DNA from: Halarcobacter sp.
Lineage (GTDB): Bacteria; Campylobacterota; Campylobacteria; Campylobacterales; Arcobacteraceae
Length of the DNA stretch: 64,000 nt
Reading direction: 5' to 3'
Assembly: GCA_963676565.1 (NCBI GenBank)
Contig: OY781089.1
Span: 864,001 to 928,000 of the forward strand
Below, piece after piece: positions 1 to 64,000 of the stretch; positions within the stretch are counted from its first letter, which is position 1, and each line of letters opens with the position of its first letter. A model generated the notes under the pieces. It saw nothing but the letters and a program-made list of their open reading frames with translations, was not told where the DNA came from and searched no databases. The translations under genes and the position numbers were made by a program.

Positions 1-2354
1 GTTGTAATGTTATTGCTTTTATAAGAATCTTTTACTAAAGATAAGCTGGCTTCTAAAGAATTTTTTAAATTGATATTTGTTTTATTTTTTGTATCTTTTG
101 CAAAAAAGTTCCTAAAGTCATCAATAGTACTTGAAAGATATTGTGCTTGATTGTTTATTGAATCCATTGTTTTATCAAAATCTTCATCATTAAAGACATT
201 TAGTTCTTTTTTAAGTTTTGCTCCTGTTGCTAAAGTAGAGATTGCAGATAAAGGTTGTCTCCATTGGTGAGATATGTTCCCAAGCATCTCTCCCATTGAG
301 GCTATCTTTGACTGTTGGTACATTATTTCTTGATTTCTAATTTGATTTGTAATATCTGTTAAGTAACCAATAAAATTAATGATTTCACCATCTGCATTTT
401 TTTTAGTAACAGTATAATTTAAAACCCATTTTATTTCATTATTTCTTGTAATTATTCTATATGGTTCGAGTCTGAAATAATCTAAGTTTTTCTTAATTGC
501 ATTATCAATCTCTTTTGAAACTCTTTTTTTATCATTTTCATAGATGCAATCTATATAGTTTATATCCTTTGAGATGAAGTTCTTAACCGAATATGATAAA
601 AGTTTTTCTACACTTTTTGAAACATAATCAACACTCCATAATGAATCATTTCTCCAGTTAAATAGTACAGAATCTCCTTTATCGAATAAAGATAATAAAG
701 TTTTTTGATTCGAACTTAAATCTTGTGCTAAAGTATTTAATTTTTTTAGCTCTTCCTCTCTTTTTTTTCTTTGCGTAATGTCAAAACCTATTCCTAAAAT
801 CCCTATGATATTACCATCTTGATCTTTTATTGCTTGTTTTGATGTTTCAAGAAGATGTTTTTCTTTTGTTTCTTTATATTCAAGAAGTTCTTCATTTATA
901 CTTATTTTTGAAGAAGACATAGCCTTCATATCATTTTCTCTAAAAAAATCTGCTAACTTTTTATCAACAAAATCATAATCTGTTTTGCCTATAATTTCTT
1001 CCTTTTTTGCACCAAAGAGTTTTTCAAACTCTTTATTACATGTTATATAAACTCCATTTTTATCCTTTAACCAGATTAATTGGGGAATGGCACTAATTAT
1101 ATTTTTATTTAGAATCTCACTATTTTTTAACTTAATTTCATATTGTTTTCTTAGTGATATATCTTTTATAGACCAGAGGATACCTTTATCTAAATCAGGA
1201 GGTGTATTATTATCAAGAGCTTTGCAACTAAGTTCGCACCATATATGTAAACCATCAATTTTTTTTAGTGGATAATCGCAAGTGAAAGTTTTTCCTTGTT
1301 CAATTATATTTAAATATTTTTCTCCAAATTCATGATAATGTTTTTCTGATATGTGTAGTTTTTTTGCTTTTAAACCTACCATTTCTTCTTGAGTCTGAAA
1401 GCCAAATATTTTTGCAGAAGTTCGATTAGATCTTATAAAAACTCGATCTTTTGACATATATGATAAAGCGACAGAAGAGTTTTCAAATATATTTTCTAGT
1501 TCTTCTTTTGATTCTTTCAATTCATTTATATTTTGATGTTTTTCAATTGCTATTGAAGTAATGTTTGCATATGAATTAATTAATTGAATTTCAAATTTAT
1601 TTGGAGTTTTTGGGACATTGTTATAGATAGCAAAAGTTCCTAGAACCTTTTTATTAGACGAAAATATAGGTTCAGACCAACATGATGCAAGGGTAGCCTT
1701 TTTTGCAAGTTCTTTATATGCAGCCCAATTTTCGTGTACACTTATATCTTCAACTATTACCCTTTTTCTATTAAAAGCAGCACTACCACAAGAGCCAATT
1801 TTATCACCAATCTTTACACCATGAATAGCCTCATTGTAAAATTTTGGTAAAGAGGGAGCCGCACCATTTAAAAGATGCTTTCCTTCTTTATCTAGTATTA
1901 AAATAGAACACTTTACATTTTCCATTCGGTTTTGTGCAAAGCTTACAATTTTATTTAGGGTTTTATCCAAAGATTTCTCAATTGCAATATATTCTAAAAG
2001 TTTTTCATTGTCTTCATAAAGTATATTCTTTTCTTGTTCTATTGTATTATCATCAATATAAACAAGAATTTCATCTTCATTAAAAAAAGTAAAAATTATC
2101 TTGTAATATTTAATACTTTTATTCGTTTGTATTTTTGATATTATCTTTTTATTTTCTTTTATTTGTTTTTTCTCAATTGAAAAAAAATCAAAAAAATTTA
2201 TATTTTTTGATATAAATTCTTTACTGAAATCTAAGCTTTTAAAAGAGGTGTTGTATTTTTTTATTTTTCCACTTTTAAAATCAATTAAAGCAATAGAATA
2301 GGGCATTAAATCAAATGCTGTAAAGTTATTTTTTTCTGTGATATTTTCAATCAT
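1..2354 (-). CDS. Cytoplasmic multi-sensor histidine kinase (GAF + several PAS/PAC + HisKA), 3'-truncated by the window edge
   Basis: Absent from the ORF track (no stop in window). ATG at 2354 (MIENITEKNNF...) is in frame with the H-box SMGEMLGNISHQWRQPLS near 250-300. GAF-like GSCGSAAF and SCWSEPI segments lie at ~1660-1800; PAS/PAC-like segments ending in DIT/DIS occur downstream. Confidence 0.85.
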   Translation of the reverse strand, partial: MIENITEKNNFTAFDLMPYSIALIDFKSGKIKKYNTSFKSLDFSKEFISKNINFFDFFSIEKKQIKENKKIISKIQTNKSIKYYKIIFTFFNEDEILVYIDDNTIEQEKNILYEDNEKLLEYIAIEKSLDKTLNKIVSFAQNRMENVKCSILILDKEGKHLLNGAAPSLPKFYNEAIHGVKIGDKIGSCGSAAFNRKRVIVEDISVHENWAAYKELAKKATLASCWSEPIFSSNKKVLGTFAIYNNVPKTPNKFEIQLINSYANITSIAIEKHQNINELKESKEELENIFENSSVALSYMSKDRVFIRSNRTSAKIFGFQTQEEMVGLKAKKLHISEKHYHEFGEKYLNIIEQGKTFTCDYPLKKIDGLHIWCELSCKALDNNTPPDLDKGILWSIKDISLRKQYEIKLKNSEILNKNIISAIPQLIWLKDKNGVYITCNKEFEKLFGAKKEEIIGKTDYDFVDKKLADFFRENDMKAMSSSKISINEELLEYKETKEKHLLETSKQAIKDQDGNIIGILGIGFDITQRKKREEELKKLNTLAQDLSSNQKTLLSLFDKGDSVLFNWRNDSLWSVDYVSKSVEKLLSYSVKNFISKDINYIDCIYENDKKRVSKEIDNAIKKNLDYFRLEPYRIITRNNEIKWVLNYTVTKKNADGEIINFIGYLTDITNQIRNQEIMYQQSKIASMGEMLGNISHQWRQPLSAISTLATGAKLKKELNVFNDEDFDKTMDSINNQAQYLSSTIDDFRNFFAKDTKNKTNINLKNSLEASLSLVKDSYKSNNIT

Positions 2355-2463
2355 ATTGTAATTATACAAGAAAAAGTTGAATAAATAAATGGCATATATT
2401 GAATGTTATATATTTAAGTTAAAAATAAGAATAGTCTAGTGTGTACTAGATTTTTTAAGAAAT

Positions 2464-2493
2464 AAAAAAAGGAGCAACAATTGTTGCTCCTTT
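2464..2493 (-). terminator. Intrinsic terminator after rpsI
   Basis: Perfect hairpin GGAGCAAC-AATT-GTTGCTCC followed by a T7 run on the minus strand. Confidence 0.85.
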
Positions 2494-2535
2494 GATAATC
2501 GTATATATTTGTATATAAAATTTTGAATTTGCAGA

Positions 2536-2925
2536 TTATCTTTTTGAGAACTGAGTTGATTTTCTCGCTTTTTTCTTTCCGTATTTTTTTCTTTCAACAG
2601 ATCTAGCATCTCTTGTTAGTAAACCATAAGGTTTTAATACAGCTCTAAATTGCTCATCATAAGCAACTAATGCTCTAGAAATACCATGTCTAACAGCGTC
2701 AGCTTGTGCAGAATATCCTCCACCTAAAGTTTGAACAACTACATTTACTGAAGTTTCTTGTTTAGCAACTTCAAGTGGCTGAGTAACTCTTTTTTTAACT
2801 GCTTCATGTCCACCTAACCATGCGTCTAAAGATAGACCATTGATTGTAAGTTGACCATTTCCATTTTCTAACCATACTTTAGCGATGGCAGATTTTCTTC
2901 TTCCTGTTGCATATACTTTTGCCAT
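2536..2925 (-). CDS. rpsI: 30S ribosomal protein S9
   Basis: YATGRRK N-terminus, GGG loop, C-terminal QFSKR. Confidence 0.99.
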
Positions 2926-2930
2926 TAGTC

Positions 2931-3350
2931 TTATCCTTTAATTTGCGCAGAGTGTGGGTGTTCTGAACCTGCGTATACTTTTAATTTTTTTAACATCTCT
3001 TTACCAAGTTTTGTTTTTGGTAACATTCCTCTAGTTGCTAATTTGAATAGTTTTTCAGGATTGTTTACTAGCATGTCAGACATTTTGTGTGTTTTAGTAC
3101 TTCCAAAGTATCCTGAGTGCGTAAAGTAATTTTTGTCTTCTAATTTAGCACCAGTAAATTTAGCTTTTGATGCATTGATAATTACTACAAAGTCTCCACA
3201 ATCTACGTGAGGAGTGAATGTAGGTTTGTGTTTACCTCTTAGAAGTGTAGCAACTTCAGTAATAATTCTACCAAATACTTTATCTGTTGCGTCAATTACT
3301 ACCCAATCTCTTTCGATTTCGTTGGCTTTAGCCATTTTAGTAAATTTCAT
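2931..3350 (-). CDS. rplM: 50S ribosomal protein L13
   Basis: [17 protein letters not shown] motif; adjacent to rpsI. Confidence 0.99.
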
Positions 3351-3426
3351 CTATTTTCTCCGATTTTGTTAATGAGGTGGAATAATAGTGTAGTGATGCT
3401 TAATATTTACTTAAATTAAGTGTAAT

Positions 3427-4803
3427 TTAATATTTTATTATGAATTCTGAACCTTCAAGAGGTTTACTTTTAATTTCTAAGTCAAATTGGTGTAGTTTTA
3501 GTATAGATGTAACAATAAAAAGTCCTAATCCTAAAGAGTTGTTCCAACCATTTTCAGAGACTCTATAAAACTTTTGATTAATTTTATTTAAATCAGTTTC
3601 ATTGATACCAATACCTCTATCAATAACACTTATAGTAGAGTTTTCAATTTTGATTACCACTTCATCCTCTGAATATTTTAAAGCATTTTCAACAAGGTTA
3701 CTTAAAGCTAATGTGAAAAGGGTTTCATCTACATGAAGTTTTTTATCTTCTCCAATTATTGATATCTCTCTATCTTTATATTTTTCATTTAAATCAGAAA
3801 TAATCTCTTTAGCAATCTCTTTAATAGAACATTCAGTTGTTATAACTTGTTGTTTGCCTTCCTCAAGTTTTAGTGTTAGTCGCAATTTATCAATAATTTT
3901 TGACATTTTTACACCATTGTTTTGAATCTTTCTAAGAAATTTTTCTTTCATTGCTTTAGGTAATTCATCATCATTTAAAATAGTTTCAGTGTATCCTGAA
4001 ATAATTGCAATAGGGTTTTTAAATTCATGGGATAAAGCAGAGATAATCTCATCTTTTTGCCTATTGGCAATTTTTAGTTTTGCAGTTTGTTTAGCCTTTT
4101 GTTTCTCTCTTTTAGATAGTTTGCTAGCAACTTTATTTAAAAGTCTTGTTATTTTGTTAAATTCTTCAGAAAATTCAGATTGTATCTCTTTTGTTGGTTT
4201 TTTATTACTCATGTCAATTAAAAATTGTAAAATTGAATTTGTTTCATCTTTAATTTTAATACTTACAAAATAGGTGAAAATCAAAGCAACAATTATAAAA
4301 GCAGTAATAAAAGCAATAATTTGATAACTCAAAGAAGCAAAGTTTTCTTGTATCTTTTTTGTGTAATCTGCAAGTCTTATATAATATATATTATCATCAA
4401 TTGCAATCTTTTTTGCTACATATAAAAGTTCTTCATTTACTGTTGTAGAAAACCTAATGATTTTCCCATAACCATCATATTTTGCATGAATTATCTCAAA
4501 TCTTTTAGAGTGGTTTTCCATTATGCTTTTATCTTTATCGCTATCTGCAATAACAGTTCCATTTTCGTCAATAATTGTAATCCTGAGACCTGTTTTTGCT
4601 TTAAATGTTTTAACTATATAGTTTATATTATCTAAGGAGTGAATTGCAAATGAGATTGAATCTATATTTTGTGAAAGGTTCTTTTCAATTTGATCTAGAT
4701 AGATATTCTTTGACCAATAATAAGTGGTGGTACTTAAAATAAGAAGTAAAAAAATAAATATTATAAGGAAAGTTCTAAAAAAAAGTTGATGAAGTTTTAA
4801 CAA
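3427..4803 (-). CDS. phoR: PhoR-like membrane sensor histidine kinase
   Basis: Two TM segments, H-box SHEFKNPI, N-box NLVENALKYS, G-boxes DRGIGI and GLGL; last gene of the pst-phoU-response regulator run. Confidence 0.8.
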   Translation of the reverse strand: MLKLHQLFFRTFLIIFIFLLLILSTTTYYWSKNIYLDQIEKNLSQNIDSISFAIHSLDNINYIVKTFKAKTGLRITIIDENGTVIADSDKDKSIMENHSKRFEIIHAKYDGYGKIIRFSTTVNEELLYVAKKIAIDDNIYYIRLADYTKKIQENFASLSYQIIAFITAFIIVALIFTYFVSIKIKDETNSILQFLIDMSNKKPTKEIQSEFSEEFNKITRLLNKVASKLSKREKQKAKQTAKLKIANRQKDEIISALSHEFKNPIAIISGYTETILNDDELPKAMKEKFLRKIQNNGVKMSKIIDKLRLTLKLEEGKQQVITTECSIKEIAKEIISDLNEKYKDREISIIGEDKKLHVDETLFTLALSNLVENALKYSEDEVVIKIENSTISVIDRGIGINETDLNKINQKFYRVSENGWNNSLGLGLFIVTSILKLHQFDLEIKSKPLEGSEFIIKY

Positions 4804-5471
4804 AATAGGTAACCTTCTCCTCTAACTGATTTAATATATTCTTTTTTATTTTCTGGGTCTATTTTAGCTTTTAATCTCTTAATTGCAACATTAACAGTTT
4901 TTAATTTCTTATCATATGAGTCTTCCCATACAGCTTCAAGTAGATGTTCTCTACTCATTAGAATATCTCTATTTTTTATAAATTCTAAAAGTAAATCGTG
5001 TTCAAGATGAGTTAGATCTACTTCATCTTGATCTATATAAAATTTCTTTTTTGCTGCTTTATAAACTATATCACGAACTTTTATTACATCTAAATCTTTA
5101 GTAGTTCTTCTAATAACTGCTTTAATTCTTGCAACTATCTCTTTTACATTGAAAGGTTTTGTAATATAATCATCAGCAAAAGATTCAAAACCTTCTAGAA
5201 TATCTTCATCTTTATCTTTTGCTGTTAGATATATTACTGGGGTTGTATAACCTTTCTTTTTTATATCATTTATGAAACTAGTACCATCAATTCCTGGAAG
5301 ATTTCTATCCATGATGATTAAATCTATGGTTTCTTCATCTAATACTTTTTCAAGTTTTTCATTTACACTTAAAAAGCCAATAGTCTCAAAGCCCTCCTTT
5401 TGTAAACTATATTCAAGAAGTTCTAAAATATCCTCTTCATCTTCCACTATTAGTATTAGTTTGTCATTCAT
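4797..5471 (-). CDS. phoB: PhoB-like OmpR-family response regulator
   Basis: REC domain (VEDEED, MDRNLP, KPF) plus winged-helix end VRGEGY; follows phoU. Confidence 0.82.
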   Translation of the reverse strand: MNDKLILIVEDEEDILELLEYSLQKEGFETIGFLSVNEKLEKVLDEETIDLIIMDRNLPGIDGTSFINDIKKKGYTTPVIYLTAKDKDEDILEGFESFADDYITKPFNVKEIVARIKAVIRRTTKDLDVIKVRDIVYKAAKKKFYIDQDEVDLTHLEHDLLLEFIKNRDILMSREHLLEAVWEDSYDKKLKTVNVAIKRLKAKIDPENKKEYIKSVRGEGYLFC

Positions 5472-5530
5472 CTTTTCTCTTTGTAAGTTGATATAGTATT
5501 TTATTGCATAAAACTTAAAAAAGAAATTTT

Positions 5531-6199
5531 TTAAGCTTGTTCAATTATACCACCAACTTCCGCAAAAACTAATAGATTAGATATTGATGCTGCTCTATCT
5601 GCAACTTTTTCTAATCTTCTTAAACTACTTAATACTTCAAAATAATCTTTTGAAAGTTCAATATTTTCAGATGCAAGTTTAAAGATGTTTTTCTCAACCA
5701 TTGCATATAAATCATCAGTTTTACTCTCTTCTACAGTGACATTTTTGTATCCAAGTTCAACCTCTTTGTCATTTTCTTCTTTTACTAAATTTACTGCAGT
5801 CTCAAGTGCATTATTTGATGCTTTTAATAATGGGATTGCATATTCTAAAATTGTATGTTGGTCTAACTCTTCATTAAATGATTTTTTAAATGTTTTAACA
5901 AATGACTTAGAGTTTGTTCCTGCTCTTAAAAGTTCATTTGTAACTTTTAAAAATGAAACCATCTCCCTTAAATCTCTTGCTTCTGGTGAATATAAAGCTA
6001 AAGTTTTAACAATTAAGTTATCAATTTCATTTGCTTTTATTGATAAAGACTTAATCGAAAGACTTACATCTTTTAACATAGATAAATCGTTTTCTTTTAA
6101 TGCAGATAAAGAGATTTTATTTGCATGAACAATCTCTTCTCCCATTGAATAGATTTCATTTTTTATTGTTTCAATATTTTCTTTGTATGGTTTTAACAT
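5531..6199 (-). CDS. phoU: Phosphate transport regulator PhoU
   Basis: Two PhoU repeats (PEARDLR, LEKVADRA); directly after pstB. Confidence 0.9.
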   Translation of the reverse strand: MLKPYKENIETIKNEIYSMGEEIVHANKISLSALKENDLSMLKDVSLSIKSLSIKANEIDNLIVKTLALYSPEARDLREMVSFLKVTNELLRAGTNSKSFVKTFKKSFNEELDQHTILEYAIPLLKASNNALETAVNLVKEENDKEVELGYKNVTVEESKTDDLYAMVEKNIFKLASENIELSKDYFEVLSSLRRLEKVADRAASISNLLVFAEVGGIIEQA

Positions 6200-6969
6200 T
6201 ACCCAAACCTTCCTGTAATATAATCTTCTGTTTTCTTATTAGATGGATTAACAAAAATTGTTTCTGTCTCATCATATTCAATTAGTTTCCCAAGGTGGAA
6301 AAATGCTGTATAATCAGCAACTCTAGCTGCTTGTTGCATATTATGTGTAACTGTAATAATTGTATATTTCTTTTTAAGTTCTAACATCAATGCTTCAATC
6401 TTTTCAGTTGAAATTGGATCAAGTGCAGAAGTTGGTTCATCCATTAAGATAACTTCTGGTTTAACTGCAATTGTTCTTGCAATACATAATCTTTGTTGCT
6501 GACCACCTGAAAGTGAAGTTCCAGGATCAGTTAATTTATTTTTAACCTCTTCCCAAAGTCCAGCATCCCTTAGTGATTTTTCTACTAATTCATCACAAGC
6601 TTTTCCTTTTTTTACTAATCCATGTTTTAAAGGAGCATAAGCTACATTGTCATATATAGATTTAGGGAATGGATTTGGTTGTTGAAATACCATACCAATC
6701 CTTTTTCTTACTGAAACTTCATCAACATCTTTATCATAAACATTTTTCTCGTCAATTATAACAGAACCGTCAATTTTTACAATTGAGATTAAGTCATTCA
6801 TTCTATTTAGACATCTTAAAAATGTAGATTTACCACATCCAGATGGTCCAATCAATGCTGTGATTTTATTCTCATATAATGGTACACTAATTCCATGAAG
6901 TGCGTGGTTTTCTCCATACCAAAGATTTAAATCTTTTACGTCTACTTTTACGTTATTATCTTTTGCCAT
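6199..6969 (-). CDS. pstB: Phosphate ABC transporter ATPase
   Basis: [26 protein letters not shown]-terminal YITGRFG. Start moved to ATG 6969, which has an AAGGA RBS. Confidence 0.97.
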
Positions 6970-6989
6970 TTTTATTTTTTCCTTAATTT

Positions 6990-8177
6990 TTACCATTTTA
7001 CTTCATATTTCTTTCTAAGATAAATTGCTAATGAATTTAGCGAAATTAAAATTGTTAACAACACCATAATACCTGCGGCTGTTTTTTCAATATACATTCT
7101 TTCAGGCATACCAGCCCATGTAAATAATTGTGCAGGCATAACTGTTGCAGCTTCAAAAATTGAACCTGGTGCATCAGGGATAAATGCAATCATACCAATA
7201 ATAATTAATGGTGCAGTTTCACCCATAGCTTGTGCTAAACCAATAATTGAACCTGTCAAAATTCCTGGGAAAGCTAAAGGTAATACATGGTCTCTTGTAA
7301 CTTCAATTTTTGTAAGTCCTAAACCATATCCTGCTTGTCTAATTGAATCAGGAACTGCTCTTAATGCTGCTCTTGAACTAACTATGATAATTGGTAAAGT
7401 CATAAGAGCTAATGTTAAACCACCAACTAAAGGTGAAGACCTTGGTAAACCAAATAGATTAATGAAAATAGCAAGACCAAGAAGACCAAATAGAATTGAT
7501 GGTATTGCTGCTAAGTTGTTAATGTTTACCTCAATAGTTTGGGTAAATTTATTGTCTTCTGCAAACTCTTCAAGATAAACTGCTGTCATAACTCCAATAG
7601 GAAAGGCAAATAACATTGTTATAATTAATGTTAGAATAGAACCAATAATCGCAGAGTTTAAACCAGCAAATTCAGGTGTTTTTGAATCTCCGTTTTTAAA
7701 GAAAATCTCATTAAATTTCAACTGGGCAGTTCCATCTTGTTTCATTTGGTCAATAAGTTTTTGATCTTTTGAATTAAGTTTATAGTAGTGACCTTTTAAA
7801 TATTGGTCAACATTATCATCCGCAATTACCCATGTTTTGATAGTTTTACCAATTAATTCAGGATTTTTTTCCATCTCCATTGGGATAGTTCTTAAAAATG
7901 ATCTTGAAACAACTCTTACATATTTTCTATCAACAGCTTTTCTATAATTTTTCTTTGTCACTTCTGAATAAGTTACATCAACTTGTAAATAAGCTTGTTG
8001 AAAAGCAGGAGAGCCTTTTGATATAATATCAAATAAAAAGAAAGCAAGAAATGCCATAGTAAAAACTAAAGAAGAGATAGTAAAAGTTTTGAATCTTTTT
8101 GAGCTTCTATGTCTTGCATTTAATGTAGGATCATAAAAAGGATTGTCTTTTTTATTTTTTTTATTTCTTTTAATCAT
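6990..8177 (-). CDS. pstA: Phosphate ABC transporter permease PstA
   Basis: [11 protein letters not shown] and GETAPL motifs. Confidence 0.95.
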
Positions 8178-9103
8178 AATGTATTCACTTTATATTTTTC
8201 TTTAAATTTTCTAATCATCATTAATGAAACAATATTTAGAGCTAGCGTTACAATAAATAAAACTAGTCCTAGGGCAAATGCAACTAATGTTTCAGGTGAA
8301 TTGAACGCTTGGTCACCTACAAGTGCATCTACAATTCTAACTGTTACTGTTGTCATATCCTCAAGCGGATTAATTGATAGGTTTGGTCTTAACCCTGCTG
8401 CCATTACAACAATCATTGTTTCACCAATAGCTTTTGAAAAACCTAATAAACAAGCTGAAATAATTCCTGGTAATGCAGATGGTAAAACAATATCTTTGAT
8501 AGTTTCACCTTGTGTCATTCCAAGACCAAATGCAGCTTTTCTTTGAGAATCTGGAACTGCTCTAATAACATCATCAGATAATGATGAGATAACAGGAATA
8601 ATCATAATACCCATTACAACACCAGATGCTAATGCAGAGTTAAAAGTGGCTTCTAAACCAAATAATGCAGCAACTTTTACTACAAATGGAGCAACTGTAA
8701 TGGCTGCAAAGAAACCATATACAACTGTTGGAATACCAGCTAAAATCTCTAATATTGGTTTTAAATAGTCTCTTGTTTTATTTGATGCATACTCACTCAT
8801 AAAAACAGCAGAACCAAGACCAATTGGAATAGCAACTGTAAGTGCAATAATTGTAATCATCATTGTACCAGCAAAAATAGGTATTGCACCAAACTGACTT
8901 CCAACTTGTCCCGGAGACCAAACAGTCCCTGTTAGAAAGTACCAGAAGCTTCTAAGTTTAAAAAACTCAATTGCTTCAAAAAGAATTGAAAAAAGAATAC
9001 CAAAAGTAGTTAGAATAGAAATAGTTGATGCAACTATTAATGCTAACTTAATTATTTTCTCTTTCATTTCATTTGATTTATTTTTTGATTCAAAAGAATG
9101 CAA
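8174..9103 (-). CDS. pstC: Phosphate ABC transporter permease PstC
   Basis: LAGIPTVVYG and GETMIV motifs; TTG start with AAAGG RBS. Confidence 0.95.
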   Translation of the reverse strand: MHSFESKNKSNEMKEKIIKLALIVASTISILTTFGILFSILFEAIEFFKLRSFWYFLTGTVWSPGQVGSQFGAIPIFAGTMMITIIALTVAIPIGLGSAVFMSEYASNKTRDYLKPILEILAGIPTVVYGFFAAITVAPFVVKVAALFGLEATFNSALASGVVMGIMIIPVISSLSDDVIRAVPDSQRKAAFGLGMTQGETIKDIVLPSALPGIISACLLGFSKAIGETMIVVMAAGLRPNLSINPLEDMTTVTVRIVDALVGDQAFNSPETLVAFALGLVLFIVTLALNIVSLMMIRKFKEKYKVNTL

Positions 9104-9135
9104 GTCGTACCTTTATTTAATGAAATTTTGTACGA

Positions 9136-9168
9136 ATTTTATACAGTTTAGGTTACAGGTAAGTTACA
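9136..9168 (-). promoter_or_regulatory. Pho-box-like direct repeat plus -10 upstream of pstC
   Basis: Minus strand TGTAACT-N4-TGTAACC (11-bp period), 9 nt before TAAAAT; same geometry as the pstS site. Confidence 0.65.
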
Positions 9169-10885
9169 TCCTAATTGAAATACCATAAGGAACATTGCAA
9201 AGCTTAGATTGTTTTTTGATTTTTCCTAAATTTTCATTAAACGTTTCTTCCGATGATTTCTCACAAATTTCTATAATGGCTGCACTAATACCAAGTAGAT
9301 TAAAATTTCTTTCAACACCAAATCTATCTTTTGCAATAATATATTTTCTGTCTAAATCCTCTTTTGTATATAGACTTGAAACATTTACTTCAAAGCTTTC
9401 AGTGAGAAACTTTATGACTTCATATACTTCTTCATAAGTTTTATCAATAAAGCCTATAAAGAAATCATCACCACCTATATGTGCGACAAAGTCTTCATTT
9501 GAAATTGTTTTTTGAAGAAGCTCAGAAAAAATCAATATTGCTCTATCCCCTTGTCTAAATCCATATTTATCATTAAAGGGTTTAAAATCATTAAAATCAA
9601 AATAAACAATATGGGCATTAAGTTTTTCACTAAATATTGTATGCAGATAAATTTCAATCTGTTTATTCCCTGGTAGTTTTGTTAGTGGATTTTGGTTTTG
9701 TGCAATCTCCAAGTTTCTTTTATATGAAAGTGATAAAAGGTTATTAAGACTAATAAAACCAAAATATTTATTTTCTTTTGTAACAAAAATACCTTTTGCA
9801 TCATTCATCATATGAAATATTTCAAGTGCTTTATCAATTCCCCATTTTATATCAATTTGGGGAACAGGTTTTATAAAATGTTTTAACTTTGCTCTAAAGG
9901 CATCATTTTTAGCTAATGCTAATCCATACTGTGAGTAAGATATCCTTTTTATATCAACTTCATAGATAGCACCTAAAATATTTAAATTTTTATCAATTAT
10001 AGGAACAAAGGTATTTTGTGTATGCTCTTTGAAGTATATAAAAAGGTCATGTAAAGAGGAGTCATCTGTTATTGGTTCTATTTGTTCAATGTATGATTTA
10101 TCAATTTTATCATTATTGATTAGTCTTTTATCCTCTTTTATAAATTCAAGTTTTGAATAGCTCTTTTTTATTTCATTTATCTTCAGAGTTGGTTTTGCAA
10201 CAAGATACCCTTGAATAAAATCTATTTTTAGATCTTTACAAGTATAATATTCAGAAATATTTTCAACACCTTCTGCTATAACCTTTATTCCCATAATATG
10301 TGCCATATCTACTAAAGAAGCGCAAAAAAGTTTTTTCTTATGGTCTGAATTAATATTTTGTATAAAAAATTTATCAATTTTTATAAAGTTAGTGTCAGAG
10401 ATATAAAGTAAATGAAGGCCTGAAATACCAGTACCAAAATCATCAATTGCAATACTATAACCATATTCTTTATAGGTATTTATTATATCTATAAAAAGTT
10501 TTTGGTCATCAAATTTAAAGTGTTCTGTTAGTTCAAAACACATTTTGTCTGTATCTATATTAAGTTTTTTTAAAAGTTCTAATGTTGTTCCAATTTTAAA
10601 ATCTTTTACAGTAAAAAATCTATTGTCTACATTGTAAAATAGTTTTAAATCTTTAATTCCTATTGCTTTGTATTTTTTTAATGCTTTTTCTCTTAAGATA
10701 TTATCTATTTCAAATAACATATCTTTTTTATATATGTAATCAAAAAAATCTGAGATTTCATTAAATCCTAGTTGTTGTGTATTTCTAATAAGTGCCTCAA
10801 CCGCAAAAGTTTTTCCTGAGTATGTATTAATAATTGGTTGAAAAGCAAAATCTAGCTTATCAATTCTTGCTAGTATATTTTTCAT
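9164..10885 (-). CDS. EAL-(CBS-like)-GGDEF c-di-GMP phosphodiesterase/cyclase
   Basis: N-terminal EAL domain with EALIR, DDFGTG, KID, EGVE, QGY; central CBS-like pair; C-terminal GGDDF with DFNDFKPFNDKYG. Confidence 0.9.
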   Translation of the reverse strand: MKNILARIDKLDFAFQPIINTYSGKTFAVEALIRNTQQLGFNEISDFFDYIYKKDMLFEIDNILREKALKKYKAIGIKDLKLFYNVDNRFFTVKDFKIGTTLELLKKLNIDTDKMCFELTEHFKFDDQKLFIDIINTYKEYGYSIAIDDFGTGISGLHLLYISDTNFIKIDKFFIQNINSDHKKKLFCASLVDMAHIMGIKVIAEGVENISEYYTCKDLKIDFIQGYLVAKPTLKINEIKKSYSKLEFIKEDKRLINNDKIDKSYIEQIEPITDDSSLHDLFIYFKEHTQNTFVPIIDKNLNILGAIYEVDIKRISYSQYGLALAKNDAFRAKLKHFIKPVPQIDIKWGIDKALEIFHMMNDAKGIFVTKENKYFGFISLNNLLSLSYKRNLEIAQNQNPLTKLPGNKQIEIYLHTIFSEKLNAHIVYFDFNDFKPFNDKYGFRQGDRAILIFSELLQKTISNEDFVAHIGGDDFFIGFIDKTYEEVYEVIKFLTESFEVNVSSLYTKEDLDRKYIIAKDRFGVERNFNLLGISAAIIEICEKSSEETFNENLGKIKKQSKLCNVPYGISIRM

Positions 10886-10907
10886 AAAACATCCAAATTG
10901 AAGAGAT

Positions 10908-10937
10908 AAAAAAAGAGAAGGCCTTAACCTTCTCTTT
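10908..10937 (-). terminator. Terminator/stabilising hairpin after pstS
   Basis: AAAGAGAAGG...CCTTCTCTTT stem with a T run on the minus strand. Confidence 0.7.
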
Positions 10938-10959
10938 AAAAGTGAGAGTTATTATTTAA

Positions 10960-12012
10960 TTAGTGTTTTTTTAAATCATCTAAAGTTAATTTTTTTCCTG
11001 CAGTAACAGATTTTCTTAACTCAGCTCTTTGTGCATCTGGTAAAGCAATTAATCCAATTTCAGCTAAGATTCCCTCAGAACCAATCATATTCTCAGACAT
11101 GAACATATTTACATATTCGTTCATTGCTGGAACATCTTTTTTATGAGAGTTTTTAGTATAGAAGAATAATGATCTAGCAATTGGATATTTACCAGCTGCA
11201 ATTGTTTCTGGGTTTGGTTGAACACCATTTACAGAAGCACCAACTAATTTGTCATCATTTTCCATTAAGAAAGAGTATCCAAAGATTCCGAATGCATTTT
11301 TGTTTTTAGTTAATTTTTGAACAATAATGTTATCATTTTCACCTGATGGTACATAAACACCGTCAGTTCTTATTACAGAGTATTTTTTATATTTTTTGTT
11401 AGCTTTTTTATCAGCTTCGTAAAGGTCAGTATATACTGCCATTTTTTTGAATGTACCTTGCATTACCATCTCTTCGAAAGCATCTCTAGTCCCAGAAGAT
11501 TTTGGTGGTCCATAAACAATAATTTCTCTATTTGGTAAAGAAGCATCAATTTGATTCCAAGTTTTATATGGGTTTTTAACTAATGATTTACCATCTTTTG
11601 AAGGTACTTCTTCTGCAACTGCTAAAGCTAATTGAGCTTTAGTTACAGCAAATGCACCATTTGATTTATCTTGAGCAAATGCAATACCATCATAACCAAT
11701 AACAGCTTCAGTAATATCAGTAACACCATTTTTTTCACATAATGCAAACTCTTTAGCTTTCATTCTTCTTGAAGCATTTGTGATATCTGGAGTATTTAAA
11801 TCATTTCCAGCACAAAATAATTTCATACCACCACCTGAACCAGTTGATTCAACTACAGGAGTTGGGAATTTAGTTGTTGCACCTAATTCTTCAGCAACAG
11901 CAGAAGAGAATGGGTATACTGTAGATGAACCTACGATTTTGATTTGATCTCTAGCAGAAAGAGAAACAGTTAAAGCTGCAGATGCTAATAAAGCAATTGA
12001 CGTTTTTTTCAT
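10960..12012 (-). CDS. pstS: Phosphate-binding periplasmic protein
   Basis: Signal peptide; GSSTVYP, STGSGGG and SSGTRDAF motifs. Confidence 0.95.
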   Translation of the reverse strand: MKKTSIALLASAALTVSLSARDQIKIVGSSTVYPFSSAVAEELGATTKFPTPVVESTGSGGGMKLFCAGNDLNTPDITNASRRMKAKEFALCEKNGVTDITEAVIGYDGIAFAQDKSNGAFAVTKAQLALAVAEEVPSKDGKSLVKNPYKTWNQIDASLPNREIIVYGPPKSSGTRDAFEEMVMQGTFKKMAVYTDLYEADKKANKKYKKYSVIRTDGVYVPSGENDNIIVQKLTKNKNAFGIFGYSFLMENDDKLVGASVNGVQPNPETIAAGKYPIARSLFFYTKNSHKKDVPAMNEYVNMFMSENMIGSEGILAEIGLIALPDAQRAELRKSVTAGKKLTLDDLKKH

Positions 12013-12046
12013 TGTGAATGTCTCCGTAAATAAAATTTATGGTGAA

Positions 12047-12079
12047 AGTTTAATCATTTCCGATTACATTTTGGTGACA
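12047..12079 (-). promoter_or_regulatory. Pho-box-like direct repeat plus -10 upstream of pstS
   Basis: Minus strand TGTCACC-AAAA-TGTAATC (11-bp period, resembles the PhoB CTGTCAT repeat), 9 nt before TAAACT. Confidence 0.7.
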
Positions 12080-12181
12080 CCTCTAGCTTAAATTCTTTAA
12101 ATACCTATAAATAGAGCTTTGTGGATTTTTTGATTTTAGTTTAGGATTATTTTATTAATGTTTTAAAAGAAGTAAATGGGA

Positions 12182-13249
12182 TTATAACCCATTTGCTTCT
12201 ATAAGTCTAGCTTGATAGTCAGTAATTAATGGGTCAATGATTTCATCAAAAAGCCCATCATTCATAATTGCATCTAATCTATATAGTGTTAAGTTAATTC
12301 TGTGGTCTGAGACTCTTCCTTGTGGATAATTATATGTTCTAATTCTTCCACTTCTATCTCCAGTACCAACTTGCTCTTTTCTATCAGCTCCCTCTTTTTG
12401 CATTTTTTCTTGCAGTTCTAGGTCATAAAGTCTAGCTTTTAAAACTTTCATAGCTTTATCTTTATTTTTGTGCTGAGATTTTTGATCTTGGTTTGTAACA
12501 ACAATACCTGACGGAATATGAGTAATTCTAACAGCAGAGTCTGTTGTATTTACAGATTGACCACCATTACCACTTGCTCTCATTACATCAATTTTTAAAT
12601 CATTTGGATTGATATCTATTTCTACATCATCAACTTCTGGCATAACTGCAACAGTAATAGCTGATGTATGAACTCTTCCCTGAGATTCAGTAGCGGGTAC
12701 TCTTTGAACTCTATGGGTACCACCTTCAAATTTTAACTTTGAATAAACATGGTCACCTTTAAATAAAGCTACAATCTCTTTAAACCCACCAGCTTCACTC
12801 TCACTTTGGTTCATAAGTTCTACTTTCCAACCATTTGATTCTGCATATCTTAAGTAGGCTCTAAAAAGGTCACCAACAAAAATTGCAGCTTCATCTCCAC
12901 CAGTTCCTGCTCTTAGTTCTAAATAGATATTTTTATCATCATTAGGATCTTTTGGAATCATCAAAAATTTGATATCTTCTGCAATTTCAGGTAGTTTTTG
13001 TTCAAGCTCTTTTAGCTCTTCTTTGGCTAGTTCAGCTAACTCGTCATCATCAAGCATCATTTTATTATCTTCAATATCTTCTAAAGTTTTTATATACTCT
13101 TTAGCCTTGTTCACAATTGGTTCAATACTTGATTGTTCTTTTGAAAGTTCTGTCATCCTTTTTATATCAGATATGATATCAGGAGAGATTAACAATTGGT
13201 TAATCTCCTCATATCTGTCTATAAAAGGCTGTAATTTATCTTGTAGCAT
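12182..13249 (-). CDS. prfA: Peptide chain release factor 1
   Basis: GGQ motif and RF1-type PAT tripeptide (RVPATES). Confidence 0.98.
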
Positions 13250-13298
13250 ATTTGTTTAAATTTATTTGTTATAGACTAATTAATATTAAAAAATAAAA

Positions 13299-13559
13299 TT
13301 ATATAGCATTAACTTTTGTTTGCAGTCTAGAAACTTTTCTTGCTGCAGTACCTTTTTTTAGGATACCTTTAGAAACACAGTGGTGAATGTATTTGTTTGC
13401 AGCTTTCATTGCTTCGCTTGCTTTTTCTTTATCAGCACCTTCAACTGCAGATAATACATCTTTTGTTACGTTTTTAATTCTAGTTTTATAGAATCTGTTT
13501 CTTTCAGTTCTAACTTTAGTTTGTCTAGCTCTTTTCTCAGCAGATTTGTGATTTGCCAT
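13299..13559 (-). CDS. rpsT: 30S ribosomal protein S20
   Basis: [10 protein letters not shown]...AARKVSRL. Confidence 0.98.
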
Positions 13560-13666
13560 TATTTTTTAACCTCTTTATAAAATTTTTAAGGGTAGAATAA
13601 TATCTAATTTTCTTTAAAATTGACTTAAAATAAGCAAAATTTAATAAAAAACATAGAAGGACTTTT

Positions 13667-15001
13667 ATGAAACTGTTTGGAACAGATGGAGTTAGAGGTA
13701 AAGCAGGGGACTTTTTAGACGCTATTACTGTATTAAAGTTAGCAAAAGCGGCGGGTATTTATTTTAGAAAGAATTCAAGTACAAAAAGAATACTTGTTGG
13801 TAAAGATACCAGAAAAAGTGGTTATATGATTGAAAATGCTCTAGTTAGTGGCTTAACATCTGTTGGGTACAATGTAATTCAAATTGGTCCTATGCCAACA
13901 CCTGCAATTGCATATTTAACAGAATCTATGAGATGTGATGCTGGAATTATGATTAGTGCATCCCACAATCCTTATGAAGATAATGGTATTAAGTTTTTTG
14001 ATAATCATGGTGATAAATTAGGAACAGATGCTGAAAAAGAGATTGAAAATATTTTTAAATGTGATGAAACCTTAATGAGTGAACAAGTTACAGGAAGAAA
14101 TATTGGCTCATCAAAAAGAATTGATGATGTTATTGGAAGATATATTGTATCTATTAAAAGCACTTTTCCTCAAGATTTATCTTTGGCAAATATGAGAATA
14201 GTATTAGACTGCGCCAATGGGGCAGCATATAAAGTAGCTCCTACTATATTAGATGAGTTAGGTGCAGAGGTTATTACAATTAATGATAAACCAAATGGAT
14301 ACAATATTAATGATAATTGCGGAGCTCTACATCCAGAAAATGTTGGAAAACTAGTTAGAGAATATAGAGCTGATTTGGGAATCGCTTTAGATGGTGATGC
14401 AGATAGATTAGTTGTAGTTGATGAAAATGGTGAAGTTATAGATGGAGATAAACTTTTAGGGGCTTTAACTTTATTTTTGAAAAATGAGGGGCAACTTAAA
14501 GGTGATGCTTGTGTGGCTACTGTTATGTCAAACAAAGCATTAGAAGATTTTTTAAATTCTCATGGGTTAAATCTACTTAGATCAAACGTTGGGGATAAAA
14601 ATGTATTAGAACTTATGAAAAAAGATGATATCAATTTTGGTGGGGAACAAAGTGGACATATAATTTTTGCAGATGCTGCAAAAACTGGTGATGGACTTGC
14701 TTCTGCACTCCAAGTTTTAGCACTTATTATTAGAAGTGGTAAAAAAGCTAGTGAGGTTTTAAACCCATTTGATTTATATCCACAAACTTTAGTTAATCTA
14801 AATGTAAGTGAGAAAAAGCCATTAAATAAAATTGAAGGCTTAGAAGAATTACTTCAATCAATTAGAGATAAAGGGATTAGAGATTTAATTAGATATTCTG
14901 GAACAGAAAATAAAATAAGACTTCTTTTAGAAGGGAAAAATCAAAAAGATGTGGCTGAATCTATGAAGGAATTAGAGGCATTTATAAAAAAAGCATTATA
15001 A
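13667..15001 (+). CDS. glmM: Phosphoglucosamine mutase
   Basis: [33 protein letters not shown]. Confidence 0.97.
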
Positions 15002-15004
15002 AAG

Positions 15005-15469
15005 ATGGAAAAAAAATTAAAAATTAGTTTTACTATATTTACATGTATATTTATTTTTGATCAAATTATAAAATACGGTTTTGCAAATTATGATTGGAAT
15101 ATTGAAGGTCCTTATATGTCTTTGCAATTAGCATATAACTATGGGGTAGCTTTTTCAATGTTTTCTTTCCTTGATGGATATTTAAAGTATATTCAATTGG
15201 GCTTGGTATTAATTGGTTTAATTTATTTATATATAAATAAAGATGTATTTATACAGTATTATATTCCAATTGCATTATTGTTTGCAGGTGGTTTATCAAA
15301 TATTTTAGATAGATTTACTTATGGTGGAGTTGTTGATTATTTTTATTGGCATTACGGTTTTGAATTTGCGATTTTTAATATTGCAGATGTAATTATAAAT
15401 TTAAGCATTGCTATAATTATTTATATACAAATAAAACAAGCTAGATTAGAGAAAAAAAGCAAAGTTTAA
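15005..15469 (+). CDS. lspA: Lipoprotein signal peptidase II
   Basis: NYGVAFS, NILDR, VVDY, FNIAD motifs. Confidence 0.96.
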   Translation: MEKKLKISFTIFTCIFIFDQIIKYGFANYDWNIEGPYMSLQLAYNYGVAFSMFSFLDGYLKYIQLGLVLIGLIYLYINKDVFIQYYIPIALLFAGGLSNILDRFTYGGVVDYFYWHYGFEFAIFNIADVIINLSIAIIIYIQIKQARLEKKSKV

Positions 15470-15535
15470 ACTCTTAAAAAAAAATTAGCTATAATCCAAG
15501 GCTAAAAGAAAAAGAAAAATTAAAAGTAGGTATTT

Positions 15536-16816
15536 ATGGGTCAGACTATTACGGAAAAAATTTTTAGTGAACATGTAGGAAAAGAAGTATTTGCAGGAGA
15601 GATTGTAAGAAGTCCAATTGATATGGTAATTGGAAATGATATTACAACTCCAATCTCAATTAGAGCATTTGAAGAGGGTGGCTTTGAAAAATTAGCAAAT
15701 CCAGAAGGGTTTGCAATTGTTCTTGACCACTTTATTCCAGCAAAAGATATTGCATCGGCTAATCAAGCAAAAATCTCAAGAGATTTTGCTATGAAACATG
15801 ATTTAAAATATTTCTTCGATGAAAAAGATATGGGTATTGAACATGCACTTTTACCTGAAAAAGGGTTAGTATTACCTGGTGATGTAATTATTGGTGCAGA
15901 TTCACATACTTGTACACATGGTGGACTAGGTGCATTCTCAACTGGTATGGGAAGTACTGATATCTCATTTGGTATGATTACAGGTGGAAACTGGTTTAAA
16001 GTTCCAGAATCTATTAAAGTTGTAATGACTGGAAAACCATCAGAGTTTGTATCTGGAAAAGATATTATTCTTGAGGTTATCAGACAATTAGGTGTTGATG
16101 GAGCTTTATACCAAGCTTTAGAATTTACGGGGGATACTGTTAAACATTTAAGTATGGATGATAGATTCTCTATTTGTAATATGGCTATTGAAGCTGGAGC
16201 TAAAAATGGTATCTTTGCATATGATGAAACAACTGAAGAGTTTTTAAAGAAAACTGCTGAAGCAAATGGTGGATTAAGAGCAGAGCCTAAAATTCATTAT
16301 TCTGATGAAGATGCAATATATACAAAGGTTATTGAAATCAATGTTGCGGAACTTGAACCAGTAATTGCATATCCATTTTTACCAGATAATGGACATTCTG
16401 TTTCTCAAGCAGTAAAAGATAACATTAGAGTAGACCAAGTATTTATTGGATCATGTACAAATGGTAGATTAAGTGATTTTAAAATCGCAGCTGAGATTTT
16501 AGAAGGTAAAAAAGTTGCACGTCATGTAAGAATGATTTTAACTCCAGGTACTCAAAAAATCCTAAGAGATGCAACAAAAGCAGGTTATATTGATACTTTA
16601 GTTGACGCTGGTGCAGTTGTATCAAATCCAACTTGTGGAGCATGTTTAGGTGGATACATGGGAATCTTAGGTGATAATGAGGTTTGTATCTCTACAACAA
16701 ATAGAAACTTTGTTGGTAGAATGGGAAGTAGATCATCTAAAATTTATTTAGCTAATAGTGCAGTTGCAGCAGCAAGTGCAATCTCTGGTTATATTACTGA
16801 CCCAAAAAGTATCTAA
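15536..16816 (+). CDS. leuC: 3-isopropylmalate dehydratase large subunit (short aconitase-family form)
   Basis: GADSHTCT, IGSCTNGR, CGACLG, STTNRNF; leuD is not in the window. Confidence 0.9.
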   Translation: MGQTITEKIFSEHVGKEVFAGEIVRSPIDMVIGNDITTPISIRAFEEGGFEKLANPEGFAIVLDHFIPAKDIASANQAKISRDFAMKHDLKYFFDEKDMGIEHALLPEKGLVLPGDVIIGADSHTCTHGGLGAFSTGMGSTDISFGMITGGNWFKVPESIKVVMTGKPSEFVSGKDIILEVIRQLGVDGALYQALEFTGDTVKHLSMDDRFSICNMAIEAGAKNGIFAYDETTEEFLKKTAEANGGLRAEPKIHYSDEDAIYTKVIEINVAELEPVIAYPFLPDNGHSVSQAVKDNIRVDQVFIGSCTNGRLSDFKIAAEILEGKKVARHVRMILTPGTQKILRDATKAGYIDTLVDAGAVVSNPTCGACLGGYMGILGDNEVCISTTNRNFVGRMGSRSSKIYLANSAVAAASAISGYITDPKSI

Positions 16817-16818
16817 TT

Positions 16819-17385
16819 ATGTTTAATTTGCCATGCGTAATTTTATGCGGTGGTAAAAGTTCAAGAATGGGAGAAGACAAAGCTCTTCTTCCATTTTCTA
16901 CTTCTAAAACTCTTACAGAATATCAATACAAAAAATTAAAACCTTACTTCAAAGAGGTATATCTATCATCAAAAACTGAAAAGTTTAGTTTTGATAATAA
17001 ATTAATTTTAGATAAAGAAAAAGAGTATTCTCCTATAGTTGCTTTAAAATCAATATTTGAATTTTTTAAAGATGAAAGTAAACTATTTATTATAACAGTG
17101 GATACCCCACTTGTAGAAATCTCAACAATAGAAAAATTGATAAGTAAATCAAAAGATTATGATATAACCCTTGCAAAAACAGTAAATAGAGAACATAATC
17201 TGTGTGGAGTGTTTTCCACAAAAGCTATAATTGAAGTTGAAAACATGCTAAAAAACGACATCCATAAAGTTGGTTACCTTCTAAAAAAAATGGATACTAC
17301 TTTTATAGAATTTGAAAATGAGGATGAATTTATAAACCTTAATAATAAAGAAGAATATTATAAGGCAAAATCAATTATAAGCTAA
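16819..17385 (+). CDS. mobA: Molybdenum cofactor guanylyltransferase
   Basis: ILCGGKSSRMGEDKAL, VDTP, C-terminal FINLN. Confidence 0.92.
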   Translation: MFNLPCVILCGGKSSRMGEDKALLPFSTSKTLTEYQYKKLKPYFKEVYLSSKTEKFSFDNKLILDKEKEYSPIVALKSIFEFFKDESKLFIITVDTPLVEISTIEKLISKSKDYDITLAKTVNREHNLCGVFSTKAIIEVENMLKNDIHKVGYLLKKMDTTFIEFENEDEFINLNNKEEYYKAKSIIS

Positions 17386-17483
17386 AGTAATAATTATAAT
17401 TTATTTATTCAGCATAATTTAAGTTTATTATTATCAAACATTTGGTATCTTAATGAATACAATTTAAATTAAGGACTTTTATA

Positions 17484-18968
17484 ATGGGAAATAATGAGGA
17501 GCTAAAAAAAGCACTTGACATTCTAGATAGTGAGCTTAAAAAGAAAGGGATATCTAGAAGAGACGCACTTAAACTTGCTGGACTTGGTTCAGCTTCGTTT
17601 TTAATGGGAAATACAACTGAAGTTGAGGCAGCAACAATTGCACAAGCTAGTGAAGCAAAAGGTAAAATAGTAATTGTTGGTGGTGGACTAGCTGGTATTG
17701 CAACTGCTGCAAAACTTTCAAATAACTTATCAAATCCAGATATTACTGTTATTGAACCAAATCCAATTTCTGTTTCGTATCAACCTGGACAAACATTAGT
17801 TGCAGCTGGGGTATGGGAAAAATCAGACATTGTTTATAATACTAAAGATTTTGTTCCAAGTGGTGTTAAAATGATTAAGGATAAAGTTGCAGAGTTTGAC
17901 CCTGAAGCAAATAAGGTAAAAACTGAAGGTGGACAAGAGATTTCATATGACTTTTTAGTTGTTGCAACAGGTTTAGTACTTGATTATGGAAAAATTAAAG
18001 GTTTAGAAGGTGTTGGTTATTCTGCAGAAGCAAATGAAACAGTATCTCAAAAAGTTGGTAAAAATGGAGTTCATTCAATCTATTATGCCGATGGAGCTGT
18101 TAATACTTGGAAAGGTATGCAAGAGTTTATTTCTGAAGCAAAATCTGGTAAAAAAGTAAAAGGTTTATTTACTCACCCAAATACTCCAATTAAATGTGGT
18201 GGAGCTCCAAAGAAAATTATGTATTTAACTGATGCGAGATTAAGAGAAGCTGGAGTAAGGGATAATGCAGAATTATATTTTTATCCAAATGGTGGAAAAA
18301 TGTTTGGTGTTCCAGAATATCATGAAGCGATTGTAAAACAATTTGAAGCAAGAGATATGAAATGGGAATACAAAAACAATCTTGTTGAAATTGATGTTAA
18401 TAAAAAAATTGCAACTTTTGAAAAAAAATGGTTAGAAAAAGGTGCATACGACGAGATTATTGAAGATTATGAGATGATTCCTATGGCTAAAAAAATTGAA
18501 AGAGAATATGACTTTATTCATATTACTCCTCCAATGAGAGCACCAGATGCTGTTAAAAATTCTTCTTTAGCATGGCAAAGAGGTAGTGCTGCAAAAGGTG
18601 GATGGGTAGAACTTGATAAAGAGACTTTACAACATACAAGATATCCAAATGTATTTGGTCTTGGAGATGTTGCTGGTATTGCTATGGGAAAAACTGGTGG
18701 TAGTGCAAGAAAACAATATGCAGTATTAGTAGATAACTTAATTGCTGCAATGGAAGGTAAAGAGATGACTTCTAAATATGCAGGTTATACTGTATGTCCA
18801 TTAATTACTGGAATTGGTACAGTTATGTTAGCTGAATTTAATTGGACAGCAAAACCAACTCCATCATTTCCTCTAGACCCAACAGTTGAAAGATATATTT
18901 GGTGGTTATTAAAAGTTTATGCACTTAAACCTATGACTGTTTATGGAATGTTATCTGGACGAGCATAA
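17484..18968 (+). CDS. sqr: Tat-exported sulfide:quinone oxidoreductase-like flavoprotein
   Basis: SRRDALK twin-arginine motif, GGGLAG FAD fold, catalytic Cys motifs PIKCGGAP and GYTVCPL. Confidence 0.8.
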   Translation: MGNNEELKKALDILDSELKKKGISRRDALKLAGLGSASFLMGNTTEVEAATIAQASEAKGKIVIVGGGLAGIATAAKLSNNLSNPDITVIEPNPISVSYQPGQTLVAAGVWEKSDIVYNTKDFVPSGVKMIKDKVAEFDPEANKVKTEGGQEISYDFLVVATGLVLDYGKIKGLEGVGYSAEANETVSQKVGKNGVHSIYYADGAVNTWKGMQEFISEAKSGKKVKGLFTHPNTPIKCGGAPKKIMYLTDARLREAGVRDNAELYFYPNGGKMFGVPEYHEAIVKQFEARDMKWEYKNNLVEIDVNKKIATFEKKWLEKGAYDEIIEDYEMIPMAKKIEREYDFIHITPPMRAPDAVKNSSLAWQRGSAAKGGWVELDKETLQHTRYPNVFGLGDVAGIAMGKTGGSARKQYAVLVDNLIAAMEGKEMTSKYAGYTVCPLITGIGTVMLAEFNWTAKPTPSFPLDPTVERYIWWLLKVYALKPMTVYGMLSGRA

Positions 18969-18979
18969 AAGAGTAAAAA

Positions 18980-19549
18980 TTGAAAAAATTTTTAATTAGT
19001 GGTTTGATTTTATCAATTAGCCTTTGTAGTTTTGCACAAGAATTTTCAAAAGACAATGCTCAAAAGTTAGCTCATGATTTAATAAAAGAGTATAACTCTA
19101 CATTAAAAAAAGAATTAAAAGATTCAAAAAGAGCTAATAAATTAGAAGGTATGGTTAATTACTGTATCAATGATTCTAAATTGGTTGCAAAAAAACTTAA
19201 TGATAAATATGGTCCAAAAGTTTCTGTAAAAAGAATAAGTCTTAATAACAGAAATGAAAAAGCTAAAGCTAATGAAAGTGAAGAAAAGATTTTAAAAGCA
19301 TTTGAACTAATTGCAAAATCTGATGCTTATCAGCCAGATGAGATTGTCCAAATTGTTGATGATAACACTTTTAAAGTTTATTCACCTATTACTATGAATA
19401 GTAGAGACTGTAAAAAATGTCATGGGGTTGAAAAGAAAGTTGATAAAAAATCAAAAGATAGATTCTTCGAGATTTATAAAAATAACAATGCTTATGGATA
19501 TAAAAGTGGAGATGTAAGAGGTGCAGTGGTTGTCACCATCTTAAAATAG
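18980..19549 (+). CDS. Exported monoheme c-type protein, DUF3365/Tll0287-like
   Basis: Signal peptide; RISLNNRN, single CKKCH, C-terminal GYKSGDVRGA; upstream Cys (NYC) is a possible axial ligand. TTG start. Confidence 0.8.
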   Translation: MKKFLISGLILSISLCSFAQEFSKDNAQKLAHDLIKEYNSTLKKELKDSKRANKLEGMVNYCINDSKLVAKKLNDKYGPKVSVKRISLNNRNEKAKANESEEKILKAFELIAKSDAYQPDEIVQIVDDNTFKVYSPITMNSRDCKKCHGVEKKVDKKSKDRFFEIYKNNNAYGYKSGDVRGAVVVTILK

Positions 19550-19565
19550 GGGAAAGGGATTTATT

Positions 19566-20228
19566 ATGGAAATTAAAAAAACAATTTTTTTAGGCTTTTT
19601 AGCAAGTTTAATAACTATCAGTGCTAGTGCTGCTGAAAAAAAATATACAAATGCAGAGATTTATACAAAAATGTGTTCAAAATGTCATGGTGTTTATGGG
19701 GAAGGAAATCCTGCAAAAAAAGGACCTGCTTTAAACGATATGACAGCTCATGAACTAGAGATAAGTCTTTTTGATCTAAAATCTGGGGGTTTAAATCAAT
19801 CATCAGGAACTGACCATGATGTAATGGCGCACAATATGAAAAAAATTATTGAAAAGGGTATGGATTATAAACCAAATGCAATGGCCGAATATATTTTTGT
19901 TGCCTTTAATCCAGAAGCAAAATACTTTAAAATTGATAATGCAAAAAAATCATATACAATTTCAGAAATTTATACAAAAATGTGTTCTAAGTGTCATGGT
20001 GTAAATGGAGAAGGTAATCCTGCTAAAAAAGGTCCAGCATTAAATGATATGAGTGCCCATGAAATAGAAATGGAACTTTATAATATTCAAAATGGTGGAG
20101 CAGATCAATCTTCAGGAACTGATCATGAAGTTATGGAACATAATCAGAAAAAGATTGAGCAAAAAGGTATGGAATATACTCCAAAAGAGATGGCAGAATA
20201 TATAGAAAGTAAATTTTATACTAAATAA
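19566..20228 (+). CDS. Periplasmic diheme cytochrome c built from an internal duplication
   Basis: Signal peptide; two CSKCH motifs in two highly similar domains offset by 309 nt. Confidence 0.9.
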   Translation: MEIKKTIFLGFLASLITISASAAEKKYTNAEIYTKMCSKCHGVYGEGNPAKKGPALNDMTAHELEISLFDLKSGGLNQSSGTDHDVMAHNMKKIIEKGMDYKPNAMAEYIFVAFNPEAKYFKIDNAKKSYTISEIYTKMCSKCHGVNGEGNPAKKGPALNDMSAHEIEMELYNIQNGGADQSSGTDHEVMEHNQKKIEQKGMEYTPKEMAEYIESKFYTK

Positions 20229-20254
20229 GTAAAGGGAGTTTCTCTTTACTTATT
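20224..20254 (+). terminator. Hairpin terminator after the diheme cytochrome gene
   Basis: AATAAGTAAAGGGA/TCTCTTTACTTATT stem. Confidence 0.6.
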
Positions 20255-20275
20255 ATTTGAAAATAAGGGAAGGTA

Positions 20276-20503
20276 TTGGTAAATTTAAAAAAAGAGATTA
20301 CAATCTATATTGTTTTATTTATAGTCTCATCATTAGTTTTTCATAATAGTGTTTGGTTTTCTCATCCAATTGAGCATATAAGTGCTCTTTTTTCTCAGGG
20401 GATGCCTTACCATCCTTTCTTGTACACATTTTTAATCTATTTGGCACTTGGTATTATAAGACTTATTTTTGCACTTATAAAAAAAATATTCAAAAGAGGG
20501 TGA
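20276..20503 (+). CDS. Small membrane protein (2 TM, His-containing loop)
   Basis: GGAAGG RBS, TTG start; two hydrophobic helices flanking HPIEH...YHP. Confidence 0.65.
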   Translation: MVNLKKEITIYIVLFIVSSLVFHNSVWFSHPIEHISALFSQGMPYHPFLYTFLIYLALGIIRLIFALIKKIFKRG

Positions 20504-20552
20504 TTTTTTTAGTTGACTTATTTGAATGAACAATCATTATATTGGATAAAAG

Positions 20553-21674
20553 ATGAATAAAGAAAATAAAACATATGTATGGTCTTTTTTGGGAAGACTT
20601 AGCCATTGGCTACTAGTTGTGTCTTTTTTTGCATCTTTTATCACCTCTTTTTATGAAAATCTTTTAACTTTACATGTTACTTTTGGAATTATTGCTTTAG
20701 GGATGTTTATTAAAAAAATTGTATGGGGATTGATAGGTCCAAAATATGCAAGATGGAGTGATTACCATTTTGCCTTTAGTGATTTAAAGCTTTATTTTGT
20801 AGAAAAAGTTAAAAATAGATATAGACAAATACAAGCAGGACATAACCCTGCTTCTTCATGGTTTGCTTTTTTAGTCACATGGATTGGTATTATTTGTTGT
20901 CTACTTGGACTTGTTTTATATGGAGTTCAAGAAGGAAATGGAATTTTTTATTTTATGAATAATACATATTACATATATATGGAAGAGTTTTTTACTATTC
21001 ATGAAGTTCTATCATATATATTATTAGTAATGATACTTACTCATATAACTGGAGTATTAATTGAACAATTTTATCATAAAACATCTATGCTCTTTGCCAT
21101 GATAACTGGATATAAGAAATCAAAGGGTGAAGATATTAAACCAACATTTAGTATGAAGTTTTATGGCTCTATATATATTGTATTTGTTTTAGCTTTAGCA
21201 TCGTATACATATTATATACCTAATAACTTTTTAGTAAAAAGTAAATTTGAGAAGATTGATTACAAAAAATTACATGCTGATTTTCAATTTGAGTGTTCTG
21301 ATTGCCATAATTTAATTCCACCATTTTTATTGCCAAAGGAATCTTGGAAAAATTTGATGGCAAATCAAGAAGATCATTTTGAAGAGGATTTAGAGTTAGA
21401 TAACTCAATGGTAAAATCAATAGAAAAATTTTTAATAATAAATTCTTCAGAAACATCAACAAGAGAATCTTCATATAAAATAACTAAAGAATTAGCTGAT
21501 TCCAAAAAATTTATTATAACAAAAACTGATTATTGGAAGGAAACGCATAAAAATATTCCTGAAGAAGTTTTTAAAAGTGACACAATAGAAACAAAGTCCA
21601 ACTGTGTCGCATGTCATAAAGATTTTGAAAAGGGAATTCTTTCTGACTCAAAAATTACATTTTTATCAAAATAG
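20553..21674 (+). CDS. Cytochrome b (hydrogenase CybH-type) fused to a diheme cytochrome c (DHC) domain
   Basis: VW...RLSHW, GHNP and conserved TM His residues; C-terminal CSDCH...DHF...CVACH DHC pattern. Confidence 0.88.
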   Translation: MNKENKTYVWSFLGRLSHWLLVVSFFASFITSFYENLLTLHVTFGIIALGMFIKKIVWGLIGPKYARWSDYHFAFSDLKLYFVEKVKNRYRQIQAGHNPASSWFAFLVTWIGIICCLLGLVLYGVQEGNGIFYFMNNTYYIYMEEFFTIHEVLSYILLVMILTHITGVLIEQFYHKTSMLFAMITGYKKSKGEDIKPTFSMKFYGSIYIVFVLALASYTYYIPNNFLVKSKFEKIDYKKLHADFQFECSDCHNLIPPFLLPKESWKNLMANQEDHFEEDLELDNSMVKSIEKFLIINSSETSTRESSYKITKELADSKKFIITKTDYWKETHKNIPEEVFKSDTIETKSNCVACHKDFEKGILSDSKITFLSK

Positions 21675-21737
21675 CACTTATTTTGATAACTTATTCTTAT
21701 AATACAAGAAAAAAATCAAAAAATCTTATAAATTTAG

Positions 21738-21787
21738 TGAATATTCATTCAAGAATAAGAATAATTTATCAATTATCATGTTAAAAT
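21738..21787 (+). promoter_or_regulatory. TGAAT-N4-ATTCA palindrome and extended -10 (TGtTAAAAT) upstream of psrA
   Basis: TGAATATTCATTCA at 21738-21751; TAAAAT at 21782-21787. The same spacing recurs at two other promoters. Confidence 0.6.
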
Positions 21788-21842
21788 TATACAGTTAATA
21801 TAAAATAATAAGTAAATATTAATAATAAAGAGGAGAGAGAAA

Positions 21843-24290
21843 ATGCAAGTTGAGATTTCAAGAAGAAAATTTCTTCAAGGTACAGTTGCCTTATCAGTTG
21901 TAGCTGCATCAACTTCTGCACTTTCAAGTACAAAAACACATGAAGATAAAAAAACATTAGGTACAACAAAAGTTTCTAATGAAAAAGGACTAAAATTAGT
22001 TCCAACTTTATGTGAAATGTGTGTTAATAAGTGTGCTGCTTATGCAAGAGTAGAAAATGGAGTAGTAACTAAACTAGATCCTAATCCACACTTTCCAAAA
22101 TCAAAAAACATGCTTTGTGCTAGGGGAAATGCAGGAATACAAGCTTTATATGACCCAGATAGATTAAAATATCCGCTCATTCGAACTGGTGAAAGAGGTG
22201 ATGGTAAATATAAAAGAGTTACATGGGATGAAGCTTATACTTATATAACCCAAAAGATGACAAAAATCTTAGATGAAGAAGAAGATAATAGATCATGTAT
22301 TGGTTATTGTGCCGGTGAAGGTATGGCAGAGCATACTTTTAAAACATTTATGTCTGACAAAATAGGTTCAACAAACTTTGTAAACCACGCATCAATCTGT
22401 ATTCAAACAGCCGTATCAGGTTATGCCCTTACAATTGGTGGATATGGACAAGCAGATTTAGAAAATGCAAAATATGTAATTATGGCTGGAGCTAATAGAG
22501 CCGAAGCTTTTATCACCCCAGATACTATGGATATTTTTAAAAGAACAAGAGGTAAAGGTGTAAAATTAACTGTTGTTGATCCTAGATTCTCTAATACTGC
22601 AATCCATGCAGATACATATTTAGCAATTAAACCAGGTACAGATTTAGCATTTGTTTTAGCTTTAACTTACCATGTAATTAAATATGAATTATATAATAGA
22701 ACTTATGTAAAAAATAACTTCTCAAATTTCGATAAATATAAAGAGCACGTATTAAGTAGTAATTATACTCCTGAGTGGGCTGAAGAGATTACTGGAGTTC
22801 CAGCGTATGAAATTAAAAAAGTTGCAGAAGAGTTTATGGCAAATGCTCCTCAATCAATATATTATCAAGGTAGAAGGTCAACTTGGGCGGGGAATGATTT
22901 CCAACTAAGACGTGCTCAAGCAATTTTCTCTGCACTTGGTGGAGGTATTGATGTTAAAGGTGGAATTGTATTTGGTAAAAAACTTCCTTTAGATTCACAT
23001 GGAACAAATGCTCCAATGTATGCAAATGCATTAGGAAGAATTGAAAAAGATGCTGCTGCTGTAATTGGTGGTTCTGGTTCTTGGATTGCTTGGAGAAATA
23101 AAATTTTAGAAGGTAAATCTCCATATCCTATTAGAGCATTTTTTATTTATAAACAAAATCCAATGTTATCAGTTCCAAATACAGAAAAAACTAAAAAGCT
23201 ATTAGAAAAAATGGATTTAGTTGTAGCTATTGATACTATGCCAAGTGATACAGCAATGATGGCAGATGTTATTTTACCTGAGTGTACATATTTAGAAAGA
23301 GAAGACCCAATAAAATCTTTTGCTGGTGTTGAACCATCTATTGCACTTAGAAAAGCTGCCGTTAAACCAATGTATGAAACTAAACCAGTTTTAGAGATTG
23401 TAAGAGGTTTAGCTGAAAAATTATCACGTCCTTTATGGGAAATAACAAAAAAATATGATGAAGATATTCAAGATGAACTTGATGGAATGTCTAAAGAAGA
23501 GATTGAAGAATATTATAAAGAAAATGGTTTTTATCTAGCAGATGTTTACCATCATACCCAAGAACAAATAAATAAAGATATGTTTGTTCCAAAATATGGT
23601 GAAAAAGCATGGAATATCTTAAGGGAAAAAGGTGTTTATTATCCTAAGTTCTCAGAGAGTTTCAAAAAACTTGATAATAATAGTTTCCAATACTACAATG
23701 AAAAAGACAAACTTTATACAGTTGTAAAACTTGAAGATGATTCAGATCATGAAGCGATTGATACTTGTATTAATCCAAAAGATATAGCAGAAGTAAAAAG
23801 ATTATTTAAAACACCAAGTAAAAAAATTGAGTGTTATTTAGGGAATATGGCAAAAAAAGGTGTAGACCCAATGCCAATATGGAAAGATGAACTTGTTAAA
23901 AAAGTTCCAAAAGGAAAATTTAAATTTATTTGTGGAAGACATGCTCAGTTTACTCAAAATGCTACACAAAATAATGTAATGCTTCTAGAGCTTATGCCAG
24001 AAAATTATGTTTGGATAAATGATAAAGAAGCTGAAGAATTAGGTATAAAACATGGAGATTTAGTTCAAATCACAAGTAGTATAGGAATTGTAAAATTGAA
24101 AGCATTTCCAACAAATAAAATTATACCAGAAACAATTTTTTATGTTCATGGATTTGGTGCACAATCAAAAGCTTTAACATTTGGATACAGAAATGGAGCT
24201 AGTTGTAATCAAATAATTGAAGATGATATAGAACCTGTATTCGGTAGTGCAATTATGCATGAAACTATTGTTACAGTAACAAAGGCTTAA
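21843..24290 (+). CDS. psrA: Polysulfide/thiosulfate reductase-like Mo-bisMGD catalytic subunit
   Basis: Tat signal SRRKFLQ; FS0 motif CEMCVNKC...CARG; Cys ligand region HASIC; ADVILP...YLER; TPSKKIE. Confidence 0.85.
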   Translation: MQVEISRRKFLQGTVALSVVAASTSALSSTKTHEDKKTLGTTKVSNEKGLKLVPTLCEMCVNKCAAYARVENGVVTKLDPNPHFPKSKNMLCARGNAGIQALYDPDRLKYPLIRTGERGDGKYKRVTWDEAYTYITQKMTKILDEEEDNRSCIGYCAGEGMAEHTFKTFMSDKIGSTNFVNHASICIQTAVSGYALTIGGYGQADLENAKYVIMAGANRAEAFITPDTMDIFKRTRGKGVKLTVVDPRFSNTAIHADTYLAIKPGTDLAFVLALTYHVIKYELYNRTYVKNNFSNFDKYKEHVLSSNYTPEWAEEITGVPAYEIKKVAEEFMANAPQSIYYQGRRSTWAGNDFQLRRAQAIFSALGGGIDVKGGIVFGKKLPLDSHGTNAPMYANALGRIEKDAAAVIGGSGSWIAWRNKILEGKSPYPIRAFFIYKQNPMLSVPNTEKTKKLLEKMDLVVAIDTMPSDTAMMADVILPECTYLEREDPIKSFAGVEPSIALRKAAVKPMYETKPVLEIVRGLAEKLSRPLWEITKKYDEDIQDELDGMSKEEIEEYYKENGFYLADVYHHTQEQINKDMFVPKYGEKAWNILREKGVYYPKFSESFKKLDNNSFQYYNEKDKLYTVVKLEDDSDHEAIDTCINPKDIAEVKRLFKTPSKKIECYLGNMAKKGVDPMPIWKDELVKKVPKGKFKFICGRHAQFTQNATQNNVMLLELMPENYVWINDKEAEELGIKHGDLVQITSSIGIVKLKAFPTNKIIPETIFYVHGFGAQSKALTFGYRNGASCNQIIEDDIEPVFGSAIMHETIVTVTKA

Positions 24291-24292
24291 CT

Positions 24293-24946
24293 ATGAATTA
24301 TGCAATGGCGTTAGATTACCAAAACTGTATTAATTGTAAAGCTTGTGAGACAGCTTGTAAAGAAGAAAATGGTGTTCAACTAGGAGCAGATAAACAAAGA
24401 ATTTGGGTAGGAATTGTTGAAGGATCAATTTTTGATAAACCTTTTGTAAATTTATACCCATCTCAATGTAATCACTGTGTAGATGCACCATGTGTTAGTG
24501 TTTGTCCAACATTTGCAAGCCATATTATTGAAGGTGGGATTGTAAAAGTAGATGCTGACAAATGTATTTTATGTAAAGGTTGTATGGAAGCATGTCCTTA
24601 TGATGCTAGATTTGTTGATGATACAAAATTAGCTGTGGATAAATGTACTTTCTGTGACCATAGAATTGAAGAAACTGGGACAACAGCATGCCAAGCAACA
24701 TGCCCTACAAATGTTAGGATGTTTGGTGACTTAGATGATGAAAATAGTGATTTAGTAAAACTTCTGAAAAAAGAAAGATTTTTCTTCCAAAAAGAGGATG
24801 CTGGAACTTTACCAAAATTGTTCTATATTGTTCCAAGAACTGATAACTATGCAAGACAAAGTATCTCTCATGATACAAAAATATATACTTGGGACAGCTT
24901 TCAAACAGAGTTTTACCAACGAAGTTTAAAGAATAAAAGGAGCTAA
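24293..24946 (+). CDS. psrB: 4Fe-4S electron-transfer subunit (PsrB/NrfC-like)
   Basis: CINCKACETAC, CNHC...CVSVCP, CILCKGCMEACP, KCTFC...CQATCP. Confidence 0.9.
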   Translation: MNYAMALDYQNCINCKACETACKEENGVQLGADKQRIWVGIVEGSIFDKPFVNLYPSQCNHCVDAPCVSVCPTFASHIIEGGIVKVDADKCILCKGCMEACPYDARFVDDTKLAVDKCTFCDHRIEETGTTACQATCPTNVRMFGDLDDENSDLVKLLKKERFFFQKEDAGTLPKLFYIVPRTDNYARQSISHDTKIYTWDSFQTEFYQRSLKNKRS

Positions 24947-24948
24947 CA

Positions 24949-26211
24949 ATGGAAAAATATACTATTGCAGGGCTTGAAATTAATAAGGTGTCATTCAAAG
25001 AACTTTTCTTTAATAAAACAATGTTTATTGCATATATCTTAATTGCTATTGCCATTGTTGGTGTTATAGAAATTTTTGAATTAAGATATTTTTCTGAAGT
25101 TGCAACTGCTCACTCTTTAGGTGTGGAACCTATTACTGACGAACTAAGACATGCTATGAGAAATGCAATATTTGGTGATGTGGGTGAGATTAGTAGAGAA
25201 AACCCATGGACTCTTTTCATTGCAAACTATATGTACATGATTTATACTGGAAGTGGAGTGATTTTTTTAGTTGCTTTAGCAGAACTATTAAATTTCAAAG
25301 TAGTTGAAAAAGTAGCTGCATCATTTATGGTAGTTGGTTTAGCAATGGTTTTTGCAGGATTATTTACTATCGCTACAGACTTAAATTTATTAAATATGCA
25401 CTGGATGTTTTTAAGTCCAAACGTAAATACTGGTATGTGGTTGATGTTACCTTTATACTTGACATATATACCTTTTGTTATGTTTGAAATATACTTAATT
25501 TTAACAAATAAAAGAGAATTAGCAAAAAAATTAGCATTTCCAATTCTAATTATGAGTATTGGTGTTGACTTAGTAGAATATTATATACAAGCAAAACTGT
25601 TTTCTATGAATACAGCAAGACATTTATGGACTGAGTTTCCAGCTTTGATGTTCTATTTTATTATCTCTGCATTCGTATCATCTTTAGGGATAATGGGAGT
25701 ACTTACTTATTTAGTTCATAGAAATAAAAGTGGATATCAAAAACTAATGGCTTTAATTAGAAAAGCTATGTTATTTTTTATATTTTTATTGGCAATATAT
25801 GAAGTAATTGGGTATTTAATTATAGACAAAGATTGGGCATTTATTATATTATTTGGTGAATTTAGGTTATTATATTTTGGTGGATATATTTTATTTACTC
25901 TTGTTTTACCATTCTTATTATTATTTAGAATATTAAAACATTATATCCTTCCTGCTTGTATTTCAGCAATCATTGGAGGTTTTATAGGTAGATATTTATT
26001 TGTCTATGGTGGTAATGCAAACCCAATGTCAGACAGGTTTGGTGTAGGTTATGAAAAATATAATTTTTATGATATTTCAACAAATTTTAATTATGTGCCA
26101 CCACATTTAGGTGAGATTTTAATTGTTATTGGCTCTATTGGTATTATTATAGCAGCTTACAAATTATTAGATACATTATTTTCAATTAATAAAGAAAGAG
26201 AATTACATTAA
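24949..26211 (+). CDS. psrC: NrfD/PsrC-family membrane anchor
   Basis: Polytopic; PW..FIANY and ARHLW motifs; follows psrAB. Confidence 0.85.
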   Translation: MEKYTIAGLEINKVSFKELFFNKTMFIAYILIAIAIVGVIEIFELRYFSEVATAHSLGVEPITDELRHAMRNAIFGDVGEISRENPWTLFIANYMYMIYTGSGVIFLVALAELLNFKVVEKVAASFMVVGLAMVFAGLFTIATDLNLLNMHWMFLSPNVNTGMWLMLPLYLTYIPFVMFEIYLILTNKRELAKKLAFPILIMSIGVDLVEYYIQAKLFSMNTARHLWTEFPALMFYFIISAFVSSLGIMGVLTYLVHRNKSGYQKLMALIRKAMLFFIFLLAIYEVIGYLIIDKDWAFIILFGEFRLLYFGGYILFTLVLPFLLLFRILKHYILPACISAIIGGFIGRYLFVYGGNANPMSDRFGVGYEKYNFYDISTNFNYVPPHLGEILIVIGSIGIIIAAYKLLDTLFSINKERELH

Positions 26212-26224
26212 TAAGGAGAAAAAA

Positions 26225-27409
26225 ATGAAATTAATTCTAAAAAGTTTAGTAGTGGTTGGATTACTAGCTACAGGTGTGTTTGCAAACGACCCAGGGGCTT
26301 TAACAAAGCCTAGTGCAAAAGTTCAGGCAATGATTGATAAATTCAATCTTAAAGTTGTAGACTTTAAATATGTTAAAGCAAGACTTGGAAAAGGAACAAG
26401 AAATACGGCTAAAATAATTTTAGTTGATGCTAGACCAGCAAAAAAATATATGGGTGGAACAATTCCTAGCTCAATTAATATCCCAGATACTGATTATGCA
26501 AATTATATTGGACAATTAAAAGATACTCCAAAAAATAAAGAGATTGTAGTTTATTGTGGTGGATGGAAATGTGGTAAATCTCCAAAAGTTGCAAATATGC
26601 TTAAAAAAGATGGATTTACAAATGTTAAATTATATCAAGCAGGTGAGCCTGAGTGGAGTAAATTAAATTATAGAGAAGTTGGGCTTCCAGTTATTAAAGC
26701 TGTTCAAGCTAAAAATAGTGGTGTTATTATTGATGCTAGACCATTTGCAAAATATTTACAAGAAACAATTCCTGGAGCAATTGCTATTCCAGATACTCAA
26801 GTTGAAGAGTTAAAAGGAAGATTTCCTGTAAATCATAGTGAAAAAATTATCACTTTCTGTGGTGGATTTAAATGTGCGAAATCTCATAAAATTGCTAAAA
26901 AATTAATCTCTATGGGATATAGTGATGTAAATGTATATGCTGCAGGTATGCCAGAATGGAAAAAAGCTGGATTAGCTACAACTAAATCAGCTTCTACAGC
27001 TAAAGCACCTATTAAAGCAGAAGGTGCAAAGTTTTCTAAAAATGGTGCTAAATTAAGTATTGACGAAGGTGGAGTTGATGGTGAATGGTTCTATGCTTTA
27101 TATAAAGATGGGAAATTACCAGAGTATATTCAAATTGTTGATATTAGAGATGCTGTAGAGTACAAAGAAGGTCATTTAAAAGGGGCTATTAATGTACCTG
27201 CTGAAAAAGCAAGTGCCAAAGATTTTTATGAAAAATTACCAAAAGGTAAAACTTTAGTATTCCATTGTAGTGCAGGTGGTAGATCTGTGGAAGCTTGGCA
27301 AAAATTACAAGGTGCAAAATACGATGTTTCTGAGATTTTCTATTTTGATGCAAATATAGATTGTAAAGGAACTGAGTGTAAAGTTGAGGTTAATGAACCT
27401 ATTGGTTAA
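26225..27409 (+). CDS. Periplasmic three-domain rhodanese (sulfurtransferase)
   Basis: Signal peptide; three DAR/DIR...G.I/LPG/KGA domains with loops CGGWKC, CGGFKC and CSAGGRS. Confidence 0.88.
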   Translation: MKLILKSLVVVGLLATGVFANDPGALTKPSAKVQAMIDKFNLKVVDFKYVKARLGKGTRNTAKIILVDARPAKKYMGGTIPSSINIPDTDYANYIGQLKDTPKNKEIVVYCGGWKCGKSPKVANMLKKDGFTNVKLYQAGEPEWSKLNYREVGLPVIKAVQAKNSGVIIDARPFAKYLQETIPGAIAIPDTQVEELKGRFPVNHSEKIITFCGGFKCAKSHKIAKKLISMGYSDVNVYAAGMPEWKKAGLATTKSASTAKAPIKAEGAKFSKNGAKLSIDEGGVDGEWFYALYKDGKLPEYIQIVDIRDAVEYKEGHLKGAINVPAEKASAKDFYEKLPKGKTLVFHCSAGGRSVEAWQKLQGAKYDVSEIFYFDANIDCKGTECKVEVNEPIG

Positions 27410-27430
27410 TTATTAATATTTTACTTATTT

Positions 27431-27464
27431 AAAAAGGGAAGAGTTTAGACTTTTCCCTTTTTTT
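27431..27464 (+). terminator. Intrinsic terminator ending the psr-rhodanese operon
   Basis: AAAAAGGGAAGAG...CTTTTCCCTTTTTT stem plus T run. Confidence 0.8.
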
Positions 27465-27476
27465 ATTTTTTGTCAT

Positions 27477-27509
27477 AAAAAAAGGCTGAAGTAAAACTTC
27501 AACCCTTTT
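27477..27509 (-). terminator. Terminator after rplT
   Basis: AAAGGCTGAAG-TAAAA-CTTCAACCCTTT imperfect stem with a T run on the minus strand. Confidence 0.65.
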
Positions 27510-27534
27510 AATTATTATTGCAAATTTATATAAA

Positions 27535-27894
27535 TTATGCTGCTAATGCTTCTTTAGCTTTTGCCACTAAAGATGAAAAACCTTCAGCATCATTGATAGC
27601 CATATCAGCTAAGATTTTTCTATCAAGTTCAATGTTAGCTAATTTTAAACCGTTCATGAATCTTGAATAGTTAATATCATTTAATCTACAAGCAGCATTG
27701 ATTCTAACGATCCAAAGCTTTCTAATATCTCTTTTTTTCTGTCTTCTATCTCTGTAAGCATATACTAATGAATGCTCTAATTGTTCTTTTGCTTTTCTAA
27801 AGTGTTTTCTTCTTCCTGAGAAAAATCCTCTAGCTTGCTTTAAAACTTTTTTGTGTCTTCTTCTTCTAACTACACCAGTTTTTACTCTAGGCAT
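27535..27894 (-). CDS. rplT: 50S ribosomal protein L20
   Basis: MPRVKTG...YAYRDRR...LWIVRINAA. Confidence 0.99.
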
Positions 27895-27999
27895 ATCGTT
27901 TCCTTTCTTTACTCTATTTGTTTAATAGGTGTCAACTTCTTTGGTTGAACTTGTCCACTTTTTAGGTGGAGGGACTAAAAATTAAGTTTTTTTACTTAA

Positions 28000-28197
28000 T
28001 TACGCTTTGTTTAACATTAATTTAACTCTACCAGCATCAGTGCTAGCAACAGTTTGTGGTCCTCTAAGATTTCTTTTTCTCTTTTGAGACATTTTTGTTA
28101 AGATGTGGCTTCTAAAAGCTGATCCTCTTTTGATAGAACCATTCTTTTTTACTTTAAATCTTTTTAAAGCTCCACTGTTAGATTTCATCTTTGGCAT
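28000..28197 (-). CDS. rpmI: 50S ribosomal protein L35
   Basis: MPKMKS...KRFK...HILTK. Confidence 0.98.
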
Positions 28198-28320
28198 CGT
28201 ACAGTTCCTTTCTTATAAATTTGCATTTTCAATTAATTTAAATATTGAAAAAGTTTGAGATTTTACTTAAAAATTGCTTTAATTAAGTTTAAGTGAATAA
28301 TCAATAAGTGAGTGAGTGTT

Positions 28321-28352
28321 AAGAAAAAGAGAGAGTAGATTCTCTTTTTCTT
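28321..28352 (-). terminator. Hairpin after infC
   Basis: AAGAAAAAGAGA...TCTCTTTTTCTT inverted repeat. Confidence 0.65.
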
Positions 28353-28354
28353 AT

Positions 28355-28891
28355 TTAGTTTTTGCTGTGTTCACCTTTTGGTGTAACATACATATTTACA
28401 AATCTTCCTTCTTGTTTAGGAGCAGCTTCTCTTTGTCCATACTCTTCTAGCATAGGCCATACTCTTTCAAGTACTTCTGCACCAGCTTCAGGATGAGCCA
28501 TTTCTCGACCCTTTAGAAAAACTCTACATTTTACATGATAACCTTTCTCAAGGAATTCAATTGCATGTTTAACTTTATAGTTGATATCATTTTCTGCAAT
28601 TTTAACAGAGAATTTAACCTCTTTAACAACAATGATTTTTTGTTTTTTCTTAGCTTCTTTTTGTTTCTTTTCTTGTTGGTATTTAAATTTACCATAATCC
28701 ATAATTTTAGCAACTGGTGGTTTTCCATCAGGAGCAATAAGAACTAAGTCTAAGCCTAAGTCATCTGCAGTTTGTTGTGCATCTCTTGTTGAAATAATAC
28801 CATAGTTAGTACCATCATCCCCCATACATCTCACTTCACTTGCAGTAATGTTTTCATTCATTATTGCTTCTTGTTTTTTCCCTCTACTCAA
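28355..28891 (-). CDS. infC: Translation initiation factor IF-3
   Basis: [14 protein letters not shown] and KGRE motifs; TTG start overlapping the thrS stop. Confidence 0.97.
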
Positions 28892-30696
28892 ATTTTGCTC
28901 CCATTATTTATATCATTTAACATTTTTATGAACTCATCTTTGCTCATATTTGATTGCTCTCTTTTTCTTCTATCTCTAAGAGCTACAGTTTTATTTTCAA
29001 CCTCTTCATCTCCAAGAACTAAAATCATAGGTACTCTTTTTTTCTCTGCCATTCTAATTCTTTTATTTAATGATTCATTCATATCAAAAACTTCTGAATC
29101 AATATCATCATAAAGTAATTCTTTTTGAATCTGCTTTGCATACTCAACATGTGTATCTGCAATTGGTACAATTATTACTTGTGTAGGTGCAATTACAAAT
29201 GGGAACTCTCCAGCTGTATGTTCTGTTAAAATTCCAATAAATCTTTCAAAAGATCCAAGAATTGCTCTGTGAATCATAACTGGTTGTTCTTTTTCACCTT
29301 TGTCATTGATATATTCCATCTCAAAAGATGTTGGTAAGTTCATATCAACTTGAACAGTACCACATTGCCATTTTCTACCAATAGCATCTAAGATTTTAAT
29401 ATCAATTTTCGGACCATAAAATGCTCCACCACCTTCATCAATTCCATATTCCAAACCTTCTGAATCAAGTGCATTCATAATAGCCTTTGTTGTTGTTTCC
29501 CAGAACTCATCTGAGCCAATAGCTTTTTTAGGTTTTGTTGAAACTTCCATTTCATATTTGAAATCAAATAGTTTCATTAATGAATCAACAAATTCAAGTA
29601 CATCAATAATAACATCTTTTACTTGTGAAGGTAAACAGAAAATATGTGCATCATCTTGAGTAAACTCTCTTACCCTAAACAACCCATGCATTGCTCCACT
29701 TAATTCATGTCTATGAACAACACCATATTCAAAAAATTTCTTTGGTAAGTCTTTATATGATACTAGGTCATTTTTATAAATTTGAATATGACCAACACAG
29801 TTCATAGGTTTGATACCATACTCTTGCTCATCAATAGTAGTGAAATACATATTTTCTTTATAGTTTGCATAGTGACCAGATTTAACCCATTGATTTGCTT
29901 TTAAAATCTCTGGACCACGTACTGGCTCATAACCTCTTACTCTATGCGCTTTATAAAGAAGTTTCTCAAGTTTTCCTCTCAGTCTTGCCCCATTTGGAAG
30001 CCATAAAGGAAGTCCTGCTCCTATATCTTCATTAAACGTAAATAGTTCAAGTTCTGTTCCAAGTTTTCTATGATCTCTTTTTTTAGCTTCTTCAAGCATT
30101 CTTATATAGTCATTTAGCTCTTTTTTATCAAAGAAAGCAATACCATAGATTCTAGTAATCATTTCATTTTCTTCATCACCACCAAGATATGCTCCAGCAA
30201 CTCGTGTAAGTTTAAAAGCTCGAATCATTCTCGTATTTGGTAAATGAGGTCCTCTACATAGGTCTTCAAAGTCACCTTGTTTGTAAACCGTTAGTGTATC
30301 ATCAGTAATATTTTTTAATACAGCTTGTTTTAATTCATCATTAGCAAACTTATTTTCAATCTCTTCTCTAGACTCTTGAAATCTTTCAATAGGAAGTTTT
30401 CTATTTGCAATCTCTTTCATCTTCTTTTCAATGGTTGGAAGATCTTCATCTGAGATTTTCGAATCTACTTTAAAATCGTAATAGAACCCTTCTTTTACAA
30501 CAGGCCCTACAAAGAATTTTGCTTCAGGGTATAACTCTTTGATAGCTTGCGCCATCATGTGAGCACATGAGTGTCTGAGAATCTCAAGAGACTCAGGCGA
30601 ATTATCAGCTTTAATTTCATCACCAGTGATGTTTAAAGCTTCAGCAGTCTGAAGGTCATATATATTCCCTTCACTTAAAACACCAATTTGTTCCAA
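28888..30696 (-). CDS. thrS: Threonine--tRNA ligase
   Basis: [47 protein letters not shown] start with AAAGGA RBS. Confidence 0.99.
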
Positions 30697-30806
30697 TAAT
30701 TTCCTTTTTTTAGTTTATTTTTCGTAAATTTGCTACATTTTATCTTAAATGAACTTAAATTTATTCTTAAGTGTTATTTTTCAATATATTTTTGATAGAA
30801 TTAATT

Positions 30807-31319
30807 ATGATTTTAAATTTATCTAAAATAAAAACAGAGAGCTTATTATTGTTTTGTAAAGATTTAATTGCATCTTATAAAGATAAAGATGAAGTTATTT
30901 TTGAAATTGATGAAGATATAAATAATTATATTAATGATATTTCAAATGAGATGTATAAACAAATAGAAAAATGTACTTTCCCAAATGAACATTATATAAA
31001 TAATAGAAACCATTATAGAATTAAGGCTGTTTTACAAGGATATAACTTTATTAATAAAAGAGTTTCAAAAGAGCTTGAAAATGGAAAGCTATTTAATCCT
31101 GCAATGTTATATTTTTCAATGCTTGCAGTTTGGTTTAAAGAATTAGATAAAGAATCAAAATCAAAAGAATATATCTACTTTACAATATATCCATATGCAA
31201 ATGTTTACGACAAACTATTACTTAATATAAAAGATGAAAAATTTAAAAGATTAAATATTGAAATGATAGAGTTAGCCGAAAAAGTTGTTTTTGACTTAGA
31301 TAAGGTTTCTTTTAGATAA
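30807..31319 (+). CDS. Hypothetical protein
   Basis: Long ORF filling the gap between thrS and a terminator. ATG 30807 preferred over GTG 30771 because it directly follows TGaTAGAAT. Confidence 0.65.
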   Translation: MILNLSKIKTESLLLFCKDLIASYKDKDEVIFEIDEDINNYINDISNEMYKQIEKCTFPNEHYINNRNHYRIKAVLQGYNFINKRVSKELENGKLFNPAMLYFSMLAVWFKELDKESKSKEYIYFTIYPYANVYDKLLLNIKDEKFKRLNIEMIELAEKVVFDLDKVSFR

Positions 31320-31324
31320 AAGAT

Positions 31325-31354
31325 AAATAAAAAGAGGAAAACCTCTTTTTATTT
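31325..31354. terminator. Bidirectional terminator
   Basis: AAATAAAAAGAGG-AAAA-CCTCTTTTTATTT perfect stem between convergent genes. Confidence 0.85.
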
Positions 31355-31365
31355 TTTATAAATTC

Positions 31366-32922
31366 TTAGAATTTATATCTTACGTAAGCTCTGATGTCAG
31401 TTGCTTCTGTAACTGCTCCTGCAACAGTATTTACATCCTGTGGAGTTCCATCTGCACCAAAGAAAGAATTAGAACCTGTATAATCATAATTTATATTAGT
31501 ATAGCTTAAGCCCCAAGATAATGCATTGTTGATTTTTTGATTTCTATAAATCTCCCATGCTGTACCTCTTGCTGCAATTTTACTTCCTGCATATGTATCT
31601 TCACCATAAGTCATAGATCTCCAGTATTTAGAACCCTTGTTCCACTCAACTCCAATTCTAGCTGAATTAGGAGAAATAGGGCATGGTGCATTAATCCCTA
31701 TCCAATATGAATGACCTGTTTCAGAATCAGTTGAACCTAACATTCCTCCTGGAACATTTGCATTTGGATCAGTCTTCGACATTGCATATGATGCAAATAT
31801 TGTAGTATCATCTAAATAATCAGATATACCATCTCCTATACCATAAGCTTTAAAAAGAATAGTTGCATAATCAATATCTCCCACTGATTTAAAAGAAGGT
31901 ATTGCCATTTGCATTGCATATGCATTTGCAGCTGTAGGTGTAGTCATATATGTTTGGTATGCTGTATTAAATGAAGTTAATGAGGCACCATCAAATCCAA
32001 TTAAGTCCCATGCATGAGCATAATTTAAGTGAATAGAATATTGACCATCATCATATGGTACTGCAATAAATCCTAACATATCAACATCAGCATTTTTTGA
32101 ATCATCTGTAGAATAAGCCGGACTAAACATATCAAATCTTGGAGTTGCATTTGTTAAACCTCTACCTCCACAGATTTTAAACCATGAACCAGTTGCACCT
32201 GTAACTTTCTCTAAATCAAATTTTGCAGAAAATCCATCAAACTCTACATCAACTACATGTGATAGAGGAGAGTTTTCTTTTTGCATATTTCTCATATTAA
32301 TTGGTAATCCATCAGTTGAAGGTCTTCTACCAACAGAAATAGTCCATGGGATTTGAGCTTCTCCAATAGTATCATCTTTATATAACCAATATGCTTCTTT
32401 TACTTTCATAGTATTATCTGTAGCATTTTCATTAGTTACCCAATCAAAATCTGCATATCCAGGAGTTGTATTTGATTGTGAGTGATTTGCAGTGTCTCCA
32501 AAAGCTTTGTTGTAAGATAACTTACCTTTAAATACTGTATTATCATTTGGAGCATATGCCGCACCTAACCATAATCTACTTGTAATTAATGCGTCATTTT
32601 TTGCATCAGACATTCCATTTCTTTTATAATTTATATTATCAATTTGTGTTCTAAAGTCAATATCCCATTTAATATTGTCAGATGCACTTTGTTTTTTTGC
32701 GCCAAGTGCAAGGTTTTTATTACTTTGAACTTGTTTTTCTAATTTTGTAAATCTTTCATCACTAACTGCTTTTTCAGTTTTGTCAAATTTACTTTCTAAT
32801 ACGGCAATTTGAGCTTTAAGCATCTCAATTTGTTTTAGCATAGCTTCATTACTAACATCTGCAGCGAATGAAGTTGTTGATAATGCAGCTATTGCTGATA
32901 GCACAACTATTGATTTTTTCAT
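31366..32922 (-). CDS. Outer-membrane beta-barrel protein, DUF3373-like
   Basis: Sec signal, N-terminal coiled coil, aromatic-rich amphipathic strands, GRRPSTDG and KLAARG-like segments, C-terminal YVRYKF BAM signature. Confidence 0.78.
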   Translation of the reverse strand: MKKSIVVLSAIAALSTTSFAADVSNEAMLKQIEMLKAQIAVLESKFDKTEKAVSDERFTKLEKQVQSNKNLALGAKKQSASDNIKWDIDFRTQIDNINYKRNGMSDAKNDALITSRLWLGAAYAPNDNTVFKGKLSYNKAFGDTANHSQSNTTPGYADFDWVTNENATDNTMKVKEAYWLYKDDTIGEAQIPWTISVGRRPSTDGLPINMRNMQKENSPLSHVVDVEFDGFSAKFDLEKVTGATGSWFKICGGRGLTNATPRFDMFSPAYSTDDSKNADVDMLGFIAVPYDDGQYSIHLNYAHAWDLIGFDGASLTSFNTAYQTYMTTPTAANAYAMQMAIPSFKSVGDIDYATILFKAYGIGDGISDYLDDTTIFASYAMSKTDPNANVPGGMLGSTDSETGHSYWIGINAPCPISPNSARIGVEWNKGSKYWRSMTYGEDTYAGSKIAARGTAWEIYRNQKINNALSWGLSYTNINYDYTGSNSFFGADGTPQDVNTVAGAVTEATDIRAYVRYKF

Positions 32923-32954
32923 CTTTTTTCCTTTGTGTTAAATAGTTTAAAAAG

Positions 32955-33003
32955 ATTATATAACATTTTATTTAAGTTAAATTTAAGTATAGATAATCAT
33001 TCA
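32955..33003 (-). promoter_or_regulatory. -10 (TATAAT) plus degenerate TGAAT-N4-ATTCA box for the barrel gene
   Basis: Minus strand TGAATGATTATCTA (33003-32990); TATAAT at 32960-32955. Confidence 0.5.
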
Positions 33004-33066
33004 TTATGATAATTAAAACTTATACTTATAATACTTAATTATTTTATATAAAACTTTTTGTCAATC

Positions 33067-33100
33067 AAAAAAAGGAGAGCTAAAATAATCTCCTTTTTTT
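33067..33100 (-). terminator. Terminator after small exported protein copy A
   Basis: AAAAAAAGGAGA...TCTCCTTTTTTT stem. Confidence 0.75.
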
Positions 33101-33136
33101 ATAATATTAATCTAATTAAGAGTTTTATTTATCAGA

Positions 33137-33460
33137 CTAACAAGATGGAACATTTCCTGAATCACTTGCATACTCAAATGAAAAATCATAAATATGTTGA
33201 ATCCATTTCTCTTTAACATCGTCAGCTTTTACATTTGGACAAATTTTAATCATCTCGTCAACAAATTTACCTTCATCCATAATTGCTTTCCACTCACCTT
33301 GAGTATGTTTAACTGCAAATTTAGCGCCATTGAAGCCACAAGGCTTTTTAAATTTTTTGATAAAAATCTTTTGACCCTTTACTGGGTCTGCTGATGCAAC
33401 AGTTGTTGCAACACCTAAAAATACTGTAGCTGCTAGAGCTAATTTAAGAAGTTGTTTCAT
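33137..33460 (-). CDS. Small exported cytochrome-c-like protein lacking CxxCH, C-terminal Cys (copy A)
   Basis: Sec signal ending ASA; DPVKGQKIF helix typical of class I cytochrome c; three Cys; ends DSGNVPSC. Confidence 0.75.
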   Translation of the reverse strand: MKQLLKLALAATVFLGVATTVASADPVKGQKIFIKKFKKPCGFNGAKFAVKHTQGEWKAIMDEGKFVDEMIKICPNVKADDVKEKWIQHIYDFSFEYASDSGNVPSC

Positions 33461-33495
33461 AACTTTTCCTTTTAATTTTAATATAAGCTGATGTA

Positions 33496-33546
33496 ATTAT
33501 ATAGTCTAAAAAATTAAGGTAAGATTAATTATGAATAAGTATTCAT
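33496..33546 (-). promoter_or_regulatory. ATGAAT-N4-ATTCAT palindrome plus -10 for copy A
   Basis: ATGAATAAGTATTCAT at 33531-33546; TATAAT (minus) at 33501-33496. Confidence 0.62.
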
Positions 33547-33569
33547 TATAATTCTTAAATTTTTGAAAT

Positions 33570-33604
33570 AAAAAAAGGGAAGAAGTTAAACTTCTTCCCT
33601 TTTA
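33570..33604 (-). terminator. Terminator after small exported protein copy B
   Basis: AAAAGGGAAGAAG-TTAAA-CTTCTTCCCTTTT perfect stem. Confidence 0.85.
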
Positions 33605-33626
33605 TAAGTAAAATTTATATTAAATA

Positions 33627-33956
33627 TTAACAAGATGGAACATTTCCAGAGTCACTTGCATATTCAAATGAGAAATCATAAATATGTTTAATATATTTAT
33701 CTTCTAAGTATTTATTGTCTGGTTTTACATTTGGACAAATTTTCATAAGTTCATCTGCAAATTTTCCTTCATCCATAATTGCTTTCCACTCACCTTGAGT
33801 ATGTTTAACTGCAAATTTAGCACCATTGAAACCACAAGGTTTTTTGAATTTTTTAATAAAAATCTTTTGTCCTTTTACTGGATCTGCTGATGCAGTTGAA
33901 GCTGCAATACCTAAAAATACTGTAACTGCTAATGCTAGTTTAAGTAGGTTTTTCAT
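33627..33956 (-). CDS. Small exported cytochrome-c-like protein lacking CxxCH, C-terminal Cys (copy B)
   Basis: Tandem paralog of 33137..33460; GAGGAG RBS; extended -10 TGCTATAAT at 34001-33993. Confidence 0.75.
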   Translation of the reverse strand: MKNLLKLALAVTVFLGIAASTASADPVKGQKIFIKKFKKPCGFNGAKFAVKHTQGEWKAIMDEGKFADELMKICPNVKPDNKYLEDKYIKHIYDFSFEYASDSGNVPSC

Positions 33957-34051
33957 TTAACTCTCTCCTCTTCTAATTATAATTTGGCTACAATTATAGC
34001 ACATGTTGATAAAAAACTGCTGTAATCTTAATAAGTAAAAGTGAATTTATT

Positions 34052-35380
34052 GTGAAATACTATCTATTAAAAGAAGTCATTAACTATTTAAAAGAAAATG
34101 CCCAAAATATAAAGCTTTGTAAGCGAATTGATAACAATACAATTATAATCGAGTTTAATAATAAAAATATTGTTTACTTTGATATGAGCAAGGGAAATAG
34201 TTTAATTTATAAAAGAAAAGAAGACCCAAAATCAAAAAAAGATTTCAATGCGCCATTTGATGTAGTTCTTCAAAAAAGGTTCAATAAAGCAAAAATTGAA
34301 GACATTGAGCTTTATAATGATGATAAAATTATAAATATAAAAGTTAGCTCTTCCTCTTCATATAAAAAGCTTACAACAATATTGCAATTAGAATTTACAG
34401 GAAAACATACAAATATTATAATACTTGATGAAAACAGAGTTATCTTGGAGGCATTAAGACATATTGATGAGTTTTCTTCAAGTAGAGTTGTTAAAGTTGG
34501 AATAAAACTTGATGAGATTCCAAAACAAGACTTTGTACCTAAAATTGAAAAAGTAGAAAATATAGAAGAGTATCTTTTTAACGTTTATGAACAAATTGAA
34601 CAAAAAAATATTCAAAATATAAAAAAACAAAAAATCACTCAAGTTGAGAAAAAATTAAAGAAACTTCAAAAAACTGTAAACTCTTTACCTAAAAAAGAAG
34701 ACTTAGAAAAAGAGTCAAATGAATTATATGAAAAAGCAAATTTAATTCTTTCTAATCTACACACAATTAAGCCTTATCAAAAAAGTTTTAAAACATATGA
34801 TTTTTCAGGAAATGAAGTTGAAGTAACATTAGATGAAAAATTTCAAGCTTCTACATATTCAAATGAGCTTTTTAAAAAGGCAAAAAGAGCAAAACATAAA
34901 GCAAATAATATAAAAATAGAAAAAGATAATTTAGAAGAAAAAATCGAATTTTTAAATAGACTTATTTTAAATTTACAAAATTCTAAATCTATTGATGAAA
35001 TGGAATTTTTATATCCTAAAAAACAGAAGAATCAAACAAAAACAAAAAAATCTCAAATGTATGAAAGCTTCTTTTTTGAAGGATATAAAATCATGTTGGG
35101 TACTAGTGAAAGGGAAAATATATATTTACTAAAAAATAGTAAGGCAAGTGATTTTTGGTTTCATCTAAAAGATAGACCATCTTCCCATGTAATTGTTCAA
35201 AACTCTAAAAAAACAATTCCTGAATCTGTGATTGAAAAAGCAGCAATTATATGTGCACAATTTTCAACAGACCATAGTGGAACATACGAAGTTGACTACA
35301 CACAAAGAAGAAATGTAAAAATACAAAATGGTGCAAATGTTCTATATAACCCTTATACAACTATAGTAATAAAAACTTAA
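34052..35380 (+). CDS. NFACT/RqcH (FbpA-like) family protein
   Basis: LEFTGKHTNIII NFACT-N motif, coiled coil, NFACT-R WFHLKDRPSSHV...VDYTQRRNV. Confidence 0.88.
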   Translation: MKYYLLKEVINYLKENAQNIKLCKRIDNNTIIIEFNNKNIVYFDMSKGNSLIYKRKEDPKSKKDFNAPFDVVLQKRFNKAKIEDIELYNDDKIINIKVSSSSSYKKLTTILQLEFTGKHTNIIILDENRVILEALRHIDEFSSSRVVKVGIKLDEIPKQDFVPKIEKVENIEEYLFNVYEQIEQKNIQNIKKQKITQVEKKLKKLQKTVNSLPKKEDLEKESNELYEKANLILSNLHTIKPYQKSFKTYDFSGNEVEVTLDEKFQASTYSNELFKKAKRAKHKANNIKIEKDNLEEKIEFLNRLILNLQNSKSIDEMEFLYPKKQKNQTKTKKSQMYESFFFEGYKIMLGTSERENIYLLKNSKASDFWFHLKDRPSSHVIVQNSKKTIPESVIEKAAIICAQFSTDHSGTYEVDYTQRRNVKIQNGANVLYNPYTTIVIKT

Positions 35381-35432
35381 GACAAGGCAAACTTTAGTAT
35401 AATCAAGCTTTATTCTAATAATTAGGTTGAAT

Positions 35433-36191
35433 ATGACAGAGATAATAAAATCAAGTGGTACTAGGATCAAAACAGGTGTAATTCTAATTTTAGCAGTATT
35501 ATTAATTGGGTATATTGACTCATTTTTTATTATGTGGCTTTTATTTGGAGGACTTCTTGTAATTTCAATAAGTGAATCAAAAAAGCTTTATAAAACACAG
35601 ATTGACTTTGTTTATTTATATAGTGGTGTTTTGTGGTTTTTAGCATATTTTTATCCAAATCCTGAGGATTTGATATTTGTATTAGCTATTGTTTATGCTT
35701 CAGTTTTAGCTTATAAAAAAAGTATTGACACAAAAGCATTTTTGATTCTTTTATATCCAACAGCTTCTTTTCTTTTTCTATTTTCACTTTATATTGAATA
35801 TGGTGTTATGTCTTTATTATGGTTACTTGTAATTGTTGCAGGTGCTGATATTGGAGCATATTTTGTTGGTAGAGGTATGGGAAAAACAAAGTTTTGTGAA
35901 ACAAGCCCAAATAAAACTATCGAAGGTGTAATTGGTGGTTTACTTGTTGCAACTATTTTAGGAACTATTTTCTCAATTGATAATTTATCAACTTTTGGAG
36001 CAATAGTAATCTCTCTTATTGTAGCCTTAGCTTCAGTATTTGGAGATTTATTTGAAAGCTATTTAAAAAGAGAAGCAGGGGTAAAAGATAGTGGAAATAT
36101 TTTACCTGGTCATGGTGGAATTTTAGATAGAACAGATGGTTACCTTTTTGGTGGAGTGATTATGTTAGTTCTTTTACGAGCAATAATGTGA
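35433..36191 (+). CDS. cdsA: Phosphatidate cytidylyltransferase
   Basis: SPNKTIEG, GDLFESYLKR, GVKDSG.ILPGHGGILDR. Start could be 35427 (TTG) or 35433 (ATG). Confidence 0.96.
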   Translation: MTEIIKSSGTRIKTGVILILAVLLIGYIDSFFIMWLLFGGLLVISISESKKLYKTQIDFVYLYSGVLWFLAYFYPNPEDLIFVLAIVYASVLAYKKSIDTKAFLILLYPTASFLFLFSLYIEYGVMSLLWLLVIVAGADIGAYFVGRGMGKTKFCETSPNKTIEGVIGGLLVATILGTIFSIDNLSTFGAIVISLIVALASVFGDLFESYLKREAGVKDSGNILPGHGGILDRTDGYLFGGVIMLVLLRAIM

Positions 36192-37255
36192 TAGTTTTAG
36201 GAAGTACAGGTTCTATTGGGGTAAACACCCTAAATATTGCAAGAAGATTTAATCTTAATATTGAAGTATTAGTGGCTGGTAGAAATATTGAAGTTTTAAA
36301 TAAACAAATTGCTGAATTTAAACCTAAAAAAGTAGTTATTGCAAATAAAGAAGATATTTCTAAAGTAAATCATAAAAATGTATCTTTTGGTGAAGATGCA
36401 ATTTTAGAAGCAATTGAACAAAGTGAAGCTAAAACTGTTGTAAATTCACTTGTTGGTTTTTTAGGACTAAAACCAACTTTAAAAGCGATTGAATGTGGTA
36501 AAAAAATTGCCCTTGCAAATAAAGAATCACTTGTTGTTGCTGGAAAATTTATAGACCAAACAAAACTTAGTCCAATAGATAGTGAACACTTTGGTTTATG
36601 GTATTTATTACAAGATAAAAAAATTGATTCCATGACAATAACTGCAAGTGGAGGTTCTTTTAGAGATTATCCCTTGGATGAACTTAAAAATGTATCAATA
36701 AAAGAAGCCCTAAATCACCCTAATTGGTCAATGGGAAATAAAATCACAATTGATAGTGCAACAATGACAAACAAGATGTTTGAATTACTAGAAGCTGCTT
36801 GGTTATTTGATATAAGTAAATTAGATGCAATAATAGAAACAAAATCGTTAATTCATGCAATGGTAAACTTTACCGATGGAAGTACAACAGCACATATTGC
36901 AAATGCTTCTATGCAACTTCCAATTGCTTATGCAATTTTAGGAAAGTGTGATGAAGAGATTTTAAAACCTGTAAATTTACTTGAAGTTGGAAGTTTAGAA
37001 TTTAAACAAATTGAAACCTCTAGGTATCCAATTTGGGAAGTAAAAGATGAGATTTTAAATAATCCAGATTTAGGAGTTGTGTTAAATGCTGCAAATGAAG
37101 TTAGTGTTTATAAATTCTTAAAAGGTGAAATAGGGTTTTTAGATATTTCAAAAACAACATTAAATGCATTAAATAAATTTAATAGTGTAAAACCTCAAAA
37201 TATTGATGATATTTTCGAAATAGATAAGCAAGTTAGGAGTTTTTGTGACTCTTGA
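36188..37255 (+). CDS. dxr: 1-deoxy-D-xylulose 5-phosphate reductoisomerase
   Basis: LGSTGSIG, LANKES, PIDSEH, HPNWSMG.KITIDSATM. Confidence 0.98.
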   Translation: MIVLGSTGSIGVNTLNIARRFNLNIEVLVAGRNIEVLNKQIAEFKPKKVVIANKEDISKVNHKNVSFGEDAILEAIEQSEAKTVVNSLVGFLGLKPTLKAIECGKKIALANKESLVVAGKFIDQTKLSPIDSEHFGLWYLLQDKKIDSMTITASGGSFRDYPLDELKNVSIKEALNHPNWSMGNKITIDSATMTNKMFELLEAAWLFDISKLDAIIETKSLIHAMVNFTDGSTTAHIANASMQLPIAYAILGKCDEEILKPVNLLEVGSLEFKQIETSRYPIWEVKDEILNNPDLGVVLNAANEVSVYKFLKGEIGFLDISKTTLNALNKFNSVKPQNIDDIFEIDKQVRSFCDS

Positions 37256-37523
37256 TTTATTGATCCCCTTTGGAATATTACTAGTTTTAGTGATTTATTT
37301 AATTTATTCAAGAACAAAGTTTGAAAAAAATGTTGTTGATGTTTATGAAAAAAAATTTGAAGAGTGGAAACAGCACGATAGTTCAAATGAAAAGAAAACA
37401 AAACTATGTAAAGAGCTTGTTGGATTAATTTATAAAGAAGAGTATAATATTACATTGGAACTTCTTGATGAAAGTGTAAAATCACAAATTCAAAGAGGAA
37501 AGTTTACTTTAAAGGATAAATGA
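37245..37523 (+). CDS. Hypothetical single-pass membrane protein
   Basis: AGGAG RBS, GTG start, N-terminal TM; overlaps both neighbours. Confidence 0.65.
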   Translation: MTLDLLIPFGILLVLVIYLIYSRTKFEKNVVDVYEKKFEEWKQHDSSNEKKTKLCKELVGLIYKEEYNITLELLDESVKSQIQRGKFTLKDK

Positions 37524-37954
37524 TGAAATATTTATTCTTGGTCTTACTCTTAATTAGTTTTAGTTTTTCTAACGATTTTAGAAGAGATGGCACAAGAAAA
37601 GTTGTAGTTGATTCAACTGCAAAATTAATGTGGATAGATAACTTTTCAAATGTAAAGAATAGATTAAATCACAGTGATGCAACTGATTATTGTGAAAGTT
37701 TATCTTATGCTGGGTATGACAATTGGAGATTACCTACAATAGAAGAGTTTGAACTTATTGTAGATAAGACAAATGAAAGAAGTTATATAAATAGGGCATT
37801 TAAATTTAATATGCCTGTAGGATATTGGGCGAGTAAAGCCCATTGGCGTACATTTTGGTTCTATGCTGATTATATGTTTTTTGTAAGTGGAACGCCATAT
37901 TATGACAGTCGTCATAAAAAGAAATTTGTAAGATGTGTAAGGGATATTAATTAA
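37520..37954 (+). CDS. Exported DUF1566 (Lcl-like) domain protein
   Basis: VVDSTAKLMW, YC..L..AGYDNWRLPT.EE, C-terminal VRCVR. Confidence 0.85.
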   Translation: MMKYLFLVLLLISFSFSNDFRRDGTRKVVVDSTAKLMWIDNFSNVKNRLNHSDATDYCESLSYAGYDNWRLPTIEEFELIVDKTNERSYINRAFKFNMPVGYWASKAHWRTFWFYADYMFFVSGTPYYDSRHKKKFVRCVRDIN

Positions 37955-38508
37955 TGAAAGAGAAAAGAGTTTTAATACTTCATGGTTTAGGTGGGAGTGA
38001 TTTTCCCCATTGGCAAGCAAATTTAGCAAGGGATTTAATAGAACAAAATACACCAGTATCATTTCCTACTTTGCCAAATAGAGACAATCCAAACCTAGAA
38101 GAGTGGAAAGAGTTTTTAAAAAAAGAGATTGAACATTTTAAACCAACTGTTGTTGTTTGCCACTCTTTGGCAAATCTTTTATGGTTTCATACTTGTGAAG
38201 AGTTGGATATAAAATTAGATAAGTTAATGTTAGTTGCACCAGTTAGAGATAAGGTTTTAGAGGCTGCTCCAACATTTTTTCCTTATCCCCTAAGTGAAGA
38301 TTTAAAATCAGAAGAAATTATTATGGCAACTTCAACAAATGATCCATATATTACAGTTGAAGAGGCTATTAGATTAAGTAGTAAAATAAAAGTTGGAATG
38401 AAAATACTTGAAGATGCAGGACATATAAATGCTGATTCTGGATATGGAAAACTTGATTGTGCGTTAGAGTGGATAAATAGAGTTGAAGAGTGTGAGGAAA
38501 GTAAGTAG
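37954..38508 (+). CDS. RBBP9/YdeN-family alpha/beta hydrolase
   Basis: ILHG.GGS..HWQ, CHSLA nucleophile elbow, NDPY, AGHIN. Confidence 0.88.
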   Translation: MKEKRVLILHGLGGSDFPHWQANLARDLIEQNTPVSFPTLPNRDNPNLEEWKEFLKKEIEHFKPTVVVCHSLANLLWFHTCEELDIKLDKLMLVAPVRDKVLEAAPTFFPYPLSEDLKSEEIIMATSTNDPYITVEEAIRLSSKIKVGMKILEDAGHINADSGYGKLDCALEWINRVEECEESK

Positions 38509-39507
38509 ATGATTTTATCTATTGAAAGTTCATGTGATGATAGTTCAATAGCAATCACTGAAATTGAATCAAAAAAATTAATTTATCACAAAAAAATATC
38601 TCAAGAATTACAACATAGTGTTTATGGTGGAGTTGTTCCAGAACTTGCTGCAAGACTTCATGTTGAAGCACTCCCAAAAATACTTGAAGAGTGCAAAGAG
38701 TATTTCCCTAAACTAAAAGCAATAGCTGTAACAAATGCTCCAGGACTTTCAGTAACACTTATGGAAGGGGTAACTATGGCAAAGGCTTTAAGTCTTAGTT
38801 TAAATCTCCCATTAATTGCTGTAAATCATTTAAAAGGGCATATCTATTCACTATTTATTGAAAAAGAAGAAGTTTTCCCAACAACTATTCTTTTAGTTTC
38901 AGGTGGGCACACTCAAATAATTGAGGCAAATGGATTAAATGATATGAAATTAGTAGCTTCAACACTTGATGATAGTTTTGGAGAGAGTTTCGATAAAGTA
39001 GCAAAAATGATGAAGCTAGGTTATCCTGGTGGTCCAATTGTTCAAGAAAAAGGTTTAAAAGGGGATGAAAATAGATTTGATTTTCCAGTTCCTTTAAGAC
39101 AAAGTCCAAATATTGAATTTAGTTATAGTGGGCTTAAAAATGCAGTTAGGATGCAAATAGAAAAACTTGAAAATGAAGGAAGTTTGACGGAACAAGATAT
39201 CTGTGATATTTGTGCTTCCTTTGAAAAAACTGCAGTTGCTCATATTATGCAAAAAATGAAAAAGTATTTTAAAACTAAAAAACCAAGAAATTTGGCAATT
39301 GTAGGTGGGGCAAGTGCAAATATAAGACTTCGTACCGCAATTGAAGAGTTATGTTCAAAAAACAATACAAAACTATTTTTAAGTCAGTTGAAATACTGTT
39401 CTGATAATGCAGCTATGATTGGACGTGTGGCAATGGAACAATATAAAATAGGTGAGTTTACAACTATTGAAGATATTGATGTTCAAACAAGATTGAAAGG
39501 ATTTTAA
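38509..39507 (+). CDS. tsaD: tRNA t6A biosynthesis protein TsaD
   Basis: [34 protein letters not shown]. Confidence 0.98.
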
Positions 39508-39857
39508 TGATGGGTTTAGCAGACTTATTAGCTCAAAATATGGGTGCTTCTTTAGATGGAGATAAACATGAAACAAAAAAAGAGGATAAGAAAAACCCAA
39601 AAAAATCTTCAAATGAAATTATTCCTAAAAATCAACACCAATTAGTTTTTACCTTTGAAAAAAGAAAAGGGAAACCTGTTACTTTAGTTGGAAGATTTAA
39701 TATTCCTGAAAATGAGAAAAAAGAAGTTTTAAAGCTTTTAAAGAAGAAACTTGCCTGTGGTGGTAGTATCAATGGTGAGTGGATTGAACTTCAAGGGAAT
39801 TTAAAAGAAAAAATAAAACTCGTTTTAGAAAAAGATAATTGGAAGTTTAAGAAGTAA
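39507..39857 (+). CDS. SUI1/eIF1-family translation factor (YciH-like)
   Basis: KRKGKPVT...LKKKLACGGS...IELQG. Confidence 0.88.
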   Translation: MMGLADLLAQNMGASLDGDKHETKKEDKKNPKKSSNEIIPKNQHQLVFTFEKRKGKPVTLVGRFNIPENEKKEVLKLLKKKLACGGSINGEWIELQGNLKEKIKLVLEKDNWKFKK

Positions 39858-39988
39858 TATAACTTTAGCTTATGCCTAATATAATAAAAGATTAATATAA
39901 AAGTAAATATAATCTTACTATTAATAATTGATATGCAAAATTAATCATTAGTTAAGGAGCAAAATCTGCTCTATTTTAAGGATTAAAA

Positions 39989-40351
39989 ATGAGACTAGTA
40001 TTCCCTACTAATGAAAACATGGGTTATTTAAGTAAAAGAGGTGCACACTTCGGTAAAGCAAAATTTTATACAGTTATTACATTGGATAATGAAAAAATAT
40101 CTGATGTTGAGGTTATAGAAAATGCAGGTCATGATGGTGCTTGTTCTGGTGCTGTAACAAATATAATGGCATTAAATCCAGATGCTCTTGTAGTAAGTGG
40201 AATTGGAGCAAATCCTGCTAGAGGTTTCCATGAAGCTGGACTTGATGTATACTTTGACAAAGAGAGTAAAAAAGTTCAAGACTCGATTCAAATGTTTATT
40301 GAAGGTAAGTTAATTAAACTTCAAGATCAAGGTACGTGCACAGCACATTAA
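39989..40351 (+). CDS. NifB/NifX-family (FeMo-co binding-like) protein
   Basis: HFGKA..Y motif, GIG, Cys/His loop HDGAC and C-terminal CTAH. Confidence 0.82.
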   Translation: MRLVFPTNENMGYLSKRGAHFGKAKFYTVITLDNEKISDVEVIENAGHDGACSGAVTNIMALNPDALVVSGIGANPARGFHEAGLDVYFDKESKKVQDSIQMFIEGKLIKLQDQGTCTAH

Positions 40352-40357
40352 TCTTTT

Positions 40358-40789
40358 ATGAAAGATAAAAAAAGTATAAAAGAAGCATTTTATAAAGCCC
40401 TTAATGGTTTTACTTCTATGCTTCCTATACTTTTTGCTATTATTTTACTACTTGGTATTTTTGATACCTATATCACAAATGAAATACTCATTTCACTATT
40501 TACATCAAATAAATTCTTTGACACTATTATTGGTACAAGTATGGGAGCAGTTTTAACTGGAAATCCTATGGTTAGTTATATTTTAGGTGGTGAATTAACT
40601 ACTGCTGGCGTATCATTGTTTGCTGTGACTGCATTTATTTTATCATGGGTTTCTTTGGGAATTGTTCAATTACCTGCTGAGGTGGAAATCTTTGGTGTAA
40701 GATTTACTTTTTTAAGAACCTTACTAACATTTATATTTATAGTTCTTATCTCTTTTGCAACTGTTTTAACTTTGAATTGGATTGTCTAA
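40358..40789 (+). CDS. Small permease, DUF318/ArsP-like half
   Basis: About four TM segments; GNP..SY, AFILSW, E...FG.RF...R pattern. Confidence 0.7.
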   Translation: MKDKKSIKEAFYKALNGFTSMLPILFAIILLLGIFDTYITNEILISLFTSNKFFDTIIGTSMGAVLTGNPMVSYILGGELTTAGVSLFAVTAFILSWVSLGIVQLPAEVEIFGVRFTFLRTLLTFIFIVLISFATVLTLNWIV

Positions 40790-41295
40790 TGAAACAAAAG
40801 GGGATAGAGTTTAAAGGGATTAAATTTCTTTTTTTTGTTATAATCATTCATATATTTATATTTTTGTATGATAAAACTAGTAGTAGTTTAGCTCTTACAA
40901 AAAGCTTTGAGGTATTATTAAAGTTATTACCTATTTTTGTTGTAATTATATTAATGACAACTTTAATAAACTATTTTCTAAAGCCAAAATCGATTATGAA
41001 GCATTTTGGTAAAGATAGTGGAATAAAAGGGTGGATATATGCAACATTAGGTGGAGTTATTAGTCACGGTCCTATGTATGCTTGGTATCCAATGATAAGT
41101 GAATTAAGACAAAATGGATTAAAAGATGGGCTTTTAGCAACTTTTATGTTTACGAGGGCTATTAAAATCCCATTTATCCCTATTATAATAGATTACTTTG
41201 GTGTATTATTTTGTGTGATTTTTTTGACAAATATTTTAATTGCAGGGATATTACAAGGACTAATCTTTGAGGCTTTAAATAAAAAAAGAAATTAG
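40789..41295 (+). CDS. Small permease, DUF318/ArsP-like half
   Basis: About four TM segments; G..SG.KG...SHGPMYAWYP pattern. ATG 40789 overlaps the previous stop (TAATG). Confidence 0.7.
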   Translation: MKQKGIEFKGIKFLFFVIIIHIFIFLYDKTSSSLALTKSFEVLLKLLPIFVVIILMTTLINYFLKPKSIMKHFGKDSGIKGWIYATLGGVISHGPMYAWYPMISELRQNGLKDGLLATFMFTRAIKIPFIPIIIDYFGVLFCVIFLTNILIAGILQGLIFEALNKKRN

Positions 41296-41303
41296 GATTT
41301 TCT

Positions 41304-42689
41304 ATGCAAAAGATTTTTTATGAGGTAAACTTTTTAGACAAAAGATGTTACGAAAAGTTTGCTTTAACTGAAGATATACTTATGGAACATGCAAGTTTTT
41401 CAATGGCTAACTATATTGAAAACAATTTTGAAAATAAAAAAACAGTTTTAATTGTATGTGGAGTTGGAAATAATGGTGCAGATGGGATTGCCTTAGCTAG
41501 ATTGCTTTATTCAAAATTTAATGTCAAACTATACATTCCATATGGTGTTAAATCACAAATGGCACAATTGCAACTAAAAAGAGCAAACTTGATTGGTATT
41601 GATATTGTTGAAGATATTTGCCAATGCGATATTGTTGTTGATTGTTTATTTGGAAGTGGTTTAAATAAAGATTTAGATAAAAGTTCCCAAGAGTTAATTG
41701 AAAGTTTAAACCTACTTGATGCTTTTAAAATTGCTTGTGATGTCCCAAGTGGAATAAGCTCAACAGGAGAGATTACAACAGTAGCTTTTAATGCAGATGT
41801 AACTATTACTATGGGTGCATTAAAGGTTTCACTATTTTCTGATATGGCAAAAGATTATGTTGGTAAAATTGAGGTTTCAAATCTTGGTGTTCAAAGGGAA
41901 GTTTATGAAGATGATTCAACTCTTTTCCTACTTGATAAAGAGGATATGAAATTACCTCTTAGAGATAAAAAAGATGCTCACAAAGGAACATATGGACATC
42001 TAAATGTTGTTGCAGGGGCTAAAAAAGGTGCAGGAGTAATTGCTGCTAAAGCTGCTTTTGGTTTTGGAGCAGGGCTTGTAAGTGTTATTTGTCATGAGTG
42101 TATAGATTTACCATATCATATAATGCAAACTCATAAACTAAGTGAAAATTGTACAGCTATAGCAGTTGGTATGGGACTTGGTAATTATGAAGAAAAAGAG
42201 ATTGAAGTAATCTTAGAATCAAATATTCCAACAATCATAGATGCTGATTTATTTTATGAAGATGTTATTTTGAAAGCTTTAGATAAAAATGTTGTTTTAA
42301 CTCCTCATCCAAAAGAGTTTTGTGCTCTTTTAAAACTTACTGGTATAGCTAATATTGATGTGCCTACATTACAAAAAGATAGATTTAAATATTTAAGTGA
42401 ATTTTGTACTAAATATCCAAAAGTAGTATTACTTTTAAAAGGCGCAAATGTTTTAATAGGACAAGATAAAAATATTTATGTAAATACCTTTGGAAGTGCA
42501 GTATTAAGTAAAGGTGGAAGTGGAGATGTTTTAAGTGGTCTTGTTGCTGGATTATTAACACAAGGCTATAGTTGTTTAGATGCAGCTATTAGTGCAAGTT
42601 TAGCCCATACAATTGCTGCAAATAACTATAGAAAGAACAACTACTCTTTAATCCCATCAGATTTGGTTGAAGAGGTAAAGAAATTATGA
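41304..42689 (+). CDS. nnr: Bifunctional NAD(P)HX epimerase/dehydratase
   Basis: LMEHA, GVGNNGADG, DVPSG, HKGTYG, IDAD, TPHPKEF, GGSGDVL. Confidence 0.95.
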   Translation: MQKIFYEVNFLDKRCYEKFALTEDILMEHASFSMANYIENNFENKKTVLIVCGVGNNGADGIALARLLYSKFNVKLYIPYGVKSQMAQLQLKRANLIGIDIVEDICQCDIVVDCLFGSGLNKDLDKSSQELIESLNLLDAFKIACDVPSGISSTGEITTVAFNADVTITMGALKVSLFSDMAKDYVGKIEVSNLGVQREVYEDDSTLFLLDKEDMKLPLRDKKDAHKGTYGHLNVVAGAKKGAGVIAAKAAFGFGAGLVSVICHECIDLPYHIMQTHKLSENCTAIAVGMGLGNYEEKEIEVILESNIPTIIDADLFYEDVILKALDKNVVLTPHPKEFCALLKLTGIANIDVPTLQKDRFKYLSEFCTKYPKVVLLLKGANVLIGQDKNIYVNTFGSAVLSKGGSGDVLSGLVAGLLTQGYSCLDAAISASLAHTIAANNYRKNNYSLIPSDLVEEVKKL

Positions 42690-42994
42690 AACCAATAATT
42701 GTTCAAACCACTTGTTCTGATAAAAATGAAGCAAAAAAAATAGCAAAAGTATTGATTGAAGAATCCCTTGCAGCTTGTATACAAATGGAAAATATTGAGT
42801 CATTTTATAAGTGGGAAAATCAATTTTGTAACGATAAAGAGGTTCTTTTAAACATAAAAACAAAAAAAGAAAACTTCAAAAAAATCAAAAGCAAAATTAA
42901 AGAATTACATAGCTATGATGTGCCCGAAATTATCTGTATAAAAATAGAAAATTTGAGTAAAGATTACAAAAAATTTATAAGTGAAAACTGTTAG
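42686..42994 (+). CDS. cutA: Divalent-cation tolerance protein CutA
   Basis: LAAC, S.YKW, HSYDVPEI. Confidence 0.95.
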   Translation: MKPIIVQTTCSDKNEAKKIAKVLIEESLAACIQMENIESFYKWENQFCNDKEVLLNIKTKKENFKKIKSKIKELHSYDVPEIICIKIENLSKDYKKFISENC

Positions 42995-43021
42995 AGCAGT
43001 TAAAATGGAGGAAAAATAAAG

Positions 43022-43801
43022 ATGAGTGATATCCTAAAAATAGGTGAATACGAATTTAATAGTAGACTAATTGTTGGTTCTGGAAAGTATAAAGATTTTC
43101 AAACAACTAAAGATGCAACATTAGCTTCAGGAAGTGAATTAATTACTGTAGCAATTAGAAGAGTAAATATTACAAATCCAAATGAAGAAAATTTATTAGA
43201 CTATTTTAAAGATACAAATGTAAAACTACTTCCAAATAGTGCAGGATGCTTTACGGCCGAAGAAGCAATTACAACTTTTAGACTTATGAGAGAAGCAACT
43301 GGAATTGATATTATTAAACTTGAAGTTATTGGTGATGCACAAAAAACTTTATACCCAGATGTTATTGAGACAATCAAAGCTTGTGAAGTATTAAAAAAAG
43401 ATGGCTTTACAATTATGGCATATACTTCAGATGATCCAATTATTGCAAAACAATTAGAAAGCGCAGGGGCAGATGCGATTATGCCTTTAGCTGCACCTAT
43501 TGGTTCAGGATTAGGTATTCAAAATCCATATAATATTGCATTTATTAGAGATGCAGTTAATGTACCAGTTTTAGTTGATGCTGGATTAGGATGTGCATCT
43601 GATGCTTCTTATGCTATGGAATTAGGAGCAGATGGTATTTTAGCAAATACTGCAATTGCACAAGCACAAGACCCAATGGCAATGGCTGAAGCTTTTAAAT
43701 ATGCAACTATTGCTGGAAGATTAAGTTATAAAGCAGGAAGAATCCCTAAAAAACCTTATGCAACAGCTAGTTCACCTGTTGATGGATTAATCCAATTTTA
43801 G
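43022..43801 (+). CDS. thiG: Thiazole synthase
   Basis: [35 protein letters not shown]. Confidence 0.98.
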
Positions 43802-43804
43802 GCA

Positions 43805-43838
43805 AAAAGTAGGAATTTTGAAAAAAAATCCTACTTTT
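43805..43838 (+). terminator. Hairpin after thiG
   Basis: AAAAGTAGGA...TCCTACTTTT inverted repeat. Confidence 0.6.
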
Positions 43839-43850
43839 CACAAAAAACCC

Positions 43851-43879
43851 TTGACAATGTAAAAAAAACATAGTATAAT
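43851..43879 (+). promoter_or_regulatory. Consensus sigma70 promoter of the tRNA operon
   Basis: TTGACA (43851-56), 17 nt, TATAAT (43874-79), followed by GC-rich discriminator TCCGTCC. Confidence 0.92.
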
Positions 43880-43911
43880 TCCGTCCACTTTTTGAAGAAA
43901 GAGTGACTGTT

Positions 43912-43989
43912 CGGGGCGTAGCGCAGTCTGGTTAGCGCACCTGGTTTGGGACCAGGGGGCCGGAGGTTCGAATCCTCTCGCCCCGACCA
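43912..43989 (+). tRNA. tRNA-Pro (TGG)
   Basis: Cloverleaf; anticodon arm CCTGG-TT TGG GA-CCAGG; GGTTCGAATCC; encoded CCA. Confidence 0.97.
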
Positions 43990-44002
43990 TTTTTTAGTAA
44001 GT

Positions 44003-44080
44003 GGTAGGTATAGCTCAGTTGGTTAGAGCATCGGGTTGTGGTTCCGAGGGCCGTGGGTTCGAATCCCATTACTTACCCCA
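44003..44080 (+). tRNA. tRNA-His (GTG)
   Basis: G-1 and C73; anticodon arm TCGGG-TT GTG GT-TCCGA; CCA end. Confidence 0.95.
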
Positions 44081-44093
44081 TTTTTTATTTATT

Positions 44094-44170
44094 GCGTCTG
44101 TAGCTCAGCTGGATAGAGCACACGCCTTCTAAGCGTGCGGTCAAAGGTTCGAATCCTTTCAGGCGTGCCA
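44094..44170 (+). tRNA. tRNA-Arg (TCT)
   Basis: Anticodon arm CACGC-CT TCT AA-GCGTG; CCA end. Confidence 0.97.
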
Positions 44171-44242
44171 CTTTTATAGATTTGAGTTGATTTATCAACT
44201 GAATCTTTTTTTTTGTCTTTTTGAAGACACTTTTTTAATGTT

Positions 44243-44327
44243 GCGGATGTGGTGAAATTGGTAGACACGCCAGACTTAGGATCTGGTGCCTCACGGTGTG
44301 GAGGTTCGAGTCCTCTCATCCGCACCA
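44243..44327 (+). tRNA. tRNA-Leu (TAG)
   Basis: Anticodon arm CCAGA-CT TAG GA-TCTGG; long variable arm; CCA end. Confidence 0.97.
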
Positions 44328-44362
44328 CTTTATAAAAACAAGCATTTCATATTATCTTGAAC

Positions 44363-44437
44363 TGGGGTATCGCCAAGTGGTAAGGCAACGGTTTTTGGTA
44401 TCGTCATTCACAGGTTCGAATCCTGTTACCCCATCCA
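44363..44437 (+). tRNA. tRNA-Gln (TTG)
   Basis: TGGGGTATCGCCAAG start; anticodon loop TT TTG GT; CCA end. Confidence 0.95.
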
Positions 44438-44459
44438 CCTTGGATAAAATCTTTCAAAT

Positions 44460-44536
<77 letters not shown>

Positions 44537-44627
44537 ATCAAAAAATTAAATATCAAAATACAAATCAATTACTTTAAGACTAATTTAAACGAATTTAAGA
44601 ATTCTTTTAAATTAATCTTCAAAAAGC

Positions 44628-44656
44628 TTGCTATTTATACTTGATTCAGTTATGAT
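44628..44656 (+). promoter_or_regulatory. Likely promoter of the cold-shock gene, giving a ~140-nt 5' UTR
   Basis: TTGCTA, 17 nt, TATGAT; long leaders are typical of csp genes. Confidence 0.6.
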
Positions 44657-44801
44657 GTCCGAACTTAAAGAAAATTAGTCTTATTTACATTGTTTGAATT
44701 CTATTAACATCTGCGTTGACATTAACTCTCAAATATTTAAAACTTGGTTTACACTTTACTAAAACTTCATAAATGAAGTATATACATATAAAAGGATCTC
44801 T

Positions 44802-45020
44802 ATGTCAAATAGATACAATGGAACAGTTAAATGGTTCAACAATGAAAAAGGTTTTGGATTTATCCAGAGAGAAGATACAGGAACAGATATTTTTGTTCAC
44901 TATAGAGAAGTAACTAACACTGGTTATGGAAGAGTTTCACTAGATGAAAATCAAAAAGTAAGTTTTTTAATTGGTAATAATACTAAAGGTGACTTTGCAC
45001 AAAGTGTAGAATCTATATAA
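44802..45020 (+). CDS. Cold-shock protein (CspA family)
   Basis: GTVKWFN..KGFGFI (RNP1), DIFVHY (RNP2); AAAGGA RBS. Confidence 0.97.
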   Translation: MSNRYNGTVKWFNNEKGFGFIQREDTGTDIFVHYREVTNTGYGRVSLDENQKVSFLIGNNTKGDFAQSVESI

Positions 45021-45195
45021 CTATCTTCTAATACTTATATAATACTAAGTTTATAAGGCCACAAATAAAATGGCTTTGTAAACTTTTTTACTTATTTTAA
45101 CTCTAATAAATTTTTTAATAAAACATTATTGATATATTAAATAACAGCATTGGTGAACAATAATATTGTTGAACATAATTAACTAAAGGAATAGA

Positions 45196-45330
45196 ATGTA
45201 CATTCTTACAAAAAAATACAAATATGAAGTTTTTCAAAGACTATTAAAAATTGAAGAAAATTTTGAAGTTGCTTGCTCAAAGTCAGGGATTACTCAAAGT
45301 CAAGGAAAAAGTTTTTTAGCTAAAAATTAA
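45196..45330 (+). CDS. Small 44-aa ORF, possible HTH mini-protein
   Basis: AAAGGA RBS then ATG; MYILTKKYKYEVFQRLLKIEENFEVACSKSGITQSQGKSFLAKN; below the ORF track cutoff. Confidence 0.55.
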   Translation: MYILTKKYKYEVFQRLLKIEENFEVACSKSGITQSQGKSFLAKN

Positions 45331-45342
45331 GTTTTAGCTAAA

Positions 45343-46023
45343 CTAAAATGTAGAAATATCTTTACTTATAAATTTATACCCAACACCCCTAATATTTGCA
45401 ATCATCCCATTTTTTAATTTTTTTTGTAACTTGTGAATTACACTTCTCATACTAACGGCTTCAACAGCTTTATTATCCCAAACATATTCATGAATCATTT
45501 CTGATGTAACTGTTTTATCAAGATTATCTACAAAAAGAGTTAATAGCAGTTTTTCCTTATGGGTTAAAACAATTTCATGGTCATGTTTATATAGGTTTTG
45601 ATCTTTTAGATTAAATTTATATCCAAAACCTAATTCAATAACATCTTTATCTATATCATTTTTTAAAATTGTTTTAATATGATATTTTAGATGTAAAAGA
45701 AGTTCCTCAAGTTCAAAGGGTTTTTTTAAATAATCATTGCATCCAAGTTCATAAGCCTTTGAGATATTATCAATATCTAATTGGGCACTTACTATTATAA
45801 CTGGCAAATTGTCATGCTTTTTTCTAATCTCCTCTAAGACTTCATGTCCAGAAAAACCTGGTACATTTATGTCTAAAATATATAAATCATAGTTGTTGTT
45901 CAAGATATTTGTCATTGCATCATAACCATTATCTACACTTGTAACAAAAAAACCTTTTTGTTCTAAGGCATTGCTGATTAATTTATTTAATGAAAAATCA
46001 TCTTCTAGTAAAAATATTTTCAT
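45343..46023 (-). CDS. OmpR-family response regulator
   Basis: LLEDD, LDINVP, KPF, C-terminal IRGVGY. Confidence 0.93.
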   Translation of the reverse strand: MKIFLLEDDFSLNKLISNALEQKGFFVTSVDNGYDAMTNILNNNYDLYILDINVPGFSGHEVLEEIRKKHDNLPVIIVSAQLDIDNISKAYELGCNDYLKKPFELEELLLHLKYHIKTILKNDIDKDVIELGFGYKFNLKDQNLYKHDHEIVLTHKEKLLLTLFVDNLDKTVTSEMIHEYVWDNKAVEAVSMRSVIHKLQKKLKNGMIANIRGVGYKFISKDISTF

Positions 46024-47078
46024 ACACTCTTCTTTGTAATTGCTTCAATATCAAAAATAAATTTTGTTCCACAATTTTTTTCACTTCTAATATCAATAAG
46101 TATTCCATATTTATCACAAATCTCCTTAACTATATTAAGCCCTAAACCCAAACCTAGCTTTTTATTTGATTTTTGATAGTATTCCTCAAAGATAAGTTCT
46201 GTATCTTCAATACCAATACCAAAATCCTCAATACTTATTATGGTTTTATTATCTTCAATTCCAAAAAATACATCTATTTCAGATGATTCTTTACTATATT
46301 TTATAGCATTACTAATTGTATTATCAATTAATCTTTCAAATTCATATCTATTTATAAAAACCTCTAATTCATCTGAAAACTCAAGATTTATATGAATATC
46401 CTTTGTATTTGCTAATTCATCAAAAAATTGTATTCTTGAACTAATAAACTTCAAAAGATTTATCTTCGTGATTTTATACTCACGGCTTTCTTTTTTAACT
46501 TTGTAAGATAAATCTCCATATATGGAACTTAGTGTTTTACTTGAGGCTCTTATAGATTCAATCTCCTTTGACAAACCATATTTTTGTTCAATCAATTCAG
46601 TATTTAAAGATATTATTGAAACAGGAGTATTCATCTCATGCATAATTTTTTTTACAAATAAATCTTGTTGTTCTAGTAAAGAAGCAATGGTTATTTTACT
46701 TTTATATATTTCAAGTTGGGTTCTAACTCTAGCTTTAACCTCTTTTGGTTCAAATGGCTTAGTGATATAATCAACACCACCTTGGCTAAAAGCTTTAACT
46801 TTACTATCTATATCATCCAAAGCAGAAATAAAAATAATAGGGATATCTTTTAAGTTCTCCTCTTCTTTTATTATCTTACAAACTTCAAAACCATCCAAAT
46901 CTGGCATTTTAATATCAAGTAAGATTAAGTGTGGAGGATTGTTTTTTGATGATTCAATAGCAAATTTTGCATCTATGGAAGCTTTTATCTCATAGTTTTC
47001 ATCTTTTAATATCTCATTTAGATATTTTAAATTCTCTTTTTTGTCATCAATTATAAGTACTGTGTAGTTTTTAGTCAT
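46020..47078 (-). CDS. Soluble REC-HisKA-HATPase hybrid kinase
   Basis: N-terminal receiver (IDD, LDIKMP, KPF), H-box HEMNTP, NAIKYS, DFGIGI, GLGLGL. Confidence 0.92.
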   Translation of the reverse strand: MTKNYTVLIIDDKKENLKYLNEILKDENYEIKASIDAKFAIESSKNNPPHLILLDIKMPDLDGFEVCKIIKEEENLKDIPIIFISALDDIDSKVKAFSQGGVDYITKPFEPKEVKARVRTQLEIYKSKITIASLLEQQDLFVKKIMHEMNTPVSIISLNTELIEQKYGLSKEIESIRASSKTLSSIYGDLSYKVKKESREYKITKINLLKFISSRIQFFDELANTKDIHINLEFSDELEVFINRYEFERLIDNTISNAIKYSKESSEIDVFFGIEDNKTIISIEDFGIGIEDTELIFEEYYQKSNKKLGLGLGLNIVKEICDKYGILIDIRSEKNCGTKFIFDIEAITKKSV

Positions 47079-47153
47079 ATATTAATCTTCTTAAACATCC
47101 TAGTTTGTTAAGATTATAGAATAATTAATGTAAAAAGCTATTTAGGATTTTTA

Positions 47154-49445
47154 GTGAATTTAAAAAGACTCTTCATGTTACTGTTTATTTTAAATACAGT
47201 TTCATTTATCTGTGTTGCTATTGTGATTAATAAATATCAAAAGGCAGCAAACGAATTGGAAAATGCATATAAAATGCAATACAAATCTTTGATTTTAACT
47301 CAAGAATTAAGACAAAGTAGTGATGACTTAACAAGGATGGCAAGAACCTATGTAATAACTGGTAATCCAATGTTTGAGGAGCAGTTTAAAACTGTTCTTG
47401 ATATTAGAAATGGAGATAAACCAAGACCTAAAAGATATAATGGAATCTTTTGGGATTTTTTTACTTTAGGGGATAAAAAACCAAATTTCAATGGTGAAAA
47501 AATTGGTTTAAGAGATTTGATGATAAAAGCAAACTTTACAGAAGAAGAGTTAGATATGCTTTTTGAATCTCAAAAGGAATCTGACGATTTAACTAACCTT
47601 GAACATAAAGCTATGAATGCAGTAAAAGGGATTTTCCAAGATGAAAAGGGTGATTATACTATTTATGGTGAACCTGATTTTAAATTAGCTAGAGAGATTA
47701 TGCATGGGGATGAATATCATAAAGCAAAAATTAGGATTATGAAACCCCTTGATGATTTTTATAGAGCCTTTGAATCAAGAACAAAACAAAAGGTTGATGA
47801 TGCAAAATTAGTTTTGCAAAAACAAGAGTTTAATGTAAATGTTATTGTTCTTTTTTCTGTACTTTTATTTTTATTATCTTTCTTTATTATTCTTTTTAGA
47901 ATCATTTACCCTATAGATTTACTTAGAATTGCCATGGTAAAACTATCTTCCAATGATATGAGTGTAGAGGTTGAAAAAAACAAATATGAAGATGAGGTTG
48001 GGGATATGATTGGTGCAGTTCAAATTTTCAAAGAAAATACTGAAAAACTAATTGAAAGTGAACAACAAATTAAAAAAGCAATGCAAGAAGCAACCCATGC
48101 AAACAAAGCAAAATCTATATTCTTAGCAAGAATGAGTCATGAGCTAAGAACACCTTTAAACGCTATATTAGGATTTACAAATCTACTAAATAAATCAGAA
48201 AATATCAATATACAAGAAAAAAAGAATTTAGATACCATAAAAAGAAGTGGAAAACATCTTTTAAATATTATTAATGAGATTCTTGAATTATCAAAAATTG
48301 AAGCAGGAAAAATAGAGCTAAATCCTAAAGCCTTTCAACTGCATGAATTGATTAAAGATATTGATTCTATGTTTGCTTTTAGATGTGAATCAAAAGGTTT
48401 AACTTTTAATCTAAATGTTGACTCAAATATTCCTAATATCATAAAAGCAGATGAACAAAGACTAAGACAAATTCTAATTAACCTTTTAGGCAATGCTTTA
48501 AAGTTTACAAAAAAGGGAAAAATCACACTAAATATTTATGAAAAAAACAAAAGATTGTTTTTTGAAGTAAAAGATACTGGAATTGGTATTGAAAAAGAGG
48601 ATCAAAAAAAGATTTTTAAACCCTTTGAGCAGATTAAAAAAGATGATTATAAATCAAATGGAACAGGACTAGGGTTATCAATCACTAAAGAACTAATCAC
48701 TTTAATGGGCGGTTCAATCTATGTAAAAAGTTTTGTAAAATCTGGTAGTGAATTTTATTTTAGTATTGATTATGAAGATTCAGATGAAATACAATTTGAA
48801 GAAAAAGGCTATTTAAAAGATATTGTAGGAATAGAAAAAGTTGAAGATGCTACTATCTTAGTTGTTGATGATATAAAAGAAAATAGAGATTTAGCAATTC
48901 AGATATTAGAGCAGTATGGTTTTATAACTTGTTCTGCTTCTTCTGGTGAAGAGGCAATTGAGATTGTTAAATCAAAAGATATTGATTTGATATTTATGGA
49001 TACATTAATGCCTGGAATGGATGGACATGAAACTACAAAGGTGATTAAAAATCAATTAAAAAAACAAGATATACCTATTATAACCCTTTCAGCAAATGTT
49101 TTTGAGGATGATAAGCAAAAGGCGATTAAAAATGGTGCCGATGATTTCTTAGCAAAACCTATAGACGAAAAACAATTAATAAAAATACTTCAAAAATATC
49201 TTCATGTAGAATTAAAATTTGATGAGACAAAAAAATCACAAGAAGAAGATGAAGAGATTTTTACAAATCTATCAAAGGAGTTTTTTATTAGTTTAAAAAA
49301 CTTTGCATTACAAATGGATAATAGCTCAATATATGAATTACTTGAAAAAAGCTCAATTGATGATAAAAGTAAACTACATATAAAAAACTTAATAGAGGAG
49401 TTTGATTATCAGGCACTTGTAAAAGTTTGTGATCAAAGGTTATAA
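47154..49445 (+). CDS. Membrane hybrid sensor kinase (periplasmic sensor-HAMP-HisKA-HATPase-REC)
   Basis: Two TMs, HAMP (DEVGDM), MSHELRTPLNAILGF, NLLGNALKFT, GTGLGL, receiver MDTLMP. Confidence 0.93.
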   Translation: MNLKRLFMLLFILNTVSFICVAIVINKYQKAANELENAYKMQYKSLILTQELRQSSDDLTRMARTYVITGNPMFEEQFKTVLDIRNGDKPRPKRYNGIFWDFFTLGDKKPNFNGEKIGLRDLMIKANFTEEELDMLFESQKESDDLTNLEHKAMNAVKGIFQDEKGDYTIYGEPDFKLAREIMHGDEYHKAKIRIMKPLDDFYRAFESRTKQKVDDAKLVLQKQEFNVNVIVLFSVLLFLLSFFIILFRIIYPIDLLRIAMVKLSSNDMSVEVEKNKYEDEVGDMIGAVQIFKENTEKLIESEQQIKKAMQEATHANKAKSIFLARMSHELRTPLNAILGFTNLLNKSENINIQEKKNLDTIKRSGKHLLNIINEILELSKIEAGKIELNPKAFQLHELIKDIDSMFAFRCESKGLTFNLNVDSNIPNIIKADEQRLRQILINLLGNALKFTKKGKITLNIYEKNKRLFFEVKDTGIGIEKEDQKKIFKPFEQIKKDDYKSNGTGLGLSITKELITLMGGSIYVKSFVKSGSEFYFSIDYEDSDEIQFEEKGYLKDIVGIEKVEDATILVVDDIKENRDLAIQILEQYGFITCSASSGEEAIEIVKSKDIDLIFMDTLMPGMDGHETTKVIKNQLKKQDIPIITLSANVFEDDKQKAIKNGADDFLAKPIDEKQLIKILQKYLHVELKFDETKKSQEEDEEIFTNLSKEFFISLKNFALQMDNSSIYELLEKSSIDDKSKLHIKNLIEEFDYQALVKVCDQRL

Positions 49446-49492
49446 ACCTCAATGTATACTAAATATACAAATAAATTTTATAGTTACTTAAA

Positions 49493-49527
49493 AAAACAAC
49501 ACTAAAACAACACTTCTTTTTTATACT
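49493..49527 (+). promoter_or_regulatory. Perfect 11-bp tandem repeat (OmpR-type site) plus -10 upstream of urtA
   Basis: AAAACAACACT twice (49493-49514), then TATACT at 49522-49527. Confidence 0.62.
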
Positions 49528-49599
49528 TCATCTCAAGAAAATATCAAACTAAAAAAACGCGAATTTTTTAGTTTGGTATTAAATCTAATAGGAGATCGT

Positions 49600-50880
49600 A
49601 TGAAGAAATTTATAGCTAAATCATTGTCTGCTGCTGCAATCGTTGCAATGGCAACTGTAGCACACGCTGCTGATACTATTAAAGTTGGTGTATTACACTC
49701 ATTATCAGGAACAATGGCTATTAGTGAGACAACATTAAAAGATACAGTTTTGATGTTAATTGAAGAACAAAATAAAAAAGGTGGGGTTTTAGGAAAAAAA
49801 CTAGAGCCTGTAGTTGTTGACCCTGCGTCAAATTGGCCTTTATTTGCTGAAAAAATGAGAGGACTATTAACTAAAGATAAAGTAGATGTAACATTTGGTT
49901 GTTGGACATCAGTATCTAGAAAATCTGTTTTACCAGTTGTTGAAGAGTTAAATGGATTATTATTCTACCCAGTACAATATGAGGGTGAAGAGTCATCTAA
50001 AAATGTATTCTATACAGGTGCAGCGCCAAACCAACAAGCTATTCCAGCAGTTGATTACTTAATGAAAGATTTAGGTGTAAAAAGATTTGTTTTAGCTGGT
50101 ACTGACTATGTTTACCCAAGAACTACAAACAAAATCTTAGAGTCTTACTTAATTGCTAAAGGTGTAGCAAAAGAAGATATCATGATTAACTATACTCCAT
50201 TTGGACACTCTGACTGGCAATCAATCGTATCTGATATCAAAAAATTTGGGTCTGCAGGGAAGAAAACAGCAGTTGTTTCTACAATCAATGGTGATGCTAA
50301 CGTTCCTTTCTATAAAGAATTAGGTAACCAAGGTATTAGTGCTGAAGATATTCCAGTTGTTGCATTCTCAGTTGGTGAAGAAGAGTTATCAGGACTTGAT
50401 ACTAAACCATTAGTTGGACACTTAGCTGCATGGAACTACTTCCAATCTGCAGAGTCTGAAGAAAATAATAAATTTATCGCTGCATGGAAAACATTTATCA
50501 AAGATGATAAAAGAGTTACAAATGACCCAATGGAAGCAACTTACATTGGATTTAATTTATGGGTAAAAGCTGTTGAAAAAGCTGGAACTACTGATGTAGA
50601 TGCTGTTTCAAAAGCAATTATTGGTCTTGAAGTTCCTAACTTAACAGGTGGAACTGCTAAAATGCTTAAAAACCACCACTTAACAAAACCAGTATTAATT
50701 GGTGAGATTCAAGAAGATGGTCAATTTGAAACTGTATGGTCAACTGATGGTGAAGTAGCAGGTGATGCATGGTCAGATTTCTTACCTTCATCAAAAGATG
50801 TAATCTCTGATTGGACAGCTCCAATTAACTGTGGTAACTACAACACTGTAACTAAAAAGTGTTCAGGTCAAAACTACTAA
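49600..50880 (+). CDS. urtA: Urea ABC transporter substrate-binding protein
   Basis: HSLSGTMAISE, FGCWTSVSRK, YPVQYEG, PNQQ, DYVYPR. Start reset to ATG 49600 after an AGGAG RBS. Confidence 0.95.
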   Translation: MKKFIAKSLSAAAIVAMATVAHAADTIKVGVLHSLSGTMAISETTLKDTVLMLIEEQNKKGGVLGKKLEPVVVDPASNWPLFAEKMRGLLTKDKVDVTFGCWTSVSRKSVLPVVEELNGLLFYPVQYEGEESSKNVFYTGAAPNQQAIPAVDYLMKDLGVKRFVLAGTDYVYPRTTNKILESYLIAKGVAKEDIMINYTPFGHSDWQSIVSDIKKFGSAGKKTAVVSTINGDANVPFYKELGNQGISAEDIPVVAFSVGEEELSGLDTKPLVGHLAAWNYFQSAESEENNKFIAAWKTFIKDDKRVTNDPMEATYIGFNLWVKAVEKAGTTDVDAVSKAIIGLEVPNLTGGTAKMLKNHHLTKPVLIGEIQEDGQFETVWSTDGEVAGDAWSDFLPSSKDVISDWTAPINCGNYNTVTKKCSGQNY

Positions 50881-50890
50881 TAGAAAATCT

Positions 50891-50916
50891 AAAGAAGAGA
50901 GTTTTTTCTCTTCTTT
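50891..50916 (+). terminator. Hairpin after urtA
   Basis: AAAGAAGAGA...TCTCTTCTTT stem; typical after substrate-binding-protein genes. Confidence 0.6.
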
Positions 50917-50935
50917 AATCCTACAAGGCATTCTT

Positions 50936-52540
50936 ATGAAAAAATCAAATTTAATCAAAATAATCTTTCTTAATTTATTTTTTTTAACTTCACTTTTTGC
51001 TTCTTTTGAGACTGATATTGAGGCATTAAAAACAAAATCTTTTAAAAAGAAACAAGAAGTTATAACTCAACTAGTTGAAAAATACTCTGATGATGAAAGA
51101 ACAGAAACTCTTTTAAAGAAAATGGTCGATGGTGACCTTTTTTATACAGAAAAAGAGGGAACATTCGTAATCTTAGAAAAAAAAGAGGGAAGTACTTACC
51201 ATACAAAAACTTTTTTAGATGGAAAAGTTTTAGAACCTCAAAATAAAAAAGAGTTTAACAAGGTAAAAACAAATAATAGATTAAGAAGTGTTATTAAGTC
51301 AAATCTTGCTGAAATGAATCTTTTTTCTAAGAAAAAGGAAGTAAGGCTAAAATCTGCAAAAAATATTCTTTCAAATGTTGATGAAGATTCAAAAGAGTTA
51401 ATCAACAAAGCATTATCAAAAGAGAAAGATAGCGATGTAAAAGAGGTTTTACTTGAAGCAAAAACTATAATTCTTGCAAAGTATTCTAGTGGTGAAGAGC
51501 AACTACAAGCAGTTAAAGATTTAAGTGATTTTATCTCTTCAGATACTTTAGCAACTTTAAAAACAATTGAAAATAAAGAAGATATTTCAACAGAACTAAA
51601 AAAAGCTGTAACAAGCTCAATCTCTACTGTTGAAACTATTAGATCATATTATGGTGTTTTAGAAAAAGCATTTTTTGGTCTAAGTATGGGGTCTGTTTTA
51701 TTACTTGCTGCAATTGGACTTGCTATTACCTTTGGTGTTATGAAAGTAATTAATATGGCACATGGTGAAATGATGATGATTGGAGCATATACAACTTATA
51801 CTCTTCAACAAGTTATGCCAGGACTTATTGAGTATTCAATTTTAGTTGCTATCCCTGCTGCATTTATTGTAAGTGGTATTGTTGGGATTATTATTGAAAG
51901 ACTTGTTATTAGACATCTTTATGGAAGACCACTTGAAACATTATTAGCAACATTTGGGATTAGTTTAATATTACAACAAATTGTAAGAACAATCTATTCT
52001 CCACTAAATCAAGAGGTTAAAACTCCTGATTGGATGAGTGGTGCATGGGAAATAAATAGTGCACTATCTTTAACATACAACAGATTATATATCATAATTT
52101 TTGCATTACTTGTGTTTGTTGGGGTTTTAATGGTTTTAAATAAAACAAGTTTAGGACTTAAAGTGCGAGCTGTAACTCAAAATAGACAAATGGCACAAGC
52201 TATGGGTATCAAAACTTCATGGATAGATGCAATGACTTTTGGTATTGGTTCTGGTATTGCTGGTATTGCAGGAGTTGCTTTATCTCAACTTACTAATGTT
52301 GGTCCAAATCTAGGGCAAGCATATATTGTAGATAGTTTTATGGTTGTTGTATTTGGTGGTGTTGGTAACCTTTGGGGAACACTAATTGGTGCAATTACAC
52401 TAGGTGAGATTAATAAATTTATTGAGCCAGTTGCTGGGGCAGTTCTTGCAAAAGTAATTATCCTTGTATTTATAATTTTATTTATTCAGAAGAAACCAAG
52501 AGGTCTGTTCCCACAAAAGGGAAGAGATGCTCAAGATTAA
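50936..52540 (+). CDS. urtB: Urea ABC transporter permease with N-terminal periplasmic extension
   Basis: GLAITFGVM.VINMAHGE, LYGRPLETLLATFG, FMVVVFGGVG. Confidence 0.94.
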   Translation: MKKSNLIKIIFLNLFFLTSLFASFETDIEALKTKSFKKKQEVITQLVEKYSDDERTETLLKKMVDGDLFYTEKEGTFVILEKKEGSTYHTKTFLDGKVLEPQNKKEFNKVKTNNRLRSVIKSNLAEMNLFSKKKEVRLKSAKNILSNVDEDSKELINKALSKEKDSDVKEVLLEAKTIILAKYSSGEEQLQAVKDLSDFISSDTLATLKTIENKEDISTELKKAVTSSISTVETIRSYYGVLEKAFFGLSMGSVLLLAAIGLAITFGVMKVINMAHGEMMMIGAYTTYTLQQVMPGLIEYSILVAIPAAFIVSGIVGIIIERLVIRHLYGRPLETLLATFGISLILQQIVRTIYSPLNQEVKTPDWMSGAWEINSALSLTYNRLYIIIFALLVFVGVLMVLNKTSLGLKVRAVTQNRQMAQAMGIKTSWIDAMTFGIGSGIAGIAGVALSQLTNVGPNLGQAYIVDSFMVVVFGGVGNLWGTLIGAITLGEINKFIEPVAGAVLAKVIILVFIILFIQKKPRGLFPQKGRDAQD

Positions 52541-52549
52541 GGTATAAAA

Positions 52550-53695
52550 ATGGAAAATATAAAAAGAAAACCAATAATTTTACAAATTTTAAATAATGAC
52601 CTTGGTGGGAAAATAGTTCTTGGTGTTTTAGCTTTGGTGGTAATCTATGTTTCCTTTGCAAATCTAGTATTACCAGAAGGTTCAACATTTCATATCTCAA
52701 CTTATACAGTAACACTTTTAGGTAAATATTTAGCCTTTGCTCTTTTAGCATTGGCACTTGATTTAGTGTGGGGGTATATTGGAATACTTAGCCTTGGTCA
52801 TGGTGCATTTTTTGCCCTTGGTGGTTATGCTATGGGTATGTACTTAATGAGACAAATAGGTGATAGAGGGGTTTATGGAAATCCTGAATTACCAGACTTT
52901 ATGGTATTTATGAATCTAAAAGAGCTACCATGGTTTTGGTATGGTTTTGATAATCCTATTTTTACACTTATTATGATTATGTTTGTGCCTGGATTATTAG
53001 CTTTTGTTTTTGGATATTTAGCATTTAGATCTAGAGTAACTGGGGTTTATTTATCAATTATAACTCAAGCTATGACATATGCTCTTATGCTTGCATTTTT
53101 TAGAAATGACATGGGTTTTGGTGGAAACAATGGTTTAACAGATTTTAAAGATATCTTAGGGTTTGACTTGCAAGCTGATGGTACTAGAATCGCTCTTTTA
53201 ATTATCTCATTTTTAGCTTTAACAGGTGGTTACTTAATATCTAGATTTATTATGAATTCAAGACTAGGACGTGTTTGTATAGCAATTCGTGATGGTGAGA
53301 GTAGAACTAGGTTTATAGGTTATAGAGTTGAACAATATAAGCTATTTATTTTTGTAGTTAGTGCAGCTATGGCTGGTATTGCAGGGGCTTTATATGTACC
53401 ACAAGTAGGAATTATAAACCCTGGTGTTTTCTCACCATTGTTTTCAATTGAGCTTGTTATTTGGGTAGCAATTGGTGGACGTGGAACTTTATATGGTGCA
53501 ATCGTTGGAGCTTTCATTGTTAATTATGCAAGTACATATTTTACATCAGCACTTCCAGAAGTTTGGTTATATGCTTTAGGTGGATTGTTTGTAGTGGTTA
53601 CTTTATTCTTACCAAAGGGTGTGGTTGGGTTAATCTCACAAATAAAAGACAACTTAAATAAAGACAAAGGTGAAGTTCAAAATGCTACTGCTTAA
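52550..53695 (+). CDS. urtC: Urea ABC transporter permease
   Basis: DLVWGY.GILSLGHGAFF, LPDFM, GVYLSIITQA, WVAIGGRG. Confidence 0.94.
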   Translation: MENIKRKPIILQILNNDLGGKIVLGVLALVVIYVSFANLVLPEGSTFHISTYTVTLLGKYLAFALLALALDLVWGYIGILSLGHGAFFALGGYAMGMYLMRQIGDRGVYGNPELPDFMVFMNLKELPWFWYGFDNPIFTLIMIMFVPGLLAFVFGYLAFRSRVTGVYLSIITQAMTYALMLAFFRNDMGFGGNNGLTDFKDILGFDLQADGTRIALLIISFLALTGGYLISRFIMNSRLGRVCIAIRDGESRTRFIGYRVEQYKLFIFVVSAAMAGIAGALYVPQVGIINPGVFSPLFSIELVIWVAIGGRGTLYGAIVGAFIVNYASTYFTSALPEVWLYALGGLFVVVTLFLPKGVVGLISQIKDNLNKDKGEVQNATA

Positions 53696-54470
53696 ACATG
53701 AAAATGAACAAAATGTAGGAGATTTAAAAAAAGGTGATAGAATCCTTTATTTAGATGATGTAACAGTAAGTTTTGATGGGTTTAAAGCTTTAAACTCTTT
53801 ATCTTTATCTATTGAATATGAAGAGTTAAGATGTATCATTGGAGCAAATGGAGCTGGAAAGTCTACGATGATGGATGTTATTACAGGGAAAACTAGTCCA
53901 GATAAAGGGCAAGTTATATTTGGTAAAGCTGTAAATTTACTTGAAATGGATGAGCCAAGTATTGCTGAAATTGGGATTGGAAGAAAGTTTCAAAAACCAA
54001 CAGTATTTGAAGGACACTCAGTTTTTGAAAACCTTGAATTAGCTATGAAAGATGATAAAAGGTTTTTTAAAACACTTTTTGCAAAATTAAGTGGTGAACA
54101 AAAAGACAAAATTGAAGAGACTATGGAACTAATTGGTTTAAAAGATTTTTATAATACCCAAGCAGCTATTTTATCTCATGGTCAAAAACAATGGTTAGAA
54201 ATAGGAATGCTTTTAATGCAAAGCCCAAAGCTACTTTTAGTTGATGAGCCAGTTGCAGGTATGACTCCTGGTGAAGTTGAAAAAACAGGACAAATTTTAA
54301 CAGAATTATCAAAATCACACTCAGTTGTTGTGGTTGAACACGATATGGAATTTATTAGAAGTATTGCAAAAAAAGTAACCGTTTTACATGAAGGTTCTGT
54401 TTTAGCTGAGGGTTCTATGAAAGATGTACAAGAAAATGAAAAAGTTAGACGTGTCTATTTGGGAGAGTAA
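53682..54470 (+). CDS. urtD: Urea ABC transporter ATPase
   Basis: VSFDGFKAL, GIGRKFQKP, LSHGQKQWLEIGM, VYLG. Start ATG 53682 or GTG 53670. Confidence 0.94.
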   Translation: MLLLKHENEQNVGDLKKGDRILYLDDVTVSFDGFKALNSLSLSIEYEELRCIIGANGAGKSTMMDVITGKTSPDKGQVIFGKAVNLLEMDEPSIAEIGIGRKFQKPTVFEGHSVFENLELAMKDDKRFFKTLFAKLSGEQKDKIEETMELIGLKDFYNTQAAILSHGQKQWLEIGMLLMQSPKLLLVDEPVAGMTPGEVEKTGQILTELSKSHSVVVVEHDMEFIRSIAKKVTVLHEGSVLAEGSMKDVQENEKVRRVYLGE

Positions 54471-54471
54471 T

Positions 54472-55167
54472 ATGCTAGAAATCAAAAAATTAAATCAATT
54501 TTACGGACAAAGCCATACTTTATGGGATTTAGACCTTGAAATCAAACAAGGAAGATGTACTTGTCTTATGGGAAGAAATGGTGTTGGAAAAACAACACTA
54601 ATGAAATCAATTATGGGGCTTCTTCCAATAAAAGGTGGTGAATTACTTTTTGAAGGAAAAGATATTTCAAAACTTGGAAGTGAAAAAAGAGCAGGTATAG
54701 GAATAGGGTATGTTCCCCAAGGAAGGGAAATATTTTCACAACTAACAGTTAAAGAGAATATTGATATAGGATTACTTGGAAATAGAAATGGATTAAAACA
54801 AGTTCCTGATAAAATCTATGAACTATTTCCTGTATTAAAAGAGATGTTAAAAAGAAAAGGTGGAGACCTAAGTGGAGGTCAGCAACAACAACTTGCAATT
54901 GCAAGAGCACTTTGTCTTGAACCGAAGCTTTTAATACTTGATGAGCCAGCAGAAGGTATTCAACCAAATATTGTGCAACAAATTGGAGAGGTTATTGATT
55001 ATCTTACAAAAGAGGAGAAGATAACAGTAATCCTTGTTGAACAAAAACTTCCTTTTGCTAGACGTCATGGGGATGATTTTTACCTTGTTGATAGAGGTAG
55101 AGTTGTAGCAAACGGTGAAATTGAAAATCTAAATGATGATATAGTAGAACAATATTTATCTGTATAA
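54472..55167 (+). CDS. urtE: Urea ABC transporter ATPase
   Basis: YGQSH, GRNGVGKT, YVPQGREIF, LSGGQQQQ, EGIQPNI. Start reset to ATG 54472. Confidence 0.94.
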   Translation: MLEIKKLNQFYGQSHTLWDLDLEIKQGRCTCLMGRNGVGKTTLMKSIMGLLPIKGGELLFEGKDISKLGSEKRAGIGIGYVPQGREIFSQLTVKENIDIGLLGNRNGLKQVPDKIYELFPVLKEMLKRKGGDLSGGQQQQLAIARALCLEPKLLILDEPAEGIQPNIVQQIGEVIDYLTKEEKITVILVEQKLPFARRHGDDFYLVDRGRVVANGEIENLNDDIVEQYLSV

Positions 55168-55247
55168 AAGTATAAGTTTTATACAAATGTAAAAATATTA
55201 ATCTTTTATTTTTTGATATACTAAAAAATATATTTACAAGGGTAATA

Positions 55248-55997
55248 ATGAGTATATCAATAGGTTTTGAAAAAGATGTTTTTTCCTTAGAAAAACTAAA
55301 ACTTCCCACAAGACATTACTATTTTAACGATACAGAAAATTATGTAAAGTTATTAAGTATAGGGGAAGGAATCTTCCCCAAAGATAGAATAAAAACAAAT
55401 ATTAAATTAGAAGACTCAACGGCAATAGTAACAACAGAAAGTGCTACAAAAGTATATCCTTCAAAGAAAGAGTTTGGAATAAACTATATAAATATTGATT
55501 TAAAATCTTCAAACTTAGAAGTATTAAATGATGAGTTGATTTTATATAAAGACTCAAAACTTCTTCAAATATTAAGGCTTAATGCCGATAAAAACTCAAC
55601 TTTTTTTTACTCAGATATTTTGACTCAAGGTAGAAGTTATGAACACTTTGACTTTGATTCTATGTTAGTTAGAAATAAATTCTTTCATGAGAAGAAACTT
55701 GAATATTTTGAAAATTTTGAAGTTTTAGGTAAGGATTTAAAAGATTATATAAAAAGACATGAAAGTCAAAATTATATATATTTAAAAATTTATATTAAAA
55801 CAAAAGATGATGATAATTTTTTAAAAGAACTTCATAGTAATAACTTTAATTCCTTTACTTTTACAAAATCAAAAAAGATGATTTTAGGTTCAATTTGTGC
55901 AAATAGTATGATAGAGATAAAAAAATTGCAAATAGAGATTTGGAATTTATATAGAAAAAATTTAAATAAAGAGGAATTTTGTTTAGGCAAACAATAA
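55248..55997 (+). CDS. ureD: Urease accessory protein UreD/UreH-like
   Basis: GEGIFPKD, TTESATKVY and GR...E.F.F segments; position directly after urtE. Confidence 0.75.
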   Translation: MSISIGFEKDVFSLEKLKLPTRHYYFNDTENYVKLLSIGEGIFPKDRIKTNIKLEDSTAIVTTESATKVYPSKKEFGINYINIDLKSSNLEVLNDELILYKDSKLLQILRLNADKNSTFFYSDILTQGRSYEHFDFDSMLVRNKFFHEKKLEYFENFEVLGKDLKDYIKRHESQNYIYLKIYIKTKDDDNFLKELHSNNFNSFTFTKSKKMILGSICANSMIEIKKLQIEIWNLYRKNLNKEEFCLGKQ

Positions 55998-56039
55998 GTT
56001 TTCCTAAATAGATTAAAAGATAAATAATTAAGGTGTTAG

Positions 56040-56558
56040 ATGAAAATTGAAATAAAACCAAAACCTCTTACCCGAGAAGCTTTCAAAAAATTTGGTGAAG
56101 TAATAAGTAAAGAGGGTAGGGATTCAATAAGTATTAACAGAGATTCTGCCCAAAAATTTTACGAAATATGTAATATGGATACAAATGAAAAAAGTGGGAT
56201 GACAACCTTACATATTTATATAGGGAATAAAAGAGAATTCCCTTTACAAATTGATATGTTAGAAAAACATCCATTATTTTCACAAACATTTATTCCAAGA
56301 AGTAAAGAGCCATTTTATTGTGTTGTTGCATTAGGTGGTAGGGAACCAGATTTATCAACTTTAGAAATCTTTGAAACTAATGGTGACCAAGGAGTTCATT
56401 ACAATAGGGGCATTTGGCATTTTCCATTAATATGTGTTAAAGATAAAGAAGAGTTTATTGTTTTAGATAGAGCAGGATTAAATAAAGAAGAAAAAATAAT
56501 AGTTGAACAAGTAGAATATAATATGAAAGATGAAGAGATTTATTTAGTAAGAGAATAA
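56040..56558 (+). CDS. allA: Ureidoglycolate lyase
   Basis: PLTREAF..FGEVI, LEKHP..SQTFIP, QGVHY.RGIWHFP, F.VLDR. Confidence 0.9.
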   Translation: MKIEIKPKPLTREAFKKFGEVISKEGRDSISINRDSAQKFYEICNMDTNEKSGMTTLHIYIGNKREFPLQIDMLEKHPLFSQTFIPRSKEPFYCVVALGGREPDLSTLEIFETNGDQGVHYNRGIWHFPLICVKDKEEFIVLDRAGLNKEEKIIVEQVEYNMKDEEIYLVRE

Positions 56559-56573
56559 ATCTCCATCTTTTTA

Positions 56574-57377
56574 TTACTTGTCTAATAACAATTTATCATC
56601 ATCTAACTCTTCACCATCTTCTCTTGCAAGGGCAAATAAATTAAGTAAATCTTTTACCTCATAATCAGATCTTTCTTTACCTTTTAAATCAAAGATAATT
56701 TTACCTTCGTGTAACATAATAGTTCGGCTCCCATGGTCTAAAGCTTGTCTCATTGAGTGAGTTACCATCATTACTGTTAATGATTTTTCTTCAATAATTT
56801 GTGAAGTAATATCCATAATAAGAGCTGCTGTTTTTGGATCTAATGCTGCTGTATGTTCATCTAGTAATAAAATACTACTTGGTTGTAAAGCTGACATTAA
56901 AAGACTAACTGATTGTCTCTGCCCTCCAGATAAAAGTCCCATTTGAGAATTTAATCTATCTTCAAGTCCAAGATTTAGTCTGCTTAACTGCTCTTGAAAG
57001 AGTTTACGTAAGTTACTATTTAGTGCAAAAGATAATGTACCTCTTTTACCACGACCATATGCTAAAGCCATATTCTCTTCAACTGTTAAATCACCACACG
57101 TTCCAGCAAGTGGGTCTTGAAATACTCTAGCTATATCTTTTGTACGACCAGTTGCAGGTAAAGATGTTACATCTCTATCATTAAAAAATATCTGCCCATG
57201 GGTTGCTTCAATATCACCTGCTATAGTATTAAGCAAGGTTGATTTTCCTGCACCATTTGAGCCAATAACTGTTACAAATTCACCTGTAGGTATAGTTAAA
57301 TCAACACCTCTTAAGGCTAACTTCTCAGTTGCTAAGCCATGGTTAAAAGTTACATGTAAATCCTTACAACAAATCAT
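56574..57377 (-). CDS. ABC transporter ATPase (aromatic amino acid/TrpXYZ-like system)
   Basis: GSNGAGKS, RVFQDP, LSGGQRQ, LDEHTAALDP. Confidence 0.9.
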   Translation of the reverse strand: MICCKDLHVTFNHGLATEKLALRGVDLTIPTGEFVTVIGSNGAGKSTLLNTIAGDIEATHGQIFFNDRDVTSLPATGRTKDIARVFQDPLAGTCGDLTVEENMALAYGRGKRGTLSFALNSNLRKLFQEQLSRLNLGLEDRLNSQMGLLSGGQRQSVSLLMSALQPSSILLLDEHTAALDPKTAALIMDITSQIIEEKSLTVMMVTHSMRQALDHGSRTIMLHEGKIIFDLKGKERSDYEVKDLLNLFALAREDGEELDDDKLLLDK

Positions 57378-58276
57378 ACTTTTTTCCTTTTAGCTTTTTT
57401 CGCTTTATATTCACTTCGTAGTTTTGGGAATATTAATGATAAGGTAACAAGTACAGCCGTAAGTAGATTTAAGTCAGATGCTTGGAAACCTAAGAAGTCT
57501 GCATTAAGTGCCATTGAAACTGCAACCCTATATAAAATAGAACCAAGAATACAACTTAATACTACAACTAACATAGATTTTGTTCCAAATAAAGACTCAC
57601 CTATAATAACAGCAGCAAGTCCTACAACAATAGTTCCAATCCCCATTGTTGAATCTGCAAAACCACTAGTTTGCGCAAATAAAGCTCCTGCAAGTCCTAC
57701 TAAACCATTTGATAAAGCAAGTCCTACATACACTTTCTCTTTTACAACAATACCATTTGCTTGAGCCATTCTTTTATTAGAACCAACTGCTCTCATTGCT
57801 AAACCGTATTGTGTGTATAAGAACCATGCCAATAATAATCCACCAATAATTGCGCATACAGCTACAAATATAACTTTTAGATACATAGCTGGAATTCCTA
57901 AATCTTCAAATGGAGTTAACATAGTAGGCTCCATGATTAATGCAAGATTTGGTTTTCCCATTACACGAAGATTTATTGTGTATAAAGCTGTCATTGTAAG
58001 AATACTTGCAAGTAAATGAAGAATATTAAATCGTAAGTTTAACCATGCTGTAACAATACCTGCACATGCAGCTGCAAGTGTACCTAATAAAGTTGCTAAA
58101 TAAGGGTTTACTCCTGAGACTATTAGAGCAGCAGTTGCAGCCGCTCCTAGTGTAAAACTTCCATCAACAGTTAAATCTGGAAAATCTAAAATACGAAAAG
58201 TAAGATAGACTCCCATAGCAACTAAACCATAAATAAACCCTATTTCAAGTGTTCCTAAAAAAGCATAAAGTGACAA
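57374..58276 (-). CDS. ABC transporter permease (same system)
   Basis: FRILDFPDLTVDGSF, GLAAVIIGE; TTG start. Confidence 0.9.
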   Translation of the reverse strand: MSLYAFLGTLEIGFIYGLVAMGVYLTFRILDFPDLTVDGSFTLGAAATAALIVSGVNPYLATLLGTLAAACAGIVTAWLNLRFNILHLLASILTMTALYTINLRVMGKPNLALIMEPTMLTPFEDLGIPAMYLKVIFVAVCAIIGGLLLAWFLYTQYGLAMRAVGSNKRMAQANGIVVKEKVYVGLALSNGLVGLAGALFAQTSGFADSTMGIGTIVVGLAAVIIGESLFGTKSMLVVVLSCILGSILYRVAVSMALNADFLGFQASDLNLLTAVLVTLSLIFPKLRSEYKAKKAKRKKV

Positions 58277-58291
58277 GTTGACAACTTTTAA

Positions 58292-59251
58292 TTATTTAAC
58301 AATTTTAGTAGCTTTTTCAAGTACTGATTTTGGAACTTCAATTCCCATTCTTTTAGCCATTTTTGGATTAACATAAAGGTCAGTTCCCTTAGCCATTTTT
58401 ACATCAATATCCCCTGGTTTTTCACCCTTTAAAATTCTTATAACAATATCTCCAGTTTGTTTCCCTAAATCAAAGTAGTTATAACCAACAGCAGCAATTG
58501 CTCCTCTTTCAACTGTACTTGTATCACCAGCAAAAACTGGAACTTGTGCATCAATACCAACTTTTACAACTGACTCAACAGCAGAGATAATAGTATTATC
58601 AATTGGACAGTAAATTGCATCTACTTTACCAACTAATTGTTTAGCTGCAATCATTACATCAGAAGATTTTGGAGCAGCTGCTTCTACAATTTTGATATCC
58701 ATTTCTTTTGCTACATCTTTAGCACTATTTAACATTGAAACAGAATTTGCTTCACCTGGATTATATGGAATACCAATTGTTTTTAGATTTGGTATAAAGT
58801 TCTTAATTAAAGTAAAATGTTCTTTAATATTAGCCATATCTGATAGACCTGTAACATTTCCACCTGGTTTTTTAAGTGTTGGTACAAGTTTTGCCGCAAG
58901 AGGGTCTGTTACTGCTGAAAATACAACAGGGATTGTTTTAGTAGCAGTAACTGCTGATTGCGCAGATGGTGTTGCAATTGCAACAATTATATCAGGGTTT
59001 TCACCTACCATTTTTCTAGCAATTTGTGAAGCGATATCAGGTTTTCCCTGAGCACTTTCATAAGTAAACTTAAGGTTTTCACCACTGTAACCATTATCAT
59101 TTAATGTTTGTTTGATACCATCTCTAACAGCATCTAAAGCAGGATGTTCTACAATTGCAGTTGTTGCAATATACACAGGTTTAGCTTGTAAAGCAGAAGA
59201 TACTAAAAGTGTTGATACAAGAGCACTTTTAAAAATTGAACTTAATCTCAT
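58292..59251 (-). CDS. ABC transporter substrate-binding protein (ABC_sub_bind type)
   Basis: EHPALD, IATPSAQ, FSAVTDP, NVTGLSD, YNPGEANS. Confidence 0.9.
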   Translation of the reverse strand: MRLSSIFKSALVSTLLVSSALQAKPVYIATTAIVEHPALDAVRDGIKQTLNDNGYSGENLKFTYESAQGKPDIASQIARKMVGENPDIIVAIATPSAQSAVTATKTIPVVFSAVTDPLAAKLVPTLKKPGGNVTGLSDMANIKEHFTLIKNFIPNLKTIGIPYNPGEANSVSMLNSAKDVAKEMDIKIVEAAAPKSSDVMIAAKQLVGKVDAIYCPIDNTIISAVESVVKVGIDAQVPVFAGDTSTVERGAIAAVGYNYFDLGKQTGDIVIRILKGEKPGDIDVKMAKGTDLYVNPKMAKRMGIEVPKSVLEKATKIVK

Positions 59252-59438
59252 AATGAATTCCTTAGAATGATTTATTATTTATTTAAACTTAAAAATTTTT
59301 TTTAATAAAAATGTGAATTATTGTATATCTTTACAACTAAATGGTTACTTAGATGAAAAAAAATATAACTTAATTTTTATTTAATCCTCACTGACTAAAA
59401 TATGCCCTTGCAAAAATTTATAAAAGTAAGGAACTTAA

Positions 59439-60611
59439 ATGCAAAGTTCATCACTTAAAATATCATTTACTCTATTTTTTGTAGTATCAATAATATTTTC
59501 AACAATCTATACTCCACAAGCAATTTTACCCGTACTAAAACAAGAATTTAATATTAGTATTTTACAAACAAACCTATTATTATCTGGGATGTTATTTGTT
59601 TTAATGATAGCTACACCTTTTTATATCCCAATAATCAATCGTTTTGAGAAAAAGAATATTATGGTTGTCTGTACTTTTTTTCTTTTTATCTCTGTACTAA
59701 TCTCTGCTTTTTCTACAAACTTTTATATTTTACTTTTAAGCAGATTTCTACAAGGGATATTTTTACCAGGAATTACAGCAATTATACTTTCATATATTCA
59801 AGAGGTTTACTCTGAAAAACATAGGGCGATGGGAATAGGAATATATATGGCAGGGACAAGTTTTGGTGCTGTAATAGGGAGACTTTTAGCTGGGTGGATA
59901 ACATTTCTTTATTCATGGCAAAAAGCATTTCTTGCTTTTGCTGTTTTATTAGCAATAGCATTTATGATTACACTATTTACTTTCCCTAAAACAGAAAAAA
60001 ACCACCATGAAAAAAAAGGAATTACTACAAAAGAGTTGTTAAAATATATATCAAATATAAAAGTCTTAACAGCTCTTTTAGTTCCAACTATAGTATTCTT
60101 TTCTTTTATGGCTATTTCCACTTTTGTGACATACCATTTAGTAGAAGAACCTTTTAACCTAAATACCCATCAAGTGGGAAATATATTTTTAGTATTAATA
60201 TTAGGAATAATCATAAGCCCAATAGCAGGAAAAATCTCAGGTATTTTTGGGCACTTAAAAATCATATATCTAGGGATCTTTCTTTTGATTATAGGAATCT
60301 TTTTAACCTTGACAAGTTCAGTTGTTGGTGTTATTGTCGGTATTGCTTTTGTTACTATGGGTATGTTCTGTGCACAATCTGTAAGTCCTAGTTATATTTT
60401 TAAACTAATCCCAAATGAAAAAGAAAAGATAGCTATTGTACATCAAACTTTTTTCTATTTGGGTGGATCTTTAGGGACTTTTTTACCATCACTTTTATGG
60501 GAATATTACAAATATGATGGGGTTACATATTTTTGTATTTTCTTACTTTTATTTTTAATTACAATTTTGACTTTTCAAAAATTATATTATATAAAGCAGA
60601 GTAAAAATTAA
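59439..60611 (+). CDS. MFS transporter (YnfM-like)
   Basis: About 12 TMs; Y.PQAILP, RFLQG, G.YMAG...GAVIGR, YLGGS. Confidence 0.85.
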   Translation: MQSSSLKISFTLFFVVSIIFSTIYTPQAILPVLKQEFNISILQTNLLLSGMLFVLMIATPFYIPIINRFEKKNIMVVCTFFLFISVLISAFSTNFYILLLSRFLQGIFLPGITAIILSYIQEVYSEKHRAMGIGIYMAGTSFGAVIGRLLAGWITFLYSWQKAFLAFAVLLAIAFMITLFTFPKTEKNHHEKKGITTKELLKYISNIKVLTALLVPTIVFFSFMAISTFVTYHLVEEPFNLNTHQVGNIFLVLILGIIISPIAGKISGIFGHLKIIYLGIFLLIIGIFLTLTSSVVGVIVGIAFVTMGMFCAQSVSPSYIFKLIPNEKEKIAIVHQTFFYLGGSLGTFLPSLLWEYYKYDGVTYFCIFLLLFLITILTFQKLYYIKQSKN

Positions 60612-60626
60612 GATTTACATCCTTAT

Positions 60627-60650
60627 AAAATAGTCAAAATTGACTATTTT
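60627..60650. terminator. Bidirectional hairpin between convergent genes
   Basis: AAAATAGTCAA-AA-TTGACTATTTT inverted repeat. Confidence 0.65.
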
Positions 60651-61377
60651 ATAATACAGCTGAAAGGAAACCTTGCAACTCTTTTGTTTGAGGATTTGCA
60701 AAGACCTCCTCACTTTTTCCAGTTTCCCAAATTAAACCATCATGCATAAAAATAACCCTATCTCCTATGTCCCTTGCAAAATTCATTTCATGGGTAACTA
60801 AGATTAAAGTGATTCCTTCACTTGCAAGTTCTTCAAGTACTTTTAAAACTTCGCCAACTAATTCAGGATCTAAAGCAGATGTAATCTCATCACATAATAA
60901 TACTTTTGGTGACATGGCTAAACTTCTTGCAATTGCAACTCTTTGTTTTTGACCACCTGATAAACTTTCTGGATATTGATTGAAAAAGTCTGCCATTCCA
61001 ACTTTTTCTAAACATTTAATTGCTAACTCTTTTGCTTCTTCTTTACTTTTGCCAAGTATTAACCTTGGAGATAACATTACATTTTCTCCTGCTGTTTTAT
61101 GTGGATAAAGATTAAAACTTTGAAATATCATTCCACAAACTTTACTTATCTTTTGTAATTGCAAATCGTTTGTAGTAACTTCTAAGTTACCTACAATTAT
61201 ATTTCCTTTTTGATGCTCTTCAAGACCATTTATACATCTAAGAAGTGTACTTTTACCAGAACCAGACTTTCCAATAATAGAGATTACTTCTCCAGCTTTC
61301 ACCTTTAAGTCTATCCCTTTTAGGATATGTTTCTCTCCATAATATTTATGTACACCTTCTAAACTAACTAGAGACAT
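60649..61377 (-). CDS. Polar amino acid ABC transporter ATPase (GlnQ-like)
   Basis: GKSGSGKS, LSGGQKQRVAIAR, DEITSALDPE, VTHEMNFA. Confidence 0.93.
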   Translation of the reverse strand: MSLVSLEGVHKYYGEKHILKGIDLKVKAGEVISIIGKSGSGKSTLLRCINGLEEHQKGNIIVGNLEVTTNDLQLQKISKVCGMIFQSFNLYPHKTAGENVMLSPRLILGKSKEEAKELAIKCLEKVGMADFFNQYPESLSGGQKQRVAIARSLAMSPKVLLCDEITSALDPELVGEVLKVLEELASEGITLILVTHEMNFARDIGDRVIFMHDGLIWETGKSEEVFANPQTKELQGFLSAVL

Positions 61378-62014
61378 TTAACTTCCTTTCTAAATATTTA
61401 CTATATTTTGTAAGTGGGAAACAAATTAAAAAATATAAAATTGCCACAAAAGTGAATACTTTAAATGGTTCAAAAGTTGCATTATTTAACATTGTCCCAG
61501 CTTTTGTAATTTCAACAAAGCCTATAATTGAAGCTAACGCTGTTCCTTTAACAACTTGAACAGAAAAGCCAACAGTTGGAGCAGTTGCTAATCTTACTGA
61601 TTGAGGAATTATCACATGAATCATTGTTTGATAATAGTTTAATCCCATAGTTTTTGCTGCTTCCCATTGTCCTTTGTCAACTGACTCAAGACAACCTCTC
61701 CAGATTTCAGTTAAAAAGGCACTAGTAAAAAGTGTTAATGCCAAACTAGCAGCTCCCCAAGCACCTAATTCTATGCCAATTAATGATAAACCAAAAAATG
61801 CAAGGAAAAGTTGCATAAGAAGGGGAGTTCCTTGAAAAACTTCCACATAGATTTGAATTAAAATTGTTAGAAATTTATTATTTGTCATTCTAAGAATTAA
61901 TAAAACACCAGCAACAATACCTCCACCAATAAATGCAATAATTGATAAAAGTACTGTCCATCTAGCTGCTAATAATAAGTTTTGAAATATATCAAAAGTA
62001 GTAAATTGTTCCAT
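61364..62014 (-). CDS. Polar amino acid ABC transporter permease
   Basis: FQGTPLLMQL, EIWRG, GQWEAA. Confidence 0.92.
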   Translation of the reverse strand: MEQFTTFDIFQNLLLAARWTVLLSIIAFIGGGIVAGVLLILRMTNNKFLTILIQIYVEVFQGTPLLMQLFLAFFGLSLIGIELGAWGAASLALTLFTSAFLTEIWRGCLESVDKGQWEAAKTMGLNYYQTMIHVIIPQSVRLATAPTVGFSVQVVKGTALASIIGFVEITKAGTMLNNATFEPFKVFTFVAILYFLICFPLTKYSKYLERKLNVSS

Positions 62015-62017
62015 TTT

Positions 62018-62680
62018 TTAACCTTTATTAAAAAGCTTATTACTTATAAAAGTCAAGATAAATCTTAATACAATTGCAAGTATAAGGTAAATTATTGTGA
62101 TGATAAAATAAGACTCAAAACTTAAAAAAGTTCTAGACTGTATGAAGTTAGCAGTGAAAGTAAGTTCTTCTACTGAGATTTGAGATAATACAGCAGAACC
62201 TAACATTACAATAATACATTGGCTAATTAGTGCAGGAGAAACTTTTTTCAAAGCTTGTGGTAAAACTATATGAAAAAAAATCTGAGACCATCTTAATCCT
62301 AGAGTCTTTCCTGCTTCCCATTGTCCTTTTGAAGTTGATTCAATTCCAGCTCTTATAATTTCAGTGGAATAAGCACCTAAATTTATAATCATAGCAATCA
62401 TGCCAGCTTCAAGTGCAGTTAATTTTATTCCCAATGAGGGTAAACCGAAAAATATAAAAAATAATTGAACAATAAAAGGGGTGTTTCTAATAACTTCAAC
62501 AAACCCTCCAATAAGGGTTTGCAAAAATTTATTTCTTCCAACCCTACATGCTGCTCCTAAAACCCCAACAGCTACACCTAATATGGTAGTAGCTGTTGTA
62601 ATTTCAATAGTTAATAATAAACCATTTATAATATTTTCATGGTATGGTAAAATTCCAGAAAAATCAAATTCATAATTCAT
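62018..62680 (-). CDS. Polar amino acid ABC transporter permease
   Basis: RNTPFIVQL, AYSTEIIRAG, GQWEAG. Confidence 0.92.
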   Translation of the reverse strand: MNYEFDFSGILPYHENIINGLLLTIEITTATTILGVAVGVLGAACRVGRNKFLQTLIGGFVEVIRNTPFIVQLFFIFFGLPSLGIKLTALEAGMIAMIINLGAYSTEIIRAGIESTSKGQWEAGKTLGLRWSQIFFHIVLPQALKKVSPALISQCIIVMLGSAVLSQISVEELTFTANFIQSRTFLSFESYFIITIIYLILAIVLRFILTFISNKLFNKG

Positions 62681-62689
62681 TAATTACTC

Positions 62690-63469
62690 TTACAATTCTT
62701 TTGGTAAATCAATTTTTAACCATTTTTTAGATGTTTCATTTAATTTTCCATTTGATTTTAGTTCACTAATTAAACTATTTAAAAACTCTTTTAATTCAGG
62801 TTCTTTTTTATTGATTCCTACATAACAAGGTGAGTTTTTAATCATAAATTTTGTTTCAGGAGCAGTTTTAGGATACTTATTTGCTATTTCACTAATAATT
62901 AAATTTCCAGTTGCAATTAATTTAACCTGACCAGATACAAAAGCTGAAATTGTTGTGTTGTTATCCTCAAATCTTTTTAAAGTTGTTGTTGAATTAACTA
63001 ATTTACTAAGTTCTAAATCCTCAACAGAACCTCTTGTTACTCCAACTGTTTTGTCATTTAAATCTTTTACATCTGAAACTGCCATATCTTTAGTTCCAAA
63101 TACACCAAGGAAAAATGGTGCATAAGCATCAGAAAAGTCAATAACTTTTGCTCTCTCAGCATTTTTACCTAAACTTGAAATAATTAAATCAGCTTTTCCT
63201 GTTTTTAAATAAGGAATTCTATTTGCACTTGTTACTGGAATAAGTTCTAGTTTGACATTTAGTTTTTCAGCAATAAATTTTGCCATATCAACATCATAAC
63301 CTTGAACACTCATATCTTTTGAAGCAGAACCAAATGGAGGAAAATCTTGAGGAACAGCTACTTTAACAACACCAGCTGATTTGATATCTTCTAATTGATT
63401 TGCATTTAACAAACTTGTTGCAACTAAGGCACCCATAGCTAAAACTTTAATTAATGTTTTTTTAAACAT
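62690..63469 (-). CDS. Polar amino acid ABC transporter substrate-binding protein
   Basis: Signal peptide; PQDFPPFG, GYDVD, NRIPYL, DFSDAY. Confidence 0.92.
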   Translation of the reverse strand: MFKKTLIKVLAMGALVATSLLNANQLEDIKSAGVVKVAVPQDFPPFGSASKDMSVQGYDVDMAKFIAEKLNVKLELIPVTSANRIPYLKTGKADLIISSLGKNAERAKVIDFSDAYAPFFLGVFGTKDMAVSDVKDLNDKTVGVTRGSVEDLELSKLVNSTTTLKRFEDNNTTISAFVSGQVKLIATGNLIISEIANKYPKTAPETKFMIKNSPCYVGINKKEPELKEFLNSLISELKSNGKLNETSKKWLKIDLPKEL

Positions 63470-63503
63470 TTTTAATCCTTAATATTGATGATTTTTCATA
63501 TAA

Positions 63504-63754
63504 ATTGTAAACAATGATTGTTGACAATTTATTAGATACATTGGAATATTAGATTAATTAGTTCATATAGTCAACAAAATTTTGTCTATTAAATAAACAT
63601 ATAAAATTGTATTTTTCTAATATTAATTGAAAGAATGACCTTTTTATGGAGCTTTAATCATTTGTAATTATTAATAGTCAATTAAAAATTTTTTCCTAAA
63701 TTATTTAATTGTATAAATTGTAAACAATTATTGTAAACAATCATTGTAGACAAT
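63504..63754. promoter_or_regulatory. Five ATTGT-N2-ACAAT operator palindromes in two tandem arrays
   Basis: Copies start at 63504 and 63517, and at 63717, 63730 and 63743 (13-bp period), in a divergent promoter region. Confidence 0.8.
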
Positions 63755-63815
63755 GTGCTAACATGTTTTTCATGATTTATCAATGATAAATACTAATTAA
63801 AATTTAGGAGACGAA

Positions 63816-64000
63816 ATGAAAAGGTTTATGAAACTTAGTTTAGTAGCTGGGCTACTAAGTAGTACACTTTTAGCACAAGACACAATTAAAATTGGTTTTG
63901 TTGGGACGCTTTCTGGAGCAAATGCTGCATGGGGAACTTCAAATGTAAGATCAATGGAAACATCTGCAGATATTTATAACGCACAAGGCGGAGTTGAAAT
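63816..64000 (+). CDS. Branched-chain-amino-acid-type (LivK-like) substrate-binding protein, truncated by window end
   Basis: AGGAG RBS; MKRFMKLSLVAGLLSSTLLAQDTIKIGFVGTLSGANAAWG...NAQGGV. Confidence 0.85.
   Translation, partial: MKRFMKLSLVAGLLSSTLLAQDTIKIGFVGTLSGANAAWGTSNVRSMETSADIYNAQGGVE

Follow-up and report, generated by a model that had tools for sequence, protein, structure and literature searches.

What brings a flavoprotein of the sulfide-oxidising kind and a molybdoenzyme of the polysulfide reductase (Psr) kind together in a single gene cluster of a marine Halarcobacter sp.? The cluster lies in a stretch of 64,000 nucleotides that was analysed as a whole (the window), where ten open reading frames, all on the + strand, occupy positions 16819-27409. 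Families were assigned by Pfam, NCBIfam and PDB searches, which together with the coordinates confirmed the ten co-oriented genes and the content that the initial annotation had given them. The intergenic gaps measure 2-49 nt, except between mobA and the sulfide:quinone oxidoreductase (SQR) gene (98 nt) and between the genes of the b561-DHC fusion and the Mo subunit (168 nt). Downstream, an intrinsic-terminator-like hairpin with a 14-bp stem followed by a T-run (27431..27462, + strand) makes a predicted strong terminator-like element that would close the cluster, and the next genes past it (rplT, infC and thrS) are on the opposite strand. The same genome also encodes SoxB.

The first of the ten genes, mobA (16819..17385; molybdenum cofactor guanylyltransferase, NF001837 194 bits for a cut-off of 182), had been counted as part of the cluster, an assignment that we withdraw. 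Its start lies 3 nt past leuC, and leuC-mobA is found upstream of SQR in 9 of the best 30 SQR loci, some of them without a Mo enzyme. The gene, which keeps the same position in relatives that lack the Mo enzyme, is a member of the leuC operon: it forms part of the unit glmM-lspA-leuC-mobA upstream and has no special tie to the sulfur cluster. The AT-rich gap that follows (17386..17483, upstream of the SQR gene) is a candidate promoter region, with 84% mean column identity in an alignment with two relatives. The longer gap (21675..21842) reaches 85% mean column identity across three Halarcobacter loci and holds a 10-nt palindrome with an inverted repeat on both sides, the 10-mer alone occurring 20 times in the genome, which is about chance level by a rough estimate. 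This gap is a candidate separate promoter/operator; its conservation suggests that the Mo-enzyme genes are regulated separately in Halarcobacter, probably from a promoter of their own.

The flavoprotein gene (17484..18968) encodes 494 aa with a Tat signal (twin-arginine motif SRRDAL at residue 24) and an FAD motif. Its homology to human SQOR (6oi5) is full-length (E 6.8e-81, query 61-489 on chain 5-389), and its C238 (in IKCGG) and C438 (in TVCPL) fall on positions 161 and 339 of the chain, the SQOR catalytic pair (human Cys201 and Cys379, numbering offset by 40 from the PDB chain). Both cysteines are invariant, in 121/121 homologues of one set and in 32/32 of another; in 32 sequences the C-terminal segment is also conserved (R470 to G492 invariant) and appears compatible with membrane and quinone binding. 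By full-length homology and both cysteines, the flavoprotein is a type II SQR homologue (SQOR/SqrB). Like FccAB, the locus pairs a Tat-exported, predicted sulfide-oxidising flavoprotein with an adjacent dihaem cytochrome c gene. Identity with FccB was ruled out, because the window protein matches 1fcd only in its N-terminal FAD region (E 7e-16, residues 60-175) and PF09242 was not found in it by the Pfam search; the sole PF09242 match of the genome (C1:2707285-2707491) marks an FccB-type gene elsewhere. Tat export of epsilonproteobacterial type II SQRs has already been noted (PMC4584964). Unlike human SQOR and SqrB, the window enzyme is Tat-exported and has a small membrane protein (sTM), a cytochrome c and a b561-DHC fusion as neighbours.

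Four genes follow that of the SQR. The first (18980..19549) encodes a Tll0287-like periplasmic monohaem c protein (PF11845, 76 bits; one CxxCH at residue 144, N-terminal hydrophobic signal-like segment), and its gene again adjoins b561-DHC in the loci of family f4. The second (19566..20228) is a secreted class-I dihaem cytochrome c (PF00034 twice, CxxCH at residues 37 and 140), without a significant match to FccA (E 0.45). Its orthologues in other genera are monohaem proteins of ~125 aa with an LxGC lipobox; the dihaem protein is an internally duplicated version of this monohaem cytochrome, which elsewhere accompanies the type II SQR. The third, sTM (20276..20503; 75 aa, two helices), has no Pfam or NCBIfam match and belongs to no described family; its 145 database clusters, where named, are all hypothetical or carry unrelated automatic labels. 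It is the commonest neighbour of the Tat-exported SQR, paired with its gene in 31 loci, and all of 32 sequences share H23, P31, H46 and P47. The fourth is the cytochrome b561-DHC fusion (20553..21674; PF01292 52.8 bits, PF09626 101.9 bits), with seven His in the membrane part, CxxCH at 248 and 351 and a match to the DHC of 2fw5 (E 8e-14). Among the best 30 SQR loci, as read from the rows, 19 hold the cytochrome c and 15 hold b561-DHC fragments; the type II SQR of Campylobacterales often travels with sTM, with a cytochrome c that is usually a lipoprotein, and with a b561-DHC fusion. A literature search found no published description of these neighbours of a Tat-exported SQR. The cytochrome wiring that had been ascribed to the whole cluster is part of the SQR module, and in many genomes it is found with no Psr at all.

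The nearest known arrangement of such haem proteins is the SHP-DHC-cytochrome b system of the Rhodobacter sphaeroides type, which sends electrons from quinol to a haem protein in the periplasm. There, too, a b561-family protein and DHC stand beside small periplasmic haem proteins; in the window b561 and DHC are fused, their partners are the class-I cytochrome c and the Tll0287-like protein, and the cluster has no DUF1924. A DUF1924-DHC-b561-DHC gene cluster is present outside the window in the same genome, at locus L110. The flavoprotein might not be a quinone reductase at all: it could work in a flavocytochrome-like manner with the adjacent cytochromes, either handing the electrons of sulfide over to cytochrome c or running backwards as a sulfur/persulfide reductase that draws on menaquinol via b561-DHC and cytochrome c. 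That SQR, cytochrome c and b561-DHC are kept together without any Psr would fit this reading, as would the resemblance of the L110 cluster to the SHP system. Moreover, SQR is said to be able to run reductively in Sulfurovum NBC37-1 (PMC10045233, citing others). We nonetheless hold this alternative to be improbable, given that both SQOR catalytic cysteines and the C-terminal segment are kept, that a distant SQR clade has sTM alone and no cytochromes (8/20 loci), and that the genome has its separate FccB-type gene.

Downstream of the 168-nt gap, the Mo enzyme consists of a Tat-signal Mo-bisPGD catalytic subunit with three MopB domains (21843..24290), a four-cluster FeS subunit without signal peptide (24293..24946; 217 aa, PF13247 and related families, 16 Cys) and an NrfD-family membrane anchor (24949..26211; 420 aa, PF03916 47.7 bits over residues 82-356). 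The catalytic subunit carries a twin-arginine motif (SRRKFL at residue 6) and an N-terminal 4Fe-4S motif (Cys57/60/64/92); among PDB entries it comes closest to Thermus thermophilus PsrA (2vpw, E 5.8e-100), where Cys186 aligns with the Cys of the SLCTAP stretch, presumably the Mo ligand. Across its family, the RR motif is found in 94/94 rows and an H-x-x-[ILV]-C motif in 93/94. Model scores place it in the Psr/Phs lineage rather than with Arr, Ttr, Dms or Nap. With this placement, and with the two halves co-located in several families, neither of the outcomes that the initial annotation had named as refuting it was obtained. The Tat-exported MopB subunit with its 4Fe-4S motif and aligned Cys, the four-cluster FeS subunit and the NrfD-family anchor all resemble Psr of Wolinella succinogenes and T. 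thermophilus.

The resemblance to Psr/Phs stops short of identity. On the PhsA model NF012032 the subunit reaches 479 bits, below the equivalog cut-off of 694, and it carries a ~100-residue insert relative to 2vpw. A canonical Psr/Phs locus, with its own two-component system, lies 950 kb away in the same genome: its copy passes the cut-off (1075 bits), is only 31% identical to the window subunit, and has an anchor of 329 aa that scores 263 bits on Pfam NrfD. PsrC itself has ~320 aa and 8 helices, whereas hydropathy gives the window anchor ~10 hydrophobic segments; the latter had no PDB sequence match at E<=1, and its Atlas label is NrfD/PsrC anchor with very high confidence. The complex that had been called PsrABC-like is thus confirmed as to lineage, but canonical PsrABC was rejected as its identity on account of the PhsA cut-off and the distant canonical copy. 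By its sequence, the Mo enzyme belongs to a Tat-exported Psr-like family of its own, set apart from canonical PsrA/PhsA. Given the 31% identity and the failed cut-off, polysulfide is not established as its substrate, and the candidates are polysulfide, or thiosulfate, tetrathionate or selenite. Indirect support for sulfur reduction by this family comes from Sulfurovum indicum, where psrA3B3C3 was up 4- to 7-fold under S0 reduction (PMC10045233); this operon adjoins a GAPDH gene, as in locus L058, and is a probable member of the family by synteny only.

The direction of the Mo enzyme may also be questioned. Both enzymes could be oxidative, with the Psr-like complex reversed into a sulfide/polysulfide dehydrogenase that reduces menaquinone, possibly conserving energy, alongside a non-electrogenic SQR, and with the cytochrome branch leading to cytochrome c oxidase or denitrification enzymes. 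Textbook potentials point this way, since by them menaquinone oxidises sulfide exergonically, whereas menaquinol does not so reduce polysulfide; so do the host, a Sox-containing sulfur oxidiser, and the linkage with oxidative genes in sulfur-oxidising genera (Sulfurovum, Halarcobacter). Against this, S0 reduction induces the probable family member, and the enzyme family occurs with the rhodanese but without SQR in Sulfurospirillum and Desulfobulbales, which are sulfur reducers and disproportionators. We give this oxidative possibility a low probability.

The last gene (26225..27409) encodes a secreted triple-rhodanese protein of 394 aa (PF00581 in three stretches, 161 bits), with an N-terminal hydrophobic signal-like segment and with Cys pairs 111/116 and 212/217 and a single Cys348 in loop motifs. 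A periplasmic rhodanese-type helper is also part of the Wolinella PsrABC-Sud system, and Sud likewise has a secreted rhodanese domain with an active-site Cys; Sud is a single-domain polysulfide-sulfur transferase, whereas the helper in the window combines three rhodanese domains and has its gene within the operon. The rhodanese gene follows the Mo enzyme in 34 of the 57 loci with enough flank, and does so without any SQR in Sulfurospirillum and Desulfobulbales. It stands directly after SQR in 4 loci, and after SQR without MoABC in genus g2, an adjacency in some relatives that is reminiscent of SQOR/SqrB and a rhodanese acceptor. The rhodanese link suggested in the initial annotation is thus seen with either enzyme, and we presume the protein to be a sulfane-sulfur carrier.

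How general is the association of the two modules? The entire arrangement was found in 8 further loci labelled Halarcobacter or Arcobacter, and part of it in Malaciobacter and Sulfurovum. Of the 55 Mo-subunit loci whose upstream flank reaches 5 kb or more, 16 have an SQR (Arcobacteraceae 9/10, Sulfurovaceae 5/7), while SQR is absent from the loci of Sulfurospirillaceae (0/15) and Desulfobulbales (0/3). In a sample of 201 Campylobacterales genomes (joint counts tallied from two tables), 113 have SQR, 51 have the Mo family and 30 have both; there is no enrichment at the genome level (SQR in 30/51 Mo-family genomes vs 113/201 overall). The SQR set and the Mo family are nevertheless at most 3 kb apart in 9 of the 30 two-module genomes and 8 kb apart in one more, while two random genes in a 2-Mb genome would, by a rough estimate, fall within 5 kb of each other ~0.5% of the time. 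The cluster is far from chance. Linked genomes belong to four families (f1, f4, f19 and f24) and show at least five gene orders; in f4, MoABC separates the cytochrome c gene from Tll-b561DHC-sTM. The Mo subunits linked to SQR are spread over three distinct clades, and two different Psr-like lineages (C1 and C2 anchors) replace each other at the same Halarcobacter site. The claim that the two halves are co-conserved therefore holds for their co-location in several families and varied orders, with the restriction that each module is also found alone.

Part of this pattern could reflect the site itself. If the leuC-mobA/rplT site were an Arcobacteraceae insertion hot spot that gathers unrelated sulfur genes, the neighbourhood would carry no functional coupling. 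Its content does vary (SQR with the rhodanese alone; SQR with cytochrome c, sTM and MoABC; or all of the genes), entire Mo-enzyme cassettes were swapped there, and the modules occur singly in many genomes. However, three more families show the linkage elsewhere in the genome and in shuffled orders, and its frequency (9/30) far exceeds the random-placement estimate, so that we consider mere co-insertion very unlikely. Adjacency recurs in four families and in shuffled orders, and therefore functional coupling of the SQR and Psr-like modules is likely.

For the substrates, direction, electron path and carrier role, we infer the following. Both modules would act through the menaquinone pool. In the first, the Tat-exported SQR would turn sulfide into enzyme-bound sulfane sulfur and reduce menaquinone, served by a private sTM and a private haem chain (the Tll0287-like protein, the class-I cytochrome c and b561-DHC), of which the b561-DHC and cytochrome c branch may, by analogy, connect the quinone pool with periplasmic cytochrome c. 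In the second, MoABC would most likely use menaquinol to reduce polysulfide, either free or carried by the rhodanese, to sulfide. The triple rhodanese would be the sulfane carrier common to both, and with such a shared carrier the pair would therefore form a valve that works in both directions, from sulfide to zero-valent sulfur and back, with SQR and Mo enzyme probably not active simultaneously. Against the proposed role of the cytochrome branch, a b561-DHC-type fusion, IMZ28_RS00035, is reported to be down-regulated with S0 (PMC10045233), the sole expression datum for such a fusion, from a gene whose linkage to SQR is not established.

An objection to the valve is that an SQR and a polysulfide reductase, if co-expressed, would make a futile cycle, and the nested f4 order suggests co-expression. 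The sulfide-polysulfide cycle of the initial annotation is thus not supported in a simple, simultaneous form, and co-expression would favour a cooperative arrangement with another substrate or direction. The enzymes could then form a mini respiratory chain, in which sulfide electrons pass from SQR through menaquinone and the Psr-like enzyme to another chalcogen acceptor (tetrathionate, selenite) and the rhodanese takes the S or Se product. In a thiosulfate variant, the Psr-like enzyme would cleave thiosulfate and SQR re-oxidise the released sulfide, giving S0 and sulfite with the quinone cycle closed. Besides the nested, co-oriented f4 order, co-expression is favoured by a linkage that is constant throughout the Sulfurovum/f19/f4 Mo clade, and a canonical Psr/Phs is already in the genome. 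PsrA, PhsA and SrrA have been assigned to a single lineage (PMC10100899), a Psr homologue is involved in tetrathionate respiration of Shewanella ANA-3 (PMC12949373), and the thiosulfate-disproportionating Sulfurovum MH2-6 is reported to have abundant thiosulfate reductase, SQR and sulfite dehydrogenase (PMC13609358). Similar in composition is SrrABCDEF, the respiratory selenite reductase of Bacillus selenitireducens MLS10, whose operon is the only characterised one that we found to combine a large anchor with rhodanese proteins: as described, it has a Tat-exported A subunit of the Psr/Phs lineage, an FeS subunit, a 43-kDa anchor and two rhodaneses (PMC12481199). Unlike Srr, the window has one triple rhodanese instead of two proteins, and no gene for a TorD/SrrD-like chaperone was found in the cluster by Pfam or NCBIfam. 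The conserved 168-nt gap, which suggests separate regulation in Halarcobacter, and the induction of the probable family member under S0 reduction also speak against a cooperative chain, which we regard as unlikely, if a serious contender.

Altogether, these results partly support the overall reading given initially. Two sulfur modules that face the periplasm are joined here, as they are repeatedly in Campylobacterales, and we tentatively propose, with a little less than even confidence, that they make up a sulfide/zero-valent sulfur valve at the quinone pool; the two modules probably work together in a manner not yet described.

The window has a G+C content of ~30% and belongs to a 3.34-Mb genome held in a single contig; its nearest public relative at the cluster locus is a Halarcobacter sp. 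MAG, with a Mo subunit 97% identical. Ten ORFs on the + strand lie exactly where the initial annotation had placed them (starts were assigned mechanically), and profile and PDB searches upheld every assignment. They encode MobA (NF001837, 194 bits vs a cut-off of 182), a 494-aa SQR flavoprotein matching human SQOR along its entire length (E 6.8e-81), a Tll0287-like protein (PF11845) with one CxxCH motif, a 220-aa cytochrome c with two, a 75-aa membrane protein matching no family (sTM), a fusion of cytochrome b561 (PF01292) to DHC (PF09626), an 815-aa MopB protein whose best hit in the PDB is T. thermophilus PsrA (E 5.8e-100), an FeS subunit with 16 Cys, a 420-aa NrfD protein recognised by profile searches, and a 394-aa protein with three rhodanese domains (26225-27409). 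Twin-arginine motifs are present on SQR and the Mo subunit, and hydrophobic signal-like N-termini on the rhodanese, the Tll0287-like protein and, when the translation is read, the cytochrome c. A strong terminator-like hairpin lies 3' of the rhodanese gene, downstream of which rplT, infC and thrS are on the opposite strand. mobA, which the initial annotation had counted in the cluster, has to be removed from it: it starts 3 nt past leuC, and leuC-mobA lies upstream of the SQR gene in 9 of the best 30 SQR loci, some of them without a nearby Mo enzyme. mobA is a resident housekeeping gene. In genus g2, of the window's own family, the triple rhodanese gene comes immediately after leuC-mobA-SQR (loci L104-L106 and L108), without cytochromes, sTM or Mo enzyme; the locus is here in its minimal form.

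The SQR gene comes with partners of its own. Tat-SQR was found in 113/201 Campylobacterales genomes searched, and PMC4584964 had already noted the Tat motif of type II SQRs from epsilonproteobacteria. Both active-site cysteines are kept: C238 pairs with chain position 161 of the SQOR structure and C438 with position 339, and both are invariant in 121/121 and 32/32 homologues. An apparent catalytic Cys loss (GDC to GDV) was rejected, as counting by chain position points to another Cys. The queries used brought up no second type II SQR in the genome. Among the best 30 SQR loci, viewed with flanks of only 1.5 kb, a cytochrome c gene is directly 3' of SQR in 19 and is followed by b561-DHC in 15 (rows read by eye), and sTM is present at 13. 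In distant SQR clades (20 loci, 32-49% identity), sTM adjoins SQR in 8 (rows also read by eye) and cytochromes stand beside SQR in none; the sTM-SQR pairing was seen at 31 loci. sTM has two hydrophobic helices, and its H23, P31, H46 and P47 are invariant. It accounts for 145 database clusters; those named by organism are Campylobacterota and called hypothetical, and a few JGI entries bear unrelated automatic labels. Natural fusions of sTM to longer proteins were also sought, a weak form of evidence, and none came up. Outside Halarcobacter and Malaciobacter the SQR-adjacent cytochrome is monohaem, ~125 aa long and carries a lipobox; the window cytochrome c is a duplicated and soluble form of it. 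At Sulfurovum-type loci (L063:7989-8567, L071:7875-8441, L075:7906-8445, L093:2974-3597 and others) the lipoprotein cytochrome c adjoining SQR carries a long C-terminal tail, acidic, of low complexity and rich in Pro/Ala/Glu, which the arcobacters lack. Elsewhere in the source genome are a DUF1924-DHC-b561-DHC gene cluster, an FccB-type gene and SoxB. The first of these, outside the window at L110:4371-6407 (G000:C1:535371-537407), is a paralogous set of DUF1924 (which we take to be SHP-like), DHC and cytochrome b561 genes plus a second DHC ORF. The latter overlaps the b561 ORF, perhaps as the remnant of a fusion that was split or frameshifted, and a response regulator and a histidine kinase come next.

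The Mo enzyme proved not to be a canonical Psr/Phs: it scores 479 bits against NCBIfam PhsA, below the cut-off of 694, and the genome holds a canonical copy elsewhere, at C1:1,835,991, which scores 1075 bits. There the FeS subunit has 189 aa and the NrfD protein 329 aa (Pfam, 263 bits), with a two-component system adjacent. In our locus set this region is L111:3980-10522 (G000:C1:1835979-1842521, outside the window), a canonical PsrABC/PhsABC whose A subunit is above the NCBIfam PhsA cut-off and whose genes are followed by those for a response regulator, a histidine kinase and a dCache_3 sensor. Identity between the two Mo subunits is 31%, and the runners-up of the window protein in the PDB are formate dehydrogenase (1e-48) and ArrA (2.5e-46). 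The window protein retains a Cys aligned with a PsrA Cys, presumably the Mo ligand, and has a ~100-residue insert relative to 2vpw. Its anchor shows ~10 hydrophobic segments; a PDB sequence search with this NrfD subunit gave no match, and Atlas look-ups returned generic names only. An RR motif was present in 94/94 Mo-subunit family rows examined, and the family therefore faces the periplasm. The placement of the Mo subunit combines profile and PDB scores with a tree built in FastTree from 94 members of the family, with the genome's canonical copy as root and FastTree support values only. Two further MopB genes outside the window (G000:C1:1974641-1976356 and 1980508-1982184), each with one in-frame TGA in a frame of ~946 aa, probably encode selenocysteine formate dehydrogenases.

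The accompanying B and C subunits are of two kinds, C1, that of the window (FeS 217 aa, anchor 420 aa), and C2 (FeS 187 aa, anchor 390-410 aa and ~22% identical to the C1 anchor). Within Halarcobacter, L002 and L022-L027 on one side and the window, L001 and L003 on the other differ in the lineage of the Mo cassette that sits after the SQR module and before the rhodanese gene, with FeS identities of 56-59% vs 88-97% and anchor identities of ~22% vs 83-96%; this is whole-operon replacement at a fixed site.

We next consider how tightly the SQR and Mo modules are linked. At the level of whole genomes there is no enrichment: the Mo family (E<=1e-150) occurs in 51/201 Campylobacterales genomes, 30 of which also have SQR (59%, vs an SQR background of 56%; two genome tallies made by hand). 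The two genes lie within 3 kb in 9/30 co-occurring genomes and within 8 kb in one more, with several of the others having them on separate contigs; by a rough estimate, two genes would fall within 5 kb by chance in ~0.5% of cases in a 2-Mb genome, kin being non-independent. Four families (f1, f4, f19 and f24) are represented among the linked genomes. In the best 79 loci with Mo-subunit relatives, SQR is present at 16 of the 55 whose upstream flank reaches at least 5 kb. Linkage is concentrated in Arcobacteraceae (9/10) and Sulfurovaceae (5/7), with 2/14 in unclassified members and none in Sulfurospirillaceae (0/15), Desulfobulbaceae plus Desulfocapsaceae (0/3) or Sulfurimonadaceae (0/4).

Gene order differs from group to group. 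Halarcobacter has SQR-Tll-cyt c-sTM-b561DHC-MoABC-Rhd (Tll, the Tll0287-like protein; MoABC, the three Mo enzyme subunits; Rhd, the triple rhodanese), Malaciobacter SQR-cyt c-sTM-MoABC-Rhd, and Sulfurovum and f19 SQR-cyt c-b561DHC-MoABC(-sTM); f19 also shows MoABC-SQR-cyt c-b561DHC with a divergent sTM, and in f4 the Mo genes are nested within the SQR module (SQR-cyt c-MoABC-Tll-b561DHC-sTM). In the tree, SQR-linked Mo subunits fall into three clades: one of Sulfurovum, f19 and f4, essentially all of whose members with enough flank are SQR-linked; one of Halarcobacter C2; and the window's Halarcobacter/Malaciobacter C1 clade, nested among rhodanese-only members from Sulfurospirillum and Desulfobulbales. 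Two Psr-like lineages thus swap behind one SQR module at the same Halarcobacter site, and the differing orders together with the clades point to several independent or long-maintained associations. Altogether, the SQR and Mo modules are likely to be functionally coupled, without being obligatory to each other. Already known are Tat-motif type II SQRs in this group, the presence of several psr-like clusters in Campylobacterota, and rhodanese helpers for Psr-type enzymes. In the non-subscription literature searched, we found no description of the sTM family, of the conserved set of SQR, cytochrome c and b561-DHC, or of the shared triple rhodanese, and no paper on the repeated linkage of the SQR set to a distinct Psr-like family.

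The triple rhodanese accompanies either enzyme. It is present at 34/57 Mo loci with at least 3.8 kb downstream (from the same best 79), and Sulfurospirillum often has two tandem MoABC operons with a rhodanese in each; it also stands alone directly 3' of SQR in 4 of the best 30 SQR loci, all from g2. Because it is seen with either enzyme alone, the rhodanese would be a sulfane-sulfur carrier for both. Domains 1 and 2 of the window protein (26225-27409) have a CGG[WF]KC loop with two Cys five residues apart and domain 3 has the usual single-Cys loop, CSAGGRS, which may reflect a division of labour between disulfide/trisulfide chemistry and persulfide carriage. At a Desulfobulbales-type locus in a Desulfobacterales MAG (L054:16166-17416), a phage-type integrase gene lies just 3' of MoABC-rhodanese; this set is 66-69% identical to Campylobacterota proteins, which suggests inter-phylum horizontal transfer.

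SQR, the Mo enzyme and the rhodanese are periplasmic, and their genes are co-located. In the mechanism that we propose, SQR, with sTM as its putative membrane partner, would oxidise sulfide to sulfane sulfur and reduce menaquinone; b561-DHC and cytochrome c would join the quinone pool to periplasmic cytochrome c, by analogy with the chemistry of the SHP-type system; and the Mo enzyme would reduce polysulfide or carrier-bound sulfane. Family membership would place both enzymes on the quinone pool; alternatively, the flavoprotein might work through cytochromes, without quinone. Sulfur reduction by the Mo family draws support from S. indicum, whose psrA3B3C3 (RS06785-06775) is up 4- to 7-fold under S0 reduction according to PMC10045233, with supplementary tables that cover differentially expressed genes only. 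A GAPDH gene follows psrA3B3C3, as in Sulfurovum locus L058, and this synteny suggests that psrA3B3C3 is orthologous to the window's Mo family. Upstream of the Mo genes a 168-nt gap with a palindrome is conserved, compatible with separate regulation of these genes in Halarcobacter. The 10-nt palindrome itself was rejected as a regulon signal (20 copies in the genome vs a chance estimate of 17). Altogether, we tentatively regard the pair as a two-way valve that connects sulfide with zero-valent sulfur, a reading to which we give slightly less than an even chance.

The nested order in f4 suggests that SQR and the Mo enzyme are co-expressed there, and SQR co-expressed with a polysulfide reductase would run a futile cycle, which favours readings in which the two cooperate. 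The Mo enzyme could use a different acceptor: a large anchor combined with rhodanese proteins is also found in the Srr selenite reductase (PMC12481199), PsrA, PhsA and SrrA form a single lineage (PMC10100899), and tetrathionate respiration is reported to involve a Psr homologue (PMC12949373). It could instead cleave thiosulfate, with SQR recycling the released sulfide, for which PMC13609358 offers a comparison case, or it could be reversed and act as a sulfide dehydrogenase. Joined into one undescribed Campylobacterales respiratory unit, these ideas would have a Tat-SQR held at the membrane by sTM, lipoprotein cytochrome c and b561-DHC wiring and an obligate Psr-like partner carry out sulfide-driven reduction of thiosulfate, tetrathionate or selenite, or would have the reversed Mo enzyme serve as an energy-conserving sulfide dehydrogenase, the two halves cooperating rather than opposing each other; taken jointly, we consider this unlikely.

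Campylobacterales, Sulfurovum, Sulfurimonas and the arcobacters among them, are dominant sulfide oxidisers at vents, seeps, sediments and oxyclines, and in Campylobacterales genome annotation 'SQR' and 'Psr' are routinely treated as separate boxes. Here, a conserved set of private partners (the two-His sTM, cytochrome c and b561-DHC) goes with the Tat-exported type II SQR, a distinct Psr-like family rather than the canonical enzyme repeatedly adjoins this set, and one triple rhodanese would serve SQR or the Mo enzyme as carrier. sTM and the Psr-like family are concrete targets open to testing. If the modules cooperate, current models would need revising on two counts: how these bacteria divide electrons among sulfide, zero-valent sulfur and the cytochrome c pool, and how they escape or make use of sulfur cycling, disproportionation-like metabolism included.
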